Source of the DNA: Candidatus Gastranaerophilales bacterium
GTDB taxonomy: Bacteria > Cyanobacteriota > Vampirovibrionia > Gastranaerophilales > Gastranaerophilaceae
Direction: 5' to 3'
Assembly (NCBI GenBank): GCA_944324055.1
Contig: CALUUV010000001.1
Coordinates: forward strand, 1-63,032
DNA: 63,032 nt
The notes beneath the pieces were generated by a model. It saw only the letters and a program-made list of their open reading frames with translations, did no database searches and was not told the origin of the DNA. This document shows, piece by piece, positions 1 through 63,032 of this stretch; the first letter of the stretch is position 1; each line of letters starts with the position of its first letter. The translations under genes were made by a program, and so were the position numbers.

Positions 1-2226
1 TTAGAAAGATTAAATGCAATAAAATCAAACTATACAGCTAATAAAGAATCAATAGAGCTTCAAGTTGAAACATTAACTCAAGAGTTAGCAGATTGTAAAA
101 TGATTCAACAAAGTGCAATGCACGACTTAGATATTGTTAAAAATGAACTTGAAGATATTGAATACGATATTCAAGCTGCAAGCAAAAAAATCTATATGAT
201 GGAAGCTAATAAACAAGCATCTGAAGAAGCAAACTTAGGCCATACTGTACAGACTGTTATGGATGCGAATTTAGATGGTGTTCATGCTCCATTAGTGAAA
301 TTAGGAAATGTTGATAAGGAATATTCATTAGCATTAGAAATTGCAGTTGGTGGTAGAATGTCTCACATTGTTGTTGATGATGAAGATGTTGCTGCAAGAG
401 CTATTGAAATCTTGAAATCTTCTAATGCTGGTCGTGCAACATTTATTCCTTTAAATAGGGTAATAAAAGCACCTTCAAGACTTAATTTACCTAGAGAAAA
501 AGGTGTTATTGATTTTGCAATAAACTTGATAGATTTTGATGATGAATATTTGAACGCGTTTTATTATGCAGTAGGTGAAACACTTGTTGTAGAAGATAGA
601 CACGTTGCTAAGAAGCTTATCGGCAAATATAGAATGGTTACACTTGATGGCTCTTTATTTGAAAAATCAGGTTCAATTTCTGGTGGTTCACAAAAACGTA
701 CAGGTTTAAAATTTACTGTAAATGACGATGATGAACTTGAAAAATATAAATCAAAATTAAATGAACTTGAAAAGAAACGTCAAGAATTAGTAAGTAAGAA
801 AAAAGATTTAGAAGCTAAATTAGAAAAAGTAAGAACTGATTATTCAAATGCAATGAATGAATGTTCAAAGGCAAAAGTTGAATTAGCTTCATTAAATACA
901 AATTATGAGTCTTCTCAAACACAACAAGAAGAAAAAGAAAAGTTAATCAAGGATGCAGAACCTGCGATTGCTAAGTTGACTGCTGAACTCGATAAAATGG
1001 AAGTAGAACATGTTAAGTTCTTAGAAAAAGAAGCAGAGTATCAAGCTCAGATAGATGAAATTGAAAAATTAATGAACGAAGGCGATTTGAAAAAGCTTAA
1101 GGAACAAACTGAAGGGGTAGAACATGAAATCAAACGCCTTGAAACAATGAAATTAAATGCAAATAATGATATTAATGTTGCAAAGCAAAGAATTGCATTT
1201 AATGAAACAACAATTGCTACTCAAAAAGAAAATATTGAAAGAGCAATTAAGAATAATGAAGAAAGTGAAAAAGATAAAGTTCAATTACAAGAAGATATTA
1301 AAGTCTTAAAAGTTAAGCTAGAAGAATATGAAGTTCAAATTAATGAAATAAAAGAGAAATTAGGGGCTTTATTAAAAGAACGTGATGAAATTAATAATCA
1401 GTTAGTAAATTTAAAAACTAAAAAGAATTTAAAAATGTCTGAAATTGAAAATATTTCAGAACAAATCGAGTCATTTAAAGCAAGACGTAGAGAGTTAGAA
1501 CCACAATTGGAAGATGTAAGAAAAGAGCTTGAAGAAGCAGGTATAGAAATTGGTCATCTTACACCTCCAGAAATGAGCGAAGAAGAAATTAATGCAAAAA
1601 TTCAACGTTTATCAAAACGTATGGATGATTTAGGTAATGTTAATATGAGAGCTTTGGAAGAATATGAAGAAGTTCTTGCACGTGAAACTGTTTTAAAAGA
1701 ACAAATTGAAACATTAACTAAAGAAAGATTACAATTATTAGAAAAAATGGGTGGATATGAACAAGATAAAAAAGAAGCGTTCATGAAAACTTATAATAAT
1801 ATTAATGATAACTTTAAGGATATTTTCCACAAGTTATCAGATGGAGAAGGAACTTTAATTCTACAAGAGCCAGAATCTCCATTTACAGGTGGGTTAACTA
1901 TTGAGGCTCAACCTAGAGATAAGAAAAAACAAAGATTAGAAGGTATGTCTGGTGGTGAAAAATCATTAACAGCATTAGCATTTGTATTTGCAATCCAAAG
2001 ATACATGCCTGCACCATTCTATGCATTTGACGAGGTTGATGCGAACTTGGATGGTATAAATGTAGAAAAATTAGCACATATTGTTCAATCTCAATCAAAA
2101 GATACGCAATTTATAGTAGTTAGTCATAGAAAACCTATGATAGAATCAGCTAATAGAACAATAGGTGTTACTCAAAAAGAAAAAGGTATCTCTAAAGTTA
2201 CTGGTGTGAAATTAAGAGACGAATAA
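1..2226 (+). CDS. smc: chromosome segregation protein SMC, C-terminal part (5' end outside window)
   Basis: Frame 1 is open from nt 1, so the track Met at 100 is internal. Hinge-like segment (GRATFIPLN), then about 400 aa of E/K/L/Q-rich coiled coil. ABC signature plus Walker B/D-loop follow (MSGGEKSLTALAFVFAIQRYMPAPFYAFDEVDANLD). scpA-scpB lie directly downstream. Confidence 0.93.
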   Translation, partial: LERLNAIKSNYTANKESIELQVETLTQELADCKMIQQSAMHDLDIVKNELEDIEYDIQAASKKIYMMEANKQASEEANLGHTVQTVMDANLDGVHAPLVKLGNVDKEYSLALEIAVGGRMSHIVVDDEDVAARAIEILKSSNAGRATFIPLNRVIKAPSRLNLPREKGVIDFAINLIDFDDEYLNAFYYAVGETLVVEDRHVAKKLIGKYRMVTLDGSLFEKSGSISGGSQKRTGLKFTVNDDDELEKYKSKLNELEKKRQELVSKKKDLEAKLEKVRTDYSNAMNECSKAKVELASLNTNYESSQTQQEEKEKLIKDAEPAIAKLTAELDKMEVEHVKFLEKEAEYQAQIDEIEKLMNEGDLKKLKEQTEGVEHEIKRLETMKLNANNDINVAKQRIAFNETTIATQKENIERAIKNNEESEKDKVQLQEDIKVLKVKLEEYEVQINEIKEKLGALLKERDEINNQLVNLKTKKNLKMSEIENISEQIESFKARRRELEPQLEDVRKELEEAGIEIGHLTPPEMSEEEINAKIQRLSKRMDDLGNVNMRALEEYEEVLARETVLKEQIETLTKERLQLLEKMGGYEQDKKEAFMKTYNNINDNFKDIFHKLSDGEGTLILQEPESPFTGGLTIEAQPRDKKKQRLEGMSGGEKSLTALAFVFAIQRYMPAPFYAFDEVDANLDGINVEKLAHIVQSQSKDTQFIVVSHRKPMIESANRTIGVTQKEKGISKVTGVKLRDE

Positions 2227-2243
2227 AAGGGAAATAGGGGTTA

Positions 2244-3134
2244 ATGACAGAGGCATTTGATTTAGAATTTAATAATATCAATCCTGAAAACAAAGAAGTT
2301 GATGGGATAGAAATTCTTGTACAAATGGCAAAACAAGGTAAGATTGATCCTTGGAATATTGATATTATTGATGTAACAGATAAATATCTTACTCATTTGT
2401 TCCAAAGTAAGGCTCAAAACCTTCGATTAACAGGAAGAACTCTTTTATTTGCATCAATTCTTTTAAAATTAAAATCAAATATTTTAGAAGGTGTTGAGTT
2501 ATCTGATTTTGATCCGCAACCAGAAGAACCTGATTTAGAGTTTGATGATGATACTTTAGATTATGATAGTGAATATATTCCAACAAATAATGTTGTGTCT
2601 ATTGATGAAGTATTACAAAGAAGAACTAGTGTAAGGTTAAATCGTAATAGAGTTGTAACATTAAGAGACTTAATCAGACAATTAGAATTCTATGAAATGC
2701 TTGATAAGAAGCAATCATTACGAAATGCTCATGAAAGAGCAAAGCGTAGAGTTAAAAATTATTCTAATTTATCACCTGAAGACATTATTAATTTAGCACA
2801 TGATGAATATATTGAAAAAGGTGTTGAAAGATTAAGGGCGAATCTTGAGGAAATATTAAATCGTCAAGATAAAATTGAATTGAATGAATTAACTTTATTA
2901 GGAATGGATAGAATATCTGCATATATATCTTTATTATTCTTAACAGCAGAAAGTAATTATGATTTGGTTCAAGATGAATTCTATTCAGATTTATATGTAA
3001 TAAGACGCGAAGAAATATCAGATACTGATAAAGTAATCGCAGCGAACGTATTACAAGATTCAGTTGATTCAGTTGTAGATATGGTAGATAGTTTAGCAGA
3101 GGGACAAAATGGAACAGTTGAAATCAAGGATTGA
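2244..3134 (+). CDS. scpA: segregation and condensation protein A (kleisin)
   Basis: 296 aa with N-terminal kleisin-type helix IEILVQMAKQGKIDPWNIDIIDVTDKYL. Starts 18 nt after the smc stop and overlaps scpB, giving the canonical smc-scpA-scpB order. Confidence 0.85.
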   Translation: MTEAFDLEFNNINPENKEVDGIEILVQMAKQGKIDPWNIDIIDVTDKYLTHLFQSKAQNLRLTGRTLLFASILLKLKSNILEGVELSDFDPQPEEPDLEFDDDTLDYDSEYIPTNNVVSIDEVLQRRTSVRLNRNRVVTLRDLIRQLEFYEMLDKKQSLRNAHERAKRRVKNYSNLSPEDIINLAHDEYIEKGVERLRANLEEILNRQDKIELNELTLLGMDRISAYISLLFLTAESNYDLVQDEFYSDLYVIRREEISDTDKVIAANVLQDSVDSVVDMVDSLAEGQNGTVEIKD

Positions 3135-3624
3135 AGCAGTTTTATTTACTACCGCTAAAGTCCTTCATGTAAAAGATATAGCAGAAATATTAGAAGAGGA
3201 TCCAGAAAAAGTAGAAGAGGCTTTATTAGAGCTTATTATGGATTATTCTTCAAGAGATGGTGCATTAGAAATTGATGATGAAGATGGGTATATTCTTCAG
3301 GTAAAAGAAGAACATATGGATATTGTGGAAAAACTTTGTCCTGTTGAATTAAAGCCACCAGTACTTAAGACTTTAACTGTAATTGCACTGAAAGAACCTA
3401 TCCGTCAATCATATTTAAAAGAATTACGTTCAAATGCTTATGAACATGTACAAGAATTATTAGATAAAGGTTTAATTTCAAGAACAAAAGACAAAAATGG
3501 TCGTTCATTTAATATCAGAACAACTCCTAAATTTGCAGAATATTTTAAGCTAAAAGGTGATTTAAGAAGTTTAATGAAATCTGATATTAATAAATTGTTA
3601 GCGACATCAACTTCTGGCGATTAA
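3109..3624 (+). CDS. scpB: segregation and condensation protein B
   Basis: 171 aa. The N-terminus RIEAVLFTTAKVLHVKDIAEIL is typical of ScpB winged-helix proteins. Its start overlaps the scpA 3' end by 26 nt. Confidence 0.85.
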   Translation: MEQLKSRIEAVLFTTAKVLHVKDIAEILEEDPEKVEEALLELIMDYSSRDGALEIDDEDGYILQVKEEHMDIVEKLCPVELKPPVLKTLTVIALKEPIRQSYLKELRSNAYEHVQELLDKGLISRTKDKNGRSFNIRTTPKFAEYFKLKGDLRSLMKSDINKLLATSTSGD

Positions 3625-3714
3625 TTCATATAACTTAATATTCTTAATTAAAAACGCAATAATCTTAAAAAAAATGTTTTTATATTATTGAGTTAAGTTA
3701 ATTAAGGGAATATT

Positions 3715-5751
3715 ATGTCAGGGAATTTGATTGATAATAAAGTTAAGCAATATCAACAGCAACAAGTTCAACAACCTGTTTTACAACAACAGCCCTATGT
3801 TGGTTATCCTGTAAATTCTACTGGTGTAAAACAAACTGTTGATACTACTCCACAAGCTGATACTTATGGCACCCCTGAGAAAAATGATAAATTAAAACCT
3901 TTATTAGTTTTAGCTTCTTGGTTCGGATTGAATAAATCGATGGATTTATTTAATAAAAATTGTTCAAAAGATGTTTATGAAAAAACAATAATGGGTAGAT
4001 TAGGAAGCTTTGGTGATAGAGTAGCAGCAAAAGCTTCAAAAAATAGTTTCTGTACATCCGTTAGTGCAGGTTTTTCAACATTTAAAAATACAGTTAAAAA
4101 TTATATAGCTAAAAAACCAATATTAAATGCAATGTTTAATACCCCAACATTGCCTGAAAATAGTTTTGTTAAAGGTTTCATGGAAACACAACAACATGCT
4201 GATTTAAATGAAGCAGCAAGAACTATTGAAGGTTATTTAGGAGAAATGCCTAAGACCTTAAAAGAAGCTGGAGCAACAAAAGCTGAAATACAAGCTTTAC
4301 AAGCAAAATATGGTAAAGGCATATTTGGTGGTGTTAAAAATGTAAAAAAAGCAATACAAGAATTGCAATTCAATAGAGTTGGAGCTCCTGCTAACTTTAT
4401 TGATACTTTAGATCCTAAAAAGGTAGCTGAAACATTAAAAGAAATGAAGATTAAGCACTTAGGTTTGGATCCAAGTACTTATGAAACTGTATTAAAAAAT
4501 CCAACAAAATATGAAAAACTTATAACAGAAGCTTGTAAACGTGGTGGTAAAAATGCAAAGGCATTCTTTGGTAGAAATTCTTGGTTGCCATTTGTAGGAT
4601 TATTCACAAAACGTTCTACTAACTTGTCAATGAGTTATAATAAATTGATTTCAGGAACAAAACATGTTTCTAAATTAGGTAGAACATTAGCAAAAGCTCC
4701 TAAATTATTAATGCGTGGCTTAACATTTGGTGGTGGTAAGATTAATTCCTTATTCGTTGCATTTGGTTTAGGAACTGCTTTATATAATGCAGTAAAAGCT
4801 CCAAAAGAACAAAAAGTTGGAACAGCTGTTGCAGGTGGTGTTGATGCGGTATCTTGGATTGTTTCAATGCCATTAGCTATCAAGTTAATGCACGGAATTA
4901 ATGGTATTCAATATACTGGCATGAGCAAAATGCAAGTAGGCAGATATAGAGTTGCATATAGAAACTTTAAACGTATGGCTGAGGCTGGTGCATTTGCAGA
5001 TAAAGCTGCATATGATACTGCTTGGAAAGCTGTACAAAACTTGAAAAATGTATCAGGTCCACAATCTAAATTTGTTAAAGCAATGAAGAAAGTAGGTTCA
5101 TTCTTAAGTATTGCCTTAGAGACAAAACCTGCATATAAAGAAGCAACAAAAGGTCTTAAAGGTTCTGCAAAAATATCAGCAGTAACTAGAAATTTAAAAC
5201 GCATGTTACCATCATTAGGTAAGAATGCTATTGGATATCCTTTAAGATTTGCTATTTATGCATTAGCAATATCACCATTAGTTGAAAAATTAATATCAAG
5301 TTGTACAAGTGCAATCTTCGGAAAACCATATGAACCTGAAGAAGAAGCAGAAAAAGAAGGTAAAGATGCAGTAGCACAAAATCCTAGTCAAAATATTCAA
5401 CCAATGCAACCACAGCAAACTCAACCTTCTAATCCTCAACAAGTGGAACAAAAACCAGTTGTAAATACTGTTAATATTAATGATTTACCAGATGATAATT
5501 TAATAAAAAGAGAATTATCAGGTGACCATGTAATTAATCAGCCAGAAGATAGATATATTCCATCAGAAAATTGCGAAATCGAAGGTATTGTAAGCCCTTA
5601 TGATAAAGAAGAACGCTCTTATATCCCTGCTGAAGTTGCACCTACAATAAAAACAAATCAAGAGTCTGATAGATCAAAAGTAGATCAAGCAATTGCAAAT
5701 GCAGATAAGGCTGAAGCTAATGCATTGAATGTTTTAAATGGCATTTATTAA
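3715..5751 (+). CDS. hypothetical large membrane-associated protein with Gln-rich termini
   Basis: 678-aa ORF preceded by the SD-like AAGGGA. Gln-rich N-terminus (QQQQVQQPVLQQQP) and a Q/P-rich region near the C-terminus. Several hydrophobic Gly/Ala-rich spans (e.g. INSLFVAFGLGTALYNAV, VAGGVDAVSWIVSMPLAI). No recognisable catalytic motif. Confidence 0.6.
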   Translation: MSGNLIDNKVKQYQQQQVQQPVLQQQPYVGYPVNSTGVKQTVDTTPQADTYGTPEKNDKLKPLLVLASWFGLNKSMDLFNKNCSKDVYEKTIMGRLGSFGDRVAAKASKNSFCTSVSAGFSTFKNTVKNYIAKKPILNAMFNTPTLPENSFVKGFMETQQHADLNEAARTIEGYLGEMPKTLKEAGATKAEIQALQAKYGKGIFGGVKNVKKAIQELQFNRVGAPANFIDTLDPKKVAETLKEMKIKHLGLDPSTYETVLKNPTKYEKLITEACKRGGKNAKAFFGRNSWLPFVGLFTKRSTNLSMSYNKLISGTKHVSKLGRTLAKAPKLLMRGLTFGGGKINSLFVAFGLGTALYNAVKAPKEQKVGTAVAGGVDAVSWIVSMPLAIKLMHGINGIQYTGMSKMQVGRYRVAYRNFKRMAEAGAFADKAAYDTAWKAVQNLKNVSGPQSKFVKAMKKVGSFLSIALETKPAYKEATKGLKGSAKISAVTRNLKRMLPSLGKNAIGYPLRFAIYALAISPLVEKLISSCTSAIFGKPYEPEEEAEKEGKDAVAQNPSQNIQPMQPQQTQPSNPQQVEQKPVVNTVNINDLPDDNLIKRELSGDHVINQPEDRYIPSENCEIEGIVSPYDKEERSYIPAEVAPTIKTNQESDRSKVDQAIANADKAEANALNVLNGIY

Positions 5752-5812
5752 TATTTCTTAACATAAAAAGCAATTCTTACTCATATAAAAACTTTATATA
5801 AATATACGGGGA

Positions 5813-6541
5813 ATGATTATGAGTTTAAAAATTGCAGATTTATCAGGAATAAAAAAAACAATTGCTACTATGTGTGATACAAAAGCAAATGGTGGTAATG
5901 AAGATAAAACTATAAATTCAGGTAAAGAAAAAGGTTTATACGAAGCTGCAGTTGATTCAATCTCTAATAATACCTTTGTATTTAAAGGCCAAACATATTC
6001 AGCAGAAGGCTCTATCTTTACAGCAGAAGAAGAAAAAGAAGAAGAAAAAGTTCAAAATCCATTTGATTCTTCAAAATTCTTCCAACAATCATATGATTAT
6101 CAAACAACTAATAATTACGCAAAAGGTAATTATGCTTCTGTTGGTTCGGCAAAAGGTTTTTCTAATGCTTATGATGACAAAATTTTGAAATATGCAAATA
6201 AATATGGTATTGATCCTAACTATGTAAAAGCAACAATCGCTGTAGAATCAGGATTTAACGCAAATGCAGTATCATCAACAAATGATTATGGCTTAATGCA
6301 ATTAAATGCAAGATATAATGGAAAAGTTTTAAATGTAGATGAAAATTTAGATAAAGGTTGTAGATATTTAAAACAATGTTTAGATTCGTTTAATGGTGAT
6401 ATGAATAAAGCTTCAATGGGTTATAACATGGGTATTTATGGAGCTCGTAAATCAGGTGCTTCATCAAGTGCTTATTCAAGAAAAGTTGTTGCTAATTATA
6501 ACGCATTAAAAAATAATGAAAAATTCAGTATTACTGCTTAA
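5813..6541 (+). CDS. lytic transglycosylase (SLT, family 1) domain protein
   Basis: The C-terminal half carries the family-1 LT motifs: catalytic E-S (ATIAVESGFN), GLMQLN, and an AYNxG-like MGYNMG. The N-terminal ~100 aa are unknown and show no obvious signal peptide. An alternative start exists at 5819. Confidence 0.8.
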   Translation: MIMSLKIADLSGIKKTIATMCDTKANGGNEDKTINSGKEKGLYEAAVDSISNNTFVFKGQTYSAEGSIFTAEEEKEEEKVQNPFDSSKFFQQSYDYQTTNNYAKGNYASVGSAKGFSNAYDDKILKYANKYGIDPNYVKATIAVESGFNANAVSSTNDYGLMQLNARYNGKVLNVDENLDKGCRYLKQCLDSFNGDMNKASMGYNMGIYGARKSGASSSAYSRKVVANYNALKNNEKFSITA

Positions 6542-6549
6542 TTTGTCTA

Positions 6550-6558
6550 TGTTATAAT
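6550..6558 (+). promoter_or_regulatory. extended -10 promoter element (TGtTATAAT) upstream of metG
   Basis: An exact TGnTATAAT lies 27 nt upstream of the metG ATG in a 43-nt intergenic gap. No clear -35 element. Confidence 0.45.
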
Positions 6559-6584
6559 AACTTCATAAAGAAGGGATTATAATT

Positions 6585-8144
6585 ATGGATAAATTTTACA
6601 CTACAACTGCAATTGATTATGTAAATGGTGCACCTCATATTGGGCACGCTTATGAAAAGATTTTAACAGATGTTATTTTCAGACATTATACACAAAGAAC
6701 TGATAATGCTTTTTTCTTAACAGGGACTGATGAACATGGTATAAAGATTCAGAAAACTGCAGCTGAAAGAGGTATTACACCAAAAGAACTTTGTGATGAA
6801 AATTCTCAACAGTTTAAAGATGCCTGGAAAGCATTAGGTGTTGATTATAATCATTTTGTAAGAACAACAGATGATTACCATGAAAAAGTTGTTCAAAAAA
6901 TATTTAAAAAACTTGTAGAAAAAGGTGATATCTATAAACATTCATATACAGGTTTATATTGTAGTGGTTGTGAAGCGTTCTTAAATGAAAAAGATTTAAC
7001 AGAAGATGGTCTTTGTCCAGATCACTTGAAAAAACCTGAAGTAGTTTCGGAAGAAAATTATTTCTTTAAATTATCAAAATATAAAGATGCAATCATTAAG
7101 CATATAAAACAAAATCCAGATTTTATAGTTCCAGCATTCCGTGCAAACGAAGTATTAAATCAATTAGAAAATATAGAAGATATATCTGTATCAAGAGCAA
7201 AATCAAATGTATCTTGGGGTATAGATGTTTTAGATGACCCAGAACAAGTTATATATGTTTGGATTGATGCATTATCAAACTATATAACAGCAATTGGTTA
7301 TGATCCTGATGGTTCAAGCGAACAATTCAATAAATTATGGCCAGCTGATGTTCAAGTTATCGGTAAAGATATTCTTAAATTCCACAGCATTTATTGGTTA
7401 GCAATATTAATGGCATTAGATTTACCTTTACCTAAACATATATTGGCCCATGGTTGGATTACAATAGACGAAACTAAGATGTCTAAATCATTAGGTAATG
7501 TAATATCTCCTACATCAGTTTTAGAAAGTTTTGAATTACCTATTCCTGATGCATTTAGATATTATATGGCATCTGCTGCTCCTTGTGGTAAAGATGGTAA
7601 TTATTCTGATGAAGACTTTAAAGAAAAAGTAAATGCTCATTTAGCAAATTCAATGGGTAATTTATTAAATAGAACTTTATCAATGTTAGTAAAATATTTT
7701 GAAGGCGATGTTAAACCTGAATTTAAAGTAGAAACAGAGTTATCAAAACAAGCAGAACAAACAGTAAAAGACGTTATGCATCATTTTGATTACTATGAAA
7801 TCCAAGAAGCTGCTCAGAAAATAATGCAGCTTGTAGATTCTGCGAATAAATATATTACAGATTCTGAACCTTGGGCATTAGCTAAAAATGGTGAAATGGA
7901 TAAATGTGGTCAAGTTCTTACAACTGTTTTAGATGTAATGTGTATTGTATCAAGCTTGATTTATCCTTATTGCCCAAATATTGCTAAAGATATGGCAAGT
8001 CAATTATCTTATGATATAGGAACAAAACTTCAAGATTTGAGTGCTAATAATATTAAAGTTGGCCACTTAATTGATAAAGCAAATATTCACCCTGTATTCT
8101 TAAGATTGGATAGCGAACTTGCTGATAAATCTCAAAAGAAATAA
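6585..8144 (+). CDS. metG: methionine--tRNA ligase (short form, no C-terminal tRNA-binding appendix)
   Basis: Class I signatures HIGH (APHIGHAY) and KMSKS (TKMSKSLGN), plus a CxxC/Cx..H knuckle (YCSGCEAF...LCPDH). 519 aa. Confidence 0.95.
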   Translation: MDKFYTTTAIDYVNGAPHIGHAYEKILTDVIFRHYTQRTDNAFFLTGTDEHGIKIQKTAAERGITPKELCDENSQQFKDAWKALGVDYNHFVRTTDDYHEKVVQKIFKKLVEKGDIYKHSYTGLYCSGCEAFLNEKDLTEDGLCPDHLKKPEVVSEENYFFKLSKYKDAIIKHIKQNPDFIVPAFRANEVLNQLENIEDISVSRAKSNVSWGIDVLDDPEQVIYVWIDALSNYITAIGYDPDGSSEQFNKLWPADVQVIGKDILKFHSIYWLAILMALDLPLPKHILAHGWITIDETKMSKSLGNVISPTSVLESFELPIPDAFRYYMASAAPCGKDGNYSDEDFKEKVNAHLANSMGNLLNRTLSMLVKYFEGDVKPEFKVETELSKQAEQTVKDVMHHFDYYEIQEAAQKIMQLVDSANKYITDSEPWALAKNGEMDKCGQVLTTVLDVMCIVSSLIYPYCPNIAKDMASQLSYDIGTKLQDLSANNIKVGHLIDKANIHPVFLRLDSELADKSQKK

Positions 8145-8170
8145 ATTTTAAGATATAAGTTAAAGTATTA

Positions 8171-8196
8171 AAAACCTCCTTATAAAGGAGGTTTTT
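8171..8196 (+). terminator. rho-independent terminator after metG
   Basis: Perfect hairpin AAAACCTCCTT-ataa-AAGGAGGTTTT followed by a T run, 27 nt after the metG stop. Confidence 0.8.
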
Positions 8197-8311
8197 AATT
8201 AAGTGTATAAAAGTCTCTATTTCGTTTTGTATCAATTTTCTTTAAAAATGTTATAAAATATCAGAAATGTGGAAAGTAAGTAATGTAAGGATTGAAAACG
8301 AGGTGTACTCA

Positions 8312-8407
8312 ATGGTAGATTTATTACTTTTCGCATTTGTATTCTACATTTCAATAATTATGCTTCCAAGCATAATTGAAGGACACAAAACCTTACGAAA
8401 TATGTAG
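8312..8407 (+). CDS. possible 31-aa hydrophobic peptide (below ORF-track cutoff)
   Basis: Hand translation gives MVDLLLFAFVFYISIIMLPSIIEGHKTLRNM. SD-like GAGGTG lies 8 nt upstream and an extended -10 TGtTATAAA lies at 8249-8257. Support is from these signals only. Confidence 0.3.
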   Translation: MVDLLLFAFVFYISIIMLPSIIEGHKTLRNM

Positions 8408-8410
8408 TGT

Positions 8411-9031
8411 TTATTTGTGGATAAAATTTAAGATTTTAAGATTGTTACGCGGTTTATCACCATTTTTGTCTGGTAATTCGTAACACTTAACGCATCTTGC
8501 TTCATAGGTTTCGTCGCCACCTATCATAATAAGTGGTGAACTCTTGTCAGCAGGCTCTCCGTTAATTAAACGTTGAGTTCTTGTTGCGTGTTCGCATCCA
8601 CATTTCATACATACTGCTTGTAGTTTATCAATTTTTGTTGCTATACACATTAATTGTGGCATAGCTCCAAATGGTTCTGATTTGAAATCTAGTTCCAAAC
8701 CTGTACCTATAACTTTTTTACCTTCTTTCATCAAAGTAGATATTACTTTAACTATGTTTGAATCAAAAAATTGAAGTTCATCTATTGCTATAACTTCATC
8801 TTCTGGTTTTACATTTGACATTATTTGAATAGAATGTTCTATTTTTATTGCATCAGCCCATAGACCGTTTCTTGATTCAATGTAATCACCATTTGATCTT
8901 GTATCAATTTTAGGGGAAAATACTTTGATTTTTTTCTTTGCAATTACGCATCTACGAATTCGTCTTAATAATTCTTCAGTTTTTCCACAACTCATTGGAC
9001 CTGTGATTAATTCAAAACTATATCCACTCAT
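8411..9031 (-). CDS. tdk: thymidine kinase
   Basis: P-loop GPMSCGKTEEL, a DELQFF Mg site, and the C-terminal zinc ribbon of type II TKs (CMKCG...CVKC). 206 aa. Confidence 0.93.
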   Translation of the reverse strand: MSGYSFELITGPMSCGKTEELLRRIRRCVIAKKKIKVFSPKIDTRSNGDYIESRNGLWADAIKIEHSIQIMSNVKPEDEVIAIDELQFFDSNIVKVISTLMKEGKKVIGTGLELDFKSEPFGAMPQLMCIATKIDKLQAVCMKCGCEHATRTQRLINGEPADKSSPLIMIGGDETYEARCVKCYELPDKNGDKPRNNLKILNFIHK

Positions 9032-9114
9032 TTTATTAATAATCTCCCCAAAAATTTTAAATTCCCATATTAATAATAGAAAATGTTTATTGGTAGGTCA
9101 AATTTGTAATATTT

Positions 9115-9744
9115 TTAAACACATATTTTTATGTAAGAACAGTTATTACATTTTTCATTATGAATAACATTTGGTTGAGATAGCTTTTGTATGTTGTTGT
9201 AAGTTTCAATAACTTTATTTTCATATTCTTGTTTTAGAGAATCTGAAAAATTAATTATTTTTTCTGTTCCTGTTTTTACATTCAAATATACAAAATTTAG
9301 ACTCTTGTAATTTTGTATTAATTTGTCGCAGCATAACAAGTATACAATAGTTTGGAAATTATATTCTGGAGATTGTGGAATTGAACCGGTTTTATAGTCT
9401 AAAATATAAAAGTCATTATTATCATTTTTTACCAGTGCATCAATTCTTCCACCAATCCAAAAATTATTAATTTTAGCTGAAATATTAGATTCTACTTCAA
9501 TTGGCTTAAGTTTAAAATAATGTGAAGTTGATAATTTATTCCACATTTCTTTTTCAGCTTCAGTTAGTGTAAATAAATCAATATTTTGTCCTTTTAGATA
9601 GTAAGCCGCTAAAGCATGAATATTCTTCCCTAAGATAAAAGAGTTATCTAGTTGAGGGATATTAATATTTTTCATGTACCTAAAAAAGTATTTTACAGGA
9701 CATTCAACAAAAGTATTTAACATCTGAGGAGAATAAATATTCAT
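9115..9744 (-). CDS. PD-(D/E)XK nuclease, Cas4/AddB-like with 4-Cys cluster
   Basis: One N-terminal Cys (VECPVKYFFRY) plus a C-terminal CNNCSYIKIC, giving the C...CxxCx5C Fe-S pattern of Cas4/AddB nucleases. Nuclease core GRIDAL...ILDYKTG (D...D-x-K). The start shares 1 nt with the stop of the upstream PfkB gene. Confidence 0.7.
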   Translation of the reverse strand: MNIYSPQMLNTFVECPVKYFFRYMKNINIPQLDNSFILGKNIHALAAYYLKGQNIDLFTLTEAEKEMWNKLSTSHYFKLKPIEVESNISAKINNFWIGGRIDALVKNDNNDFYILDYKTGSIPQSPEYNFQTIVYLLCCDKLIQNYKSLNFVYLNVKTGTEKIINFSDSLKQEYENKVIETYNNIQKLSQPNVIHNEKCNNCSYIKICV

Positions 9745-10796
9745 TATTCTTTCACTTTAATACATTTGTATTCGCTATTATTTTCTAATTGTCTTTTGAT
9801 TTCATCAAAAGGAATAAGTCCTTCAGTTGCACCAAATTTAGCAACAACAGAACTTGATTCAACTGATGCATACATTAGAGAAGTGCTAATATCAAAATTT
9901 GTCTCTCTTAACGATGCAAAGAATGTTGACGCGAAAGCATCACCAGCTCCTAAAGTTGATATAACAGGAGATGGGAATACCGGACAGTAGAAGAAATCTT
10001 TACCGTCATAAGCATATGCACCGTATCCACCATCAGTTATTACAACAACTTGATAGTCTTTAATTTTAAGTTTTTTAAGCATCTCTCTAATATCTGGGTG
10101 GATAATTGCATCAGAATAGTGTTCAGTTTTTGTATCAGGTCGAACTTTTATTCCGCTACACATTGATGCTTCTTCTTTATTCATTACAACAACATCTGCA
10201 GTTGATAGAATTTTTTTCATGTATTCAAAGCCTTGTTTGATGCTAGTTGTACCAGCGTTAAAGCATACTTTGATATCGTTTTCTTTTGCAAAATTAACAA
10301 GCGGTTCTAATACTTTGTTAGATTCTCCGTTTAATGGTGCAATGTATAACCAATCAGCTTCTTTTAATTTATCAAAGTTTATATCTTCAAGTTTAATAAG
10401 AGCATTTGCACCACGGTTTGCAAGAACAGTTCTGTCTCCTTGAAAACTTACAAGAATAATCGAAAAACCAGTACTAATGGTATTATCTTGGATTATACAA
10501 TCAGTTTTAACAGTACTATTTTTAAAGTTTTCAAGAATCCCTTGAGAGTAAATATCATCACCAATTTTGAATATTGCTGATGTATCGAATCCTAAGTTGG
10601 CAAAATTCATGGCTGTATTAACACCGCCGCCACCAACTTTAGAAGAAAAATTCGACATATCAAGTTTCGCACCATACGGATAACTCATATAGTTTGCGCT
10701 GCTATCTTTTGAACAAACCGATAAAATATTTGCAGAATCACACTCTACAAATACATCCATTGTTGCACTACCGATTGTGAAAACTTTTTTCTTCAT
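9744..10796 (-). CDS. PfkB/ribokinase-family carbohydrate or nucleoside kinase
   Basis: N-terminal GGGGVNTA-type motif and the C-terminal anion-hole/catalytic motif TLGAGDAFASTF. 350 aa. Substrate cannot be assigned from sequence. Confidence 0.85.
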   Translation of the reverse strand: MKKKVFTIGSATMDVFVECDSANILSVCSKDSSANYMSYPYGAKLDMSNFSSKVGGGGVNTAMNFANLGFDTSAIFKIGDDIYSQGILENFKNSTVKTDCIIQDNTISTGFSIILVSFQGDRTVLANRGANALIKLEDINFDKLKEADWLYIAPLNGESNKVLEPLVNFAKENDIKVCFNAGTTSIKQGFEYMKKILSTADVVVMNKEEASMCSGIKVRPDTKTEHYSDAIIHPDIREMLKKLKIKDYQVVVITDGGYGAYAYDGKDFFYCPVFPSPVISTLGAGDAFASTFFASLRETNFDISTSLMYASVESSSVVAKFGATEGLIPFDEIKRQLENNSEYKCIKVKE

Positions 10797-10865
10797 ATAT
10801 CTCTCCCAATAAATACGCCCTCTATAAAGGGCGTTTCAAAAACCTTTTACGTGTTTATTATAACT

Positions 10866-11174
10866 CTAAGCTTCTGTAGTTGCAAATGTTGCTGCTTCTG
10901 GATAAGAAAGACCAGCACGGCATGCTGCTGTAAACATTTTGTCAGAAACTTCTGCTAATTGAGGATTTTTCAATAAACGTTGCATATCTGCTTCATGGTT
11001 ATCTACTTTAACCATTGATTTCCCTAACGCTTCTGATACAGGAGCAGACGCATCTGTTTGTTGTTTTTCTACATTTAAATTCTTTGCATTATTATTCGCA
11101 TTATTTAAAGATGTAGGTTGTGGCATCTTTATTTCTTTATTGGGATTGAATCCGTTGTTGTTAATTTCACTCAT
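10866..11174 (-). CDS. hypothetical protein, Asn-rich N-terminus
   Basis: 102-aa ORF with no recognisable motif. An AT-rich 220-nt promoter region lies upstream and a short hairpin (ACGCCCT-ctataa-AGGGCGT, 10815-10834) downstream. Confidence 0.5.
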   Translation of the reverse strand: MSEINNNGFNPNKEIKMPQPTSLNNANNNAKNLNVEKQQTDASAPVSEALGKSMVKVDNHEADMQRLLKNPQLAEVSDKMFTAACRAGLSYPEAATFATTEA

Positions 11175-11359
11175 GTTGAACCTATCTTTCTTTATTTTAT
11201 ACTTTCTTTTCTTTACTATTAATTTTCTGTCCTCTTATATAAAGCAGTAAATTAAAAAATTTTGCTAGTTTGTATACAATTTGTTACAAAATAAAACGGC
11301 TAATAAATATTATTAGTTACAAATAACTCTTTTGTCAATTAGTTAACCATTTTTATTTA

Positions 11360-11368
11360 TGTTATAAT
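11360..11368 (+). promoter_or_regulatory. extended -10 promoter element (TGtTATAAT) upstream of deoC
   Basis: An exact TGnTATAAT lies 27 nt upstream of the deoC ATG, with SD AAAGGAG between them. Confidence 0.45.
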
Positions 11369-11394
11369 TTTTACGCTAGCAAAGGAGCTTTAAT

Positions 11395-12060
11395 ATGAAC
11401 AATATTAATACATACATTGAACACACATTATTAAAACAAGACGCTAAAGAAAATGAATTAATAAAGCTTTTTGATGAAGCAAAGCAGTATAATTTTCTTG
11501 GTGTATGTGTAAATCCATGCTTTGTGTCTATGGCAAAAGAATATTTAAAAAATACAGACGTTAAGATAGTAACAGTAATAGGTTTCCCTCTAGGTGCTAA
11601 TTGTTCTGATGTTAAAGCTTATGAAACAGAAAAAGCTGTCAAAGATGGCGCAGATGAAATTGACATGGTTCTTAATGTGTCTAAATTAAAAGATAAAGAT
11701 TATGAGTATGTAAAATCTGATATTGAAGCAGTACGCAGAGCATGTCCTAATAATATTTTAAAGGTTATTTTAGAAACAGATTTATTAACTAGTGAAGAAA
11801 TAAAAAAAGCATGCAAAATTTGTATTGATGCAAAAGCAGATTTAGTTAAAACATCAACCGGTTTTGTGAAAAATGGCGTTGGTGCAAAAGTTGAAGATGT
11901 AAAGTTAATGTATGAAACAGTCTCTTCATCAGGATTAAAAGTAAAAGCTTCTGGTGGTATAAGAGATGCTGAAAAAGCTAAGGCTTTAATAGATGTAGGA
12001 GCAAGTCGTTTAGGAACTAGCTCAGGAGTAGCAATAGTAGAAGGAATGAGGAATATATAA
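11395..12060 (+). CDS. deoC: deoxyribose-phosphate aldolase
   Basis: Class I aldolase TIM-barrel motifs: IDMVLNV, Schiff-base lysine context DLVKTSTGF, and KASGGIRD. 221 aa. Confidence 0.92.
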   Translation: MNNINTYIEHTLLKQDAKENELIKLFDEAKQYNFLGVCVNPCFVSMAKEYLKNTDVKIVTVIGFPLGANCSDVKAYETEKAVKDGADEIDMVLNVSKLKDKDYEYVKSDIEAVRRACPNNILKVILETDLLTSEEIKKACKICIDAKADLVKTSTGFVKNGVGAKVEDVKLMYETVSSSGLKVKASGGIRDAEKAKALIDVGASRLGTSSGVAIVEGMRNI

Positions 12061-12061
12061 A

Positions 12062-13159
12062 ATGTTAAGAGCTGGAATTGTAGGATTACCAAACGTAGGA
12101 AAGTCAACTTTATTTAATGCTTTAACAGCATCAAAAAATGCTCAAAGTGCAAATTATCCATTTTGTACAATTGAACCAAATGTAGGTGTTGTTACAGTTC
12201 CAGATGAACGCTTAGATGTTTTGGCAAAATTATGTAAAACAGAAGAAGTTATTCCAACTGCTATTGAATTTGTTGATATTGCAGGTCTTGTTAAAGGTGC
12301 AAGTAAGGGTGAAGGTTTAGGAAACCAATTCTTGCATAATATTCGTGAAGTAGATGCAATTATTCAAGTAGTTAGATGCTTTGATGATGAAAATACTATT
12401 CACGTAGACGGAAAAGTTGATCCTATTTCAGATATTGAAGTAATTAATACAGAATTAATTCTTGCAGATTTAGCATCTATTGAAAAACGTCAAGCTAGAA
12501 TATTGAAAGTTGTAAAATCTGGCGATAAAGAAGCTGTATTAGAAGATAAGGTTCTTAAAAAAGTAACAGATTTATTATCAGAAGGTTCGTTTATAAAACC
12601 TGAGGATCATTTTGATGAAGAAGAAATGAATGTTCTTAAAAATCTTAATCTTATGTCAGTAAAACCAGTTATTTATTGTGCAAACGTATCTGAAAATGAT
12701 ATGAAAGACGGCAATAAATATACTCAACTAGTTGGAGAGTATGCAAAATCTCATGGTGCCGAAATGGTTATAATTTCTGCAAAAATAGAGGAAGAACTTG
12801 TAGAGTTAGGTCCAGAAGAAGCAAAAGAATATCTTGCAGACTTAGGCGTAGAAGATAGCGGTATTAATAAAATGATTAAGTCTGTATATTCTCTATTAAA
12901 TTTAATAACTTACATAACAGCAGGTGAAAAAGAAGTAAGAGCTTGGACTATTACAAAAGGAACAAAAGCTCCACAAGCTGCAGGTGTAATTCATACTGAT
13001 TTTGAAAAAGGTTTTATCAGGGCTGAAATTACTCCTTACAAAGATTTTAAAGAGTTAGGTTCTTATACTGCTTGTAAAGAAAAAGGGGTTACTCGTCTTG
13101 AAGGTAAAGATTATGTTATGCAAGACGGGGATTTAGCTCACTTCCGTTTTAATGTTTAG
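12062..13159 (+). CDS. ychF: redox-regulated ATPase YchF
   Basis: G1 motif GIVGLPNVGKSTLFNALT, G3 DIAGLVKGAS, a coiled-coil insert, and a C-terminal TGS-like domain (AWTI.KGTKAPQAAGVIHTDFEKGFIRAE). 365 aa. Confidence 0.95.
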   Translation: MLRAGIVGLPNVGKSTLFNALTASKNAQSANYPFCTIEPNVGVVTVPDERLDVLAKLCKTEEVIPTAIEFVDIAGLVKGASKGEGLGNQFLHNIREVDAIIQVVRCFDDENTIHVDGKVDPISDIEVINTELILADLASIEKRQARILKVVKSGDKEAVLEDKVLKKVTDLLSEGSFIKPEDHFDEEEMNVLKNLNLMSVKPVIYCANVSENDMKDGNKYTQLVGEYAKSHGAEMVIISAKIEEELVELGPEEAKEYLADLGVEDSGINKMIKSVYSLLNLITYITAGEKEVRAWTITKGTKAPQAAGVIHTDFEKGFIRAEITPYKDFKELGSYTACKEKGVTRLEGKDYVMQDGDLAHFRFNV

Positions 13160-13256
13160 TGTTAATAATATCCTACGTTTAAGGTAGGTATGTTTTGAAA
13201 AAATGCCGTATAATCTATTTGTTGATTAATACTAAAAAATCATTAAAGAATAGAAT

Positions 13257-14108
13257 ATGAAACGGGTTTTACTAACATTAATTACATTAACATTATTATC
13301 GTCATCTGTTTTTGCAAATGCAATGACTGAGGAGAAAATTTCCGATGCGATTTCTTTGTATAAAAAGGGCGATTATTCTGAATGTATAAAAAATCTTGAT
13401 ACTATAATATCTCAAGATGCTTCTTATCCTGTTGCATATTATTATTTAGGTTTGTGTTATGCAAAAACAAATAAAAGAGATTTAGCGCTAAAAAATTATG
13501 ATAAGGTAATAGCATTATCAACTGATAAATCTTTAAAAAGCATGGCTAAAGCAGCAAAAGATTGTCTTGGTACTTCTGGTTTTACTGGCATGGATGCACA
13601 ACTTTCAATTAGTAATAATTCAAAAGCAGAAAGATTCGTAACACCAGAAATAAAAAGAGAAGAACCTCCTACAGATAAAAAAGTTGTATCTCAACAACCT
13701 AAAAAAGATGAAGTAAAAAAAGATATAAAACAACCGTCTAATGCAGAAATAGGCGCTGCAATAATGACATTAAAAAAAGCTGGATTGTGGAATGGAAATA
13801 ATATGCAGCAAGCATCTCAGCAATCATCAAATGATGAAGCCAAGAAAAATCAAGAAATGATGGCCAAGATGTATATGCAACAAATGACACAACAAATGAA
13901 TAATCCAGCATATTTAATGATGGGAATGAATGGAAATAACAATGGTGCCATGGGTATGGGCGGAATGAATATGATGAACATGCTTCCTTTTATGATGAGT
14001 CAGGACGGAAAAAATAATCCTGCAGCGAATCAGCAGTTTATTCAAACAATGATGATGTCACAGATGATGCCAAATTTTGATTTTTCATCATCAAATGACA
14101 ATAACTAA
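13257..14108 (+). CDS. secreted TPR-repeat protein with Met/Asn/Gln-rich tail
   Basis: Signal peptide MKRVLLTLITLTLLSSSVFA. TPR-like helices (AISLYKKGDYSECIKNLD...AYYYLGLCYAKTNKRDLALKNYDKVIAL). A Lys-rich linker is followed by ~100 aa dominated by M, N, Q and G. Confidence 0.65.
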   Translation: MKRVLLTLITLTLLSSSVFANAMTEEKISDAISLYKKGDYSECIKNLDTIISQDASYPVAYYYLGLCYAKTNKRDLALKNYDKVIALSTDKSLKSMAKAAKDCLGTSGFTGMDAQLSISNNSKAERFVTPEIKREEPPTDKKVVSQQPKKDEVKKDIKQPSNAEIGAAIMTLKKAGLWNGNNMQQASQQSSNDEAKKNQEMMAKMYMQQMTQQMNNPAYLMMGMNGNNNGAMGMGGMNMMNMLPFMMSQDGKNNPAANQQFIQTMMMSQMMPNFDFSSSNDNN

Positions 14109-14146
14109 GTGTATAAAATTAGGAATATAGATAAAAAGGAAAGAAA

Positions 14147-14575
14147 ATGAAGATTAGTACAACACGATTTGGAGAAATTGAGGTTAATGAAGACGCAATT
14201 TTTTCATTCGTAATGCCTATGATAGGGTATGAGGATGAAGATAGGTTCGTAATAATTGACCATGGCGAAGACTCTCCATTTAAATGGATGCAATCAATGA
14301 AAACACCAGAGTTAGCATTTGTAATGACTTCTGCGATGTATTTTGATTTTGATTATGTAATTGATATACCTGATTCAGCTGTAGAAAAGTTAAAGATTGA
14401 ATCAACAGATGATATTTTAGTTTTAAATGTAGCTGCAATTCCAAATAGTAATCCACGAGGAACAAGAGTTAATTTATTAGCTCCAGTTATATTAAATACA
14501 GCTCAAAAAACTGCAGGACAGATTATTTTATCAGGTTCTGGTTATGATGTTAATTTTCCATTATTTAAAGATTAA
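14147..14575 (+). CDS. fliW: flagellar assembly factor FliW
   Basis: 142 aa that reads as FliW end to end: TTRFGEIEVNEDAIFSFVMPMIGYED...FVIID...SPFKWMQS...ELAFVMT...NLLAPVILNT...GQIIL. Directly upstream of csrA, as in other FliW-CsrA pairs. Confidence 0.88.
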   Translation: MKISTTRFGEIEVNEDAIFSFVMPMIGYEDEDRFVIIDHGEDSPFKWMQSMKTPELAFVMTSAMYFDFDYVIDIPDSAVEKLKIESTDDILVLNVAAIPNSNPRGTRVNLLAPVILNTAQKTAGQIILSGSGYDVNFPLFKD

Positions 14576-14586
14576 GGGTTTATCAA

Positions 14587-14943
14587 ATGTTAATAATTAC
14601 AAGAAAAAATGGTCAAAAAATCATGATAAATGATGATATCGAGATTACAATAGTAGAATCTCGAAATGGTTCTTGTAAAGTTGCAATACAAGCACCAAGA
14701 AGTTTTAAAATTTATCGTGAAGAAATATATGTACAAATCAAATTAGCAAACTTAATGGGGCAAGAATCTTCACCAGCATTGTTAGATCAAGCTTCAGAAT
14801 TACTTGCTAAGAAGGACGTAAAATTAAATACTCAAATAAAAACAGCGGATACTGATGAGGAAATAATTGTAAAAGATTCTCCTAAAAAAGAGCATAAGAC
14901 AAGAGTATTTGTTAAAAAGCATACGAATAATGATAAATTATAA
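14587..14943 (+). CDS. csrA: carbon storage regulator CsrA with long C-terminal extension
   Basis: The N-terminal 50 aa match the CsrA fold text (MLIITRKNGQKIMINDDIEITIVESRNGSCKVAIQAPRSFKIYREEIY). About 65 extra K/E/D-rich residues follow, for a total of 118 aa. Confidence 0.9.
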   Translation: MLIITRKNGQKIMINDDIEITIVESRNGSCKVAIQAPRSFKIYREEIYVQIKLANLMGQESSPALLDQASELLAKKDVKLNTQIKTADTDEEIIVKDSPKKEHKTRVFVKKHTNNDKL

Positions 14944-15517
14944 TATTGCTAAAAAACAATTAGAACAAGGGAAAACTGCTGATTGCAAAGATTATTTTAA
15001 GGAATTTGGCTATAACTTAGAATATGGTTATTGCCTAATTCTTGATGGGCAACTTTCAGAAGCGGAAACTGAATTACGTAAGGTTGATTCTTTGCGAGCA
15101 GATTGGGCGGTTAAATTAATCCCTTTTATGCGTGGTTATGTTGAGGTTTTACCTACATATTTTCAGATAAGAAATTTTTTAGAAATAGATATTAATTTAT
15201 TATTACAAGCAAAACAAAATGACTTTGTTGCTTATATTTTAGGTGGCGCAGACTTATTTTATTCTGTTAATTGTGAGTCATATAAATATATAGCAAGAGT
15301 TATGATGAATAATGGGTATTTTGAAACTGCAAAAACATATTTGGATAAGGGACGTGATAAAACATATAATGATCCTGAATTACATTTTATGTATTGCCAA
15401 TATTATATCCATACAAAGGAACTGGAGAAGGCTTTAAAATCAATAGAGGATTGCTTAAGAATTCTTCCAGAATATTATCCGGCAAGGCGAATAAAAGAAG
15501 CTTTGCTCATGAAATAA
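14930..15517 (+). CDS. hypothetical helical-repeat (TPR-like) protein
   Basis: The ORF is open from a TTG at 14909. The first ATG, at 14930, overlaps the csrA 3' end by 14 nt. All-helical text with TPR-like spacing (YFETAKTYLDKGRD...ELEKALKSIEDCLRILPEYYPA). Confidence 0.5.
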   Translation: MINYNIAKKQLEQGKTADCKDYFKEFGYNLEYGYCLILDGQLSEAETELRKVDSLRADWAVKLIPFMRGYVEVLPTYFQIRNFLEIDINLLLQAKQNDFVAYILGGADLFYSVNCESYKYIARVMMNNGYFETAKTYLDKGRDKTYNDPELHFMYCQYYIHTKELEKALKSIEDCLRILPEYYPARRIKEALLMK

Positions 15518-15521
15518 TTTA

Positions 15522-15530
15522 TGTTAAAAT
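15522..15530 (+). promoter_or_regulatory. extended -10 element (TGtTAAAAT) for the SRP RNA
   Basis: TGnTAAAAT ends 6 nt before the G at 15537, where the closing helix of the RNA begins. Confidence 0.5.
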
Positions 15531-15536
15531 AAAAAC

Positions 15537-15797
15537 GACCGTGCTCCACGGGGACATAGCGGACCTCTCGACCCGAACGCTTAGCGGGGTGCAGGGCCTA
15601 CTGTGAGGCTTGTAGGAGTGCTATCCAAGGGATTTGTTATTGATGATAACTTAATATATGATGGCGTAAAATGTCGAACCGTGTCAGGGTGGAAACACAG
15701 CAGCACTAAGGCAACCTTTACGGGTGTTGTATTATTAAGGGGGAGATGATAAGTCCTAAAGAAGTAGTTTTATTTGCCGATAGGTAGTGGCACGGTC
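15537..15797 (+). ncRNA. ffs: signal recognition particle RNA, long (Alu-domain-containing, Bacillus-type) form
   Basis: 5' GACCGUGC (15537-15544) pairs perfectly with 3' GCACGGUC (15790-15797), and a T run follows. The 5' text GACCGTGCTCCACGGGGACATAGCGG resembles the B. subtilis scRNA 5' Alu region as I recall it (GCCGTGCTAAGCGGGGAGGTAGCGG). The domain IV core GTGTCAGGGTGGAAACACAGCAGCACTAAGG resembles ATGTCAGGTCCGGAAGGAAGCAGCATTAAG. It lies in a 306-nt non-coding gap. Confidence 0.8.
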
Positions 15798-15823
15798 TTT
15801 TATATAAATGAGGACTTCTATTT

Positions 15824-16099
15824 ATGAGAAAAATAATTGCATTAATATTAGGGTGTTTAATTTCTGTTTATATATGTAAATACTGGCCAGCTATTGCTGC
15901 TTTATTAGGACATAAACTTGCTTATATATTAATGGTTTATGTTGTAGCAATGGGTGTTATTCATTTAGGCGGTATATCTTTAAAAATATTAGCTGCATTA
16001 TTTGTTTTAATAGAACCGATTGCTGATAAATATTGTTATTGGTATGAAAATACTAGATTTTATGAATGGCTTCATAGAAATGATGTTCATAAATATTAA
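15824..16099 (+). CDS. hypothetical small membrane protein (3 predicted TM spans)
   Basis: 91 aa, with SD-like GAGGA upstream. Hydrophobic spans IIALILGCLISVYI, LAYILMVYVVAMGVI and ILAALFVLIEPI. Confidence 0.5.
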   Translation: MRKIIALILGCLISVYICKYWPAIAALLGHKLAYILMVYVVAMGVIHLGGISLKILAALFVLIEPIADKYCYWYENTRFYEWLHRNDVHKY

Positions 16100-16182
16100 G
16101 AGTTGTAACATATTTTTTAAGCTTTGAAATTGAAAAAATAAAATAGACTTTATTTATAATGTAAAGATGAGAGGATGTTAAT

Positions 16183-16572
16183 ATGGCACTTGGATTTACT
16201 TCACATTATAAATCAGGTGAGCAAACATTTGGTAGTTTGACTCAAATGTCTTATAATAATGATGTAGAAGCAGCAGGGACTGTTGCTAGTACCCCTAGTT
16301 TAATAATTGGACAAGATTCATCATTTTTTAATAAAAATATAAATTATGATAGTTGTGAATTTTCATCACCAGTTGTAATTGATTATACTCAATATGCAAC
16401 AATTGCTGATGGAGGATCTTGTGAAACTGCAGGTTCTGTAGCATATACTGGCGGTGCAGATTTCTCAGGAGGAGTTACATCTAGTGTTGGTGCTTCATCA
16501 TTTTCTGGCGGCGCTGTATCATTCTCAGGTGGTGGCGGCGGTGGAATGAGCTGCGCATCATTTACTTGCTAA
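16183..16572 (+). CDS. hypothetical Gly/Ser-rich protein ending in GGGGGGMSCASFTC
   Basis: 129-aa ORF with SD GAGAGGATG upstream. There is no signal peptide. The C-terminal third is Gly/Ser/Ala repeats (GGADFSGGVTSSVGASSFSGGAVSFSGGGGGG) followed by a Cys-containing tail. A strong terminator follows. Confidence 0.5.
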   Translation: MALGFTSHYKSGEQTFGSLTQMSYNNDVEAAGTVASTPSLIIGQDSSFFNKNINYDSCEFSSPVVIDYTQYATIADGGSCETAGSVAYTGGADFSGGVTSSVGASSFSGGAVSFSGGGGGGMSCASFTC

Positions 16573-16597
16573 GCAATTAAATTATGGATAAGAAAAA

Positions 16598-16630
16598 GAA
16601 GCGGTTACCATATCGGTAACCGCTTCTTTT
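16598..16630. terminator. bidirectional rho-independent terminator
   Basis: 12-bp GC-rich stem GAAGCGGTTACC / GGTAACCGCTTC with a 5-nt loop. It is flanked by an A run upstream and a T run downstream, between convergent genes ending at 16572 and 16649. Confidence 0.85.
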
Positions 16631-16648
16631 ATTAATACTTATATAGTT

Positions 16649-16924
16649 TTAAACAACTTGTGATTTTTGCGCATCAAAGCATGCTTTGCATAAAACTTCA
16701 CGTCCAGGAATTGGTTTAAATGGAACTTGAGTTTTTGCTCCACATTTAGAACAAACAGCATCATACATTTTTCTTCTGTTTTTTTGTCTTCTTGCTTTTC
16801 TACAATCTGGGCATCGTTTGGGCTTATTTGTAAGACCCTTTTCTGCATAAAATTCTTGTTCACCGGCGCTGAATGTAAATTCTTTGCCACAGTCTTCACA
16901 AATAAGTGTTTCATCTTGGTACAT
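16649..16924 (-). CDS. zinc-ribbon protein (zf-trcl-like plus CxxC-x17-CxxC domain)
   Basis: 91 aa. The first part reads CEDCGKEFTFSAGEQEFYAEKGLTNKPKRCPDCRKARR. The second reads CSKCGAKTQVPFKPIPGREVLCKAC, which is CxxC, 17 residues, CxxC. This frame is preferred over the overlapping 103-aa ORF at 16639..16950. Confidence 0.8.
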   Translation of the reverse strand: MYQDETLICEDCGKEFTFSAGEQEFYAEKGLTNKPKRCPDCRKARRQKNRRKMYDAVCSKCGAKTQVPFKPIPGREVLCKACFDAQKSQVV

Positions 16925-17008
16925 ACTGTTTCTCCTAAATTTAGTGACATGAGGTACTAAAAGTACCTATAATAGCCATTATAGCTTTTTTTTAGCAAAT
17001 TGCAACTT

Positions 17009-17863
17009 TTAATCATTAAATTTAGGGTAAGAACCAAGGTGCTTAAAGGTTTTCACGTGTTGTAACAATTTAAACATTGTTTTTGATACTTTGTCATCTA
17101 AAACGTTTCCATCAAAATCAATATAGAAAGTATATTCTCCAAGAGACTTTCTAGAAGGTCTAGATGAAATGTATGTCATGTTAATATCGTTTTCTTTTAG
17201 GATTGTAAGAATATCGCACAATGTACCAGATTTATTTTCTGTAGAAAAAGTTATACTAGTTTTGTCATTATTAGTAGTTTTATTCTTTTCCGGGTATCCA
17301 ATTAGTATAAATCTTGTTTTATTAAATTTTTCATCATTGATATCAGTATCAAGCATTGGTTTATTATAAAAATTGGCAGAAAATTTGTTCCCAATAGCTG
17401 CAATCGTAGGGTCGTTTTCTGTCAAAGATCTAACAGCATTTGCCGTTGATGTTTCAGGCTCTAAAATAATATTGTCTTGAAATTTACTATATATATAATC
17501 ATAACATTGAGATAATGCTTGAGGGTGTGAAATTATCTTTTTTATCTGTGAAAAATCTTTTGCATATGTTACTAAACAGTGTTCAATTGAAACTACTGTT
17601 TCTCCAAGAATTTTTATATTAGAATCATTAATTCTAGAAAGATTATCAATCGTTTCTTTAACAGTACCTTCAATAGAGTTTTCTATTGGTAATACTGCTA
17701 AGTTTTTTTTATTTTCCCAGTTATTAATTTCAGAGATTACAGCAGTTATTGTTCTCATTGGCTTTTCAACATAGCCATCGAGATTAAAAGTTTTAATAAA
17801 CTGTTCTTTTGCAAAATCTGTATATGAAGTTTTTGGCCCTAAAAAATAAATTTGATTTTTCAT
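17009..17863 (-). CDS. pheA: prephenate dehydratase with C-terminal ACT domain
   Basis: PDT domain text (IYFLGPKTSYTDFA, AVLPIENSIEGTV, NKTRFILIG). ACT domain (TSITFSTENKSGTLCDILTILKENDINMTYISSRPS). 284 aa. Confidence 0.88.
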   Translation of the reverse strand: MKNQIYFLGPKTSYTDFAKEQFIKTFNLDGYVEKPMRTITAVISEINNWENKKNLAVLPIENSIEGTVKETIDNLSRINDSNIKILGETVVSIEHCLVTYAKDFSQIKKIISHPQALSQCYDYIYSKFQDNIILEPETSTANAVRSLTENDPTIAAIGNKFSANFYNKPMLDTDINDEKFNKTRFILIGYPEKNKTTNNDKTSITFSTENKSGTLCDILTILKENDINMTYISSRPSRKSLGEYTFYIDFDGNVLDDKVSKTMFKLLQHVKTFKHLGSYPKFND

Positions 17864-17938
17864 ATTGTTAATTATAGCAAATAAATTTGCAAAGATTTAA
17901 TCAACATTTATAATAAATTACATAAGGAGAATAGATAT

Positions 17939-18979
17939 ATGATAATAATTATGGAACCAGGGGCTACAGAAGCTCAGATTAGTAACGTAGTAAAACATTT
18001 AGAAGATAATGATTTTAGAATTAATATAAACTACGGGGAAGTCTTTACAGTAATAGCAGCTATTGGCGATAAACGTTTAGTACAGCCTCATTCCATAAAT
18101 TCATTTGATGGTGTAAGAGAGGTTAAATTAATTCAAGAACCTTTCAAACTTGCAAGTAGAGAAAGCAAAAAAGAAGACACTGTAATCGAATTTTCTAATG
18201 GTGTAAAAATTGGTGGTAATAATAAACCAGTTGTAATGGCTGGACCTTGTAGTGTTGAAGATGATTTTGATGCGTTGTTAGAAATTGCAACTGCCGTTAA
18301 AGAATCTGGTGCTGAAATCTTAAGAGGTGGAGCATTCAAACCAAGAACTTCACCATATGATTTCCAAGGTTTAGAGGAAAAAGGCTTAAAGTATTTAAGA
18401 GATGCTGCAGATAAAACTGGTCTTTTGGTAATTACTGAAGTAATGGATACATTAGATTTACCTTTAATTTGTGATTATGCTGATATAGTACAAGTTGGGG
18501 CAAGAAATATGCAGAACTTCAAACTATTAAAAGCAATAGGAAAGACTAATAAACCTGTTATGTTGAAACGTGGCCCATCTGCAGGTATTAGAGAATTTTT
18601 ATTAGCTGCAGAGCATATTATGTATAACGGAAATGAGAATGTTATATTATGTGAACGTGGTATAAAAGGTTTCGATTCAAACTATACACGTAATACTTTA
18701 GATTTAGCAGCAGTGCCTGTAATAAAAAAATATTCTCATTTACCAATAATAGTAGATCCAAGTCACGCAACAGGTAAAAGATATTTAATTGAACCAATGT
18801 CAAAGGCTGCTGTTGTTGCTGGGGCTCACGGTTTGATGGTTGAAGTTCATAACAATCCTGATAAAGCTTATTCCGATGGCGCTCAAAGTTTGACTATTCA
18901 ACAATTTAAAACATTAATGGCTCATTTATCTGCACTTGTAAAAGTTTTAGATGAAAGCAGAGACTTAATAGTTGTATAA
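17939..18979 (+). CDS. aroF: 3-deoxy-7-phosphoheptulonate (DAHP) synthase, type I-beta with N-terminal regulatory domain
   Basis: Barrel motifs AGPCSVE, GAFKPRTSPYDFQGL, QVGARNMQNF and IVDPSHATG. The N-terminal ~70 aa form a ferredoxin-like domain, as in Thermotoga-type enzymes. Divergent from pheA. Confidence 0.9.
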   Translation: MIIIMEPGATEAQISNVVKHLEDNDFRININYGEVFTVIAAIGDKRLVQPHSINSFDGVREVKLIQEPFKLASRESKKEDTVIEFSNGVKIGGNNKPVVMAGPCSVEDDFDALLEIATAVKESGAEILRGGAFKPRTSPYDFQGLEEKGLKYLRDAADKTGLLVITEVMDTLDLPLICDYADIVQVGARNMQNFKLLKAIGKTNKPVMLKRGPSAGIREFLLAAEHIMYNGNENVILCERGIKGFDSNYTRNTLDLAAVPVIKKYSHLPIIVDPSHATGKRYLIEPMSKAAVVAGAHGLMVEVHNNPDKAYSDGAQSLTIQQFKTLMAHLSALVKVLDESRDLIVV

Positions 18980-18991
18980 GCCATATTTTAC

Positions 18992-19020
18992 TTGAAATAT
19001 TTAATATAATTTAGTACAAT
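18992..19020 (+). promoter_or_regulatory. sigma70-type promoter TTGAAA-17-TACAAT
   Basis: -35 TTGAAA (18992-18997), a 17-nt spacer, and -10 TACAAT (19015-19020). It lies 42 nt upstream of the transporter ATG at 19062. Confidence 0.5.
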
Positions 19021-19061
19021 ATTTGAGTAATTATTGGTTATGTTATGAGAGGATTTATCGA

Positions 19062-20384
19062 ATGAAATTACACATGCAAGTGCTAATTGCCCTAGGTCTA
19101 GGTTTTAAAAGAAATTGGCACATATTCTTTGGTTTAGTAGCCGGTGTTTTAGTAGGTGCACTATTACATACTCATTCGAATCCATTTGTAATAAATGTAT
19201 TGACTTTTGTTGGTCAATTATTTATCAGATTGATTCAAATGGTTGTTATTCCGTTAGTTATTTCCGCAATAGTTATTGGTATAACAAGTGTTGGTGATAA
19301 TAAACAACTTGGCAAATTTGGTAAAAAAATGGTTTTATATTATGGGATAATTACCATTGCTGCAGTTGTTATCGGTGCGTTTTTAGCATTAGCATTTAAA
19401 CCTGGTTTGGGTGCTGCACATTATATTAATTCTGATGTTGCAGTAGGTATCCAATCACAAGTTTCTCATACTATTGAGGTTCAAAAAGATAACTTATTGA
19501 ATATTTTCTTAGGATTTATTCCTAAAAATCCATTAGAATCGATTGCTAAAGGTGATATGGTTCCAATTATAGTATTTGCATTGATATTCTCAATTGCATT
19601 AGCAAAAGTTGGAGATGTTAATCGTTCTATTGTATCTTTCTTTGAATCAGTTTTTGCAGCTACAATGAAAGTTACTGATTGGATTATGTTCTTTGCTGCA
19701 CCTGGTGTATTTGCATTGACTGCAGTTTCTGTATCTTCATTTGGTATAGATATATTCTCGAGTATTTCTAAATATTTGTTAGTATTGGCGATAGGTTTTG
19801 GCTTACAACTATTTGTTGTTTATCCATTATTCTTAAAAGTATTTTCAAAAGTTCCAATATTAATGTTATACGCAGCTATTGCTGAAGCTATGATGGTTGC
19901 TTTTGGTACTGCAAGTTCTTCTGCAACATTACCTTTAACAATCGCTTGTTGCGAAAAGAGAGGTATTTCTCATAAAGTTTCAAGCTTTGTATTACCTCTA
20001 GGTGCTACTTTAAGTATGGATGGTACTGCGTTATTACAAACAGTTGCAGTTATCTTCTTAACTCAAGCTTATGGTGTTGCTTTAACTCCATTCTTAATTA
20101 TTCAAATTGCATTGTTAGCAATTGTTGCATCAAGTACTTGTGCTGGTATCCCTGGAGCTGGTTTAATAACTATTGCTTTAATATTAAATGGTATGGGATT
20201 ATCTCCAGAACAATTAGTTGCAGGTTTCGCATTCTTATTTACAATAGAAAGATTGACAGATATGATGAGAACCTTAATCAATGTTACATCAGATGCTGTT
20301 GTTGCGGCAGCTATTGCTGATAATGAAAATGAAATTAATTATGATTTATTAACTAATCCATCATCTTATAACGAGATTATTTAA
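19062..20384 (+). CDS. dicarboxylate/amino acid:cation symporter (DAACS/GltP family)
   Basis: Family motifs GTASSSATLPLT (reentrant hairpin), AGIPGAG, and DMMRTLINVTSD (the DRxRT..NV.GD equivalent). Start is set at the ATG at 19062, which has SD GAGGA; the track ORF begins at an upstream TTG. Confidence 0.88.
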   Translation: MKLHMQVLIALGLGFKRNWHIFFGLVAGVLVGALLHTHSNPFVINVLTFVGQLFIRLIQMVVIPLVISAIVIGITSVGDNKQLGKFGKKMVLYYGIITIAAVVIGAFLALAFKPGLGAAHYINSDVAVGIQSQVSHTIEVQKDNLLNIFLGFIPKNPLESIAKGDMVPIIVFALIFSIALAKVGDVNRSIVSFFESVFAATMKVTDWIMFFAAPGVFALTAVSVSSFGIDIFSSISKYLLVLAIGFGLQLFVVYPLFLKVFSKVPILMLYAAIAEAMMVAFGTASSSATLPLTIACCEKRGISHKVSSFVLPLGATLSMDGTALLQTVAVIFLTQAYGVALTPFLIIQIALLAIVASSTCAGIPGAGLITIALILNGMGLSPEQLVAGFAFLFTIERLTDMMRTLINVTSDAVVAAAIADNENEINYDLLTNPSSYNEII

Positions 20385-20401
20385 TTAAAATTGTATAAAC
20401 T

Positions 20402-20437
20402 AAAAAGTCCTCAAGATAAATTTCTTGAGGACTTTTT
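20402..20437. terminator. bidirectional rho-independent terminator
   Basis: Perfect 15-bp stem AAAAAGTCCTCAAGA / TCTTGAGGACTTTTT with a 6-nt loop, between convergent genes ending at 20384 and 20450. Confidence 0.85.
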
Positions 20438-20449
20438 TATAAAAAATAT

Positions 20450-21208
20450 TTATTCGATGATTCTTTTGTTTAATTTTAAAATTGCACTGTGTCTTGATGT
20501 AGTACAGTTTTCTTTTCTGTAAGAGAAGAACAAATTGTTATTACAACTTGTGCAGTAAGGACAAACATCAATATTTTCTCTAGGAACACCAATATCAAGA
20601 AACTGTTGTTTGTTTATACCTTTTAAATCAACATAGATTTTATCATATACAGTTGTATAGTATGGTGTAATATCTTCCACTGTCTCTTTTAATTGGTTAT
20701 AAACATCTTCTCCTACTGAATAACAGCAAATTGCAATTGTAGGTCCGATTACTATATATAAATCTTCTGGTTGAGATAGATATTTTTCTTGCATTAGTTC
20801 AAATGTTTTGGGACCAATTTTTGCAACGGTTCCTCTCCAACCAGCATGTGCAATTGCTCCAACATTATGTTTTTTATCATATAAAATAATAGGAGTACAA
20901 TCTGCAAAGTTTAGATATACTGCTTGTTCATAATTATCTAAAATTAAAGCATCAGTATTAGGGTATGCTTCTAGTGTTTTATTTGCAATTCTAACATTTG
21001 CAGAATGTGTTTGAGTTGGTGATACCAATCTCATTGTATCTATATCAAGATATGCACATATATCTATTTTATTTTGTTTTATAGTGTCTTGTAAGTATTC
21101 TTCTTGCGACCTGATAACAGTTTCTCTAGTTGTAAAGAAATGTTCTGCTTCAGGAATTAAATCAGAATATATTACGCCTTTTTTATTTATGAATTTAACG
21201 TGAAACAT
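20450..21208 (-). CDS. pgeF: peptidoglycan editing factor PgeF (YfiH/polyphenol-oxidase-like family)
   Basis: YfiH motifs TQTHSANV, FADCTPIILYD, HAGWRGT and CPYCT. Start could be the ATG at 21208 or the TTG at 21244. Confidence 0.85.
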   Translation of the reverse strand: MFHVKFINKKGVIYSDLIPEAEHFFTTRETVIRSQEEYLQDTIKQNKIDICAYLDIDTMRLVSPTQTHSANVRIANKTLEAYPNTDALILDNYEQAVYLNFADCTPIILYDKKHNVGAIAHAGWRGTVAKIGPKTFELMQEKYLSQPEDLYIVIGPTIAICCYSVGEDVYNQLKETVEDITPYYTTVYDKIYVDLKGINKQQFLDIGVPRENIDVCPYCTSCNNNLFFSYRKENCTTSRHSAILKLNKRIIE

Positions 21209-21328
21209 ATCATCATCGTAGAATAAAATATTAAAAATGTACAATACTTTTTCTAGAGTAAATTTACATTGAATTTTATTTGATATACAATCAAATTAAA
21301 GGGCAATATAAGAAAAGAAGGGGTTTAT

Positions 21329-23809
21329 ATGAAGGTTTCATTAAATTGGTTAAATGAATTAGTTGACTTAAGAGATATAGAAGTTGAAAGAATAGCTCAT
21401 GAATTGACTATGAGTGGTTTAGAAGTAGAGTGTGTTGAAGAACTTAAGCCTCAATTTTCTAATATTGTAACAGCAAGAATTGAAAAAATAGATAACCATC
21501 CAAATGCAGATAAATTGCATTTAGTAACAATAAATAATGGCTCTGGTTTAAAAACAGTTGTTTGTGGCGCTCAAAATATTCAAGAAGGACAAATTATTCC
21601 TTATGCTTCTGTTGGAAGTAATGTATTAGATAGAAAAACTGGCGAACAATTTACATTAACACCTGCAACTATAAGAGGCGTAGAATCTCAAGGTATGTTA
21701 TGTTCTGATGATGAGTTAGGTGTTGCTGATAGAAATTATCAAGAAGAAGATGGTATTTTAATCTTAAATAGGTTATTCCCTAATGTTGAAATAGGTCAAA
21801 ACGTTGAGGATGTTTTAGGTTTTGAAAAAGACATGATTTTGGATGTTGCTCCAACTGCAAATAGAGGAGACCAATTGTCAGTTGTTGGTGTTGCCAGAGA
21901 ATTATCTGCAATTTTTGATAGACCTTTAAAGTTCTCTTATTTAATCCCTACAAGAGATTGCTCAACAGATGCATTCAAAGTTGAGATTAAAGATAATGAT
22001 GTTTGTAAATATTATTCAATTGGTTTGTTAAGCGACGTTGTAATAAAACCATCTCCAGATTGGATGCAAAAACGTTTAATCGCATCAGGAATGCGTCCTA
22101 TAAATAATGTTGTTGATATAACAAATTATGTTTTATTAGAATATGGAACTCCATTACATGCTTTTGATAGAGATAAATTAAATGGTTATCTATGTGTAAG
22201 AAGAGCTCAAAATGGTGAAAAACTTATTACTTTAGATGAAGTAGAAAGAGAATTAACAACAGATACAGTATTAATTGCAACAGAAAAAGAAGGAGTTTGT
22301 GCTGCAGGTGTATTTGGTGGTGCTAACTCAGAAATTGATGATAATACTAAAAATATTGCATTAGAAGCAGCATATTTCCCAGCACCAACAACAAGAAAGA
22401 GTGCTAGAAGTATCGGTTACAGATCAGATGCAAGTGCAAGATTTGAGCATGGTATTGATATAGAAGCTGTAAAACCTGGCTTAATGCGTGCAATGCAATT
22501 ATTGAACGAGTATGCAAATGCTCAAGTTGAAGGAATTGTTGAAACTGGGGTTAATAAACTTGATCCAATTGAAATAACATTAAGATTTTCACAAGTTAAA
22601 AAATTATTAGGTTTATCAATCGAACCAAGTAAATGTGTTACTATTCTTGAACGTTTAGGATTCAAAAAACTTGGTGGAAATGATTTAGCTGCAAAATTTG
22701 AAGTTCCATCTTTCAGAGCAAATGATGTTACAAGAGAAGTTGATTTAATAGAAGAAATCGCAAGAATTAATGGTTATGATAAAATTGCTCCAACATTACC
22801 TAATAAATCATCAACTCCAGTAATTACATTAGAAGAAAGAACAAAGAAAAAAATCCACGAAATAATGTTATCATCAGGACTTGATGAATTAGTTACTCCA
22901 TCTTTAATTGGAGAACCATTATTAAAACAATTTGATATTATTTATAATCCAGAAACTGCAGTAAAAGTTGAATATCCTGCAAGTGAAGAATATACAATGT
23001 TGCGTCAAACAATGGCAGCAAGTTTATTGAATTGTATGAAATATAATTATGATAATGGTCAAAAAGTATTTTGGGGTTATGAATTTGGAAAAATTTATCA
23101 TAAAGTTTCAGAAGCCAATGAAAAAGATGCTGGTGTAAAAGAAACACAAGTATTAGAAGGTGTTATAACTGGTGTAAAAGAACATTCTAAATGGCAATCA
23201 ACAGGAGAAGTTGATTTCTTCACAGTTAAAGGTATTGTTGAAAATCTAATGGATGAATTAGGTTTGTCAAAAAGAATTAAGCTTACAACATTGGCAGAAT
23301 CACCTTTAGCTGATACTCATAAAACATTACATCCATATAGAACTGCAGTAATGTTATTGTTAGGTAAACAACCTGAAGTTATTGGTTATTATGGACAAAT
23401 TAATCCTGAATTGAGAGATAAATTAAAAATGAAACAGGATGCATTTCTATTTAAAGTAGATTTAGATATGGTATTCAATAATATTAACGAAACGGTACCT
23501 CGTTATAAGAAGTTACCACAATTCCCTGAGGTTCAAAGGGATTTAGCTATGATTATTCCAAATGATATTTCTTATGCGGATATTGAAAAAGCTATTAAGA
23601 AAGGTGTTAACAATAACTTATTCAATGGTTGTGATATTTTTGATATCTATCAAGGTGAACATGTTCAAGATGGATTCAAAAGTATTGCTTGTAGAATTAA
23701 AATGTTAGATCCTAATACAACATTGACAGATGATACAATTGAAACACAAATGGCAAATGTAAGAGCTAACTTGAAAAAGACTTTTGCTGAATTATCATTT
23801 AGAGAATAA
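21329..23809 (+). CDS. pheT: phenylalanine--tRNA ligase beta subunit
   Basis: N-terminal tRNA-binding OB domain (HPNADKLHLVTINNG...VVCGAQN), then B3/4, B5 (IEITLRFSQVKKLLG) and the C-terminal FDX-ACB domain. 826 aa. No pheS is adjacent. Confidence 0.95.
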   Translation: MKVSLNWLNELVDLRDIEVERIAHELTMSGLEVECVEELKPQFSNIVTARIEKIDNHPNADKLHLVTINNGSGLKTVVCGAQNIQEGQIIPYASVGSNVLDRKTGEQFTLTPATIRGVESQGMLCSDDELGVADRNYQEEDGILILNRLFPNVEIGQNVEDVLGFEKDMILDVAPTANRGDQLSVVGVARELSAIFDRPLKFSYLIPTRDCSTDAFKVEIKDNDVCKYYSIGLLSDVVIKPSPDWMQKRLIASGMRPINNVVDITNYVLLEYGTPLHAFDRDKLNGYLCVRRAQNGEKLITLDEVERELTTDTVLIATEKEGVCAAGVFGGANSEIDDNTKNIALEAAYFPAPTTRKSARSIGYRSDASARFEHGIDIEAVKPGLMRAMQLLNEYANAQVEGIVETGVNKLDPIEITLRFSQVKKLLGLSIEPSKCVTILERLGFKKLGGNDLAAKFEVPSFRANDVTREVDLIEEIARINGYDKIAPTLPNKSSTPVITLEERTKKKIHEIMLSSGLDELVTPSLIGEPLLKQFDIIYNPETAVKVEYPASEEYTMLRQTMAASLLNCMKYNYDNGQKVFWGYEFGKIYHKVSEANEKDAGVKETQVLEGVITGVKEHSKWQSTGEVDFFTVKGIVENLMDELGLSKRIKLTTLAESPLADTHKTLHPYRTAVMLLLGKQPEVIGYYGQINPELRDKLKMKQDAFLFKVDLDMVFNNINETVPRYKKLPQFPEVQRDLAMIIPNDISYADIEKAIKKGVNNNLFNGCDIFDIYQGEHVQDGFKSIACRIKMLDPNTTLTDDTIETQMANVRANLKKTFAELSFRE

Positions 23810-23827
23810 TTTAATAGGACATATGCT

Positions 23828-24466
23828 ATGAAGAAAATCTTAATAAGCTTGTTATTTGTATTATTAATGTCATTACAAGCATTTGCTGATATTGTTCCAT
23901 ATAGAGTTAATGATGTTCCTGCTGGAACTTTAGGAGTATATCAGCCTACAAATGGTATTAAGTTGTATGCAAAACCAGATTTAAGTTCAAAAGTTTTATT
24001 TGAAAAAAAATGGTCTTATTTAAATGTGTTATCTACTGATTATGTTGATAATTTATTTGCAATATTGTTGCCTAAAAAAGAATTATCTTTTGTTTATGCA
24101 ACGGACATGGATGAAGATTTTGTTCAAGTTTTTTATGATAAAACGAATAAATCTTTAGGCTGGGCTTATAAAGAGGATAATTTCCAATTTTTACCTTGGA
24201 TTACATTTTATAACATGTATGGAAGAAAATATGGCTTAAAATTATTAAAAGATGCTCCAAATACAGTTTTAAATGTACATTCTAGAAGTGATATTAATTC
24301 TCAAATTATAGGTAAGTTAAATAGACCTAAAGAAATAAGATTAACAACAATTCAAGGTAACTGGGCTTTGGTAACAGTTTTAAATATTGATAATAAAGTT
24401 GATACAGGTTTTATCCAATGGAGAGGTGAAAATGGTGAACTTTATTACTTCCCATCTATTAAATAA
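23828..24466 (+). CDS. hypothetical secreted protein, possible SH3b-like C-terminal domain
   Basis: Signal peptide MKKILISLLFVLLMSLQAFA. The C-terminus VHSRSDINSQIIGKLNRPKEIRLTTIQGNWALVTV...GFIQW resembles bacterial SH3 domains. Confidence 0.5.
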   Translation: MKKILISLLFVLLMSLQAFADIVPYRVNDVPAGTLGVYQPTNGIKLYAKPDLSSKVLFEKKWSYLNVLSTDYVDNLFAILLPKKELSFVYATDMDEDFVQVFYDKTNKSLGWAYKEDNFQFLPWITFYNMYGRKYGLKLLKDAPNTVLNVHSRSDINSQIIGKLNRPKEIRLTTIQGNWALVTVLNIDNKVDTGFIQWRGENGELYYFPSIK

Positions 24467-24895
24467 TTAGTTAACAGGAACTTTAATAACAAGTTTTCTT
24501 ACATGGTGAACTTCATTATTAATAGATATTGATGGTTTGTGAGCATTCTCAGGGTATAAGATAAGAAAATCTCCTGTTTTCATTTCAATATCGTCCCAAG
24601 AATTTGCAGTTAAGAATTCTATATCTTTATCTTCATCATAAGCAATTTCTGTTGTGCAATTTTTATAGTCACAAACACTAATTTTTTCTTGTCCGGCTAA
24701 CATAAATTGAATATCAATATATTTGCGATGAGCTTCAAAAAGTGCATCTTCTTTTGTGTAGTAAGTTTGAAGATTTGCCCATATTTCATTATCAATATTA
24801 ATCTTTCCATCTGGAATATTATTAAAATTAGTGTTTTTTAAGTATTCAATTGCTTTTTGTATTTTTGGATTATTTTCATTAATTAAATTTTTCAT
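24467..24895 (-). CDS. YhcH/YjgK/YiaL family (DUF386) cupin-like protein
   Basis: 142 aa. Family text EAHRKYIDIQFMLAGQEKISV and DFLILYPENAHKPS. Its stop codon directly abuts the stop of the convergent upstream gene. Confidence 0.75.
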   Translation of the reverse strand: MKNLINENNPKIQKAIEYLKNTNFNNIPDGKINIDNEIWANLQTYYTKEDALFEAHRKYIDIQFMLAGQEKISVCDYKNCTTEIAYDEDKDIEFLTANSWDDIEMKTGDFLILYPENAHKPSISINNEVHHVRKLVIKVPVN

Positions 24896-24918
24896 ATAAT
24901 AATTTTAATACAAAAAAA

Positions 24919-24947
24919 TTGACAATAAAATATACCTTTGGTATATT
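24919..24947 (+). promoter_or_regulatory. near-consensus sigma70 promoter TTGACA-17-TATATT for the efflux operon
   Basis: -35 TTGACA (24919-24924), an exact 17-nt spacer, and -10 TATATT (24942-24947). It overlaps a cluster of TACTAATA-type repeats (see findings). Confidence 0.55.
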
Positions 24948-25069
24948 AGTAGAAAAATATACTAATAGAAAATTCTACTAATAGATTTGATATTACAAAA
25001 TATTAAAAAAGTGCCATTGAATTTATCTATAATATAATTCATGTAGATAGATTATACTTGGGAGAGATT

Positions 25070-26284
25070 ATGCGAAAAAAGATAATAATAATAGTATGTA
25101 TTGTTTTTGGTGCAATACTTTTCAGATATTTATTTACATCATTGATGACTTATCTTGCACAAGAGAAGAGAAAGGCATCTTTAGTTCCGCCTGTAACAGT
25201 TGTAACTGTTACGCAAACTGAAAAACAAAAGAGCTTTGAGGTTCCAGCACGTGTTGTTTCAAAATCTCAAATTCAAGTAAATGCTAGAATTAGTGGTTAT
25301 TTGACTAAGAGCTATTTTAAAGAAGGTGATTATGTTAAAGCTGGTCAAGTTTTATTTGAAATAGAACCCCAAGAATACGTATTAGCAGCCCAACGTGCTA
25401 GAGCTGATGTAGAGAGAGTAAGAGCACAACAACTTTATTATGATAAACAAGCAATAAGGGCTCAAAAACTTGTACAGAAAGATTATATTGCTCGTTCTGA
25501 ATATGATAATGCAGTATCACAAAGAGATGCATATCGAGCTCAAACAGTATATGCAGAAATGGCATATCGTGATGCAATGAGAAATTTATCATACACTCAA
25601 GTAAAAGCTCCTGTTTCAGGAAGAGTTGGGATTATATCAGTAACAGTAGGTAACTATGTAACATTAAATTCTGGAGCTTTAACTACTATTTATAGTACAA
25701 AACCTATGTATGTTACATTCCCATTGGAAATGCAACAATATTCTACACTAACAAGTATTGATGGTGGAGATGCTCATATAAATAGAAAAGTTGAGTATAT
25801 CTTCAGTAATGGTGATAAATATGATAAACCAGGTATCCAAGATTTCAGAGATAACAAGGTTGATGAATCAACTGGTACAATCAAAATGCGTGCTACATTT
25901 GCAAATGAAGATGATGCTTTGATTTCTGGAGATTTTGGAAGAATTATAATTTATTCTAATAAAATGGCAAAAGTACCTACAATACCATCTAAAGCAATAC
26001 AAGAAAATCAAGAAGGTAAGTATGTTTATGTATTAGATGAAAAAGGTTTGCCAAAACTTGTACATATAAAAACTCAAGGCCAAGATGGTGATAATACACT
26101 TGTATCAGAGGGATTAGAAATAGGACAACAAGTTTTAACAACTGGTATTCAAAAGGTAATTCCTGGAACTCCTGTTAGAATCGTTCAGGAGGAAGTTGTA
26201 GAAGAAGCTCCTGTTGTAAAACAGAATATTTTTCAAAAAATATTTAATAAAATAAATAAAATTTTAAAACGAGGTAAAAATTAA
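25070..26284 (+). CDS. efflux RND transporter periplasmic adaptor (MFP) subunit
   Basis: N-terminal anchor helix, a lipoyl-like motif (GDYVKAGQVLFEIEPQEY), an alpha-hairpin coiled coil, and beta-barrel text (YTQVKAPVSGRVG). ATG at 25070 follows SD GGGAGAG. Confidence 0.9.
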   Translation: MRKKIIIIVCIVFGAILFRYLFTSLMTYLAQEKRKASLVPPVTVVTVTQTEKQKSFEVPARVVSKSQIQVNARISGYLTKSYFKEGDYVKAGQVLFEIEPQEYVLAAQRARADVERVRAQQLYYDKQAIRAQKLVQKDYIARSEYDNAVSQRDAYRAQTVYAEMAYRDAMRNLSYTQVKAPVSGRVGIISVTVGNYVTLNSGALTTIYSTKPMYVTFPLEMQQYSTLTSIDGGDAHINRKVEYIFSNGDKYDKPGIQDFRDNKVDESTGTIKMRATFANEDDALISGDFGRIIIYSNKMAKVPTIPSKAIQENQEGKYVYVLDEKGLPKLVHIKTQGQDGDNTLVSEGLEIGQQVLTTGIQKVIPGTPVRIVQEEVVEEAPVVKQNIFQKIFNKINKILKRGKN

Positions 26285-29200
26285 TGGCAGGTAATTTATT
26301 TGTAAGAAGACCAAAACTCGCTATTATTATTTCATTAGTAATTATTCTTGCAGGTTTAATTGCAATGACTCACTTGCCAGTTGAAGAATATCCTTCAATT
26401 ACACCTCCGCAAGTAATTGTATCTGCAACATATAGTGGTGCGAGTTCAGACGTAATTGCATCAACTATTGCTGCACCTGTAGAGTTACAATTAAATGGTG
26501 TAGAAGATATGATTTACATGTCTTCTGATTCCAGAAACGGATCTTATAAATTAACCATATACTTTGCAGTTGGTACAGATCCTGATATGGCTCTGGTAAA
26601 CGTTCAGAACCAATTGCAACTTGTAACTCCGAGATTGCCTGAAGAGGTAAAAAGATATGGTTTGACCGTAAAAAAATCTACTGGTGGTCCAGGTTGTTTA
26701 ATGATGTCTTTGCGTTCTCCTCATGGAACTTATAAGTCATTATATTTGGCAAACTATGCGACTTTATTTTTAAAAGATGAGTTAGCCAGAATTCCTGGTG
26801 TTGCAGAAGTAAATATATTTGGTGCCGGTGAATATTCTATGAGAATATGGCTTAATCCAGAGAAAATGGCAAGTTTAGGTGTATCTACTACAGATGTTCA
26901 AAATGCCATAGCTGCACAAAACGTTCAAACCCCAGCAGGTGACTTAGGGGTTGAACCAATGGTAGATCCTCAAGTTTTAAAATATACATTAAGAACTAAA
27001 GGTAGATTAAAAGAAGTATCAGAATTTGAAAATATTGTTGTAAGAGCAAATCCTGATGGGTCTAATATCAAAGTTAAAGATATAGCAAGGGTTGAATTAG
27101 GTGCAAACAGTTATACTTCAATTTCAAGGGTTGAAGGTGCAAATAACGCAATGATTTCTATTACTCAATTACCAGATGCCAATTCTATTGATGTAGTTAA
27201 TAGAGTAAAAGCACGAATGGAAGAATTGAGTAAGCAGTTCCCTAAAGATATTATGTATGCAGTTCAATATGATGATACTTTATTCGTTAGAGAATCTATT
27301 CATGAAGTAATAAGTGCGATTGGTTTAGCAGTTCTTTTAGTAAGTATTGTAACCTATTTATTCTTAGGAACATTTAGATCTGCATTTATTCCATTCTGTG
27401 CGATTCCAGTATCATTAATTGGTGTATTTATATTTATGGGATTATTTGGTTTTTCTATCAACCTATTAATCTTATTTGGTTTGGTACTGGCAGTTGGTCT
27501 GGTTGTAGATGATGCGATTGTTGTATTAGAAAATACACAAAGGCACATTCAAGATGGCAAGTCTCCTAAAGATGCAACAGAGATTACAATGGAAGAAGTA
27601 TTTGGTGCTGTTGTTGCAACCTCTCTTGTATTGATGGCTGTATTTGTTCCAGTATCATTTATGACTGGTATTACAGGGCAAATGTTTAGACAATTTGCTT
27701 TATGTTTAGCAACATCAATTGGTTTGTCAACAGTTGTTGCGTTAACATTATCGCCTGCTTTATGTTCAATTATATTGAAGTCTGGTGGAGATGAAAAAGC
27801 TGACTTTGAATTTATTCAAAAGTTTGATGATTGGTTCTTAAAAGTAAGAGAGTCTTATTTAAAAACTGTTCATTATTTTGTTTCATCACCTAAGAAAACA
27901 TTAAAGTTTTTATTATGGGTATTTATATTCATTTTATTTATGTTCTTTATAATTCCAAAAGGATTTTTACCTTCAGAGGATAAAGGTGCTTTATTTACAC
28001 AGTTACAACTTCCTGATGGTGCTTCTGTTTCTCGAAGTGACCAAGTAGGTGCTGAAGTTGCCGAACGTATTTCTAAAATTCCTGGAGTAAAAAGTACGCT
28101 TGAAGTAGCAGGTTATTCTGGTGAAAATACTGTATTAATTGTTTCTATGCTAGATGAATGGTCTGAACGTAAAAAATCATCATTATCAATGGAATCAATT
28201 CAGCGTAAAATAGGTCAAGAGTTTGCAAATTATACAGAAGCAACTGTTGCAACATTCCCACCTGCATCTATTTCAGGTATGAGTATGTTTGGTGGTTTTG
28301 AATATCGTTTATTAGATAAGGGGGATAGAACTCCTGAAGAATTATATAATGTAAGTAAACAATTTATGGCTGATGCTTCAAAAGATCCAATGTTCCAAAG
28401 ATTGTTTACTACTTATAGTGCAGCTTTGCCTCAAATTAAAATTGTAGTTGATGAAGAAAAAGCAATGGCACAAGGTGTTGATATTGCATCTATTTATAAT
28501 ACTTTATCAAACTTTTTAGGTGCAACTTATATAAACGACTTTAACAGATTTGGTCGTGTTTATCGTGTGTATATACAAGCAGATGCGCCTTATCGTGTTA
28601 AACCAAATGATTTAAGTAAGTTGTATGTTAAAAATAACAAAGGTGGTATGGTTCCATTAACTTCAGTTGTTCATACTGAAAATGTAATTGGTCCATATAC
28701 AATTACTCGTTATAATATGTATCCATCAGTAATGATAAGTGGTACTCCAAGAAGCAACATAAGTTCTGGGCAAGCTATGGAAGAAATGGAAATGCTATCA
28801 GATAAGTTGTTACCAGATGATATGGGGTATAGTTGGTCAGGTACATCTTTGCAAGAAAAAGAATCTGCTGGACAAATTGGACCAATCTTAGCTATGGCAT
28901 TAACATTCGTGTATTTGTTCTTGGTAGCTTTATATGAAAGTTGGACATTACCAATTGCCGTAATGTTGATTTCTCCAGTTGCTTTAATTGGTGCATTATT
29001 CTTCCAATATATTTCAGGATATGCTCTTGATATATATGCTCAAATCGGACTTGTAATGTTAGTAGGTTTGGGTACAAAACAAGCTATTTTAATTGTTGAG
29101 TTCGCTAAAGACGCGATGGAAAAAGATGGAATGAATTATGTTGATGCTGCTATGGAAGCTGCGAAACTAAGGTTCCGTGCTGTTATGATGACCAATATTG

Positions 29201-29472
29201 CATTTATTTTAGGTTTATTACCTTTAGTATTTGCACATGGTGCAGGTGCAGGTAGCCGTCATTCAATTGGTATGACAGTATTTGGTGGTATGATAGCTGT
29301 TTCTTTCATCGGAAGTATTTTAGTTCCTGCATTCTTCGTTATGATTAATGAAATGAAGGAATGGTATTATGCTGGCGGATTTAAAAAAGTTGGAGGCTTT
29401 TTAAAGATCTTTGGTGTTGATTTATTTAAGAAAGCTATGCAGAAAATAAAGGAGATGAAAAGTGGTAAATAA
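26284..29472 (+). CDS. efflux RND transporter permease (HAE1/AcrB family)
   Basis: 1062 aa with the 12-TM layout and two large periplasmic loops. Family text FVRRPKLAIIISL and GLVVDDAIVVLENT. Its start overlaps the MFP stop (ATGA-type junction). Confidence 0.95.
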   Translation: MAGNLFVRRPKLAIIISLVIILAGLIAMTHLPVEEYPSITPPQVIVSATYSGASSDVIASTIAAPVELQLNGVEDMIYMSSDSRNGSYKLTIYFAVGTDPDMALVNVQNQLQLVTPRLPEEVKRYGLTVKKSTGGPGCLMMSLRSPHGTYKSLYLANYATLFLKDELARIPGVAEVNIFGAGEYSMRIWLNPEKMASLGVSTTDVQNAIAAQNVQTPAGDLGVEPMVDPQVLKYTLRTKGRLKEVSEFENIVVRANPDGSNIKVKDIARVELGANSYTSISRVEGANNAMISITQLPDANSIDVVNRVKARMEELSKQFPKDIMYAVQYDDTLFVRESIHEVISAIGLAVLLVSIVTYLFLGTFRSAFIPFCAIPVSLIGVFIFMGLFGFSINLLILFGLVLAVGLVVDDAIVVLENTQRHIQDGKSPKDATEITMEEVFGAVVATSLVLMAVFVPVSFMTGITGQMFRQFALCLATSIGLSTVVALTLSPALCSIILKSGGDEKADFEFIQKFDDWFLKVRESYLKTVHYFVSSPKKTLKFLLWVFIFILFMFFIIPKGFLPSEDKGALFTQLQLPDGASVSRSDQVGAEVAERISKIPGVKSTLEVAGYSGENTVLIVSMLDEWSERKKSSLSMESIQRKIGQEFANYTEATVATFPPASISGMSMFGGFEYRLLDKGDRTPEELYNVSKQFMADASKDPMFQRLFTTYSAALPQIKIVVDEEKAMAQGVDIASIYNTLSNFLGATYINDFNRFGRVYRVYIQADAPYRVKPNDLSKLYVKNNKGGMVPLTSVVHTENVIGPYTITRYNMYPSVMISGTPRSNISSGQAMEEMEMLSDKLLPDDMGYSWSGTSLQEKESAGQIGPILAMALTFVYLFLVALYESWTLPIAVMLISPVALIGALFFQYISGYALDIYAQIGLVMLVGLGTKQAILIVEFAKDAMEKDGMNYVDAAMEAAKLRFRAVMMTNIAFILGLLPLVFAHGAGAGSRHSIGMTVFGGMIAVSFIGSILVPAFFVMINEMKEWYYAGGFKKVGGFLKIFGVDLFKKAMQKIKEMKSGK

Positions 29473-29473
29473 G

Positions 29474-31048
29474 ATGAAGAAATTTATAATTTGCTTATTA
29501 TCATTAATATTATTTTCATCTTCAGTATTTGCGAATGAAGTTGGTAATACTATTAATAAAACTGAATATCCGGATTCAAATATGGTTGAGCCAACTAAAC
29601 AAGATGATTTTGTGATAGAAGGTGGAGTTGCAAAATATATTGATGTTGATTTAGAAGATTGCTTGAAGTTTGCATTAGGTAACAATCCAAAAATACAAGC
29701 TGCTATTCAAGATGTTTTTGCATCTGATTATAGAATTAAACAAGCTTGGTCAAATTGGTTCCCTTCTATTAGTTGGCAAACAGGTTATACCAGAATTAAA
29801 CAATTACAGTTATCAGATGTATTCCAAAGAAATTTGATATTTAACTACTATGTATTAGGAACAATATCTGTTTCTGAAATGTTGTACGATTTTGGGGTAA
29901 CTCAGAATACTGTTACAATAAGAAAATTAGAAAATGAACAATACAAAATTGTATTAACAGAAACTGTTAATACGGTTCTTAGAGATGTAAAAAATGCTTA
30001 TTATAATGTTCTTTTAGCTTATGAACAACAAAAAGTTGCAGAAGATACTGTTGAACAATATGAAAAATTTTATGAACAAGCAAAAGCATTTTATGAGGCA
30101 GGAACAAATCCAAAGGTTGATGTAACAATTGCAGAAGTTAATTTAAGTAATGCAAAATTAACCTTAATTCAGGCTGAAAATGCCGTTGATATTGCAATGG
30201 CTAAGTTGAATAATGCAATGGGTTTACCATATATGAATAAATATAATATTATGGACCATTTAAAATATAACCCTTGTGATTTATCTTTAACTCAAGCTGT
30301 TGAAATTGCAAAGCAGTCTCGTCCTGATTATAAATTGGCAGAGGTAAAAGTTCAGACTGCTAACCAAAATGTAAAATTATCTAAAAAAGCTTGGTATCCA
30401 CAATTGCAATTTGATGCAAATTATTCAATAGGTGGTAAGTCTTGGGTTTCAAATTACGGTTATAATATTGGAGCTTATTTAAATTTCCCAACAGTTAATG
30501 GTATGTTGATTAGAAACCAAATTAAAGAAGCTCAAACAATGCATACAAAAGAGATTGCAAATTCTCATCAAGCTCAAAATGATATTTATTTAGAAATTCA
30601 AAATGCTTTTTATAATTTAATTGAAAAGAAAAATAAGATTCCTGTATCTACACTTCAAGTAAAACAAGCTAAAGAAAACTATGATTTATCTTATGGTAGA
30701 TATTCTGTTGGAGTAGGTAATCCTGTTGAATTAAAAGAAGCACAAGTTCAATATGCTACAGCTAGAATGCAGTATAACAATACATTGTATGAATATAATA
30801 CTGCAAGGGCCGATTTGGAAAAAGCTATTGGTAAAAATATTGTAGCTGGTTCTGTTGAGTTAAAGAAAGAGGAACCAAAGGCTCAAAAAACAGTAACTGT
30901 TAAAAAAGTTGAGGATAAAACTACAAGTAATGAAAATAAACAAAGTAAACAAAATAATTGTAGTTCTCCAGTAAAGAAAAAATATTATAAAAATAAAGTT
31001 ATAAGAGGGTTACATAACTTCTTCTCATATCCTGATGATATTTCATAA
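29474..31048 (+). CDS. TolC-family outer membrane efflux protein
   Basis: Signal peptide MKKFIICLLSLILFSSSVFA. Two OEP repeat halves with long helices (e.g. YNVLLAYEQQKVAEDTVEQYEKFYEQAKAFYEAGT; YNNTLYEYNTARADLEKAIG). Third gene of the MFP-RND operon. Confidence 0.88.
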   Translation: MKKFIICLLSLILFSSSVFANEVGNTINKTEYPDSNMVEPTKQDDFVIEGGVAKYIDVDLEDCLKFALGNNPKIQAAIQDVFASDYRIKQAWSNWFPSISWQTGYTRIKQLQLSDVFQRNLIFNYYVLGTISVSEMLYDFGVTQNTVTIRKLENEQYKIVLTETVNTVLRDVKNAYYNVLLAYEQQKVAEDTVEQYEKFYEQAKAFYEAGTNPKVDVTIAEVNLSNAKLTLIQAENAVDIAMAKLNNAMGLPYMNKYNIMDHLKYNPCDLSLTQAVEIAKQSRPDYKLAEVKVQTANQNVKLSKKAWYPQLQFDANYSIGGKSWVSNYGYNIGAYLNFPTVNGMLIRNQIKEAQTMHTKEIANSHQAQNDIYLEIQNAFYNLIEKKNKIPVSTLQVKQAKENYDLSYGRYSVGVGNPVELKEAQVQYATARMQYNNTLYEYNTARADLEKAIGKNIVAGSVELKKEEPKAQKTVTVKKVEDKTTSNENKQSKQNNCSSPVKKKYYKNKVIRGLHNFFSYPDDIS

Positions 31049-31115
31049 TTGATTGTCATATTTGTTTAATATATAATTAAGTCAGGAATAGTTAACGGTA
31101 AGAAAGGAAAATAAA

Positions 31116-32381
31116 ATGTTAGATATTAAACTTATTAGAGAAAATCCAGAAAAAATTAATGAGTTATTAAAAAGAAGAAATCCTGACTTATCGATAGATG
31201 AAGTTTTAAAAATTGATGAAGAACGTCGTAAAGTTCAAACAGAAGCTGATGAATTGAGAGCAAAAAGAAAAAATGATTCTCAAAAAATCGGTATGATGAA
31301 AAAGAATGGTGAAAATACTGATGCAATACAAGAAGAAGTTAGAGCATTAGGTGACAAGATAAAAGAACTTGAAGAAAAACAAGTTGAGTTAGATAATGCA
31401 CAACGTAATTTATTATTGCATATCCCAAATATTCCAGATGAAACAACTCCAATTGGACCAACAGAAGATTATAATGTTGAAGTTTCAAGATGGGGGGAAC
31501 CAACTAAGTTTGATTTTGAGTATAAAGCTCATTGGGATATATGTGAAGAAAAGAAAATTGTTGATTTTGAACGTGGTGTAAAAATATCACAATCAAGATT
31601 TACTTTATATAGAGGTAAAGGTGCAAGATTAGAAAGAGCTATTATTAATTTCTTCTTAGATCAACATACTGAAAATGAAGGTTATGAAGAAATCTTACCT
31701 CCATTTATGGCAAATGCAGCTACTATGACTGGTACAGGTCAACTTCCTAAGTTTAAGGAAGATATGTATAAATGTGTTGATGAAGATTTGTACTTGATTC
31801 CAACAGCTGAAGTTCCTGTAACAAATATTTATTCAGGTGAAATTTTATCTGAAGATGATTTACCAAAATATATGACTGCATATACACCTTGTTTCAGAAG
31901 AGAAGCAGGTTCTGCAGGTAAAGACACAAGAGGTTTGATAAGAGTTCACCAATTTAATAAAGTTGAAATGGTAAAACTATGTACACCTCAAACAAGTGTA
32001 GAAGAACATGAAAAACTTACCCAAGATGGTGAAAGAATGCTTCAATTATTAGGTTTACCTTATAGAAGAGTTGCTTTATGTACATCTGATATAGGTTTCT
32101 CTGCTAATAAATGTTATGATTTAGAAGTATGGATGCCTTCTTATAACGCATATAAAGAAATTTCTAGTTGTTCTAATTTTGGTGATTACCAAGCAAGACG
32201 TGCCAATATTAGATATAGAGATAAAGAAACTGGAAAAACACAATTTGTTCATACAATTAATGGTTCTGGTCTTGCAGTTGGTAGAACATTTGCTGCTATT
32301 ATTGAAAACTTCCAACAAGCAGATGGTTCTGTTGTAATACCTGAAGTATTAAGAAAATATACTGGTTTTGATGTATTATAA
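31116..32381 (+). CDS. serS: serine--tRNA ligase
   Basis: N-terminal coiled-coil arm. Class II motifs: [26 protein letters not shown] and [21 protein letters not shown]. 421 aa. Confidence 0.96.
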
Positions 32382-32450
32382 GTTAATAAACTAGCAAAAA
32401 AATATTAACTCCTGTTTTCTATATAATGTGTAGATTATAGGAGTTTTTTA

Positions 32451-33071
32451 ATGAAAGTATCTGGAATTAGTAATCAGATTAGAACAATATCTCAAGTAGT
32501 AAAAAATAATAAAAATGAAGCTGTTTCAATTGCTAGGAGATATTCTCAAACGAAAAATGTTAATAAGGCAACAGCTAAAGTTGTTGAGGCTAAAGCTGTA
32601 ATTAAACATGTGTTAAAACCTTTTTTCGATTGGGCTTCTAAAAAATCAGATACTATAAAAGTTATTAAAGAGACTGCTAATAAAGTAAATCGCAATATTA
32701 ATAAGCATGTTGGTCGTGCAATGGATAAAAATCCTAAGGCCTCAAAAATTATTGCTGGAGTTCGAGGTGTTGATGCATCTTTACCTGCAATAGGAACTGC
32801 AGCTTTGGTCGTTTCAGGTGTTAAAGATGTCAAAGATGCTAAAAAGGAGAAAGGTACAACTGCTGGAATTAAAGAAGCTGGTAAATCTTTTGTTCGTGTT
32901 ACAACAAGCGCAGCAATGGCAACGGCTGGTGCATTATTAGTTCCTGTTCCTGGCATGGCAACAGCTGGTTGGTTAGTTGGAGAAAATCTAGCAAAACTTG
33001 CAGTTGGTAAACCTTATTCTGCAAAAAATAAGACTCCAGATGATAAAGAAGTTAAAATTGATAAAGATTAA
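32451..33071 (+). CDS. hypothetical membrane protein, basic, Ala/Gly-rich hydrophobic C-terminal half
   Basis: 206 aa with a strong SD AGGAG 8 nt upstream. Hydrophobic spans AIGTAALVVSGV and TSAAMATAGALLVPVPGMATAGWLVG. It ends with a GKPY motif shared with the 3715..5751 protein. Confidence 0.5.
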   Translation: MKVSGISNQIRTISQVVKNNKNEAVSIARRYSQTKNVNKATAKVVEAKAVIKHVLKPFFDWASKKSDTIKVIKETANKVNRNINKHVGRAMDKNPKASKIIAGVRGVDASLPAIGTAALVVSGVKDVKDAKKEKGTTAGIKEAGKSFVRVTTSAAMATAGALLVPVPGMATAGWLVGENLAKLAVGKPYSAKNKTPDDKEVKIDKD

Positions 33072-33388
33072 TTATTCTGTCTATTTTCTTCTCGTTTTAT
33101 GTAGTTGCAATCACTTTCAAGGCGTTTGTCTTCCATTGCATCAATAAGTTCTTGGATATCTTTAATTTGTCCAAGTTCAAAACCTACTTCTGCTAAAAGA
33201 ACACAATCATTACAAAGTCTATAATTTCCATATTGAATAGAACCAGCTAAACAAGCTTCTTCTCCACAAGCATCACATTGGAAAAATTCGTTTTCTGAAT
33301 CAGGATTATCATCAATATCGTCTTTTTTCATTTGTTCAACAACAAGTTGCATTTTTTTTACAACTTCTTCTTTTGATTTGTTCATCAT
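33068..33388 (-). CDS. hypothetical acidic zinc-ribbon protein
   Basis: 106 aa. CDACGEEACLAGSIQYGNYRLCNDC gives a CxxC...CxxC pattern. Its ATG overlaps the pdxJ stop by 1 nt (TAATG junction). Confidence 0.55.
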   Translation of the reverse strand: MMNKSKEEVVKKMQLVVEQMKKDDIDDNPDSENEFFQCDACGEEACLAGSIQYGNYRLCNDCVLLAEVGFELGQIKDIQELIDAMEDKRLESDCNYIKREENRQNN

Positions 33389-34101
33389 TATCCCTCAACT
33401 AATTCTTTCATTTCTTTAACTGCTTGTGCTAATCCAACAAATACCGCTCTTGCAATTATGCTATGACCAATATTTAATTCTACTAAATCTGGTATTTCGT
33501 GCATTCTTTTTACGTTTTCATAATTTAAACCGTGACCAGCATTAACTTTTAGACCTAAGGTTTGTGCAAATGTTGCAGCACCTTTTAATGCTTGGAATGT
33601 TTCTTCTTCTTTTTCTGTTCCGAAGTATTCTGAATACTGTCCTGTATGTAATTCAATAAATTGTGCTCCTGTTTTATATGCTGCAGAAACTTGAGTTATA
33701 TCAGGATCAATAAACATACTAACTTCGATTCCCTTTTCTACAAGAGGTTTTACAAAAGCAATAGCTCTATCTATTTGTCCAGCAACATCAAGGCCACCTT
33801 CTGTGGTTAATTCTTGTCTTTTTTCTGGAACAATACATACTGCATCAGGTTTTAGTTCTAGTGCAATTTTTTGCATTTCATCTGTCATTGCCATTTCAAG
33901 ATTTAATCTTGTTTTTGGTAATTGTCTAATTGCCTTTACATCTGCATCTTTTATATGTCTTCTATCTTCTCTTAAATGAGTTGTAATAGATTCAGCACCT
34001 ACATCTTTGCAAATTCTTGCGGCTGTAATAACATCAGGGTCTATTCCCCCTCTTGCATTTCTTAATGTTGCAACGTGATCGATATTAACTCCTAATAGCA
34101 T
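33388..34101 (-). CDS. pdxJ: pyridoxine 5'-phosphate synthase
   Basis: PdxJ text MLLGVNIDHVATLRNARG, THLREDRRHI, IELHTGQY and VNAGHGLNY. Start is set at the internal Met at 34101, 1 nt after the murT stop; the track ORF extends to 34191 through non-PdxJ text. Confidence 0.93.
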   Translation of the reverse strand: MLLGVNIDHVATLRNARGGIDPDVITAARICKDVGAESITTHLREDRRHIKDADVKAIRQLPKTRLNLEMAMTDEMQKIALELKPDAVCIVPEKRQELTTEGGLDVAGQIDRAIAFVKPLVEKGIEVSMFIDPDITQVSAAYKTGAQFIELHTGQYSEYFGTEKEEETFQALKGAATFAQTLGLKVNAGHGLNYENVKRMHEIPDLVELNIGHSIIARAVFVGLAQAVKEMKELVEG

Positions 34102-34102
34102 T

Positions 34103-35425
34103 TTAATCTCCTTTTTGATTAATGTGAAGTAATGCTGTATATGTAGGTAAAATAGTAATATTACTTCTGTCAGCTCCTTTTCCGCTAACAAATCTTACTG
34201 CTTCATCTATATTAGGTATTACTTTAACATTGTTTATTCCTGCATATTTTAATCTGACAGCCATATCATAGGCTCTTGTACCAGATGTGATGATTGTCTT
34301 TTTAGCTTCTCTTAATAATTCAAAATCTGTATCCCATAGCCAAGATACATCTCTACCATCAGCATAATTGTCATTGATGATTATTAATATATTAGAATTG
34401 TAATCAACAGTTTTTAATACTTCACTTGCTCCTGTTGGGTTTTTAATTAATTGAATTATAGCTTTTCTACCATTAATTTCTTTTATTTCACTTCTTCCAA
34501 AAGCTGATTGGTAAGTATCTAATGCTTTTTGTATATCGGTTATTCCTAATTCAAATGCTGTTGCAATTGCTGCAAGAGCATTATATGCGTTGTATAAACC
34601 TAATAAAGGAATTTTGAATACATAATTTTGTCCATTATAATTCATTTTTATTACAGAATAATCATCATAAATTACAACATCAGCAGAATATTTGCAATCA
34701 GGTCTTTTATATCCGCAATTACAGTAGTAGTGTCCTTGTTGAGCATAAAAACGATTAGTATATTGAAGCTCTCCTCCACACCAAGGACAATTTAATATTT
34801 CCATAGGTGCTTTAGATTCTATATTTTTATTATGGTATTCTACACTATTAAATCCATAATATATTGGCTTTTTATCTCCAAGAGGTCTGAAATTTACAAC
34901 TAGTGGATCATCTGCGTTTAAGATAAGTTGTAAATTCTTATTTTTATCAATTGCATTTTGTATTTTTTTCGCAGTTGTACTAAGTTCTCCATATCGATCT
35001 AGTTGATCTCTAAATAGGTTAGTAATTACTAAATAGTCAGATTGTATATTTTCATATAATTTTGCTAAATATGCTTCATCTGATTCGATAACAGCATAAT
35101 CATAACGCTTTAACGGAGATATTCCTAAAACAAATGTATTGGCAATCCCTGTAAGCATATTTGCTCCTTTAGAATTGTTAAGTACAGAATGTTTTGTATC
35201 TCTTAGAATATGTGATATTATCCCTGATGTTGTAGTTTTTCCGTTAGTACCAGTAATAGTTACGCATTGTTTCATGTATTTAGAAACTTCTTTAAGGAAA
35301 TCTGGCTCAATTTTTAAGGTAATCATTCCAATAAAAGATGTCCCAGATGTCTTCCCGTGTATTTTAATCATTAATGATAAGAATTTTGCGAGTATTAATA
35401 ATAAGTAAAATTTAATCCTTTTCAT
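34103..35425 (-). CDS. murT: lipid II isoglutaminyl synthase subunit MurT (Mur-ligase-like)
   Basis: Matches S. aureus MurT as I recall it. P-loop ITGTNGKTTTS and ITNLFRDQLDRYGEL. Cys4 ribbon CPWCGGELQY...YYCNCGYKRP. C-terminal DUF1727 text NDNYADGRDVSWLWDTDFELL. ATG at 35425 has SD GGAG; the track ORF begins at an upstream TTG. Confidence 0.88.
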   Translation of the reverse strand: MKRIKFYLLLILAKFLSLMIKIHGKTSGTSFIGMITLKIEPDFLKEVSKYMKQCVTITGTNGKTTTSGIISHILRDTKHSVLNNSKGANMLTGIANTFVLGISPLKRYDYAVIESDEAYLAKLYENIQSDYLVITNLFRDQLDRYGELSTTAKKIQNAIDKNKNLQLILNADDPLVVNFRPLGDKKPIYYGFNSVEYHNKNIESKAPMEILNCPWCGGELQYTNRFYAQQGHYYCNCGYKRPDCKYSADVVIYDDYSVIKMNYNGQNYVFKIPLLGLYNAYNALAAIATAFELGITDIQKALDTYQSAFGRSEIKEINGRKAIIQLIKNPTGASEVLKTVDYNSNILIIINDNYADGRDVSWLWDTDFELLREAKKTIITSGTRAYDMAVRLKYAGINNVKVIPNIDEAVRFVSGKGADRSNITILPTYTALLHINQKGD

Positions 35426-35507
35426 AAAATAGTACTCCAAGCGGATTTGCAATATTTATCAACTACATATATAATCATATAATAGTACAAAAAAGTAATT
35501 AGTAAAA

Positions 35508-35873
35508 ATGTTTTTTTTAATAGCGATAATATTCATATTCCAAATAATTTTATTAGCTGTAATAATCTCATTCTTGTTGAATGTAGATATTAGCATTTTA
35601 TTGTTGATAGATAAATTTGAAATGAATAATGTTTGGATGCGAACAAAAATGTCAACAGTTGAAAATATTTTTACTGATTTAAAATTTATACTAATAAAAA
35701 AGTTTAATAAGATAGATAAAAAACAAAAAAAGATACTAATTAGTCAGATAATTAATATATTAGAGTGGCTCTTGCTGCTATTTGTAAAACCCAAAGGAAA
35801 GAAGTTTTTATTAGGTTATAAGTTCTCTAAACTTCTATATAAAGAGTTGTCAACTATGAAAAATATGGTATAA
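35508..35873 (+). CDS. hypothetical membrane protein
   Basis: 121-aa ORF, very AT-rich, with two hydrophobic spans (FFLIAIIFIFQIILLAVIISFLL and ILEWLLLLFV). No clear SD. Confidence 0.4.
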   Translation: MFFLIAIIFIFQIILLAVIISFLLNVDISILLLIDKFEMNNVWMRTKMSTVENIFTDLKFILIKKFNKIDKKQKKILISQIINILEWLLLLFVKPKGKKFLLGYKFSKLLYKELSTMKNMV

Positions 35874-35891
35874 TTTATTGAGAGGTGAAAA

Positions 35892-36203
35892 ATGAGTGAA
35901 AATAAATCATCAATAGGGTTTGGGCTAGGATTAATCGCTGGTGTTGTAGGCGGTATAATTGCTGGTGTTTTGTATGCTCCAGAAGCTGGAGATAAAGCAA
36001 GAAATAAATTAAAAAATACAGTTTGTGATTTAGCTGAAAAACATTCCCCTGAAGTAAATATTGCTAAAAAACGAGCATTTGAATCAATTGATTTATTCTG
36101 CTATAAGTTAGAAAGGCAATATAAAAAATTTAATAATATGTTAAAATCTAAAAAAATGCGTAAAGCAAAAGAATTAGAAGATACAGAATACGATTTTAAT
36201 TAA
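35892..36203 (+). CDS. YtxH domain-containing protein
   Basis: N-terminal Gly-zipper helix plus APEAG motif (GLGLIAGVVGGIIAGVLYAPEAGDKARNKLK), characteristic of YtxH. SD GAGAGGTG upstream. Confidence 0.7.
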   Translation: MSENKSSIGFGLGLIAGVVGGIIAGVLYAPEAGDKARNKLKNTVCDLAEKHSPEVNIAKKRAFESIDLFCYKLERQYKKFNNMLKSKKMRKAKELEDTEYDFN

Positions 36204-36213
36204 GGAGATTTTT

Positions 36214-36573
36214 ATGGATACAGCTAGTCTATATCAGGGGCTAACTTTCCTTGCTTGGACAAGTGCGGGCTTTTTGATAATTGTTGGACTATTTCTAATA
36301 AAAGTATTATTCGACTTATCTAGTTTGCTAAAGTTGATGAAGCAAACAGCTGATATAGTAAAAACATCTGCAAAGCCTATATTTTCTGATGTTACAGAAT
36401 CTGTAAGTATTATTACTAAATATGTAAAAAAAGCAGATACAAATATTTCAAAATTTAATAATATATCAGGAAAGGTTTCTAAGATTGTAATATCTATGAT
36501 ATCTAAAACATCTGCAATATCAGGTGTTGTTTTAAAAGGTATTTTTAGTTTAGTTAAGTCTTTTAAAAAATAA
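36214..36573 (+). CDS. hypothetical single-pass membrane protein (DUF948-like architecture)
   Basis: 119 aa. N-terminal TM (LAWTSAGFLIIVGLFLIKVLF) followed by an amphipathic helical region. It sits between two YtxH genes, as DUF948 genes often do. The family call is tentative. Confidence 0.45.
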   Translation: MDTASLYQGLTFLAWTSAGFLIIVGLFLIKVLFDLSSLLKLMKQTADIVKTSAKPIFSDVTESVSIITKYVKKADTNISKFNNISGKVSKIVISMISKTSAISGVVLKGIFSLVKSFKK

Positions 36574-36649
36574 GTAGGTTTAACTAGCCTGATTGATAAT
36601 GCTTTTGATTTTTAATGTACTATAATGAATTTGTAAAGGAGATATAAAT

Positions 36650-36919
36650 ATGTCAATATCAAGATTTTTAGCAGGATTCGCAGTAGGAGCTAGTATTGGT
36701 GCTCTTGCAGGAATTCTTTTAGCTCCTCAATCTGGAGAAGAAACAAGAGAAATGTTAGGTTCTATGGCAAAAGATGTTGCTGATAAGACTGATGAAACAG
36801 TTAAAGATATCCAAGAAAAAGCTGATACTATTGTTTCTGATATGCAGAAAAAAGGAGATGAAATTATATCCAAGATTCAGGATTTAATTAACAAACAAAA
36901 AGAAGAAGTTATGGAGTAA
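36650..36919 (+). CDS. YtxH domain-containing protein
   Basis: FLAGFAVGASIGALAGILLAPQSGEETREML is the YtxH signature, followed by an acidic helical tail. 89 aa. Confidence 0.75.
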   Translation: MSISRFLAGFAVGASIGALAGILLAPQSGEETREMLGSMAKDVADKTDETVKDIQEKADTIVSDMQKKGDEIISKIQDLINKQKEEVME

Positions 36920-36938
36920 TCCATAACTTCTTCTTTTT
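36901..36938. terminator. bidirectional rho-independent terminator
   Basis: Perfect 15-bp stem AGAAGAAGTTATGGA / TCCATAACTTCTTCT with a 4-nt loop and a T run. It spans the stop of the YtxH gene and touches the stop of the convergent HNH gene. Confidence 0.85.
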
Positions 36939-38289
36939 ATCCTTTTATATTTAGTGGTTCTGTTCTGTCAGGGATATATTTTTTGTAATTCGGATATTTA
37001 TTTCTTAACCTTGGAGGTAATGTTTTAAAAGCTTCTTGAGGAGGGATGTCATACTTAGAAATATCAACATCAATCCCATTCTTATGCAGGGTATCTTGAA
37101 GTACATATGGATACCATTCATAACCTTTAAGCTTACCTTTATAAATGTTTTTGATAATATCATTTACATATTTTTGAGAATTATCAGGTATATCAGGGTG
37201 CATTTTCATAAAAGCTTTAAGAGGTAAATTCCCTCTTTCTTCATTTCTTGCTCTACTTACAAGCATAAAGTTGTCAGCTTCGTTATCACCACCCATAGAA
37301 TCTGCTTCAATGTGTTCAACTGATGCAACTGATTGATTTAATAGTCTTTCTGTTATTTCTTTATCTGAACGATCGGCATATTTTATTACAAAAGCATTGA
37401 CGCTTGTATTTGATGTAGGTAATTCTCTTGCTATTTGTACTATATTTTTAAATTCATCATTATATTCTGGAATATATTGGTGTTTTAAATCTATTATTAA
37501 ATCAAATGGTGTTTTGCCGTCTTTAGCATGATTTAATGGTTCTGTTTCAAACCTTTCACCTGCTTCCGCTAAATCTGATAAACCATAAAATTTTCGATTT
37601 TTTAATAAATCTTTTTCTGTTTTATCTAATATGTCTTCGCATTGAAGCATTAAAAGTTTTTCAATAAATACTTTACGTTTGAATGAATGTTGATCTGTGT
37701 TTTCAATTAATATTCTTCTGCGCCCGTCTGCAACTTCATCGAGTACAAGTTTTCTATTTTTAGGAGAAATATTTTTTGCTGCATCCTCTATTTTATTAAA
37801 GATTTCTGTTTGTTCTTGCTGCAGTTTTTTTATACAATTTGGTTTTTGTTGTCTTAAAACTTTGGAAAAACTTATAAAATAATCTTTTTTTGTTTTATAT
37901 TCGAAGAATTTGTATACATCATGCTCTACAGGTAGCATTGATTTTTCATATTTTTTTAAATATCTTATTTTCTTTTGAGAATTATTTATTTGTGATAAAT
38001 CATGAGATATTTGTTCCATTTCTTGGAACGTTAATAATTTTATTCCACTATATGGGTCTGTAATATTTTTCAATCCTTTTAAGAATCTGCCATTAGATGT
38101 ATTATTTCTTCTTTCATACGAACCAAAGTGTAATAGATTTTGTGTTTTAGAAAAAGAATCTGTTTCTAATTTATTTCCAATCATTACAGCATTCTTGTTT
38201 ATGCTACATTTTATTGGTGATGTAGCATTTGCGTTGTTATTATTGTTACATATTAGTTTTGGAAATAAATTGAGCATAATAATCCACAC
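36937..38289 (-). CDS. hypothetical protein with C-terminal Cys-less His-Me finger (HNH/DUF1524-like) nuclease motif
   Basis: 450 aa. SVEHIEADSMGGDNEADNFMLVSRARNEERGNLP shows H...N...N spacing like Cas9-type HNH or DUF1524 modules. The preceding ~320 aa are K/N/E-rich with unknown fold. The true start is uncertain because no strong SD is present. Confidence 0.6.
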   Translation of the reverse strand: MWIIMLNLFPKLICNNNNNANATSPIKCSINKNAVMIGNKLETDSFSKTQNLLHFGSYERRNNTSNGRFLKGLKNITDPYSGIKLLTFQEMEQISHDLSQINNSQKKIRYLKKYEKSMLPVEHDVYKFFEYKTKKDYFISFSKVLRQQKPNCIKKLQQEQTEIFNKIEDAAKNISPKNRKLVLDEVADGRRRILIENTDQHSFKRKVFIEKLLMLQCEDILDKTEKDLLKNRKFYGLSDLAEAGERFETEPLNHAKDGKTPFDLIIDLKHQYIPEYNDEFKNIVQIARELPTSNTSVNAFVIKYADRSDKEITERLLNQSVASVEHIEADSMGGDNEADNFMLVSRARNEERGNLPLKAFMKMHPDIPDNSQKYVNDIIKNIYKGKLKGYEWYPYVLQDTLHKNGIDVDISKYDIPPQEAFKTLPPRLRNKYPNYKKYIPDRTEPLNIKG

Positions 38290-38334
38290 ACATTTATATT
38301 TATATAAAACATTTTTTGTGAAAAATTTGCTAGT

Positions 38335-39147
38335 TTATATTTTAATATTTACAATTTCAAATAAATTTTCAATAGGGGTGTAGTAATTATTATCATATAG
38401 GGCTTTGAATAAATCATAAGTTTGTGGAGCAAGTTCTTTTGTTTTGTCTATGTCAATGTAGAGACCTTCAATAAATCTTGCGAATAATTCTGTTGGAGAT
38501 GAATAATATTTATTCATTTTATTAATTTTGCGAGTTATTGATGCTTGTTTTCTTTGGCAAGATTTTAGCTTTAGATATGATACAAATTCTTTAGGCATAT
38601 CAGGAAATTCTTGTTCAAGGTTAATGATTGAATATGTTTTGTAGCTAAACCAGTGTAAAATTTTTATTGCATCATATTTTACAAGATGTCTAGCTGCAGA
38701 ATTTTTACTATATTTTTGAAATTGTTTAAATTTTTCATTTCTTTTAAATTCAGGGTATTTATTCTTAATAATTTTTTCATGATATTTTATAGTATTTTTA
38801 ATATTTTCTTTTTGGATATAGAGCTTTTCTAAAGTAGAGTTTGCATCAACAAAGTGTGTAACTTTAATCAATTCATCATATATGTATTCATTATTTCTAA
38901 GAAATATTGGATTAAAGTCTTTGCATAATGTTTTTTTCTTGTATGTTATGTAATGAGCAAATTCGTGGATGAGTGTAGGTATTATACGTTCTTCTTTAAT
39001 ATCCTTTGATATATCAATTCTATTCACTCTAAAGAAACCTTGGTGTCCTAGAGCTTTTGTTTTTGTTCTTACATCAAGTCCGAGAGATTTAAAAAATAAA
39101 ACTATTTCTTTTTTCTTTTCGTTTATTCTGTTTCGTGTACAATCCAT
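38335..39147 (-). CDS. hypothetical HExxH-motif protein (putative Zn metallopeptidase-like)
   Basis: 270 aa. A single HEFAH motif (IPTLIHEFAHYITY) lies ~65 aa from the N-terminus and the rest is unrecognised. The only Met before the motif is at 39147, giving a 25-nt overlap with cutA. Confidence 0.5.
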   Translation of the reverse strand: MDCTRNRINEKKKEIVLFFKSLGLDVRTKTKALGHQGFFRVNRIDISKDIKEERIIPTLIHEFAHYITYKKKTLCKDFNPIFLRNNEYIYDELIKVTHFVDANSTLEKLYIQKENIKNTIKYHEKIIKNKYPEFKRNEKFKQFQKYSKNSAARHLVKYDAIKILHWFSYKTYSIINLEQEFPDMPKEFVSYLKLKSCQRKQASITRKINKMNKYYSSPTELFARFIEGLYIDIDKTKELAPQTYDLFKALYDNNYYTPIENLFEIVNIKI

Positions 39148-39437
39148 TTCATATAGTCTTCGCTACAATTAATTACTGGCACTGCTATAACTTCTGGTAC
39201 GTTGTATGGGTGCAGGTCGTTTATTAATGTATTTATTTTTTCAAAGTTTTCTCTTACTGTTTTAATAGATAGTAATAGTTCTTTTTCTTTACAGAATTCC
39301 CCATCCCATGAAAACATTGATTCTACATTATCAGTAATGCTTACACAAGCTGCAAATCTATTTTTTATAATAAGAGTTGCAATTTCTTTTGCAATTTTTT
39401 TATTTGGTACTGTACAGTAAATTAATATAATATCCAT
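39123..39437 (-). CDS. cutA: divalent-cation tolerance protein CutA
   Basis: CutA1 text ILIYCTVPNKKIAKEIATLIIKNRFAACVSI...SMFSWDGE...ELLLSIKT...HPYNVPEVIAVPV. ATG at 39437 follows SD GGGGAG; an alternative ATG lies at 39449. Confidence 0.86.
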   Translation of the reverse strand: MDIILIYCTVPNKKIAKEIATLIIKNRFAACVSITDNVESMFSWDGEFCKEKELLLSIKTVRENFEKINTLINDLHPYNVPEVIAVPVINCSEDYMKWIVHETE

Positions 39438-39513
39438 ATCACTCCCCATTAATTGATATACTCTCTATCGTCCCTATTATATCAGTATTTTAGATAAATG
39501 CAACTTCTTAATA

Positions 39514-40899
39514 TTAGAATATTTTATTAGGGTTTAAAATGTTTTTCGGATCAAAAATATATTTGATTTTTTTCATATATTCTAAAGCTGTTTTATCAAC
39601 TGCCATTGGTAAATATTGTTTTTTTTCTGCCCCTATTCCATGTTCAGCAGATAATGTACCACCAAGAGAGATTGTAAGGTTGTATATTTCTTTTTTTGCT
39701 TCAATATAATTTTTATGCTCTTGTGGATTTTCTAGATTGAGTGCAATTTGAGGATGAACATTTCCATCTCCAACATGTCCTACAACACAAGTTTCTAGGT
39801 TATATCTACTACATATTTCATTTATTCCTTTAATTAATTTTGGAAGTTGAGAACGAGGAACGATAACATCATCTGTAACTACATCTGGTCTTAATTTTGC
39901 AGCTGCCGCAAAAGATGAACGTCTTGCAGTCCATATTTTTTCATATTCTTCATCTGTATTAGATACTTGAATATCAGAAGCTGATGATTTAATTAGAATT
40001 TCTTTTAGTTTTTTACCTTCTGTTTGCACAGATTCTTTAGTGCCATCTATTTCAATAATTAGAGCTGCTTCTTTATCTGTTCTTAAGTTTGCTGGATAAA
40101 ATTTTTCAACTGTTGTGATAGAGTTTTTATCCATAAAATCAATTGTTGATGGAAATATTTTTGAATCAATTATATTGTTAACTGATAATGATGCAGTTTC
40201 TATATCATCAAAATATGCAAGCATAACTTTAGCTGATTCTGGTTTTGGTATTAACTTTAAATTTGCTTCTACAACAATACCTAAAGTGCCTTCACTACCA
40301 ATAAATAGTTGTGTTAATGGGTAGCCTGTCGCATTTTTAATTGTGTTTCCGCCAGTTGTCATTAGTGTTCCATCAGCAAGAATTATTTTTAAACCTAAAA
40401 TATAATCTTTTGTTGTGCCGTATTTAAATGTTTTAGGACCACCTGCAGATTGTGCAATAGCACCTCCAATTGTTGATACTCTTAAATTTGAAGGGTCAGG
40501 TGGGAAAAATAACCCAATTTTATCAAGTTCTTTTTGTAAATCTCCAATTACGACTCCAGGTTGTACAGTTGCGGTCATATTAGTTTTATTGATATCTAAA
40601 ATTTTATTCATTTTAGAAAAGTTCATAACAATACCGCCAAAGTCTGGTAGGCAAGCACCAATTAGGTTTGTTCCAGCGCCTCTTCCAGTAACTGGAATAT
40701 TGTTATTATTTGCAAACTTCATTATTTTTTGAATTTCTTCAATAGTTTCTGGGAATATAACAATATCAGGTAGCTTATCAGAAGTTCTAGTGTTTGTACC
40801 ATCTTGAGAGTATACATAACACTCTTCCAAAGTTGATAAAATGTTATCTTTTGGTAATATTTTGCTTAATTCTGATGTTATTTTATTCTTCGTCAACAT
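39514..40899 (-). CDS. FAD-linked oxidase (GlcD / D-lactate dehydrogenase family)
   Basis: FAD-binding PCMH domain (PVTGRGAGTNLIGACLP) and C-terminal text GGTLSAEHGIGAEKKQY...DPKNILNPNKIF. No glcE/glcF-like partners are adjacent. The ATG lies inside the last 17 nt of the upstream giant gene. Confidence 0.88.
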   Translation of the reverse strand: MLTKNKITSELSKILPKDNILSTLEECYVYSQDGTNTRTSDKLPDIVIFPETIEEIQKIMKFANNNNIPVTGRGAGTNLIGACLPDFGGIVMNFSKMNKILDINKTNMTATVQPGVVIGDLQKELDKIGLFFPPDPSNLRVSTIGGAIAQSAGGPKTFKYGTTKDYILGLKIILADGTLMTTGGNTIKNATGYPLTQLFIGSEGTLGIVVEANLKLIPKPESAKVMLAYFDDIETASLSVNNIIDSKIFPSTIDFMDKNSITTVEKFYPANLRTDKEAALIIEIDGTKESVQTEGKKLKEILIKSSASDIQVSNTDEEYEKIWTARRSSFAAAAKLRPDVVTDDVIVPRSQLPKLIKGINEICSRYNLETCVVGHVGDGNVHPQIALNLENPQEHKNYIEAKKEIYNLTISLGGTLSAEHGIGAEKKQYLPMAVDKTALEYMKKIKYIFDPKNILNPNKIF

Positions 40900-43800
40900 A
40901 TGAAGTTAGTCTTTCAATATTTTTGTTTAATTTTGCTAATTGTTTATCTACACTATTTATCTTTTTATTAATTTGACTATTATCGTTTGCTTCTACAAGT
41001 TCTGTTAGTCTATTGATTTTTTCTTCAAGAATGTCAATTTTATTTTGTTGAGTATTGAATTTTTCTTCAATATTATCAAATATAGAATAGTCAAACTGAG
41101 TTGGCATTTCAATACTTCTAATCATTGCTTTTACATCTTCAATGTCTTCTAATTTATTAAGTTTTTGAGTTATTGTAGTAAGTGTTGCACCTGCACAATC
41201 AACCCATTCTGCAATTGATAATAATGATTGATTTACGATATTATTGTATGTTTTATTTCCTTCTAAAGTTCGTTCTATATTTTCAATTGATGTTTCAATT
41301 CCACTTAAATCATTATTTTCAATTAAGTTTTTAGTTCTTACATCTAAATCATCAATAACAAGTTTAAAGTTTTCAAGATTTTCTTTTAATAAATTTGAAG
41401 AATTTTCAGATGTAAGTAATAATTTATTTGTTCTTGTGCTTATACTTACAATATCTTCATTCATTTTACTAATGCTAGATGATACTTCTGTCATATCAGC
41501 TTGTGTTATTTGATTTTTAATATTCCCTACAACTAATACGATATCATCAACTTTTTTAGTAATATCTTCTAATTCTTCATTAGGAGAAACTTCTTGAAGT
41601 TCTTTCATTGCAATTCTCAATTTTGCAATATCAGATTCAATATCTTGTAAACTATATGTATAATCTACTTTTGAATCTCCTGATTGAATTGTTAATAAGT
41701 GCTTTTTAACTTCTTCAAATTCTTTTTGAAGGTTATCATTATTCGCAACAGACTCTAATTGTGTTTTTACTTCATCAAATTCTTTTTTGATAGTATTGTC
41801 TGTTACAGAGTCAATTTTTGATTTAACTTCTTCAAAACCTTTCTCAATTGAATTATCATTAATAGAGTCAATTTTGTTAGATAATTCATCAAAGCCTTTC
41901 TGAATTGAATTACCAGTAATTGAATCAATTTTGTCAGATAGCTTATCAAAACCTTTCTCAATTGAGTTATCTGTAATTGAATCAAGTCTTGTGTGTATTT
42001 CTTCAAAGCCTTTTTCAACAGAATTATCAACAACAAAATCAAGTTTTGCTTGAATGTCTTCAAATCCTTTGTTTAATTCATAATTATCAGATAAATCATC
42101 TAGTTTTTTATTTAATGAATCAAATTCTACTTTAATATCATTATTGTTTGATAAGTTATTAAGTAGTTCTTCCTTATTTGAATTTAGTTCATTAATTAGG
42201 TCTGCTTTAATGTTTTCAATTTCAGATTTTAAAGCATTAGATTTTTCTTGAACATAGTCAATGATTTCTTCTTGTTCAACTTCAAACGATATTTGATCAA
42301 GAATTTTCATTGTTTGAGTTAATATTTCTGATTTAAGATTAGATAATTGCTCTTTAATAATTTCACTATTAGATGCTTCATCTATTTTTTCGCTGAACTT
42401 ACTTAATAGATCTAAAATATTATCTTTAAGTATTTGATTAATATCGTCTATATTTGGTAAGTTATGTATGTCATCTATAGTGCTAAGAGTTTTAATCTTA
42501 TCTTTTTGTTCAAATATAGTATTTTTAATAATGTTTAATTCTTCAGCAAATGTATTTTCACCAAGTTCATGTACATTTGTGCTAATATTTTCAATTTTTT
42601 GTTCAATTGATTCAATATTAGATAATATTAATTTATCAGCATTTTCTGCATTAGTACTTGTGAAATCAATTCTATCAATTTTTTGCTCTAATAAATCAAT
42701 TTTTTCAAATTCATTTTTTATGATTTCTATTGTAGAACTGTGTGTTTGATTTATTTCGTTTTGAATGCTATTGATTAAAGATTCAACATATTCAAATTTT
42801 TCTTTTAATTCATTAACATTAGCTTTTGCTGAATTTGAAAGTTTATCAGTATTTGTAAATATTGCTGTTGAGATAGATATAAATTCATCTTTAATGATTG
42901 AAAGTTGATGTGTTGTATCTTCATCAATATTTGAATCAAGTTTCTTAATTTCTTTTGAAATATTTTCAAGTTGTGAGCTAATATTATTGAAGTTGTCTTG
43001 GTTTGAAAGTTGTTCTTTTAAATCTTCTGTTGTTGTAATGATTTGATTTAATTTATCATCAGAAGTATTAATTTGACTGGAAAGTTGATTTAACTCATTT
43101 ATAATACTTCGATTATTTTCTCCAAGTTTTTCGTTGAGAACTTCATAAATATTATCGAAATGTTTAGTAATATCATTGATAATAACATTTGATTTATTTG
43201 ATGAGTTATTTTCAATAAAATCATTAATATTATTTTGCATATTTAAAACTTCTGTTTTGAATGCTGCAAAATCATCATTATTAACGTTTTTACTTAAATC
43301 TTTAACTAAATTATTTAAAATATTTTCAATATTAATAACTTTGTTATTATTGATATCATCATTCTTTTCTGTATTATTCTTGAAGCTATTAATAATACTG
43401 ATTAGTTCACTCAATTTATTATCAGAATCATTTTTGAAACTTTCAATTTGATTGTTAATATTGAATTCGGAATTTTCTGTCAAACTAATTATATTTTCAA
43501 TAGAACTGAATAATTTTTCGATTGATTCATTTTTTAAATCTGATTGTTTATCTTCAAGGGTTGATAATATATTTTGGATACTATCAAATTTTGAAGAGAT
43601 AGTTTCGCAAATATTTATTTTATCATTATTAATGATTGTTGTTATACTTTGTAGTGCTGATTTTACGCCAGATAAATCTTCTTCGATTTGTCTTGTCGTA
43701 TTCTCATCAGATTTAGAAATCAAGTTAATAATATTATCGATAAGATTTATAATATTATTGTATCTTTCATTGTTTTGAGTATCTGTGTTTGAAATATCAG

Positions 43801-46800
43801 CTTTGTATTCTTCAAATTCAGTTTTAAAGATTTCGAATTTAGAATTTATATTATCGTGAACACAGTTAGTTTTTTCTATAATTGCTTGCTTAATGTCTGA
43901 AAAATTATTTTGTATTTCTGTAATGTATTTTTGTTGATTTTCATTAGAGTCATTAAGTTTTTGAATAATTGTTTCTTCTGAAAAATCTATTCTTTGAGGT
44001 AGTAATGCAATTTTTTCCTCAACATTATTTATTGATTCTTCTAAGATTGCTTTATATTCATCTGTTATATTAGATGTTAAATTTGAAATATATTTAATGT
44101 TATTTAGAATCTCTTGGATATTATTATTTGCATTGTTTTGTATAGATGTTCCAATAGATTCTAACTCTCTTAATAAGTTCTCTAGAGAATTTTTAATCTC
44201 ATCTACTACATTGGCATTATTTGAGATTATGTTTCTGTTGTTATTATCAAGAGAATTAATAATTGATTTTACTAATTCTTCTATTTCAGCTTTTTGTTCT
44301 TGGTTATTTTGTAAAATTGATTCTCTTGTAGAATTTATATTTTTATGAATATTTTCAAATCCAATGTTATTTGAATTAATTATCGAATTTGCAGTTTGTT
44401 CTGTTTTTTCATCAACAGCTTTTATTTCATATTTTAATGATTCAAAGTTTTCATTAAGATTTTGAGCTTGTACTTGTCCCATCAAATCTTCAGATGAAAG
44501 TTTTACTTGCTCAGTTAATTCTTCAATTTTTTGAGTAATACTTGCTTCTGAATTTTGTATATTACTACTAATATGATATTTTAATGAATCTTGGTTTTGT
44601 GATTCATTAAGCTTTGAACTAAAGTTATTTAGGTCTGTTTTTATAGTTGTTAATTCATCATTAATTTGTTTGTTGTTATTATTTAGTGTGTTTATTATTT
44701 CGCCTCTAGAATAATTTATGTTTTTGTTTATGTTATTTGTATTTTCAAGGCTTTGGTCATTTTCTTTGATTAAATTATTAACAATATCTCCAGTTATAGT
44801 TTTAATATCAGATGATATTGTATCAATTTTTTCTGATAATAAATCTGAATTTGTTGAGATATTAGAGTTTATCAAATCAGTTTTGTTTGATAGATTATCA
44901 TTTAAATCTTCGATTTGATTACCAATTTTGTCAGATTTTGCTTGTAGGAAATTGATTTTATCAACATTATCATTGTTTGATTGAGTAATTCTATCTGATA
45001 CTTCATTGAATTTTGATACAATATCTGAATCATTGTTAATGAAGTAATTTGCAAGCTTATCTGTTACAGTTTTTATGTCTTTTGATACGTTATCTAGTTT
45101 TTCTGTTAGTTCATTTGTGTGGTTTTGAACATTATTTGAAATACCATTGATAGAATCTTTTATTTCATTAGTCGTAAATGTAATTTTATTACTTAAATCT
45201 TCATTTACATTATTAATCCCTGTTAGTACAGCACTTTTAACTTCAAAAGCTCCATTTGCAAGATTATCAAGCTTTTCAATCCAAACATCGTTATTATCGT
45301 TAATATGTCCATTAACTTCTGATATTACATTTTTAATATCATCTGATAATTTAACAAGTTGGTTTCTTACAAATTGATTATTTTCTTCTGTTGTTTCTTT
45401 GTTAAATACTTCATTTTTTATTGTATTTATAGTGTCAGAAATAATATTTAATTTGTCACTAATTTCTGATTTAGATTCTCCAATGTTTTGGTTTAAGGCA
45501 TTAGATAAATCTTTAATATCATTATTTAATTCCCCAATTTGTTGCATTATACTACTATTGTTTTCTGATAATAGTAGAGATAAGTTATTGATAATAAATT
45601 TTATATCGGAATTAATTGTATCAATTTTATTGAAAGTATTTGTTTGTAAATCACTATAATCAATTTTTTCTTCAATTAAAGATAATTTTGCTTCAGTTTT
45701 TTCAATTTTATCTTGCATTAATGTTGTAAATTCTGAAATTCTTCCTGAAGTTTGGAATAAAAGTGTTGGAATTTCATTATTTAAATCATTGATTTTATCG
45801 TATAACTTATTGATACAAGTGTGAACATCGTCAGAGTCTTCTGTATAGATGTTTTTAAAATCTTCTGATAATGCAATAACTTGTTTATAAATTTGTGAAA
45901 TATTTAATAATATTTTTTCTGAATTATTATTATTTTCTGATGAAAGATCTGCTAATGTTGATTTTAATTGATTATCAAAAACATTTATTTTAGTTGTAAA
46001 ATCATTGGTAATTGATTTTGGTAATGAATTCAAGTTACTGTTTAAAGAACTTATAGAATCAGAGATTTCATTGATTTTGTTTGTTATTTTTTGAGTATTG
46101 TTTTCTGATAAAAGTATAAGTTCTGTTTTTAAATCACTAGCAATTGAGAATAGTGAATTAAGTTGTTCAATTAGCCCATTAACTGTTTCTTGTGAATTTT
46201 TCTCTCTAATAGTTGAATTAATGTTTATTAATTCTTGTTTTACATTTGTTATTGCATCTGTAAAAGTGGAAATTGTATTTGATGTATTATTATCAATTTT
46301 AGAACTTAGGCCATGAGAAAGTTCAGTGAAGTGTGTAATGTTGTTGATAATATTATTATAATTATCTTTATCAAATGTTGAGAATTCATGTTTGAAAGTA
46401 TCTAATTTAGAATTAACTTGATTTAATTGTTCATTAAAACTCTCCATAATAGAGTTAATAGAAGTTCTGTTTTCACTGCTAACTCTTTCTGTAGCTTGTT
46501 CAATAATTCCTTGTAAGTTATTATTTGCATAGTTAACAGAATCATTGATTTTTGCTAGATGAGAATTAAAATCTGCAAGATTTACAGCAGTAAGAATTCG
46601 TTTTAAATCTTGATTTGTTTCTAATAAATCATTACAAATGATATTAGTTTCGTTTCCAATATCATTAACAACATTCAATAACTCTGATTTGAAAAGTTTA
46701 AAATCAAAATTTTCTGTTGATGTTCTAACAACGCTTTCAAGATATTCTAATTGCGCAAGTATTTGTTTGCTTTTTTCATCAGAATTATTAATAATAACTG

Positions 46801-47656
46801 CTTTTACTTCATTAATAGCATTTATTGAAGTATTTACAACATCGTTAAGGTGGCTAATAGAAGTTCTATCTGCGGTGTTATCGATAGCTTCTTTTATTTC
46901 ATCGTTTTTAGTGATTAGGTTTAAAATTAGTTCTTTTGATTCATTAAAATCACCAATAGTTACTAATCTATTAATGCTATCATTAAATTCTTCATTCTTT
47001 TTATCAATCATTGAGATTGCAGAAAGAATTGTGTTAGAAGTTGCATGAATATCTTCAATAGACTTTCCATACTTATCAGCAAGATTGCTAGCCGCTAGTC
47101 TATCGAAACTAGATGCTAAATCTTTGAAGTTATTATTTATGTTTAAAATTATGCTTTCAAAACCGTTGTTAACTCTTGTTATATCAAATTTTAAAGCAGA
47201 AATATTTTTAATAATTTCATTTTTTTGAGTATCGTCAGCTCTTAACGATTCTAATCTTAAAGTAATTTCAGTTAATGCATCTTTTTGGGCAACTACTTCT
47301 TTTGAAAAAACGCTTAAATTTGTTGCAATAACATCAAATAATTTTTTAATTTCAGTTGATTTTATACTATCTTCATTGTTTTTAAGCAAAGTATTGATAG
47401 ATGTTTCAACTTCTGCAAACTTAGAAACAACAAATCCATGTCTAGTTTCAATATTTCTTTTAAGTTCATCAATTAACAATTTAATTAAATCAGCATTTTC
47501 ATCTAAATTAAGATTGTCTAATTTGTTGTTAATTGTTGTTAGTACTTTATCTATTCCTGAAAAATTTAAAACTCCTTGAGCTCTCATAGAGTTAATTAAG
47601 TTAGTTATTTTTTCAAAATTAGTTTTGATATCTTCAAGATTATTGATTTCTGCCAT
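40883..47656 (-). CDS. giant (2,257 aa) coiled-coil-rich protein of unknown function
   Basis: Single uninterrupted 6.77-kb ORF. It is N/I/E/K/S/L/D-rich amphipathic helical text throughout. By eye there is no signal peptide, TM span or catalytic motif. 19-aa tandem repeats lie near the C-terminus. Confidence 0.85.
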   Translation of the reverse strand: MAEINNLEDIKTNFEKITNLINSMRAQGVLNFSGIDKVLTTINNKLDNLNLDENADLIKLLIDELKRNIETRHGFVVSKFAEVETSINTLLKNNEDSIKSTEIKKLFDVIATNLSVFSKEVVAQKDALTEITLRLESLRADDTQKNEIIKNISALKFDITRVNNGFESIILNINNNFKDLASSFDRLAASNLADKYGKSIEDIHATSNTILSAISMIDKKNEEFNDSINRLVTIGDFNESKELILNLITKNDEIKEAIDNTADRTSISHLNDVVNTSINAINEVKAVIINNSDEKSKQILAQLEYLESVVRTSTENFDFKLFKSELLNVVNDIGNETNIICNDLLETNQDLKRILTAVNLADFNSHLAKINDSVNYANNNLQGIIEQATERVSSENRTSINSIMESFNEQLNQVNSKLDTFKHEFSTFDKDNYNNIINNITHFTELSHGLSSKIDNNTSNTISTFTDAITNVKQELININSTIREKNSQETVNGLIEQLNSLFSIASDLKTELILLSENNTQKITNKINEISDSISSLNSNLNSLPKSITNDFTTKINVFDNQLKSTLADLSSENNNNSEKILLNISQIYKQVIALSEDFKNIYTEDSDDVHTCINKLYDKINDLNNEIPTLLFQTSGRISEFTTLMQDKIEKTEAKLSLIEEKIDYSDLQTNTFNKIDTINSDIKFIINNLSLLLSENNSSIMQQIGELNNDIKDLSNALNQNIGESKSEISDKLNIISDTINTIKNEVFNKETTEENNQFVRNQLVKLSDDIKNVISEVNGHINDNNDVWIEKLDNLANGAFEVKSAVLTGINNVNEDLSNKITFTTNEIKDSINGISNNVQNHTNELTEKLDNVSKDIKTVTDKLANYFINNDSDIVSKFNEVSDRITQSNNDNVDKINFLQAKSDKIGNQIEDLNDNLSNKTDLINSNISTNSDLLSEKIDTISSDIKTITGDIVNNLIKENDQSLENTNNINKNINYSRGEIINTLNNNNKQINDELTTIKTDLNNFSSKLNESQNQDSLKYHISSNIQNSEASITQKIEELTEQVKLSSEDLMGQVQAQNLNENFESLKYEIKAVDEKTEQTANSIINSNNIGFENIHKNINSTRESILQNNQEQKAEIEELVKSIINSLDNNNRNIISNNANVVDEIKNSLENLLRELESIGTSIQNNANNNIQEILNNIKYISNLTSNITDEYKAILEESINNVEEKIALLPQRIDFSEETIIQKLNDSNENQQKYITEIQNNFSDIKQAIIEKTNCVHDNINSKFEIFKTEFEEYKADISNTDTQNNERYNNIINLIDNIINLISKSDENTTRQIEEDLSGVKSALQSITTIINNDKINICETISSKFDSIQNILSTLEDKQSDLKNESIEKLFSSIENIISLTENSEFNINNQIESFKNDSDNKLSELISIINSFKNNTEKNDDINNNKVINIENILNNLVKDLSKNVNNDDFAAFKTEVLNMQNNINDFIENNSSNKSNVIINDITKHFDNIYEVLNEKLGENNRSIINELNQLSSQINTSDDKLNQIITTTEDLKEQLSNQDNFNNISSQLENISKEIKKLDSNIDEDTTHQLSIIKDEFISISTAIFTNTDKLSNSAKANVNELKEKFEYVESLINSIQNEINQTHSSTIEIIKNEFEKIDLLEQKIDRIDFTSTNAENADKLILSNIESIEQKIENISTNVHELGENTFAEELNIIKNTIFEQKDKIKTLSTIDDIHNLPNIDDINQILKDNILDLLSKFSEKIDEASNSEIIKEQLSNLKSEILTQTMKILDQISFEVEQEEIIDYVQEKSNALKSEIENIKADLINELNSNKEELLNNLSNNNDIKVEFDSLNKKLDDLSDNYELNKGFEDIQAKLDFVVDNSVEKGFEEIHTRLDSITDNSIEKGFDKLSDKIDSITGNSIQKGFDELSNKIDSINDNSIEKGFEEVKSKIDSVTDNTIKKEFDEVKTQLESVANNDNLQKEFEEVKKHLLTIQSGDSKVDYTYSLQDIESDIAKLRIAMKELQEVSPNEELEDITKKVDDIVLVVGNIKNQITQADMTEVSSSISKMNEDIVSISTRTNKLLLTSENSSNLLKENLENFKLVIDDLDVRTKNLIENNDLSGIETSIENIERTLEGNKTYNNIVNQSLLSIAEWVDCAGATLTTITQKLNKLEDIEDVKAMIRSIEMPTQFDYSIFDNIEEKFNTQQNKIDILEEKINRLTELVEANDNSQINKKINSVDKQLAKLNKNIERLTSYVDEE
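41729..42070 (-). repeat. six in-frame tandem 57-bp (19-aa) repeats inside the giant gene
   Basis: Units are KGFEDIQAKLDFVVDNSVE / KGFEEIHTRLDSITDNSIE / KGFDKLSDKIDSITGNSIQ / KGFDELSNKIDSINDNSIE / KGFEEVKSKIDSVTDNTIK / KEFDEVKTQLESVANNDNLQ. The K codons of units 1 and 6 are exactly 285 nt apart. A degenerate seventh unit follows. Confidence 0.9.
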
Positions 47657-47692
47657 TTCTAAGTCCTATTTTGTATACAATTTCCCATTAGA

Positions 47693-47701
47693 AATTTTAG
47701 C
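47693..47701 (-). promoter_or_regulatory. extended -10 element (TGcTAAAAT) upstream of the giant gene
   Basis: The minus strand reads TTTATGCTAAAATTTC. The -10 ends about 37 nt upstream of the giant-gene ATG (47656), within the 106-nt gap after wecB. Confidence 0.4.
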
Positions 47702-47762
47702 ATAAACATACTCTTGATAGAAAATATATCAGCATTTTAGGGGTTTGGATTTGTAATATTTC

Positions 47763-48881
47763 TTAATTAATTAGCTTATTTCTAATTATTGCCTCAATCT
47801 GTTTAGATGTTGTTCCGTCCCCATATGGGTTTTGTGCTTGTAAACGAGTTTGAGCTTTATCTTTTGATAAAATGTTTTCACTATACTCTAAAATTTTATC
47901 GTAGTCTGCTCCAACTAAAACAGATACTCCAGCTTCAATACCTTCCTTACGTTCTGTTTCATATCGCATTACAAGAGTTGGGCAATTAAATGATGGTGCT
48001 TCCTCTTGGATTCCACCAGAATCTGTTAATATAAGTTTTGCATGTTTCATTAAATACACTAAGTATGGGTAATCTAGCGGAGTTAATAATTTAATATTAT
48101 TTAGATGACCTAATCTTTCATGTATTTTATTTTTAACATTTGGGTTAGGATGAACCGGAATTACAAAAGTATGATCTACATATTTAGTTGCTAAATATGA
48201 TATTGCTTCAATAATTCTATCAATTCTTTCTCCGTGATTTTCTCTTCTATGTGCTGTTATTAAGACAAGTTTGTCATCAATATTAATGCCTTTATCTTCA
48301 AAGAAGTTTTTAGATTGTTCAATAACTTCATCTGAAAGACAGAACAAAGCATCAATAACTGTATTACCAACAACATGTATTTTATTTGGATCAATATTTT
48401 CTTTTAAAAGTGCAGTTTCATTTACTTTTGTAGGAGCAAAATGAATATCTGCAACTCTACTTGTCATTTGGCGCATAACTTCTTCAGGGAATGGTTCATA
48501 TATGTCGTAAGAACGTAAACCTGCTTCAACGTGATAAACTGGAACTTTATGGTAAAAACTTGTTAATGCTCCACAAAGAACAGTCATTGTATCTCCCTGA
48601 ACGATTGTTGCATCAATATTATGTTCGTTAAAAACTTTATCTAACGATGTTAAAATTTTTGTTTGAACACCTGCAAGAGATTGGTTTTCTCTCATACAAT
48701 CTAAATTAATATCTGCTTTTAAACCAAAATATGCAAGAGTTTGGTTTGATAATTCTTTTTGTTGTTCTGTATTACACACCAAAACATTATAATCGTTTGG
48801 ATATTTTTTTAATTCCAAAATTACAGGTGCTAATTTTATGATTTCTGGTCTTGTTCCAAATATAAAAATAATTGTTTTCAT
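47763..48881 (-). CDS. wecB: UDP-N-acetylglucosamine 2-epimerase (non-hydrolysing)
   Basis: Family text IFGTRPEIIKLAPV, HVEAGLRSY, ITAHRRENHG and LTDSGGIQEEAPSF. 372 aa. Confidence 0.93.
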   Translation of the reverse strand: MKTIIFIFGTRPEIIKLAPVILELKKYPNDYNVLVCNTEQQKELSNQTLAYFGLKADINLDCMRENQSLAGVQTKILTSLDKVFNEHNIDATIVQGDTMTVLCGALTSFYHKVPVYHVEAGLRSYDIYEPFPEEVMRQMTSRVADIHFAPTKVNETALLKENIDPNKIHVVGNTVIDALFCLSDEVIEQSKNFFEDKGINIDDKLVLITAHRRENHGERIDRIIEAISYLATKYVDHTFVIPVHPNPNVKNKIHERLGHLNNIKLLTPLDYPYLVYLMKHAKLILTDSGGIQEEAPSFNCPTLVMRYETERKEGIEAGVSVLVGADYDKILEYSENILSKDKAQTRLQAQNPYGDGTTSKQIEAIIRNKLIN

Positions 48882-48950
48882 ATTTGGATTATAAAATAAA
48901 CATATCTTTCATACAACATTGAAATAATTATTGTTATTATTTGGGATAAT

Positions 48951-49310
48951 ATGCTATTATTAAAACAAATAAGAGGTGTTATGGTTTTAGAAGATATATT
49001 TGTAATATTTGGTTGCTTATTTGCATTATCAATAATTGTTGGTCAGTTATGGATTTTTAGGTTGAAAAATCAGATAGTTGTTTCAAATTATACAACTTCA
49101 GTTTCTGCTTTTTTGATTTTATATTCATTGTTTGCATTTTTATTAGCATTTAGAGTTCCAAATATTTCTTTAAAAATTTTGATGTTATTCTTTGCTACAT
49201 CGCCTTTGATTTATTATAAAATTAGAAATTATAAATATGAAAGAGTGTATTTTCTATTCCAATTCTTCTTTATAATTTTAAGTGTATTATTTGTATTTTG
49301 GTATTTTTAA
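48951..49310 (+). CDS. hypothetical membrane protein (4 hydrophobic spans)
   Basis: 119-aa ORF made almost entirely of hydrophobic helices (IFVIFGCLFALSIIVGQLWIF, VSAFLILYSLFAFLLAF, and others). An alternative start lies at Met11. Confidence 0.45.
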   Translation: MLLLKQIRGVMVLEDIFVIFGCLFALSIIVGQLWIFRLKNQIVVSNYTTSVSAFLILYSLFAFLLAFRVPNISLKILMLFFATSPLIYYKIRNYKYERVYFLFQFFFIILSVLFVFWYF

Positions 49311-49312
49311 TT

Positions 49313-50014
49313 ATGAAAACAACAGTATTTTTAGATTTTGACGGCGTGTTATTTGATACATTAAAAGAAGCTTATGTATTATGCCGAAATGTAGTTTGGG
49401 GAACCGATGTATTTGCTCCAATCGAAGAAGATATTTACGCTAAATATTATAGATATAAATTTTTAGTATTTAATTCTTGGCAATATTTTTATTTGATGAA
49501 AGTTATTGAAGAATCTAAAAATTATTCTGATGAGCAATTTGTAGATAGATTTAATTATTATATTAATCATAGAATTCCAGATGAAGAAGCTATTTTTGAG
49601 AAAGTTTATATGGAAAAAAGAAAGTGGCTTATTGAAAATTATCCTGAATATGTTGATAAACTTGAATCCAAGTTTCCTTTCTTGGATATGATTAATACTC
49701 TGGATAGAAATAAATTCGATATCTTAATTGTTTCAAGAAAGAATTCTTTTGCTATAAAACGCAAAGGGATTGATTTTAAGATTGTTGGAAAAGAAGAACT
49801 TTTAAATGTAGTAAACAAATCTGAATTTTTAGAGAAGTACATAAAAGAACATAATGTAAAAAAAGCATTCTTTGTTGATGATAATTCTCATAATCTTACC
49901 CCTTGTTCTAATATTGAAAATCTTACTTGTATTCTTGCTGGATGGGGAAATATTGGAGTACATGAACAAGGATTATCTCAAGAAGAAGCTTTTAACTTAA
50001 TCTTGACAAATTAA
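49313..50014 (+). CDS. HAD-superfamily hydrolase-like protein
   Basis: HAD motif I at the N-terminus (VFLDFDGVLFDT) and a late acidic motif (AFFVDDNSHN). ATG at 49313 lies just after the stop of the preceding ORF. Confidence 0.65.
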   Translation: MKTTVFLDFDGVLFDTLKEAYVLCRNVVWGTDVFAPIEEDIYAKYYRYKFLVFNSWQYFYLMKVIEESKNYSDEQFVDRFNYYINHRIPDEEAIFEKVYMEKRKWLIENYPEYVDKLESKFPFLDMINTLDRNKFDILIVSRKNSFAIKRKGIDFKIVGKEELLNVVNKSEFLEKYIKEHNVKKAFFVDDNSHNLTPCSNIENLTCILAGWGNIGVHEQGLSQEEAFNLILTN

Positions 50015-50080
50015 ATAAAAAGTTGCAGAATAATATCCGTGTAGTTAATTTTTATATTATTTGATTATTGTGAGGTGTGT

Positions 50081-51157
50081 ATGTTCGTAAATTCTGTTAA
50101 TTTAGTAACACGTTCTAATGCTGTGCATTTTTCGTCTAAAAATAAAAAAAATGATAATGCAAATGCGAACCTACAAAATAAACCATCAAAGAATAATCAT
50201 TCTATGATGGTTGGTGCAACTGCGGTAAGTGTAATTGCAGTTGCGGGGCTTGCGATTGCAGGGCGTAAGGGGATGTTAGGTTCAAAAGTTCAAAAATTTT
50301 TAGGTGGTGCTTCTAAAAAAGTTGCTTCAAATCCTAAAAAGGAAACTATAAAACCTGAACATAAACCAGCTATGGGAACAAAACCAGTTGTGGAACAAAA
50401 GCCAGTTACCGAACAAAAACCGATTACTGAACAAAAAACAGTTACTGAACAAAAACCAGCTGCTGAACAAAAACCAGTTACCGAACAAAAAACGATTACT
50501 GAACAAAAACCGATTACTGAACAAAAACCGGTTACCGAACAAAAACCAGCTGCGGAACAAAAACCAGCTGCGGAACAAAAACCAGCTGCTGAACAAAAAC
50601 CAGCTGCTGAACAAAAAACAGTTACAGAACAAAAAACAGTTGCGGAACAAAAAACAGTTGCGGAACAAAAAAATATTTCCAAAGAGACAGAGGTAATTAA
50701 ACCATATAATTTAGAACATAAGGAAGCTAAATTTAGTCTTACTCGTAGTTCTGTTAATCCTAAAACTAAAAATATCGTTGATGAAGGGATAATGGTAGAA
50801 GATGGTGTAAAAACTTATACTGCTAATATAAAAAATAAAGATGGTGTAATGTTAAAAAGGGATGATTATAATTATCCTGAAGGTAAACATATTAGAACTT
50901 TCACATATGATGAATCTGGAACTTATGTAAAATCTGTTAAAGAATTCTCTCCAGAAACAGGAAAACCAACAAAAGAAACATTGTTTAGAAAAGACAAAAC
51001 AGTTGATTCAGTAGCAACTTTTGATGCTGAAACTGGTAATGTCTCTAAAATTCAATCTTATGCAGAAGATGGAAAAACTATGAAAATGAATGCTATAGTT
51101 GATCCAAAAACTACTCAAGCTAGAATTGGTAAACTCCCAGAATCTAATAAATCATAA
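50081..51157 (+). CDS. hypothetical single-pass membrane protein with a 16-unit K-[PT]-x-x-E-Q linker and a beta-rich C-terminal domain
   Basis: ATG at 50081 follows SD TGAGGTG. TM span MMVGATAVSVIAVAGLAIAG. A hexapeptide repeat array is followed by ~150 aa with recurring G-K/T-Y/V hairpin-like segments (DGVKTYTANIKNKDGVMLKRDDYNYPEGKHIRTFTYDESGTYVKSVKEF). Confidence 0.65.
   Translation: MFVNSVNLVTRSNAVHFSSKNKKNDNANANLQNKPSKNNHSMMVGATAVSVIAVAGLAIAGRKGMLGSKVQKFLGGASKKVASNPKKETIKPEHKPAMGTKPVVEQKPVTEQKPITEQKTVTEQKPAAEQKPVTEQKTITEQKPITEQKPVTEQKPAAEQKPAAEQKPAAEQKPAAEQKTVTEQKTVAEQKTVAEQKNISKETEVIKPYNLEHKEAKFSLTRSSVNPKTKNIVDEGIMVEDGVKTYTANIKNKDGVMLKRDDYNYPEGKHIRTFTYDESGTYVKSVKEFSPETGKPTKETLFRKDKTVDSVATFDAETGNVSKIQSYAEDGKTMKMNAIVDPKTTQARIGKLPESNKS
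50381..50668 (+). repeat. 16 perfect-phase tandem 18-bp repeats (AAA-MCR-RYT-RYN-GAA-CAA)
   Basis: I counted the units directly. They encode KPVVEQ, KPVTEQ, KPITEQ, KTVTEQ, KPAAEQ and similar. Four consecutive units encode KPAAEQ (two adjacent DNA-identical pairs, differing at one synonymous base), and the last two KTVAEQ units are DNA-identical. Confidence 0.95.
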
Positions 51158-51253
51158 AATAATAAAAATTAATAAAAACACCTCTTGACAAAAACAAAAA
51201 AAGTACGAAAATGAAAGTGTGGTTTTTCTGTTTTGTTAATTAGAGGTGTTTTT

Positions 51254-51481
51254 ATGTTAGTGAGTGCTGTAAGTAATTTTGTTAATACTCCCTATCATGG
51301 AGTAAGAAAAGTTCCTTCTAAACCTGTAGTTACTAATGTATCTGATGATTTTGCCAGAAGAAAAATAAAACTTGCTACATCTTTAGCGATGAGTGGAATG
51401 TTCCTTGCTTGTATTTTGATGTCTGCTAGAAAAAATATTTTAGGAATGGCGCATCAAAGACACTTGTATTTATTAACATAA
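51254..51481 (+). CDS. hypothetical small single-pass membrane protein
   Basis: 75 aa from the ATG at 51254, with SD AGAGGTG. Its N-terminus MLVSAVSNFVN resembles the MFVNSVNLV of the upstream gene. TM span LATSLAMSGMFLACILMSA. Confidence 0.45.
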   Translation: MLVSAVSNFVNTPYHGVRKVPSKPVVTNVSDDFARRKIKLATSLAMSGMFLACILMSARKNILGMAHQRHLYLLT

Positions 51482-51514
51482 AAAAAGACTACCTTATAAA
51501 AGGTAGCCTTTTCT
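51481..51514. terminator. probable bidirectional terminator
   Basis: 7-bp stem CTACCTT / AAGGTAG with a 4-nt loop, an A run upstream and a T-rich tract downstream. It lies between convergent genes ending at 51481 and 51531. The stem is weak. Confidence 0.5.
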
Positions 51515-51530
51515 ATATGTTGAAATATTC

Positions 51531-52529
51531 TTATTTCATTGCATTTTCAACAGCTACTGCAACAGCAACAGTTGCACCAACCATAGGGTTGTTACCCATA
51601 CCGATAACACCCATCATTTCAACGTGAGCAGGTACTGAAGAAGATCCAGCAAATTGAGCATCTCCGTGCATTCTACCCATAGTATCTGTCATACCATAAG
51701 AAGCAGGACCAGCTGCAACGTTATCAGGGTGAAGAGTTCTACCAGTACCACCACCAGATGCTACTGAGAAGTATTTTCTACCATTTTCAAAACACCATTT
51801 TTTGTAAGTACCAGCTACTGGGTGTTGGAATCTTGTAGGGTTAGTTGAGTTACCTGTAATAGAAACGTCAACGCCTTCTTTAATCATAATAGCAACGCCT
51901 TCAGATACATCATCAGCACCGTAGCATTTTACTTTAGCTCTTTCACCATCTGAGAATGGAGTTTCTTTAACAACTTTTAATTCGCCAGTTTTGTAATCAT
52001 ATTCAGTTTCAACAGCTGTAAAACCATTGATTCTTGCAATGATATAAGCAGCATCTTTACCAAGACCGTTTAAGATAACTCTTAAAGGTTCTTTTCTAAC
52101 TTTGTTAGCATTTCTAGCGATACCAATAGCACCTTCAGCAGCTGCAAATGATTCGTGACCAGCTAAGAAACAGAAACATTTTGTTTCTTCTCTTAATAAC
52201 ATAGCACCTAAGTTACCGTGGCCAATACCAACTTTTCTAGTATCACCTACAGAACCTGGAACTGCAAATGCTTGTAAACCAATACCGATAGCTTCTGCTG
52301 CATCTGCTGCATTTGTAATACCTTTTTTAAGTGCAATAGCACAACCTAATGTATAAGCCCATGAAGCATTATCAAATGCAATTGGTTGAATCCCTTTAAC
52401 GATTTCATCAACATTAATACCTTTTGATAAGCAAAGTTCGTTAGCTTCATCTAAAGATTTGAAACCATATTCTGATAAAACTTTAGCAATTGTTGCTTCA
52501 CGTCTATCTTGTCCTTCAAATTTTGCCAT
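51531..52529 (-). CDS. GGGtGRT family protein (function unknown)
   Basis: 332 aa containing the literal family motif (YFSVASGGGTGRTLHPDNVAAGPASYGMTDTMGRMHGD). Gly/Ala-rich, with visibly more G/C-ending codons than neighbouring genes. Confidence 0.88.
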   Translation of the reverse strand: MAKFEGQDRREATIAKVLSEYGFKSLDEANELCLSKGINVDEIVKGIQPIAFDNASWAYTLGCAIALKKGITNAADAAEAIGIGLQAFAVPGSVGDTRKVGIGHGNLGAMLLREETKCFCFLAGHESFAAAEGAIGIARNANKVRKEPLRVILNGLGKDAAYIIARINGFTAVETEYDYKTGELKVVKETPFSDGERAKVKCYGADDVSEGVAIMIKEGVDVSITGNSTNPTRFQHPVAGTYKKWCFENGRKYFSVASGGGTGRTLHPDNVAAGPASYGMTDTMGRMHGDAQFAGSSSVPAHVEMMGVIGMGNNPMVGATVAVAVAVENAMK

Positions 52530-52586
52530 TTTATTTTCCTTTATATTTATTATTCTAATAACCTATTTATAAATTAAAATTTACCC

Positions 52587-53288
52587 TTATGCTTCACGAG
52601 GGTCGATAGTTTTCACAGCATCTGCAAATCTGCCGTATGTACCGATGTTCTTTTCGTAAGCTTCTTTAGCATCAACGCCTTTTTTAATAGCATCCATAAC
52701 TTTACCAAGATTTACGAATTTATAACCGATAACTTCGTTATTTTTATCTAAACCTAATTCTAAGATGTAGCCTTCAGCTAATTCTAAGTATCTAACACCT
52801 TTTTGTTTAGTTGAATGGATTGTACCAACTTGTGATCTTAAACCTTTACCTAAATCTTCAAGTCCAGCACCGATTGGTAAACCATTTTCTGAGAAAGCAG
52901 TTTGTGTACGTCCGTAAACGATTTGTAAGAATAATTCTCTCATTGCAACGTTGATAGCATCACAAACTAAGTCAGTATTTAATGCTTCAAGAATTGTTTT
53001 ACCTGGTAAAATTTCTCCAGCCATAGCTGCAGAGTGAGTCATACCAGAACATCCTAAAGTTTCTACTAATGCTTCTTGGATAACACCATCTTTAACGTTT
53101 AAAGTTAATTTACAAGTACCTTGTTGAGGTGCACAGCAACCACAACCGTGAGTTAAACCTGAAATTTGGTTAATTTCTTTACATTTTGTCCATTGACCTT
53201 CTTGAGGAATTGGAGCTGGAGTACCTTTAACTCCACGTGCTACACAGCATTTTTCTTCAATTTCCTTCGTAAGTTGAATATGATCCAT
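52587..53288 (-). CDS. NifU/IscU-like Fe-S scaffold domain protein with C-terminal extension
   Basis: Start is set at the ATG at 53288, which has a strong SD AAAGGAGGTC. This removes an implausible overlap with crcB. Scaffold-like Cys sites GLTHGCGCCAPQQGTCKLTLNVKDGVIQEA and LGCSGMTHSAAMAGEILPGKTILEAL. About 100 extra C-terminal residues follow. Confidence 0.78.
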   Translation of the reverse strand: MDHIQLTKEIEEKCCVARGVKGTPAPIPQEGQWTKCKEINQISGLTHGCGCCAPQQGTCKLTLNVKDGVIQEALVETLGCSGMTHSAAMAGEILPGKTILEALNTDLVCDAINVAMRELFLQIVYGRTQTAFSENGLPIGAGLEDLGKGLRSQVGTIHSTKQKGVRYLELAEGYILELGLDKNNEVIGYKFVNLGKVMDAIKKGVDAKEAYEKNIGTYGRFADAVKTIDPREA

Positions 53289-53421
53289 TTGACCTCCTTT
53301 ATTGTCGTTTATTACAATAGAACTATTCGTTAACTCTCTTGTGATATTTAAAATTGATACTGAATCAAAATCACATGATAATCTTATCGCAAACATGCTT
53401 TTTTTGTAATAATATTTTGTC

Positions 53422-53841
53422 ATGCTTAATTTAATTTTTGTATTTATAGGAGGAGCTTTTGGCTCATTAATAAGATATATGGTTTCTAATAGAGTTATTT
53501 TACCTTACGGAACTTTATTAGTTAATATATTTGGTTGCTTCATATTAGGAATTCTTTCTGTTTTTGTATTAAAACGTGCAAAATACATACCGCAAAAATT
53601 GAGATTGGGTTTAACTTCCGGTTTTTGTGGTGGGGTTACAACATTCAGTACTTTTTCATATGAGGTATTTGTTTATATTCAAAAAACTCTTTATATAGAG
53701 GCTTTATTATACGTTTGTGTAAGTCTCATTTTAGGAATTTTATTTGTTTACTTTGGAATAGAATTTTGTAGGTTATGTTTAAAACTTCATTTAGATAATA
53801 AACGAGCAAAATTAAGACAAGAATTTTTGGAGGGTGAATAA
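53422..53841 (+). CDS. crcB: fluoride channel CrcB/Fluc, copy 1 (with basic C-terminal tail)
   Basis: CrcB motifs GGAFGSLIRY, YGTLLVNIFGCF and GFCGGVTTFSTFS. 139 aa. Confidence 0.9.
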   Translation: MLNLIFVFIGGAFGSLIRYMVSNRVILPYGTLLVNIFGCFILGILSVFVLKRAKYIPQKLRLGLTSGFCGGVTTFSTFSYEVFVYIQKTLYIEALLYVCVSLILGILFVYFGIEFCRLCLKLHLDNKRAKLRQEFLEGE

Positions 53842-54204
53842 ATGTTGCTTGTTTGTGTTGGTGGCGGTTTAGGAGCTGTTGCTCGTTATCTATTGTCTGG
53901 GGTTATAAATAAAAAATGCCATCCTTGGGGTACATTTGTTGTAAATGTTTTAGGATGCATTGTGTTTGGAATTTGTATAAAATTTTTCTTATTAAACTAT
54001 ATTAACTCTCAGTTTAAAATATTTTTATTATCTGGTTTTTGCGGTGGGGTTACTACGTTTAGTACATTCTCTAGTGAAACAGCTCATTTATTATTGGGAA
54101 ATAAATCAGAGATAAAAATAGGCTTACAATATCTTATTGCAAGTATATTAATTGGGTTATTAGGTATATCGATTGGTTATTTTTTGCCTAATGTCTTCTC
54201 ATAA
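53842..54204 (+). CDS. crcB: fluoride channel CrcB/Fluc, copy 2
   Basis: GGGLGAVARY, WGTFVVNVLGC and GFCGGVTTFSTFS. It starts on the nt immediately after the copy-1 stop, an arrangement typical of heterodimeric Fluc pairs. Confidence 0.9.
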   Translation: MLLVCVGGGLGAVARYLLSGVINKKCHPWGTFVVNVLGCIVFGICIKFFLLNYINSQFKIFLLSGFCGGVTTFSTFSSETAHLLLGNKSEIKIGLQYLIASILIGLLGISIGYFLPNVFS

Positions 54205-54358
54205 GGTCAGAAAGTTTAATATCTTTGTTTTTTATTGATTTTTCTTTTTTAGGTTGTTCAATAACGGTTTCGTGTCTAAATTGAGATAGTCCAACGCTTT
54301 GTGGGGCAACTTCTTTTATCATAAAAATATCTTGTAAAAAATTAATAATTTCGTGCAT
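54188..54358 (-). CDS. possible 56-aa protein (below ORF-track cutoff)
   Basis: Hand translation gives MHEIINFLQDIFMIKEVAPQSVGLSQFRHETVIEQPKKEKSIKNKDIKLSDLMRRH. Strong SD AAGGAGAATTATATG. Its 3' end overlaps the crcB copy-2 stop region by 17 nt (convergent). Confidence 0.35.
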   Translation of the reverse strand: MHEIINFLQDIFMIKEVAPQSVGLSQFRHETVIEQPKKEKSIKNKDIKLSDLMRRH

Positions 54359-54470
54359 ATAATTCTCCTTATATAATATTATAAGTTATTATTCTTCTAC
54401 TTTATCATTCATTAAACCTATTTTTTAGGGAAAAATCATTATCATTTATGGTATACTCAAAGAGTATTCA

Positions 54471-55184
54471 TTGGAGGAATCTTATTTGAACGAGTGTTAT
54501 GAACATACATTAGATGCGAATTTTAACAAGGCATTAACTTTGTGTTCAGAATCTTATACAAAAGAACAATTGTTATGTTTTTTGAAAGATGGAAACTTGC
54601 CAGAGAAACAGTTTGCTGCTCTTGAATTATCTTCTGTTGACAATCAAGATGAAGCAGATATTTTAATGAGCAATTTGACTGGTTGTGATGGGAAAATCCG
54701 TGAAGCTGTTGCGTTTAAATTAAGAGAACTAATTGATAATCATTCAGATTTATTTTTAAAGTATCCTGATATCTTTGCTAATGCGACTATCGATATAAAT
54801 GCTAATATTTGCAGAGAAATTATAGATGTTTTAGGATATTTAAAAGACGATAAAAATTTTTCTGAAAAGTATCTTGAGAAGGTTGTTCTTTTTATAAATG
54901 AAGCATTAAATACATTAGATAGTTTTAATTTTAGAGATAAAAAATACACTATTAATAAGCAACTATTTAAGATTTATTGGTGTTTAGAAGGTTTAAACGT
55001 ATTTGCAGAATATATTAATGAAGATGAGTTATTTTCTATTTTAAATAGATGTTCTCAAATTCAAGAATATACAATTCGAGAAAAGGTTGCTTTAGTGCTT
55101 AAAAATAATGCTAAATCTGATAAATTAATAGATTTAAAATCCAAATTAAAATTGGATGAAAATTATTATGTTAAAAACGTTTAG
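54471..55184 (+). CDS. hypothetical all-helical protein, possible HEAT/ARM-like repeats
   Basis: 237-aa ORF starting at TTG. Helical-repeat-like text (PEKQFAALELSSVDNQDEADILMSNLTGCDGKIREAVAFKLRELI). No catalytic motif. Confidence 0.45.
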   Translation: MEESYLNECYEHTLDANFNKALTLCSESYTKEQLLCFLKDGNLPEKQFAALELSSVDNQDEADILMSNLTGCDGKIREAVAFKLRELIDNHSDLFLKYPDIFANATIDINANICREIIDVLGYLKDDKNFSEKYLEKVVLFINEALNTLDSFNFRDKKYTINKQLFKIYWCLEGLNVFAEYINEDELFSILNRCSQIQEYTIREKVALVLKNNAKSDKLIDLKSKLKLDENYYVKNV

Positions 55185-55333
55185 TATGTGTCTTTAATCG
55201 CTGCTACAACAACTCGTGCTGCTTCTTTAACTTTTACCGGTTTAAATTCTATTTCTTGAACTGAATCTTCGTTGATTTCTTTTTTATTGTCTTGATATTT
55301 GATTAAAAATTGCATGAATGACTTACTAAACAT
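55181..55333 (-). CDS. possible 50-aa protein (below ORF-track cutoff)
   Basis: Hand translation gives MFSKSFMQFLIKYQDNKKEINEDSVQEIEFKPVKVKEAARVVVAAIKDTY. SD TAGGAGTATTAAATG. It overlaps the 3' end of the convergent 54471..55184 gene by 4 nt. Confidence 0.35.
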   Translation of the reverse strand: MFSKSFMQFLIKYQDNKKEINEDSVQEIEFKPVKVKEAARVVVAAIKDTY

Positions 55334-55440
55334 TTAATACTCCTATTTTAATGCTTATATAATGTTAAAAAATATAATAAATTGCTATTTTTTTTTATAT
55401 TGTTTACAATGAGTAATGAAAATTAAACGAGGAAGCATGT

Positions 55441-56034
55441 ATGCGAATAGTTAACTTAGATTTAGACGAAGATTTTTTAAAACGTTTTTTTGATTTAACA
55501 GGTGATAAGTTGCCTGAGACAATAACACTTGTTTCATTAAAAAAACAGATATTAAATATAAAAGAACGATTCAGAACTATTTTGGCCGATACAAGCGGAG
55601 CTAGCGCAGTTCAAGATAACAATGACTATGTTGAAGAAAAATTGAAGATATCAAGAACCAATAATGTTTTGTTAGTTGATAATTTAGGTGTTATTACTTA
55701 TCAGGTGCAAATGATAATGGAACGTTTAGGATTCCAAATAACAGCAACAAAAGATGTATATGGTGCATTATCTTTATTTGAAGATAAAGATTTTGATTTT
55801 GTATTAATGGATTTATTAATTCCAACAGAGCGAGAAGGATTTATTCTATTAGCAGAATTACAAAATATTGCTAGACGAAAAGGAGCAAATCCTGTTATTG
55901 GAGTTATGTCTGTTGCGGGTAAAAAAGAATTAAAAAACGAATCATTAGAACGAGGGGCTGATTTCTATATAGAAAAATCATACAATTGGCAACAACGTTT
56001 AACAGATATTGTCAAGGATTATATAAGTGCATAA
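55441..56034 (+). CDS. stand-alone response-regulator receiver domain protein with N-terminal extension
   Basis: Receiver text VLLVDNLGV...FDFVLMDLLIP...VIGVMS...FYIEKS supplies a phospho-Asp, a Ser and a Lys at the expected positions. About 70 unassigned N-terminal residues, no output domain, and no kinase gene in the window. Confidence 0.72.
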   Translation: MRIVNLDLDEDFLKRFFDLTGDKLPETITLVSLKKQILNIKERFRTILADTSGASAVQDNNDYVEEKLKISRTNNVLLVDNLGVITYQVQMIMERLGFQITATKDVYGALSLFEDKDFDFVLMDLLIPTEREGFILLAELQNIARRKGANPVIGVMSVAGKKELKNESLERGADFYIEKSYNWQQRLTDIVKDYISA

Positions 56035-56045
56035 AGGTTTATAAT

Positions 56046-56696
56046 ATGAAAAACAAAGGCTTATTTGATGTTATTTCTCCAATTATGATTGGCCCATCAA
56101 GCTCTCATACAGCAGGAGCTATACGCTTAGGGTTAATGGCTCGATGTATTTATAACAATAAGATTAATAAAGTAGAATTTACTTTATACAATTCTTTTGC
56201 TCAAACAGGAAAAGGACACGGAACTGACAAGGGGTTATTGGCTGGTATATTAGGACATTGTGTAGATGATGTGAAGACTAAAGATATTTTTTCTGTAAAA
56301 GGTATAAAGTATAGTTTTAATTTTAAAGAAGATTTAAGTCGTCACCCTAATTCTGTCGATATCAAAATAAATGATGAAATGATGATATCTGGAGATTCAA
56401 TAGGTGCTGGTGAAATTAGGATAACATCAATTAATGGGTTTTCTGTCAATTTGGCAGGTCAATACCACACAATTTTATTAATGTATAAAGATAAGCCTGG
56501 AATGATATCTAAGGCAAGTACAATTATACAGGATAGAAATATAAATATTGCATCACTACATTGTGATAGAAATGAAAAAGGTGGAACAGCATCAATGTAT
56601 TTTGCATTAGATGCAAATCCTCAAGATGAAGTTATTGAAGATATTAAAAAAATTGAAGATGTTTATTTTGTAACAAAAGTTGGGAAATTAGACTAA
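56046..56696 (+). CDS. sdaAB: L-serine ammonia-lyase, iron-sulfur-dependent, beta subunit
   Basis: MKNKGLFDVISPIMIGPSSSHTAGA at the N-terminus and an ACT-like C-terminal domain. ATG at 56046; the track ORF starts at an upstream TTG that overlaps the receiver gene. Confidence 0.92.
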   Translation: MKNKGLFDVISPIMIGPSSSHTAGAIRLGLMARCIYNNKINKVEFTLYNSFAQTGKGHGTDKGLLAGILGHCVDDVKTKDIFSVKGIKYSFNFKEDLSRHPNSVDIKINDEMMISGDSIGAGEIRITSINGFSVNLAGQYHTILLMYKDKPGMISKASTIIQDRNINIASLHCDRNEKGGTASMYFALDANPQDEVIEDIKKIEDVYFVTKVGKLD

Positions 56697-57568
56697 TGAA
56701 TATACTAACATTTGATGAATTGGTTGAAGAGTGTAAAAAACAAGAAAAAAATATATATGAATTAATACAAGAGATAGAAGCAGCTGATGCAGATATTTCA
56801 GTTGAAGAAGTTCGAGCAAATGTTAAATTACATATTGAAACAATGAAATCTACTATTGAAACTGGTATGAAGTCATCTGAAAAGGCTATCAGTCAATGGT
56901 GTGGCGATGATTGTGAAAAGTTACAAAAACGCTATGCTAATAATAAAGCATTGTTAGGTATTTTATTTGAAAAAATAATAACATATTCATTAGCTACAAT
57001 AGAAGAAAATTTAAGAATGGGTAAAGTTGTTGCTTGTCCAACTGCAGGCTCTTGCGGGATTGTTCCTTCTGTAATAATTGCAGTTGCAGAAGAACAAAAT
57101 TTTGATGAAGATACTCAAATTGATGCATTGATAACTGCAGGAGCTATTGGGGCTATTATTTCTAATAAAGTTCAATTAGCTGGAGCAGTTGCAGGATGTC
57201 AAGCTGAGTGTGGTGTTGCTGCAGCTATGTGTGCTGGTGCTTTAACACAAATGCTTGGTGGTAATATTACTCAAATTTTAAATGCAGTAGCTTTGGCTAT
57301 GAAAAATTTATTAGGTTTAACTTGTGATCCAGTTTGTGGATTAGTTGAAGTTCCTTGTATAAAAAGAAATCCTATATTAGCAATTCATGCTGTTACATCA
57401 TCAGAGTTGGCTCTTGCAGGTATAGAGTCTAAAATTCCATTAGATGAGGTAATAGATGCAGTCAGACAAACAGGACAGTTAATGTCTCCGATGCTTAAGG
57501 AATCATCATTAGCAGGACTTGCGACAACAAAAACAGCATTAAAATTGAAAGAAAAGATTTTTGGATAA
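56696..57568 (+). CDS. sdaAA: L-serine ammonia-lyase, iron-sulfur-dependent, alpha subunit
   Basis: Fe-S ligand contexts VACPTAGSCGIVP, AGCQAECGVAAAM and LTCDPVCGLVEVPC. Its start overlaps the sdaAB stop. Confidence 0.93.
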   Translation: MNILTFDELVEECKKQEKNIYELIQEIEAADADISVEEVRANVKLHIETMKSTIETGMKSSEKAISQWCGDDCEKLQKRYANNKALLGILFEKIITYSLATIEENLRMGKVVACPTAGSCGIVPSVIIAVAEEQNFDEDTQIDALITAGAIGAIISNKVQLAGAVAGCQAECGVAAAMCAGALTQMLGGNITQILNAVALAMKNLLGLTCDPVCGLVEVPCIKRNPILAIHAVTSSELALAGIESKIPLDEVIDAVRQTGQLMSPMLKESSLAGLATTKTALKLKEKIFG

Positions 57569-58497
57569 TGAAGATTCTTGGAATATTACCGGAAAGTATT
57601 GGTGGCCGTTTAACAACATCTAGTATATTAGATGGATTTACTATGCTTGGACATAGTGTAACTATTTTTGATGAGTTAAAAGATAGTTATCAATTAAGTA
57701 ATGATTATGATTTAATTGTTGGTTATGATTTTTCTGCATTAAAAATAAAAAAAGATAATAATTTAACAATGAAATCTGTAAATTATTTTTCAGATGAAAT
57801 AAGAAATAGAACATCTGGACCTTATTGGCAAGAATTATTATCAGAATTAGATAAGGACGATAACTATACATTTTATTGGGATAGAGAATTAATTAAACAA
57901 GAAAAATTTAAAAATATATTTTACTTGCCGCATTTTGTAAACACTAATATATACAAAAATTTAGGTTTAAAAGCAGATTGTGATGTAATGTTTGCAGGTC
58001 GTCTAGATACTGATTATCGATTAAATATGATTGTCGATTTAGTAGAAAGTCTAGATGTAAGATTTCGTTGGTATGCAATCGAACGTCATTATAAAGATGC
58101 ACTTTCAAGAGTTAAAAATAAAGAAACTATTGAGAAAATCTATTCTGGATTTATTGACAATGAAAAAGATATGGCAATGGCAATTAATAAATCTAAGATT
58201 GTCATTAATATGAATTCTCAAGGTGTTTCTTCCTTGAACTATCGAACAATGCAAACTATTGCTTGTGGTAAGCTGCTTATTTCTGATAATAGAGATGAGT
58301 TAGATTTATTTGATAATAAAATTCCTGTTTATGAAAATGGTGATGAATTAAAAAATAAGATAATGTATTATTTAGAAAATAGTGATGAGTATAATAAAAT
58401 TACTCAATATTGTCAGGATGTATGTATAAAAAAATATAATTCAATAAGTGGTGTAAATTACATAATATCAAAATTAAATAAACATCAAATTGAATAA
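57568..58497 (+). CDS. CgeB-like glycosyltransferase-family protein (tentative)
   Basis: The C-terminal half resembles the Glyco_trans_1_2/CgeB type (MAMAINKSKIVINMNSQGVSSLNYRTMQTIACGKLLISDN...ELKNKIMYYLENSDEYNKI). Its start overlaps the sdaAA stop. Confidence 0.6.
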   Translation: MKILGILPESIGGRLTTSSILDGFTMLGHSVTIFDELKDSYQLSNDYDLIVGYDFSALKIKKDNNLTMKSVNYFSDEIRNRTSGPYWQELLSELDKDDNYTFYWDRELIKQEKFKNIFYLPHFVNTNIYKNLGLKADCDVMFAGRLDTDYRLNMIVDLVESLDVRFRWYAIERHYKDALSRVKNKETIEKIYSGFIDNEKDMAMAINKSKIVINMNSQGVSSLNYRTMQTIACGKLLISDNRDELDLFDNKIPVYENGDELKNKIMYYLENSDEYNKITQYCQDVCIKKYNSISGVNYIISKLNKHQIE

Positions 58498-58573
58498 TAT
58501 TTACCCCTAACCCATAGACAAAAAATTTTTATGTTATAAAATTAATATGTAAGATTAAGAGGATTTAGTAAAT

Positions 58574-58813
58574 ATGGATCAAATTGTAAAAGTAGTTTGG
58601 GATTTAAATGATAATTCAGAAAATCGTTATCAGTTAGTATACGAAATTGCAGAATTAGCAAAAAAATTAGTTGACGAAACTCAAATGAAAAAAAATCGTG
58701 AAGATTTTGGTTTCGAAGAATATACAGAACCAACATATAAAAAAGAAAATCCAGTTGAACATGCTTTAATGGTTAAAGCTGCTGAAGCTGATGATGATAG
58801 ATTAGTTGGTTAA
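58574..58813 (+). CDS. possible RNA polymerase omega subunit (cyanobacterial-like), tentative
   Basis: 79 aa. NRYQLVYEIAELAKKL resembles the omega core (NRY-x-L/I...A-x-R/K-A). An acidic spacer and a second helix (NPVEHALMVKAAE) follow, matching cyanobacterial omega as I recall it. A good terminator lies downstream. Confidence 0.4.
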   Translation: MDQIVKVVWDLNDNSENRYQLVYEIAELAKKLVDETQMKKNREDFGFEEYTEPTYKKENPVEHALMVKAAEADDDRLVG

Positions 58814-58827
58814 TAAAGTTTTATTTA

Positions 58828-58854
58828 TAGGGCAGTATTTTTCTGCCCTATTTT
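58828..58854 (+). terminator. rho-independent terminator
   Basis: Stem TAGGGCAG / CTGCCCTA with a 7-nt loop, followed by TTTT, 15 nt after the stop at 58813. Confidence 0.75.
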
Positions 58855-58882
58855 AGTGTGTTTTGTGTCAAGGAGTGTAGTT

Positions 58883-59683
58883 ATGCAAAAAACAATAGAT
58901 TTTATCAATAAGCAAATAAAAGATTTTAAACCAGAAATAGGTATTGTTTTAGGTTCTGGCTTAGGTGATTTGGCAGACGAGTTTTGTGAAATTACAATTC
59001 CTTATTCAAAAATTCCAGGGTTTCCTACATCAACTGTTCAAGGACATAAAGGACAACTTGTTTTTGCAACAATTAATGGCAAAAAAGTAATGATGATGCA
59101 AGGAAGATTCCACTATTATGAAGGTCATCCTATGGATGTTGTTACTTTCCCTATCAAAGTAATGAAAAAATTAGGTATTAAAACTGTTATTTTAACTAAT
59201 GCTGCAGGTGGGGTTAATGTATATTTCAAACCTTCTGATTTGATGTTAATAACTGATCATATTAATTTTATGGGAGATAATCCTTTGATTGGTCCTAATG
59301 ATGATTCTTTAGGTACAAGATTCCCTGATATGAGTGAAGTTTATACAAAAGATTTACAAGAATTAGCTAAAACTTGTGCTAAAAAATTAGGAATAGCGCT
59401 TCAGGAAGGTGTTTATATGGCACTTACTGGTCCTACTTATGAAACCCCTGCTGAAGTAAAAATGGTAAGATTGTTAGGCGCTGATGCGGTTGGTATGTCA
59501 ACTGTTCCTGAAGCTATAGTTGCAAGTTATTGTAAAATGAATGTTTTAGGCTTAAGCTGTATATGTAATTCTGCTGCTGGTATAAGTACTGTAGGATTAT
59601 CTCATGAAGAAGTTTTACAAGCTGCAAATGCTGCAAAATCAAAATTTAAAAATTTAGTATTAGAAGTTATAAAGAATATGTAA
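58883..59683 (+). CDS. punA: purine nucleoside phosphorylase (PNP family 2, inosine/guanosine type)
   Basis: GIVLGSGLG, GRFHYYEG, LTNAAGG, LTGPTYETPAE and GADAVGMSTVPE. ATG at 58883 follows SD AAGGAG. Confidence 0.92.
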   Translation: MQKTIDFINKQIKDFKPEIGIVLGSGLGDLADEFCEITIPYSKIPGFPTSTVQGHKGQLVFATINGKKVMMMQGRFHYYEGHPMDVVTFPIKVMKKLGIKTVILTNAAGGVNVYFKPSDLMLITDHINFMGDNPLIGPNDDSLGTRFPDMSEVYTKDLQELAKTCAKKLGIALQEGVYMALTGPTYETPAEVKMVRLLGADAVGMSTVPEAIVASYCKMNVLGLSCICNSAAGISTVGLSHEEVLQAANAAKSKFKNLVLEVIKNM

Positions 59684-59697
59684 GATAAGGAGGCATT

Positions 59698-60534
59698 ATG
59701 TTAAAAGGACCTTTTTTAGATAGAAATTGGATGGGACAAAATCCTGATTATGAAGGTTCTGATATCGTAATGCTTGGTTTACCTTTTGATGGAACTGTTT
59801 CTTATCGTTCAGGCTCTCGTTTTGCTCCTGAACAAATTAGACTTGCAAGTTGGGGATTAGAAGAGTATTCTCCTATTTTTGATAAACATTTAGAAGATTG
59901 TAATTTTCATGATGCAGGTGATTTAGAGTTCCCATTAGGTAATACTAAAAAAACATTAGAAGTTATTGCAGAAAATGTTAGACAGATTTATAAAGACGGA
60001 AAAAGAGTTTTTGGGATTGGTGGAGAACATTTAGTTACTTATCCTGAAATTATTGCAGTTTCTGAGTTTTATAATGATTTGGCAATTGTTCATTTTGATG
60101 CTCATACAGATTTAAGACAAGAGTATATGGGGGAAGAACTTTCTCATTCTGCAGTTATAAGATTATCTACTAAATTTGTAAAACCTGAGAACATCAAACA
60201 AATAGGAATTCGTTCTGGAATGAAGGAAGAATTTGAATTTATGAAAGAACATAATACATTAGCTACATCTTATAAAGATTTAGATAAATTAAGAAATAAA
60301 CCAATTTTTGTGACTGTAGATTTAGATGTTTTAGATACTTCGATTATGCCTGGTACAGGAACTCCAGAAGTTGGCGGTCTTGAGTTTAATGAACTAATTG
60401 GTTGGTTTAAATATTTAAAAGATTTTAATATCGTAGGTGCTGATGTTGTTGAACTTGCGCCTGATTATGATTCATCTGGAGCATCAACTGCAGTTGCTAC
60501 AAAAGTTATTAGAGAATTATTAATGATAATGTAA
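59698..60534 (+). CDS. speB: agmatinase (arginase/ureohydrolase family)
   Basis: Mn-ligand motifs GGEHLVTYP, HFDAHTDL and VTVDLDVLD, plus EL.P at the C-terminus. 278 aa. Confidence 0.87.
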   Translation: MLKGPFLDRNWMGQNPDYEGSDIVMLGLPFDGTVSYRSGSRFAPEQIRLASWGLEEYSPIFDKHLEDCNFHDAGDLEFPLGNTKKTLEVIAENVRQIYKDGKRVFGIGGEHLVTYPEIIAVSEFYNDLAIVHFDAHTDLRQEYMGEELSHSAVIRLSTKFVKPENIKQIGIRSGMKEEFEFMKEHNTLATSYKDLDKLRNKPIFVTVDLDVLDTSIMPGTGTPEVGGLEFNELIGWFKYLKDFNIVGADVVELAPDYDSSGASTAVATKVIRELLMIM

Positions 60535-60553
60535 TTGTAATCAAATAATTTAG

Positions 60554-62548
<1,995 letters not shown>

Positions 62549-62556
62549 GGGTAATT

Positions 62557-63003
62557 ATGAGAAAGAATTTAAGAGTTATTCAAATAAATGGTTTTAGAGG
62601 TATTTGTCTAGCATTAGCAATATTAGCATGCTTAATCGCTGGGTTCATTGTATTCCCTGGGTTGGTTGTAATGACTGCTTGGAATTTTATATCTGCTAAA
62701 ACAATGTTAATACCAGCTTTAGGAATAATTCAAGGTGTCCTATTATGGGGCATAATGGTTGTAAGTTATATGATAATTAAAAAACGTCATGTAATGGTTT
62801 CATTCAAAACTCCAACAGAATTATCTGACGAAGAGTTAGATGAAGTCATGGAACGTATCAAATTAGATACAACAACTAAAATGATGTCAGAAATCATTGC
62901 AAAGTCAAAGATGGAGAAAAAGCCTACAATCATTAGTGCAGAAGAATTAGAGAAAGAAATTTCAAAAGAATTAGAAATTTCAAATAAAAATGTTGACAAT
63001 TAA
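62557..63003 (+). CDS. hypothetical membrane protein (2 TM spans, acidic/basic C-terminal tail)
   Basis: 148 aa. TM spans ICLALAILACLIAGFIVFPGLVVM and GIIQGVLLWGIMVVSYMII. Starts 9 nt after ligA. Confidence 0.5.
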   Translation: MRKNLRVIQINGFRGICLALAILACLIAGFIVFPGLVVMTAWNFISAKTMLIPALGIIQGVLLWGIMVVSYMIIKKRHVMVSFKTPTELSDEELDEVMERIKLDTTTKMMSEIIAKSKMEKKPTIISAEELEKEISKELEISNKNVDN

Positions 63004-63032
63004 TTATGTCCTTAATACAATAATATTGTTGC

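Follow-up and report, generated by a model that had tools for sequence, protein, structure and literature searches.

The protein encoded by the largest gene of the window, by which we mean the whole 63,032-nt stretch of DNA analyzed, is the founding example here of an unnamed family of giant helical proteins from Gastranaerophilales. This family is real, conserved, all-helical, and confined to gut Melainabacteria (Gastranaerophilales). Regarding its role, with slightly less than even confidence, we suggest a structural protein that is located in the cytoplasm, has no enzymatic activity, and is unique to Gastranaerophilales, namely, a segmented, non-supercoiled helical-bundle scaffold.

The earlier note had described a single uninterrupted minus-strand ORF larger than any other gene here, which agrees with its length of 6.77 kb and with the 1062 aa of the runner-up in the window.

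40883..47656, minus strand: giant gene, whole ORF of 2257 aa plus the stop codon, with an ATG start, read without interruption.
47664..47667, minus strand: AGGA, a Shine-Dalgarno-like element read from the sequence, 7 nt 5' of the ATG of the giant gene (weak evidence).

The composition of the product (N 14.9, I 12.6, S 9.8, E 9.7, L 9.3, K 8.5, and D 7.8%) matches the N/I/E/K/S/L/D richness claimed from inspection by eye; the protein contains 6 Pro, 37 Gly, and 3.1% Ala, and is strongly acidic with a net charge of -169. The L..KID.IS..I segment, which had been reported as recurring, is present once in its exact form, while relaxed forms are present 7-10 times versus fewer than one in shuffled sequences. 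Export, membrane, and catalytic signatures are absent, as had been proposed: there is no TM helix (the Kyte-Doolittle 19-residue mean peaks at 1.08) and no signal peptide (the N-terminus, MAEINNLEDIK..., is acidic and lacks a hydrophobic h-region), and a motif regex scan did not find Walker A (GxxxxGK[ST]), HExxH, or GYDxxEVD.

A profile search of 1.84 billion proteins yielded 233 clusters at 50% identity, in which every long member has the same architecture. Homologues of approximately 1900-2700 aa number 498, and the gene is present in 112 GTDB species genomes. The shortened ORFs with unrelated C-termini at two of 70 complete loci (L019, 1147 aa; L040, 1514 aa, where the GlcD-like gene described below sits 1765 nt past the premature stop) might point to an assembly artefact or a decaying gene, a concern raised in the earlier note. 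However, the gene is intact in the other 68 loci, each from a different Gastranaerophilales species and from independent assemblies, with its start, ends, and periodicity conserved, and dN/dS stays below 1 along the whole protein, reaching its minimum at the ends. Since 68 of the 70 loci are intact and dN/dS is below 1 everywhere, the gene is considered to be real and selected; artefact or decay was rejected for the window's copy, and its probability is negligible. Among the two properties for which homologues had been proposed as a check, the termini are conserved and the length is 1791-2867 aa (median 2134) in the 68 intact counterparts.

The protein had been taken for a coiled coil from end to end; it is not uniform but has a layout of five regions.

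46577..47656, minus strand: conserved N-terminal domain, aa 1-360, with the motifs NSxRAQGxL, LFDxxATNLxVFSxEVxxQK, and NNGFxSIxLxxNxNF.
42497..46576, minus strand: variable rod, aa 361-1720, an amphipathic helix with a 3.62-residue periodicity.
42257..42496, minus strand: conserved island, aa 1721-1800 (...LKSEILTQTMKILDQISFEVEQEEIIDYVQEKS...), recognized by conservation across relatives.
41690..42256, minus strand: variable linker, aa 1801-1989, which contains lineage-specific 19-aa tandem repeats.
40886..41689, minus strand: conserved C-terminal domain, aa 1990-2257, recognized by alignment, with the motifs YSLQDxExDIAxLR, DIVSISTRTNKL...DLDERTR, AEWVDxAG, and KLNKSIExxxSxVxE.

Family members invariably carry the N-domain at their very N-terminal end, and the alignment of this domain has a mean column identity of 69% with 58 invariant columns; its dN/dS of 0.06-0.13 makes it the slowest-evolving part of the protein. 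These N-terminal 360 aa, the most conserved part, had been missed in the earlier note. The C-domain follows with a dN/dS of 0.13-0.19, and in 40-residue blocks the last ~270 aa have 32-67% identity to the query among 19 relatives, versus 9-20% for the rod, the dN/dS of which is 0.36-0.49. Distant family members (P0175, P0245, and P0268) keep the island as well. In the linker, the repeat unit EKGFEEIxxKLDSITDNSI corresponds to a DNA repeat at 41807-42070 (57 bp x 4.6, TRF), aa 1841-1960 are gapped in 67-93% of relatives, and the local periodicity is 3.75-3.9; a low-confidence AF2 model predicts one 112-residue helix. The AF2 models of both ends are also all-helical at low confidence (pLDDT 54-57; for the N-domain, pLDDT 57 and pTM 0.36). 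The C-terminal module, suspected in the earlier note to be distinct, is so by conservation and not by a different fold in the predicted model. When the family definition was tested on the window's protein, we found the N-domain motifs at residue 1, the conserved island, the C-domain motifs (ISTRTNKL, EWVD, and KLNKSIE), and a hendecad rod within the 1.3-2.2 kb-equivalent range.

The rod is of the hendecad type (3.62-3.64 residues per turn) and is non-heptad. The hydrophobic periodicity of the query peaks at 3.62 with a power of 5.8, versus a shuffle maximum of 1.96, and is essentially nil at 3.5; in 150-aa windows, the power is 3-5 at 3.6-3.65 versus 0.03-1.3 at 3.5. Among 68 homologues, the median period is 3.645 (power 7.7, versus 0.26 at 3.5). 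A canonical heptad coiled coil or an IF-like protein of the crescentin type, which would have a 3.5-residue periodicity with an a/d core and occasional stutters, does not fit these values. The original description as a coiled coil thus holds in the broad sense only, and not for a heptad register. The autocorrelation of the same homologues peaks at lags 7, 11, 18, 22, 29, 51 (0.136), and 58 and has minima at lags 21 and 28; the 11- and 22-residue spacings dominate the family. In the query rod, 7/11/18/22/29 spacings are present, the strongest long-range spacings are 29 and 58 residues, and phase-coherent blocks extend over approximately 100-225 aa. The hydrophobic stripe covers approximately 90-135 degrees; in its central bin, ILVMF account for 75% of residues and Ala for 1%. 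Indels among 76 representatives peak at 4, 7, 11, 14-15, 18, 22, 25-26, 29, 33, 36, 40, 44, and 51 residues and are in phase with helix turns in 46% of cases versus 29% expected, an excess to which aligners favoring register-restoring gaps in periodic sequence may contribute. The rod sequence drifts fast while length, periodicity, and helical phase stay preserved, the length differing by about +/-20% among species. The rod period coincides with the pitch of an undistorted helix, which is 3.63 residues per turn (PMC9858780), and this suggests nearly straight bundles rather than left-handed supercoils.

No named family fits the protein, as the earlier note had also concluded. Pfam and NCBIfam contain no model that reached threshold, the searches of PHROGs, PADLOC, and PDB sequences gave sub-threshold or compositional coiled-coil cross-matches only, and Foldseek with low-confidence AF2 models found no significant match. 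Separately, neither the N-domain nor the C-domain matched anything in Pfam, the PDB, or Foldseek (the latter with low-confidence models), and DivIVA in Pfam did not match aa 1-365 at E<=10. Considering known long-coiled-coil machines, the protein might be a degenerate or atypical SMC/Rad50/ASRP protein, a ZorA tail, an MCP bundle, or a phage tape-measure or tail protein. NCBIfam scores of 46 (ASRP), 33 (Rad50), and 31 bits (SMC) were obtained, but these concern coiled-coil arms only and are far under the curated cut-offs of 300-730 bits, and GxxxxGK[ST] is absent; SMC/Rad50/ASRP was rejected on these grounds. ZorA (E 7e-14) and LmuB (6e-9) matched below threshold, but the PADLOC alignment covers positions 275-798 of models 692-1063 positions long, a stretch that is taken as the tail and not as the N-terminal membrane part, and ZorA (Zorya) was rejected because the protein has no TM segment or TM/MotA part. 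MCPsignal is not among the Pfam matches at E<=1, and the MCP signaling domain was likewise discarded. The one phage-related hit, the tail protein phrog_1204 at 1e-5, is also sub-threshold; tblastn of the N- and C-domains against 50,697 phage records found no relative, and a phage origin is further opposed by the housekeeping synteny conserved in 68 species. Since none of the SMC-like, MCP, or tape-measure families named as potential refuters gave a confident profile match, this explanation is highly improbable and effectively refuted.

The top Pfam model was PF01442 (Apolipoprotein A1/A4/E), which is precomputed on most relatives and scored 79.2 bits (E 4e-22) on the query against a gathering threshold of 90 bits; the best PDB sequence matches, ApoA-IV and apolipophorin III, were non-significant. 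Together with the dominance of 11- and 22-residue spacings and the amphipathic helices, this raises the possibility of an apolipoprotein-, perilipin-, or LEA-like coat, in which helices with an 11-residue periodicity, instead of bundling with one another, lie along the surface of a membrane, lipid body, or granule or along another hydrophobic surface. We consider such a coat to be quite unlikely. Lipid-surface helices typically have a wide hydrophobic face, whereas the Ile/Leu face in the present protein is narrow; with 6 Pro only, there are no Pro-punctuated 22-mers, and the net charge of -169 disfavors binding to an anionic bacterial membrane. Moreover, conserved non-repetitive end domains on a giant bacterial protein suit a scaffold better.

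The genomic context consists of chromosomal housekeeping genes.

40883..40899, minus strand: 17-nt overlap in which the giant gene ends and the GlcD-like gene begins, the ATG of the latter being formed by the TAT-GTT (Tyr-Val) codons.
39514..40899, minus strand: GlcD-like FAD-linked oxidase, 461 aa (Pfam FAD_binding_4 and FAD-oxidase_C), the conserved downstream partner.
39123..39449, minus strand: CutA1 homologue of the same conserved gene string, <=3 kb downstream in 64 of 70 loci.
38335..39147, minus strand: 270-aa protein with an HEFAH motif and a weak SprT-like match, <=4 kb downstream in 65 of 70 loci.

The GlcD-like protein scores 485 bits against TIGR00387, under the cut-off of 568. 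The 17-nt overlap is identical in 68 of the 70 species loci and is a feature of the main clade, and the GlcD-like gene is probably translationally coupled to the giant gene; in this clade, the giant gene would be co-expressed with the FAD oxidase, CutA, and the HExxH protein.

This context also bears on whether the protein is exported as a fibre or adhesin, i.e., a long acidic fibril in the gut, on the cell surface or extracellular, that is secreted non-classically (by a type I system reading a C-terminal signal, by flagellar-type export, or by some other system). A missing Sec signal is compatible with such routes, giant acidic repeat-containing helical proteins are frequent on bacterial surfaces, and hendecad rods occur in the stalks of tetrabrachion and trimeric autotransporters. 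However, the protein also lacks a lipobox, RTX, and any sorting or anchor motif, and matches no adhesin, SLH, RTX, or autotransporter model in Pfam, which similarly speaks against the S-layer or adhesin identity that the earlier note had named as a refuter. The conserved extreme C-terminus could in principle serve as a secretion signal, but the same nucleotides also encode the glcD start, which accounts for part of its residue conservation, and there are no secretion genes among the conserved neighbors at the 70 loci. The fast-evolving rod and lineage-specific repeats resemble host-exposed proteins, but the very slow evolution of the N-terminal 360 aa would be unusual for an exposed tip. We consider an exported fibre to be unlikely.

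The closest structural parallels are Scy (1326 aa) and FilP, the polarisome/IF-like coiled-coil proteins of Streptomyces; Scy is reported to contain a 51-residue repeat (by Walshaw et al. in 2010). Both carry hendecad rods, and their dimers have Ala-rich cores (PMC9858780). The giant protein resembles them in having a long non-heptad rod of hendecads with interspersed heptads, the period of 3.645 being equal to 51/14, conserved ends that flank the rod, no enzymatic domains, and a presumed cytoplasmic location. However, it belongs to another phylum, shares no sequence homology with them, and is 1.7 times as long as Scy; among the Scy/FilP features tested, the extended ~3.64 hendecad rod was found, but not the DivIVA-like GYDxxEVD motif, a DivIVA Pfam match, or the Ala-rich core (the core is Ile/Leu, with Ala at 3% overall and 1% in the central bin). 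Therefore, it resembles Scy/FilP in structure and is not homologous. The spacings of 29 and 58 residues recall SF-assemblin, a segmented coiled coil with a 29-residue repeat (PMC2119799), but that protein is eukaryotic, ~30 kDa, located in algal and Giardia flagellar roots, and without homology detected by Pfam; its 29-mer is described as four heptads plus a skip residue, whereas the troughs at lags 21 and 28 and the peaks at 11 and 22 indicate 7+11+11 in the giant family. Coiled-coil-rich proteins (CCRPs) of cyanobacteria and other bacteria are an operational class, defined by a high coiled-coil content and by the formation of filaments or scaffolds (PMC7002697). The giant protein shares this content with CCRPs such as crescentin and CypS, CeaR, and ZicK/ZacK, as well as a phylum-level neighborhood in Cyanobacteria sensu lato; however, these proteins are much smaller and mostly heptad-based, with no homology detected. 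In the paper that surveyed CCRPs in 364 genomes, the main text does not contain the word "Melainabacteria".

The absence of export signals, the head-rod-tail pattern of conservation, and the chromosomal housekeeping context together suggest an intracellular, filament-forming protein. In the scaffold that we propose, the long amphipathic helices of the ~1,360-residue rod, with their narrow Ile/Leu stripe, probably form assemblies of at least three strands, contributed by separate chains or by one chain that folds back; this is suggested by the bulky core positions and rare Ala, as bulky hendecad cores favor higher oligomers (PMC9858780). The conserved ends may mediate self-association, head-to-tail or lateral, and/or the docking of partners, and the rod may act as a strut, spacer, or scaffold like Scy/FilP and other bacterial coiled-coil-rich cytoskeletal proteins. 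Fully extended, the rod would span at most approximately 200 nm and the whole chain approximately 330 nm; a role as a precise ruler is disfavored by the +/-20% variation in rod length between species. A bolder and rather unlikely extension of this scaffold is a previously unseen, lineage-defining cytoskeletal element of non-photosynthetic cyanobacteria, in which straight hendecad bundles of 200-300 nm, polymerized by their ends, would organize cell shape, division, or polarity, with their output tied stoichiometrically to the FAD oxidase through the ancient 17-nt overlap.

The guts of humans and animals commonly harbor Gastranaerophilales, which are uncultured, and we know of essentially no described cell biology, and of no cytoplasmic filament, in this group. 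The giant gene is absent from Pfam and NCBIfam and is intact in at least 68 species-level genomes. Should the protein prove to be no more than a structural protein of a generic kind, the practical gain would lie in an accurate annotation and in the definition of the family. Antibodies, tags, and marker-gene assays for the lineage could be directed specifically at its tightly conserved N- and C-domains, and the overlap with the gene of a metabolic enzyme, invariably 17 nt, is an unusual and testable operon feature. As a cytoskeletal scaffold, should this role be correct, it would rank among the longest bacterial coiled-coil-rich proteins known to us. Nature would then also offer, in an uncomplicated form, a long rod of hendecad (straight-bundle) type whose core is bulky, and coiled coils of this class are still poorly characterized.

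The giant gene is a single uninterrupted ORF of 2257 aa on the minus strand (40883-47656) that starts with ATG, is preceded by AGGA 7 nt on the 5' side, and, as had been read from the sequence by eye, is the largest ORF of the window, the second largest being 1062 aa. Its product is rich in N, I, S, E, L, K, and D, contains 6 Pro, 37 Gly, 5 Cys, and 2 Trp in total, and is strongly acidic (D+E 394 vs. K+R 225). A transmembrane helix is not expected because the highest Kyte-Doolittle mean over a 19-residue window is 1.08, signal-peptide features were not found at the N-terminus (MAEINNLEDIK...), and a motif scan of the protein detected no Walker A, HExxH, or DivIVA-type GYDxxEVD sequence, which bears out the initial impression that export, membrane, and catalytic signatures are lacking. 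A fiber exported by a non-classical route is considered to be an unlikely reading of such a protein. The segment L..KID.IS..I, previously described as recurring, is present only once in its exact form, and its recurrence holds for relaxed forms, which were found 7-10 times vs. less than once in shuffled sequences. RNA families and tRNAs were absent from the inside of the gene, and the high AT content of the DNA made promoter and terminator scans uninformative, with 100 sites vs. 89 expected.

Regarding the distribution of the protein, a homologue search returned 498 proteins, the best 120 of which are 1,930-2,691 aa long, and the few named homologues are labeled 'Candidatus Gastranaerophilales' or are mislabeled Melainabacteria MAGs. 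When one genome per GTDB species was scanned, the N-domain (aa 1-360) was encoded in 112 genomes; the labels among the records listed were Gastranaerophilales/Gastranaerophilaceae, Melainabacteria, 'Vampirovibrio sp.', 'Cyanobacteria bacterium', 'Acinetobacter sp.' (a known mislabel of these MAGs), and 'uncultured bacterium', and the isolate names indicate human, rumen, goat, yak, and deer gut samples. The GC content (~0.29) and gene content of the window agree with the Gastranaerophilales/Melainabacteria lineage. At E<=1e-3, an exhaustive N-domain profile search against 1.84 billion representative proteins recovered no more than 233 clusters (50% identity). In almost all of the proteins listed, the N-domain forms the extreme N-terminus of proteins of 1,350-2,760 aa or of fragments thereof, and it is shifted 200-350 residues inward in three profile matches. 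The distant members P0175, P0245, and P0268 retain the complete architecture, including the C-terminal motifs, and no name is on record for distant members of the family.

Among 80 loci examined, 70 carried a complete ORF beginning at the conserved start, and 68 of these 70 ORFs were 1,791-2,867 aa long (median 2,134) with both ends conserved; therefore, an assembly artefact or decaying gene, which the earlier note proposed to recognize by stops or frameshifts in independent assemblies, is ruled out for the family and for the copy in the window. The two shortened ORFs (L019, 1147 aa; L040, 1514 aa) end in unrelated tails, each probably the product of a frameshift or a chimera; in L040, 1765 nt separate the premature stop from the GlcD-like gene beyond it, which would fit a frameshift or an error in sequencing. 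The chance that the giant gene is itself an artefact or pseudogene is accordingly regarded as practically negligible.

A MAFFT alignment of the query and 19 representatives (less than 85% identical over the N-terminal 470 aa) divided the giant protein into five regions of differing conservation, which replaces the earlier description of an end-to-end coiled coil and substantiates the distinct C-terminal module suspected at that time:

aa 1-360, N-domain: 30-63% identity to the query per 40-residue block and 58 invariant columns; motifs NSxRAQGxL, LFDxxATNLxVFSxEVxxQK, and NNGFxSIxLxxNxNF
aa 361-1720, rod: 9-20% identity and numerous indels
aa 1721-1800, island: conserved
aa 1801-1989 (window 41690-42256, minus strand), linker: variable, with 19-aa tandem repeats in this lineage
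aa 1990-2257, C-domain: conserved; motifs YSLQDxExDIAxLR, DIVSISTRTNKL...DLDERTR, AEWVDxAG, and KLNKSIE

The dN/dS ratios obtained by NG86 between the query and its five closest relatives, which are rough because dS was saturated at ~1.1, were 0.06-0.13 for the N-domain, 0.13-0.19 for the C-domain, and 0.36-0.49 for the rod. At the DNA level, the linker repeat comprises 4.6 units of 57 bp at 41807-42070, and it is mostly missing from other relatives, in which aa 1841-1960 are 67-93% gapped. In the 2699-aa protein P0175, N-domain positions ~245-365 occur about 4-5 times in tandem at residues ~207-653, and residues 1188-1391 represent a second copy of N-domain positions 159-363 (iE 4e-28); therefore, rods grow, at least in part, by the duplication of N-domain-like modules of ~100 aa.

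The analysis of periodicity that the earlier note had proposed did not result in a heptad register. Fourier analysis of hydrophobic residues (ILVMF) in the giant protein showed one global peak at 3.62 residues with a power of 5.8, whereas none of 200 shuffles exceeded 1.96; essentially no power was present at the heptad period of 3.5. The autocorrelation peaked at lags of 7, 29, 11, 22, 58, and 18. In a set of 68 homologues, the strongest period was 3.645 (IQR 3.640-3.645), the autocorrelation had maxima at lags of 7, 11, 18, 22, 29, 51, and 58 and minima at 21 and 28, and BLOSUM self-similarity gave the same lags. The rod spacings are hendecads with interspersed heptads (29 = 7+11+11; 51/14 = 3.643), and a heptad coiled coil was rejected for the rod on the basis of the peak at 3.62, the lack of a signal at 3.5, and the troughs at 21 and 28. 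Since one turn of an undistorted alpha-helix comprises 3.63 residues (PMC9858780), rod helices with this stripe are expected to pack almost straight. The stripe is narrow, ~90-135 degrees, and its central bin contains 75% ILVMF and 1% Ala. Hendecad dimers, such as Scy and FilP, require Ala at the axis-pointing position, and bulky residues favor higher oligomers (PMC9858780); therefore, we infer from the bulky core that the rod helices may form bundles of at least three, either between chains or by folding back.

Phase tracking along the rod revealed blocks of constant phase of 100-225 residues separated by phase jumps, a pattern expected of a segmented rod. Gap lengths among 76 representatives, counted as unique events because a nearest-neighbor version was confounded by near-identical sequences sharing events, peaked at 4, 7, 11, 14-15, 18, 22, 25-26, 29, 33, 36, 40, 44, and 51 residues with troughs between, and 46% of the gaps of 6-60 residues were <=0.15 turn from whole turns vs. 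29% expected. This result supports selection on indels to keep a continuous amphipathic register, with the proviso that aligners may favor register-restoring gaps in periodic sequence. By arithmetic, full extension (0.148 nm per residue) would give a length of ~200 nm for the rod and ~330 nm for the entire chain. The linker repeats have a local period of ~3.75-3.9 (19/5 = 3.8) vs. 3.62 for the rod, and would, if they form a coiled coil, supercoil in a right-handed manner; AlphaFold2 drew this segment as a single 112-residue helix at low confidence.

The giant protein was not placed in any named family, as the earlier note had anticipated. Pfam returned only Apolipoprotein A1/A4/E (79.2 bits, cut-off 90) and DUF1664, NCBIfam only ASRP, Rad50, and SMC arm matches (31-46 bits vs. 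cut-offs of 300-730), PHROGs a weak tail-protein match, and PADLOC matches to LmuB and to middle-to-C-terminal profile positions of ZorA models, which are taken to be the long tail of ZorA; these sub-threshold matches are read as composition-driven coiled-coil cross-hits. An apolipoprotein-like amphipathic helix coating a surface, for which the best Pfam score speaks, is considered to be quite improbable. The N- and C-termini alone gave nothing close to the thresholds of the family libraries, and PDB searches with the single protein and with profiles of the N-domain and C-terminal module alignments gave no significant match. AlphaFold2 models based on 20-sequence alignments were all-helical for the N-domain (365 aa, pLDDT 57.4, pTM 0.36) and C-module (558 aa, pLDDT 54.5, pTM 0.23), and only their secondary structure was used because tertiary packing is unreliable at these pLDDT values. 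Foldseek searches of the PDB with these low-confidence end models yielded no match at E<=1e-3; the top matches above that value, to designed four-helix bundles of a generic kind and to Sso2, ClyA, Avd, and BRIL, are regarded as uninformative. A ZorA identity was rejected because the transmembrane/MotA part is absent, and a phage-tail identity because there is no phage context and tblastn of the N-domain and C-domain found no match in 50,697 phage records. With no confident match to an SMC-like, MCP, tape-measure, or S-layer/adhesin family, an atypical relative of SMC, ZorA, MCP, or phage tail proteins appears to be very improbable.

The giant gene is located in a chromosomal housekeeping region with wecB upstream, and is followed on the same strand by the following genes:

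39514-40899, minus strand: GlcD-like FAD-linked oxidase
minus strand: CutA, the gene end of which is overlapped at 39123-39147 by the next gene
38335-39147, minus strand: 270-aa HEFAH-motif protein
36937-38289, minus strand: 450-aa ORF

The ATG of the GlcD-like gene (40899-40897) is made from TAT-GTT codons of the giant gene, resulting in an overlap of 17 nt (40883-40899, minus strand). An identical overlap is present in 68 of the 70 species loci (L004-L083), where the codons are Tyr-Val or His-Val; thus, the conserved C-terminal S[YH]V partly reflects a dual-coding constraint. As judged from this gene arrangement, the overlap suggests an ancient translational coupling between the structural giant and the FAD oxidase. 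Of the 70 loci, 64 have CutA within 3 kb downstream and 65 have the HExxH protein no farther than 4 kb downstream; the upstream neighbor is variable, with wecB in only 11/83 loci. We record this linkage as conserved but unexplained, as no functional logic connecting the neighbors to the giant protein was seen. The HEFAH protein, downstream of cutA in 65/70 loci, has a zinc-protease-like motif and a sub-threshold SprT-like match. The 450-aa ORF has a weak HNH-nuclease signature (IscB model NF040563, E 3e-4; phrog_2214 HNH endonuclease, 2e-5) and, given that only three of the related loci carry it, may have been inserted recently where the conserved gene string ends.

A second subfamily (P0245-type, 1,680-2,430 aa), represented by P0245, P0262, P0247, P0320, P0319, and P0317 at loci L084-L089, possesses the same N- and C-modules; in 6/6 loci, its gene follows a uracil-DNA glycosylase (UDG) gene at a distance of ~100 nt and has no glcD partner. 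A check for paralogues in the same genome found no assembly prefix in common between the main and UDG-linked subfamilies; L001 and L085 are contigs from the same sample with a suggestive match in GC (0.296 and 0.293). The end of the P0245-type gene in L085 is overlapped over 14 nt by a 274-aa gene that has a weak prepilin N_methyl match.

Elsewhere in the window, the 360-aa ORF at 50075-51157 (plus strand), with Cementoin (PF10511) and DUF2963 repeat matches and a weak GltJ match, encodes a repeat-rich protein. A MurT-like Mur-ligase at 34103-35452 (minus strand) of this cyanobacteria-related lineage has a MurT_C domain and scored 280-300 bits against lipid II isoglutaminyl synthase models, below their 800-bit cut-offs. 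Its gene shares 89 nt with the longest pdxJ ORF (33388-34191); because the PdxJ domain starts only at residue 33 of this ORF, the two genes may in fact overlap by less or not at all. Bacterial large SRP RNA (RF01854; 15539-15795, plus strand, 75 bits) is the sole Rfam family in the window, which contains no tRNAs.

Taken together, the giant protein is real, lineage-restricted, strongly acidic, and all-alpha, with the end models being of low confidence, and it combines conserved ends with a hendecad-type rod that evolves rapidly without loss of its length or helical phase. We tentatively favor, at somewhat less than an even chance, a Scy/FilP-like cytoplasmic structural scaffold or strut that would assemble into straight multi-helix bundles, the conserved ends of which may mediate self-association or partner docking, a design that would also recall further coiled-coil-rich proteins of bacteria. 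The periodicity of the rod is like that of Scy/FilP; however, the DivIVA-like motif and Ala-rich core of these proteins are absent and homology is not detectable. The 29-residue spacing recalls the SF-assemblin repeat (PMC2119799), although the giant protein is not a member of that family and shows no detectable homology. In the literature library searched, no paper ties Gastranaerophilales/Melainabacteria to this protein, to giant proteins generally, or to a cytoskeleton, and 'Melainabacteria' is not mentioned in the main text of a cyanobacterial coiled-coil-rich protein survey. The giant protein is the founding example of a new, unnamed family in the loosely defined class of coiled-coil-rich structural proteins from bacteria. 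Its unusual features are its size, a hendecad rod with a bulky core, tightly conserved ends, and an invariant overlap with a metabolic gene.
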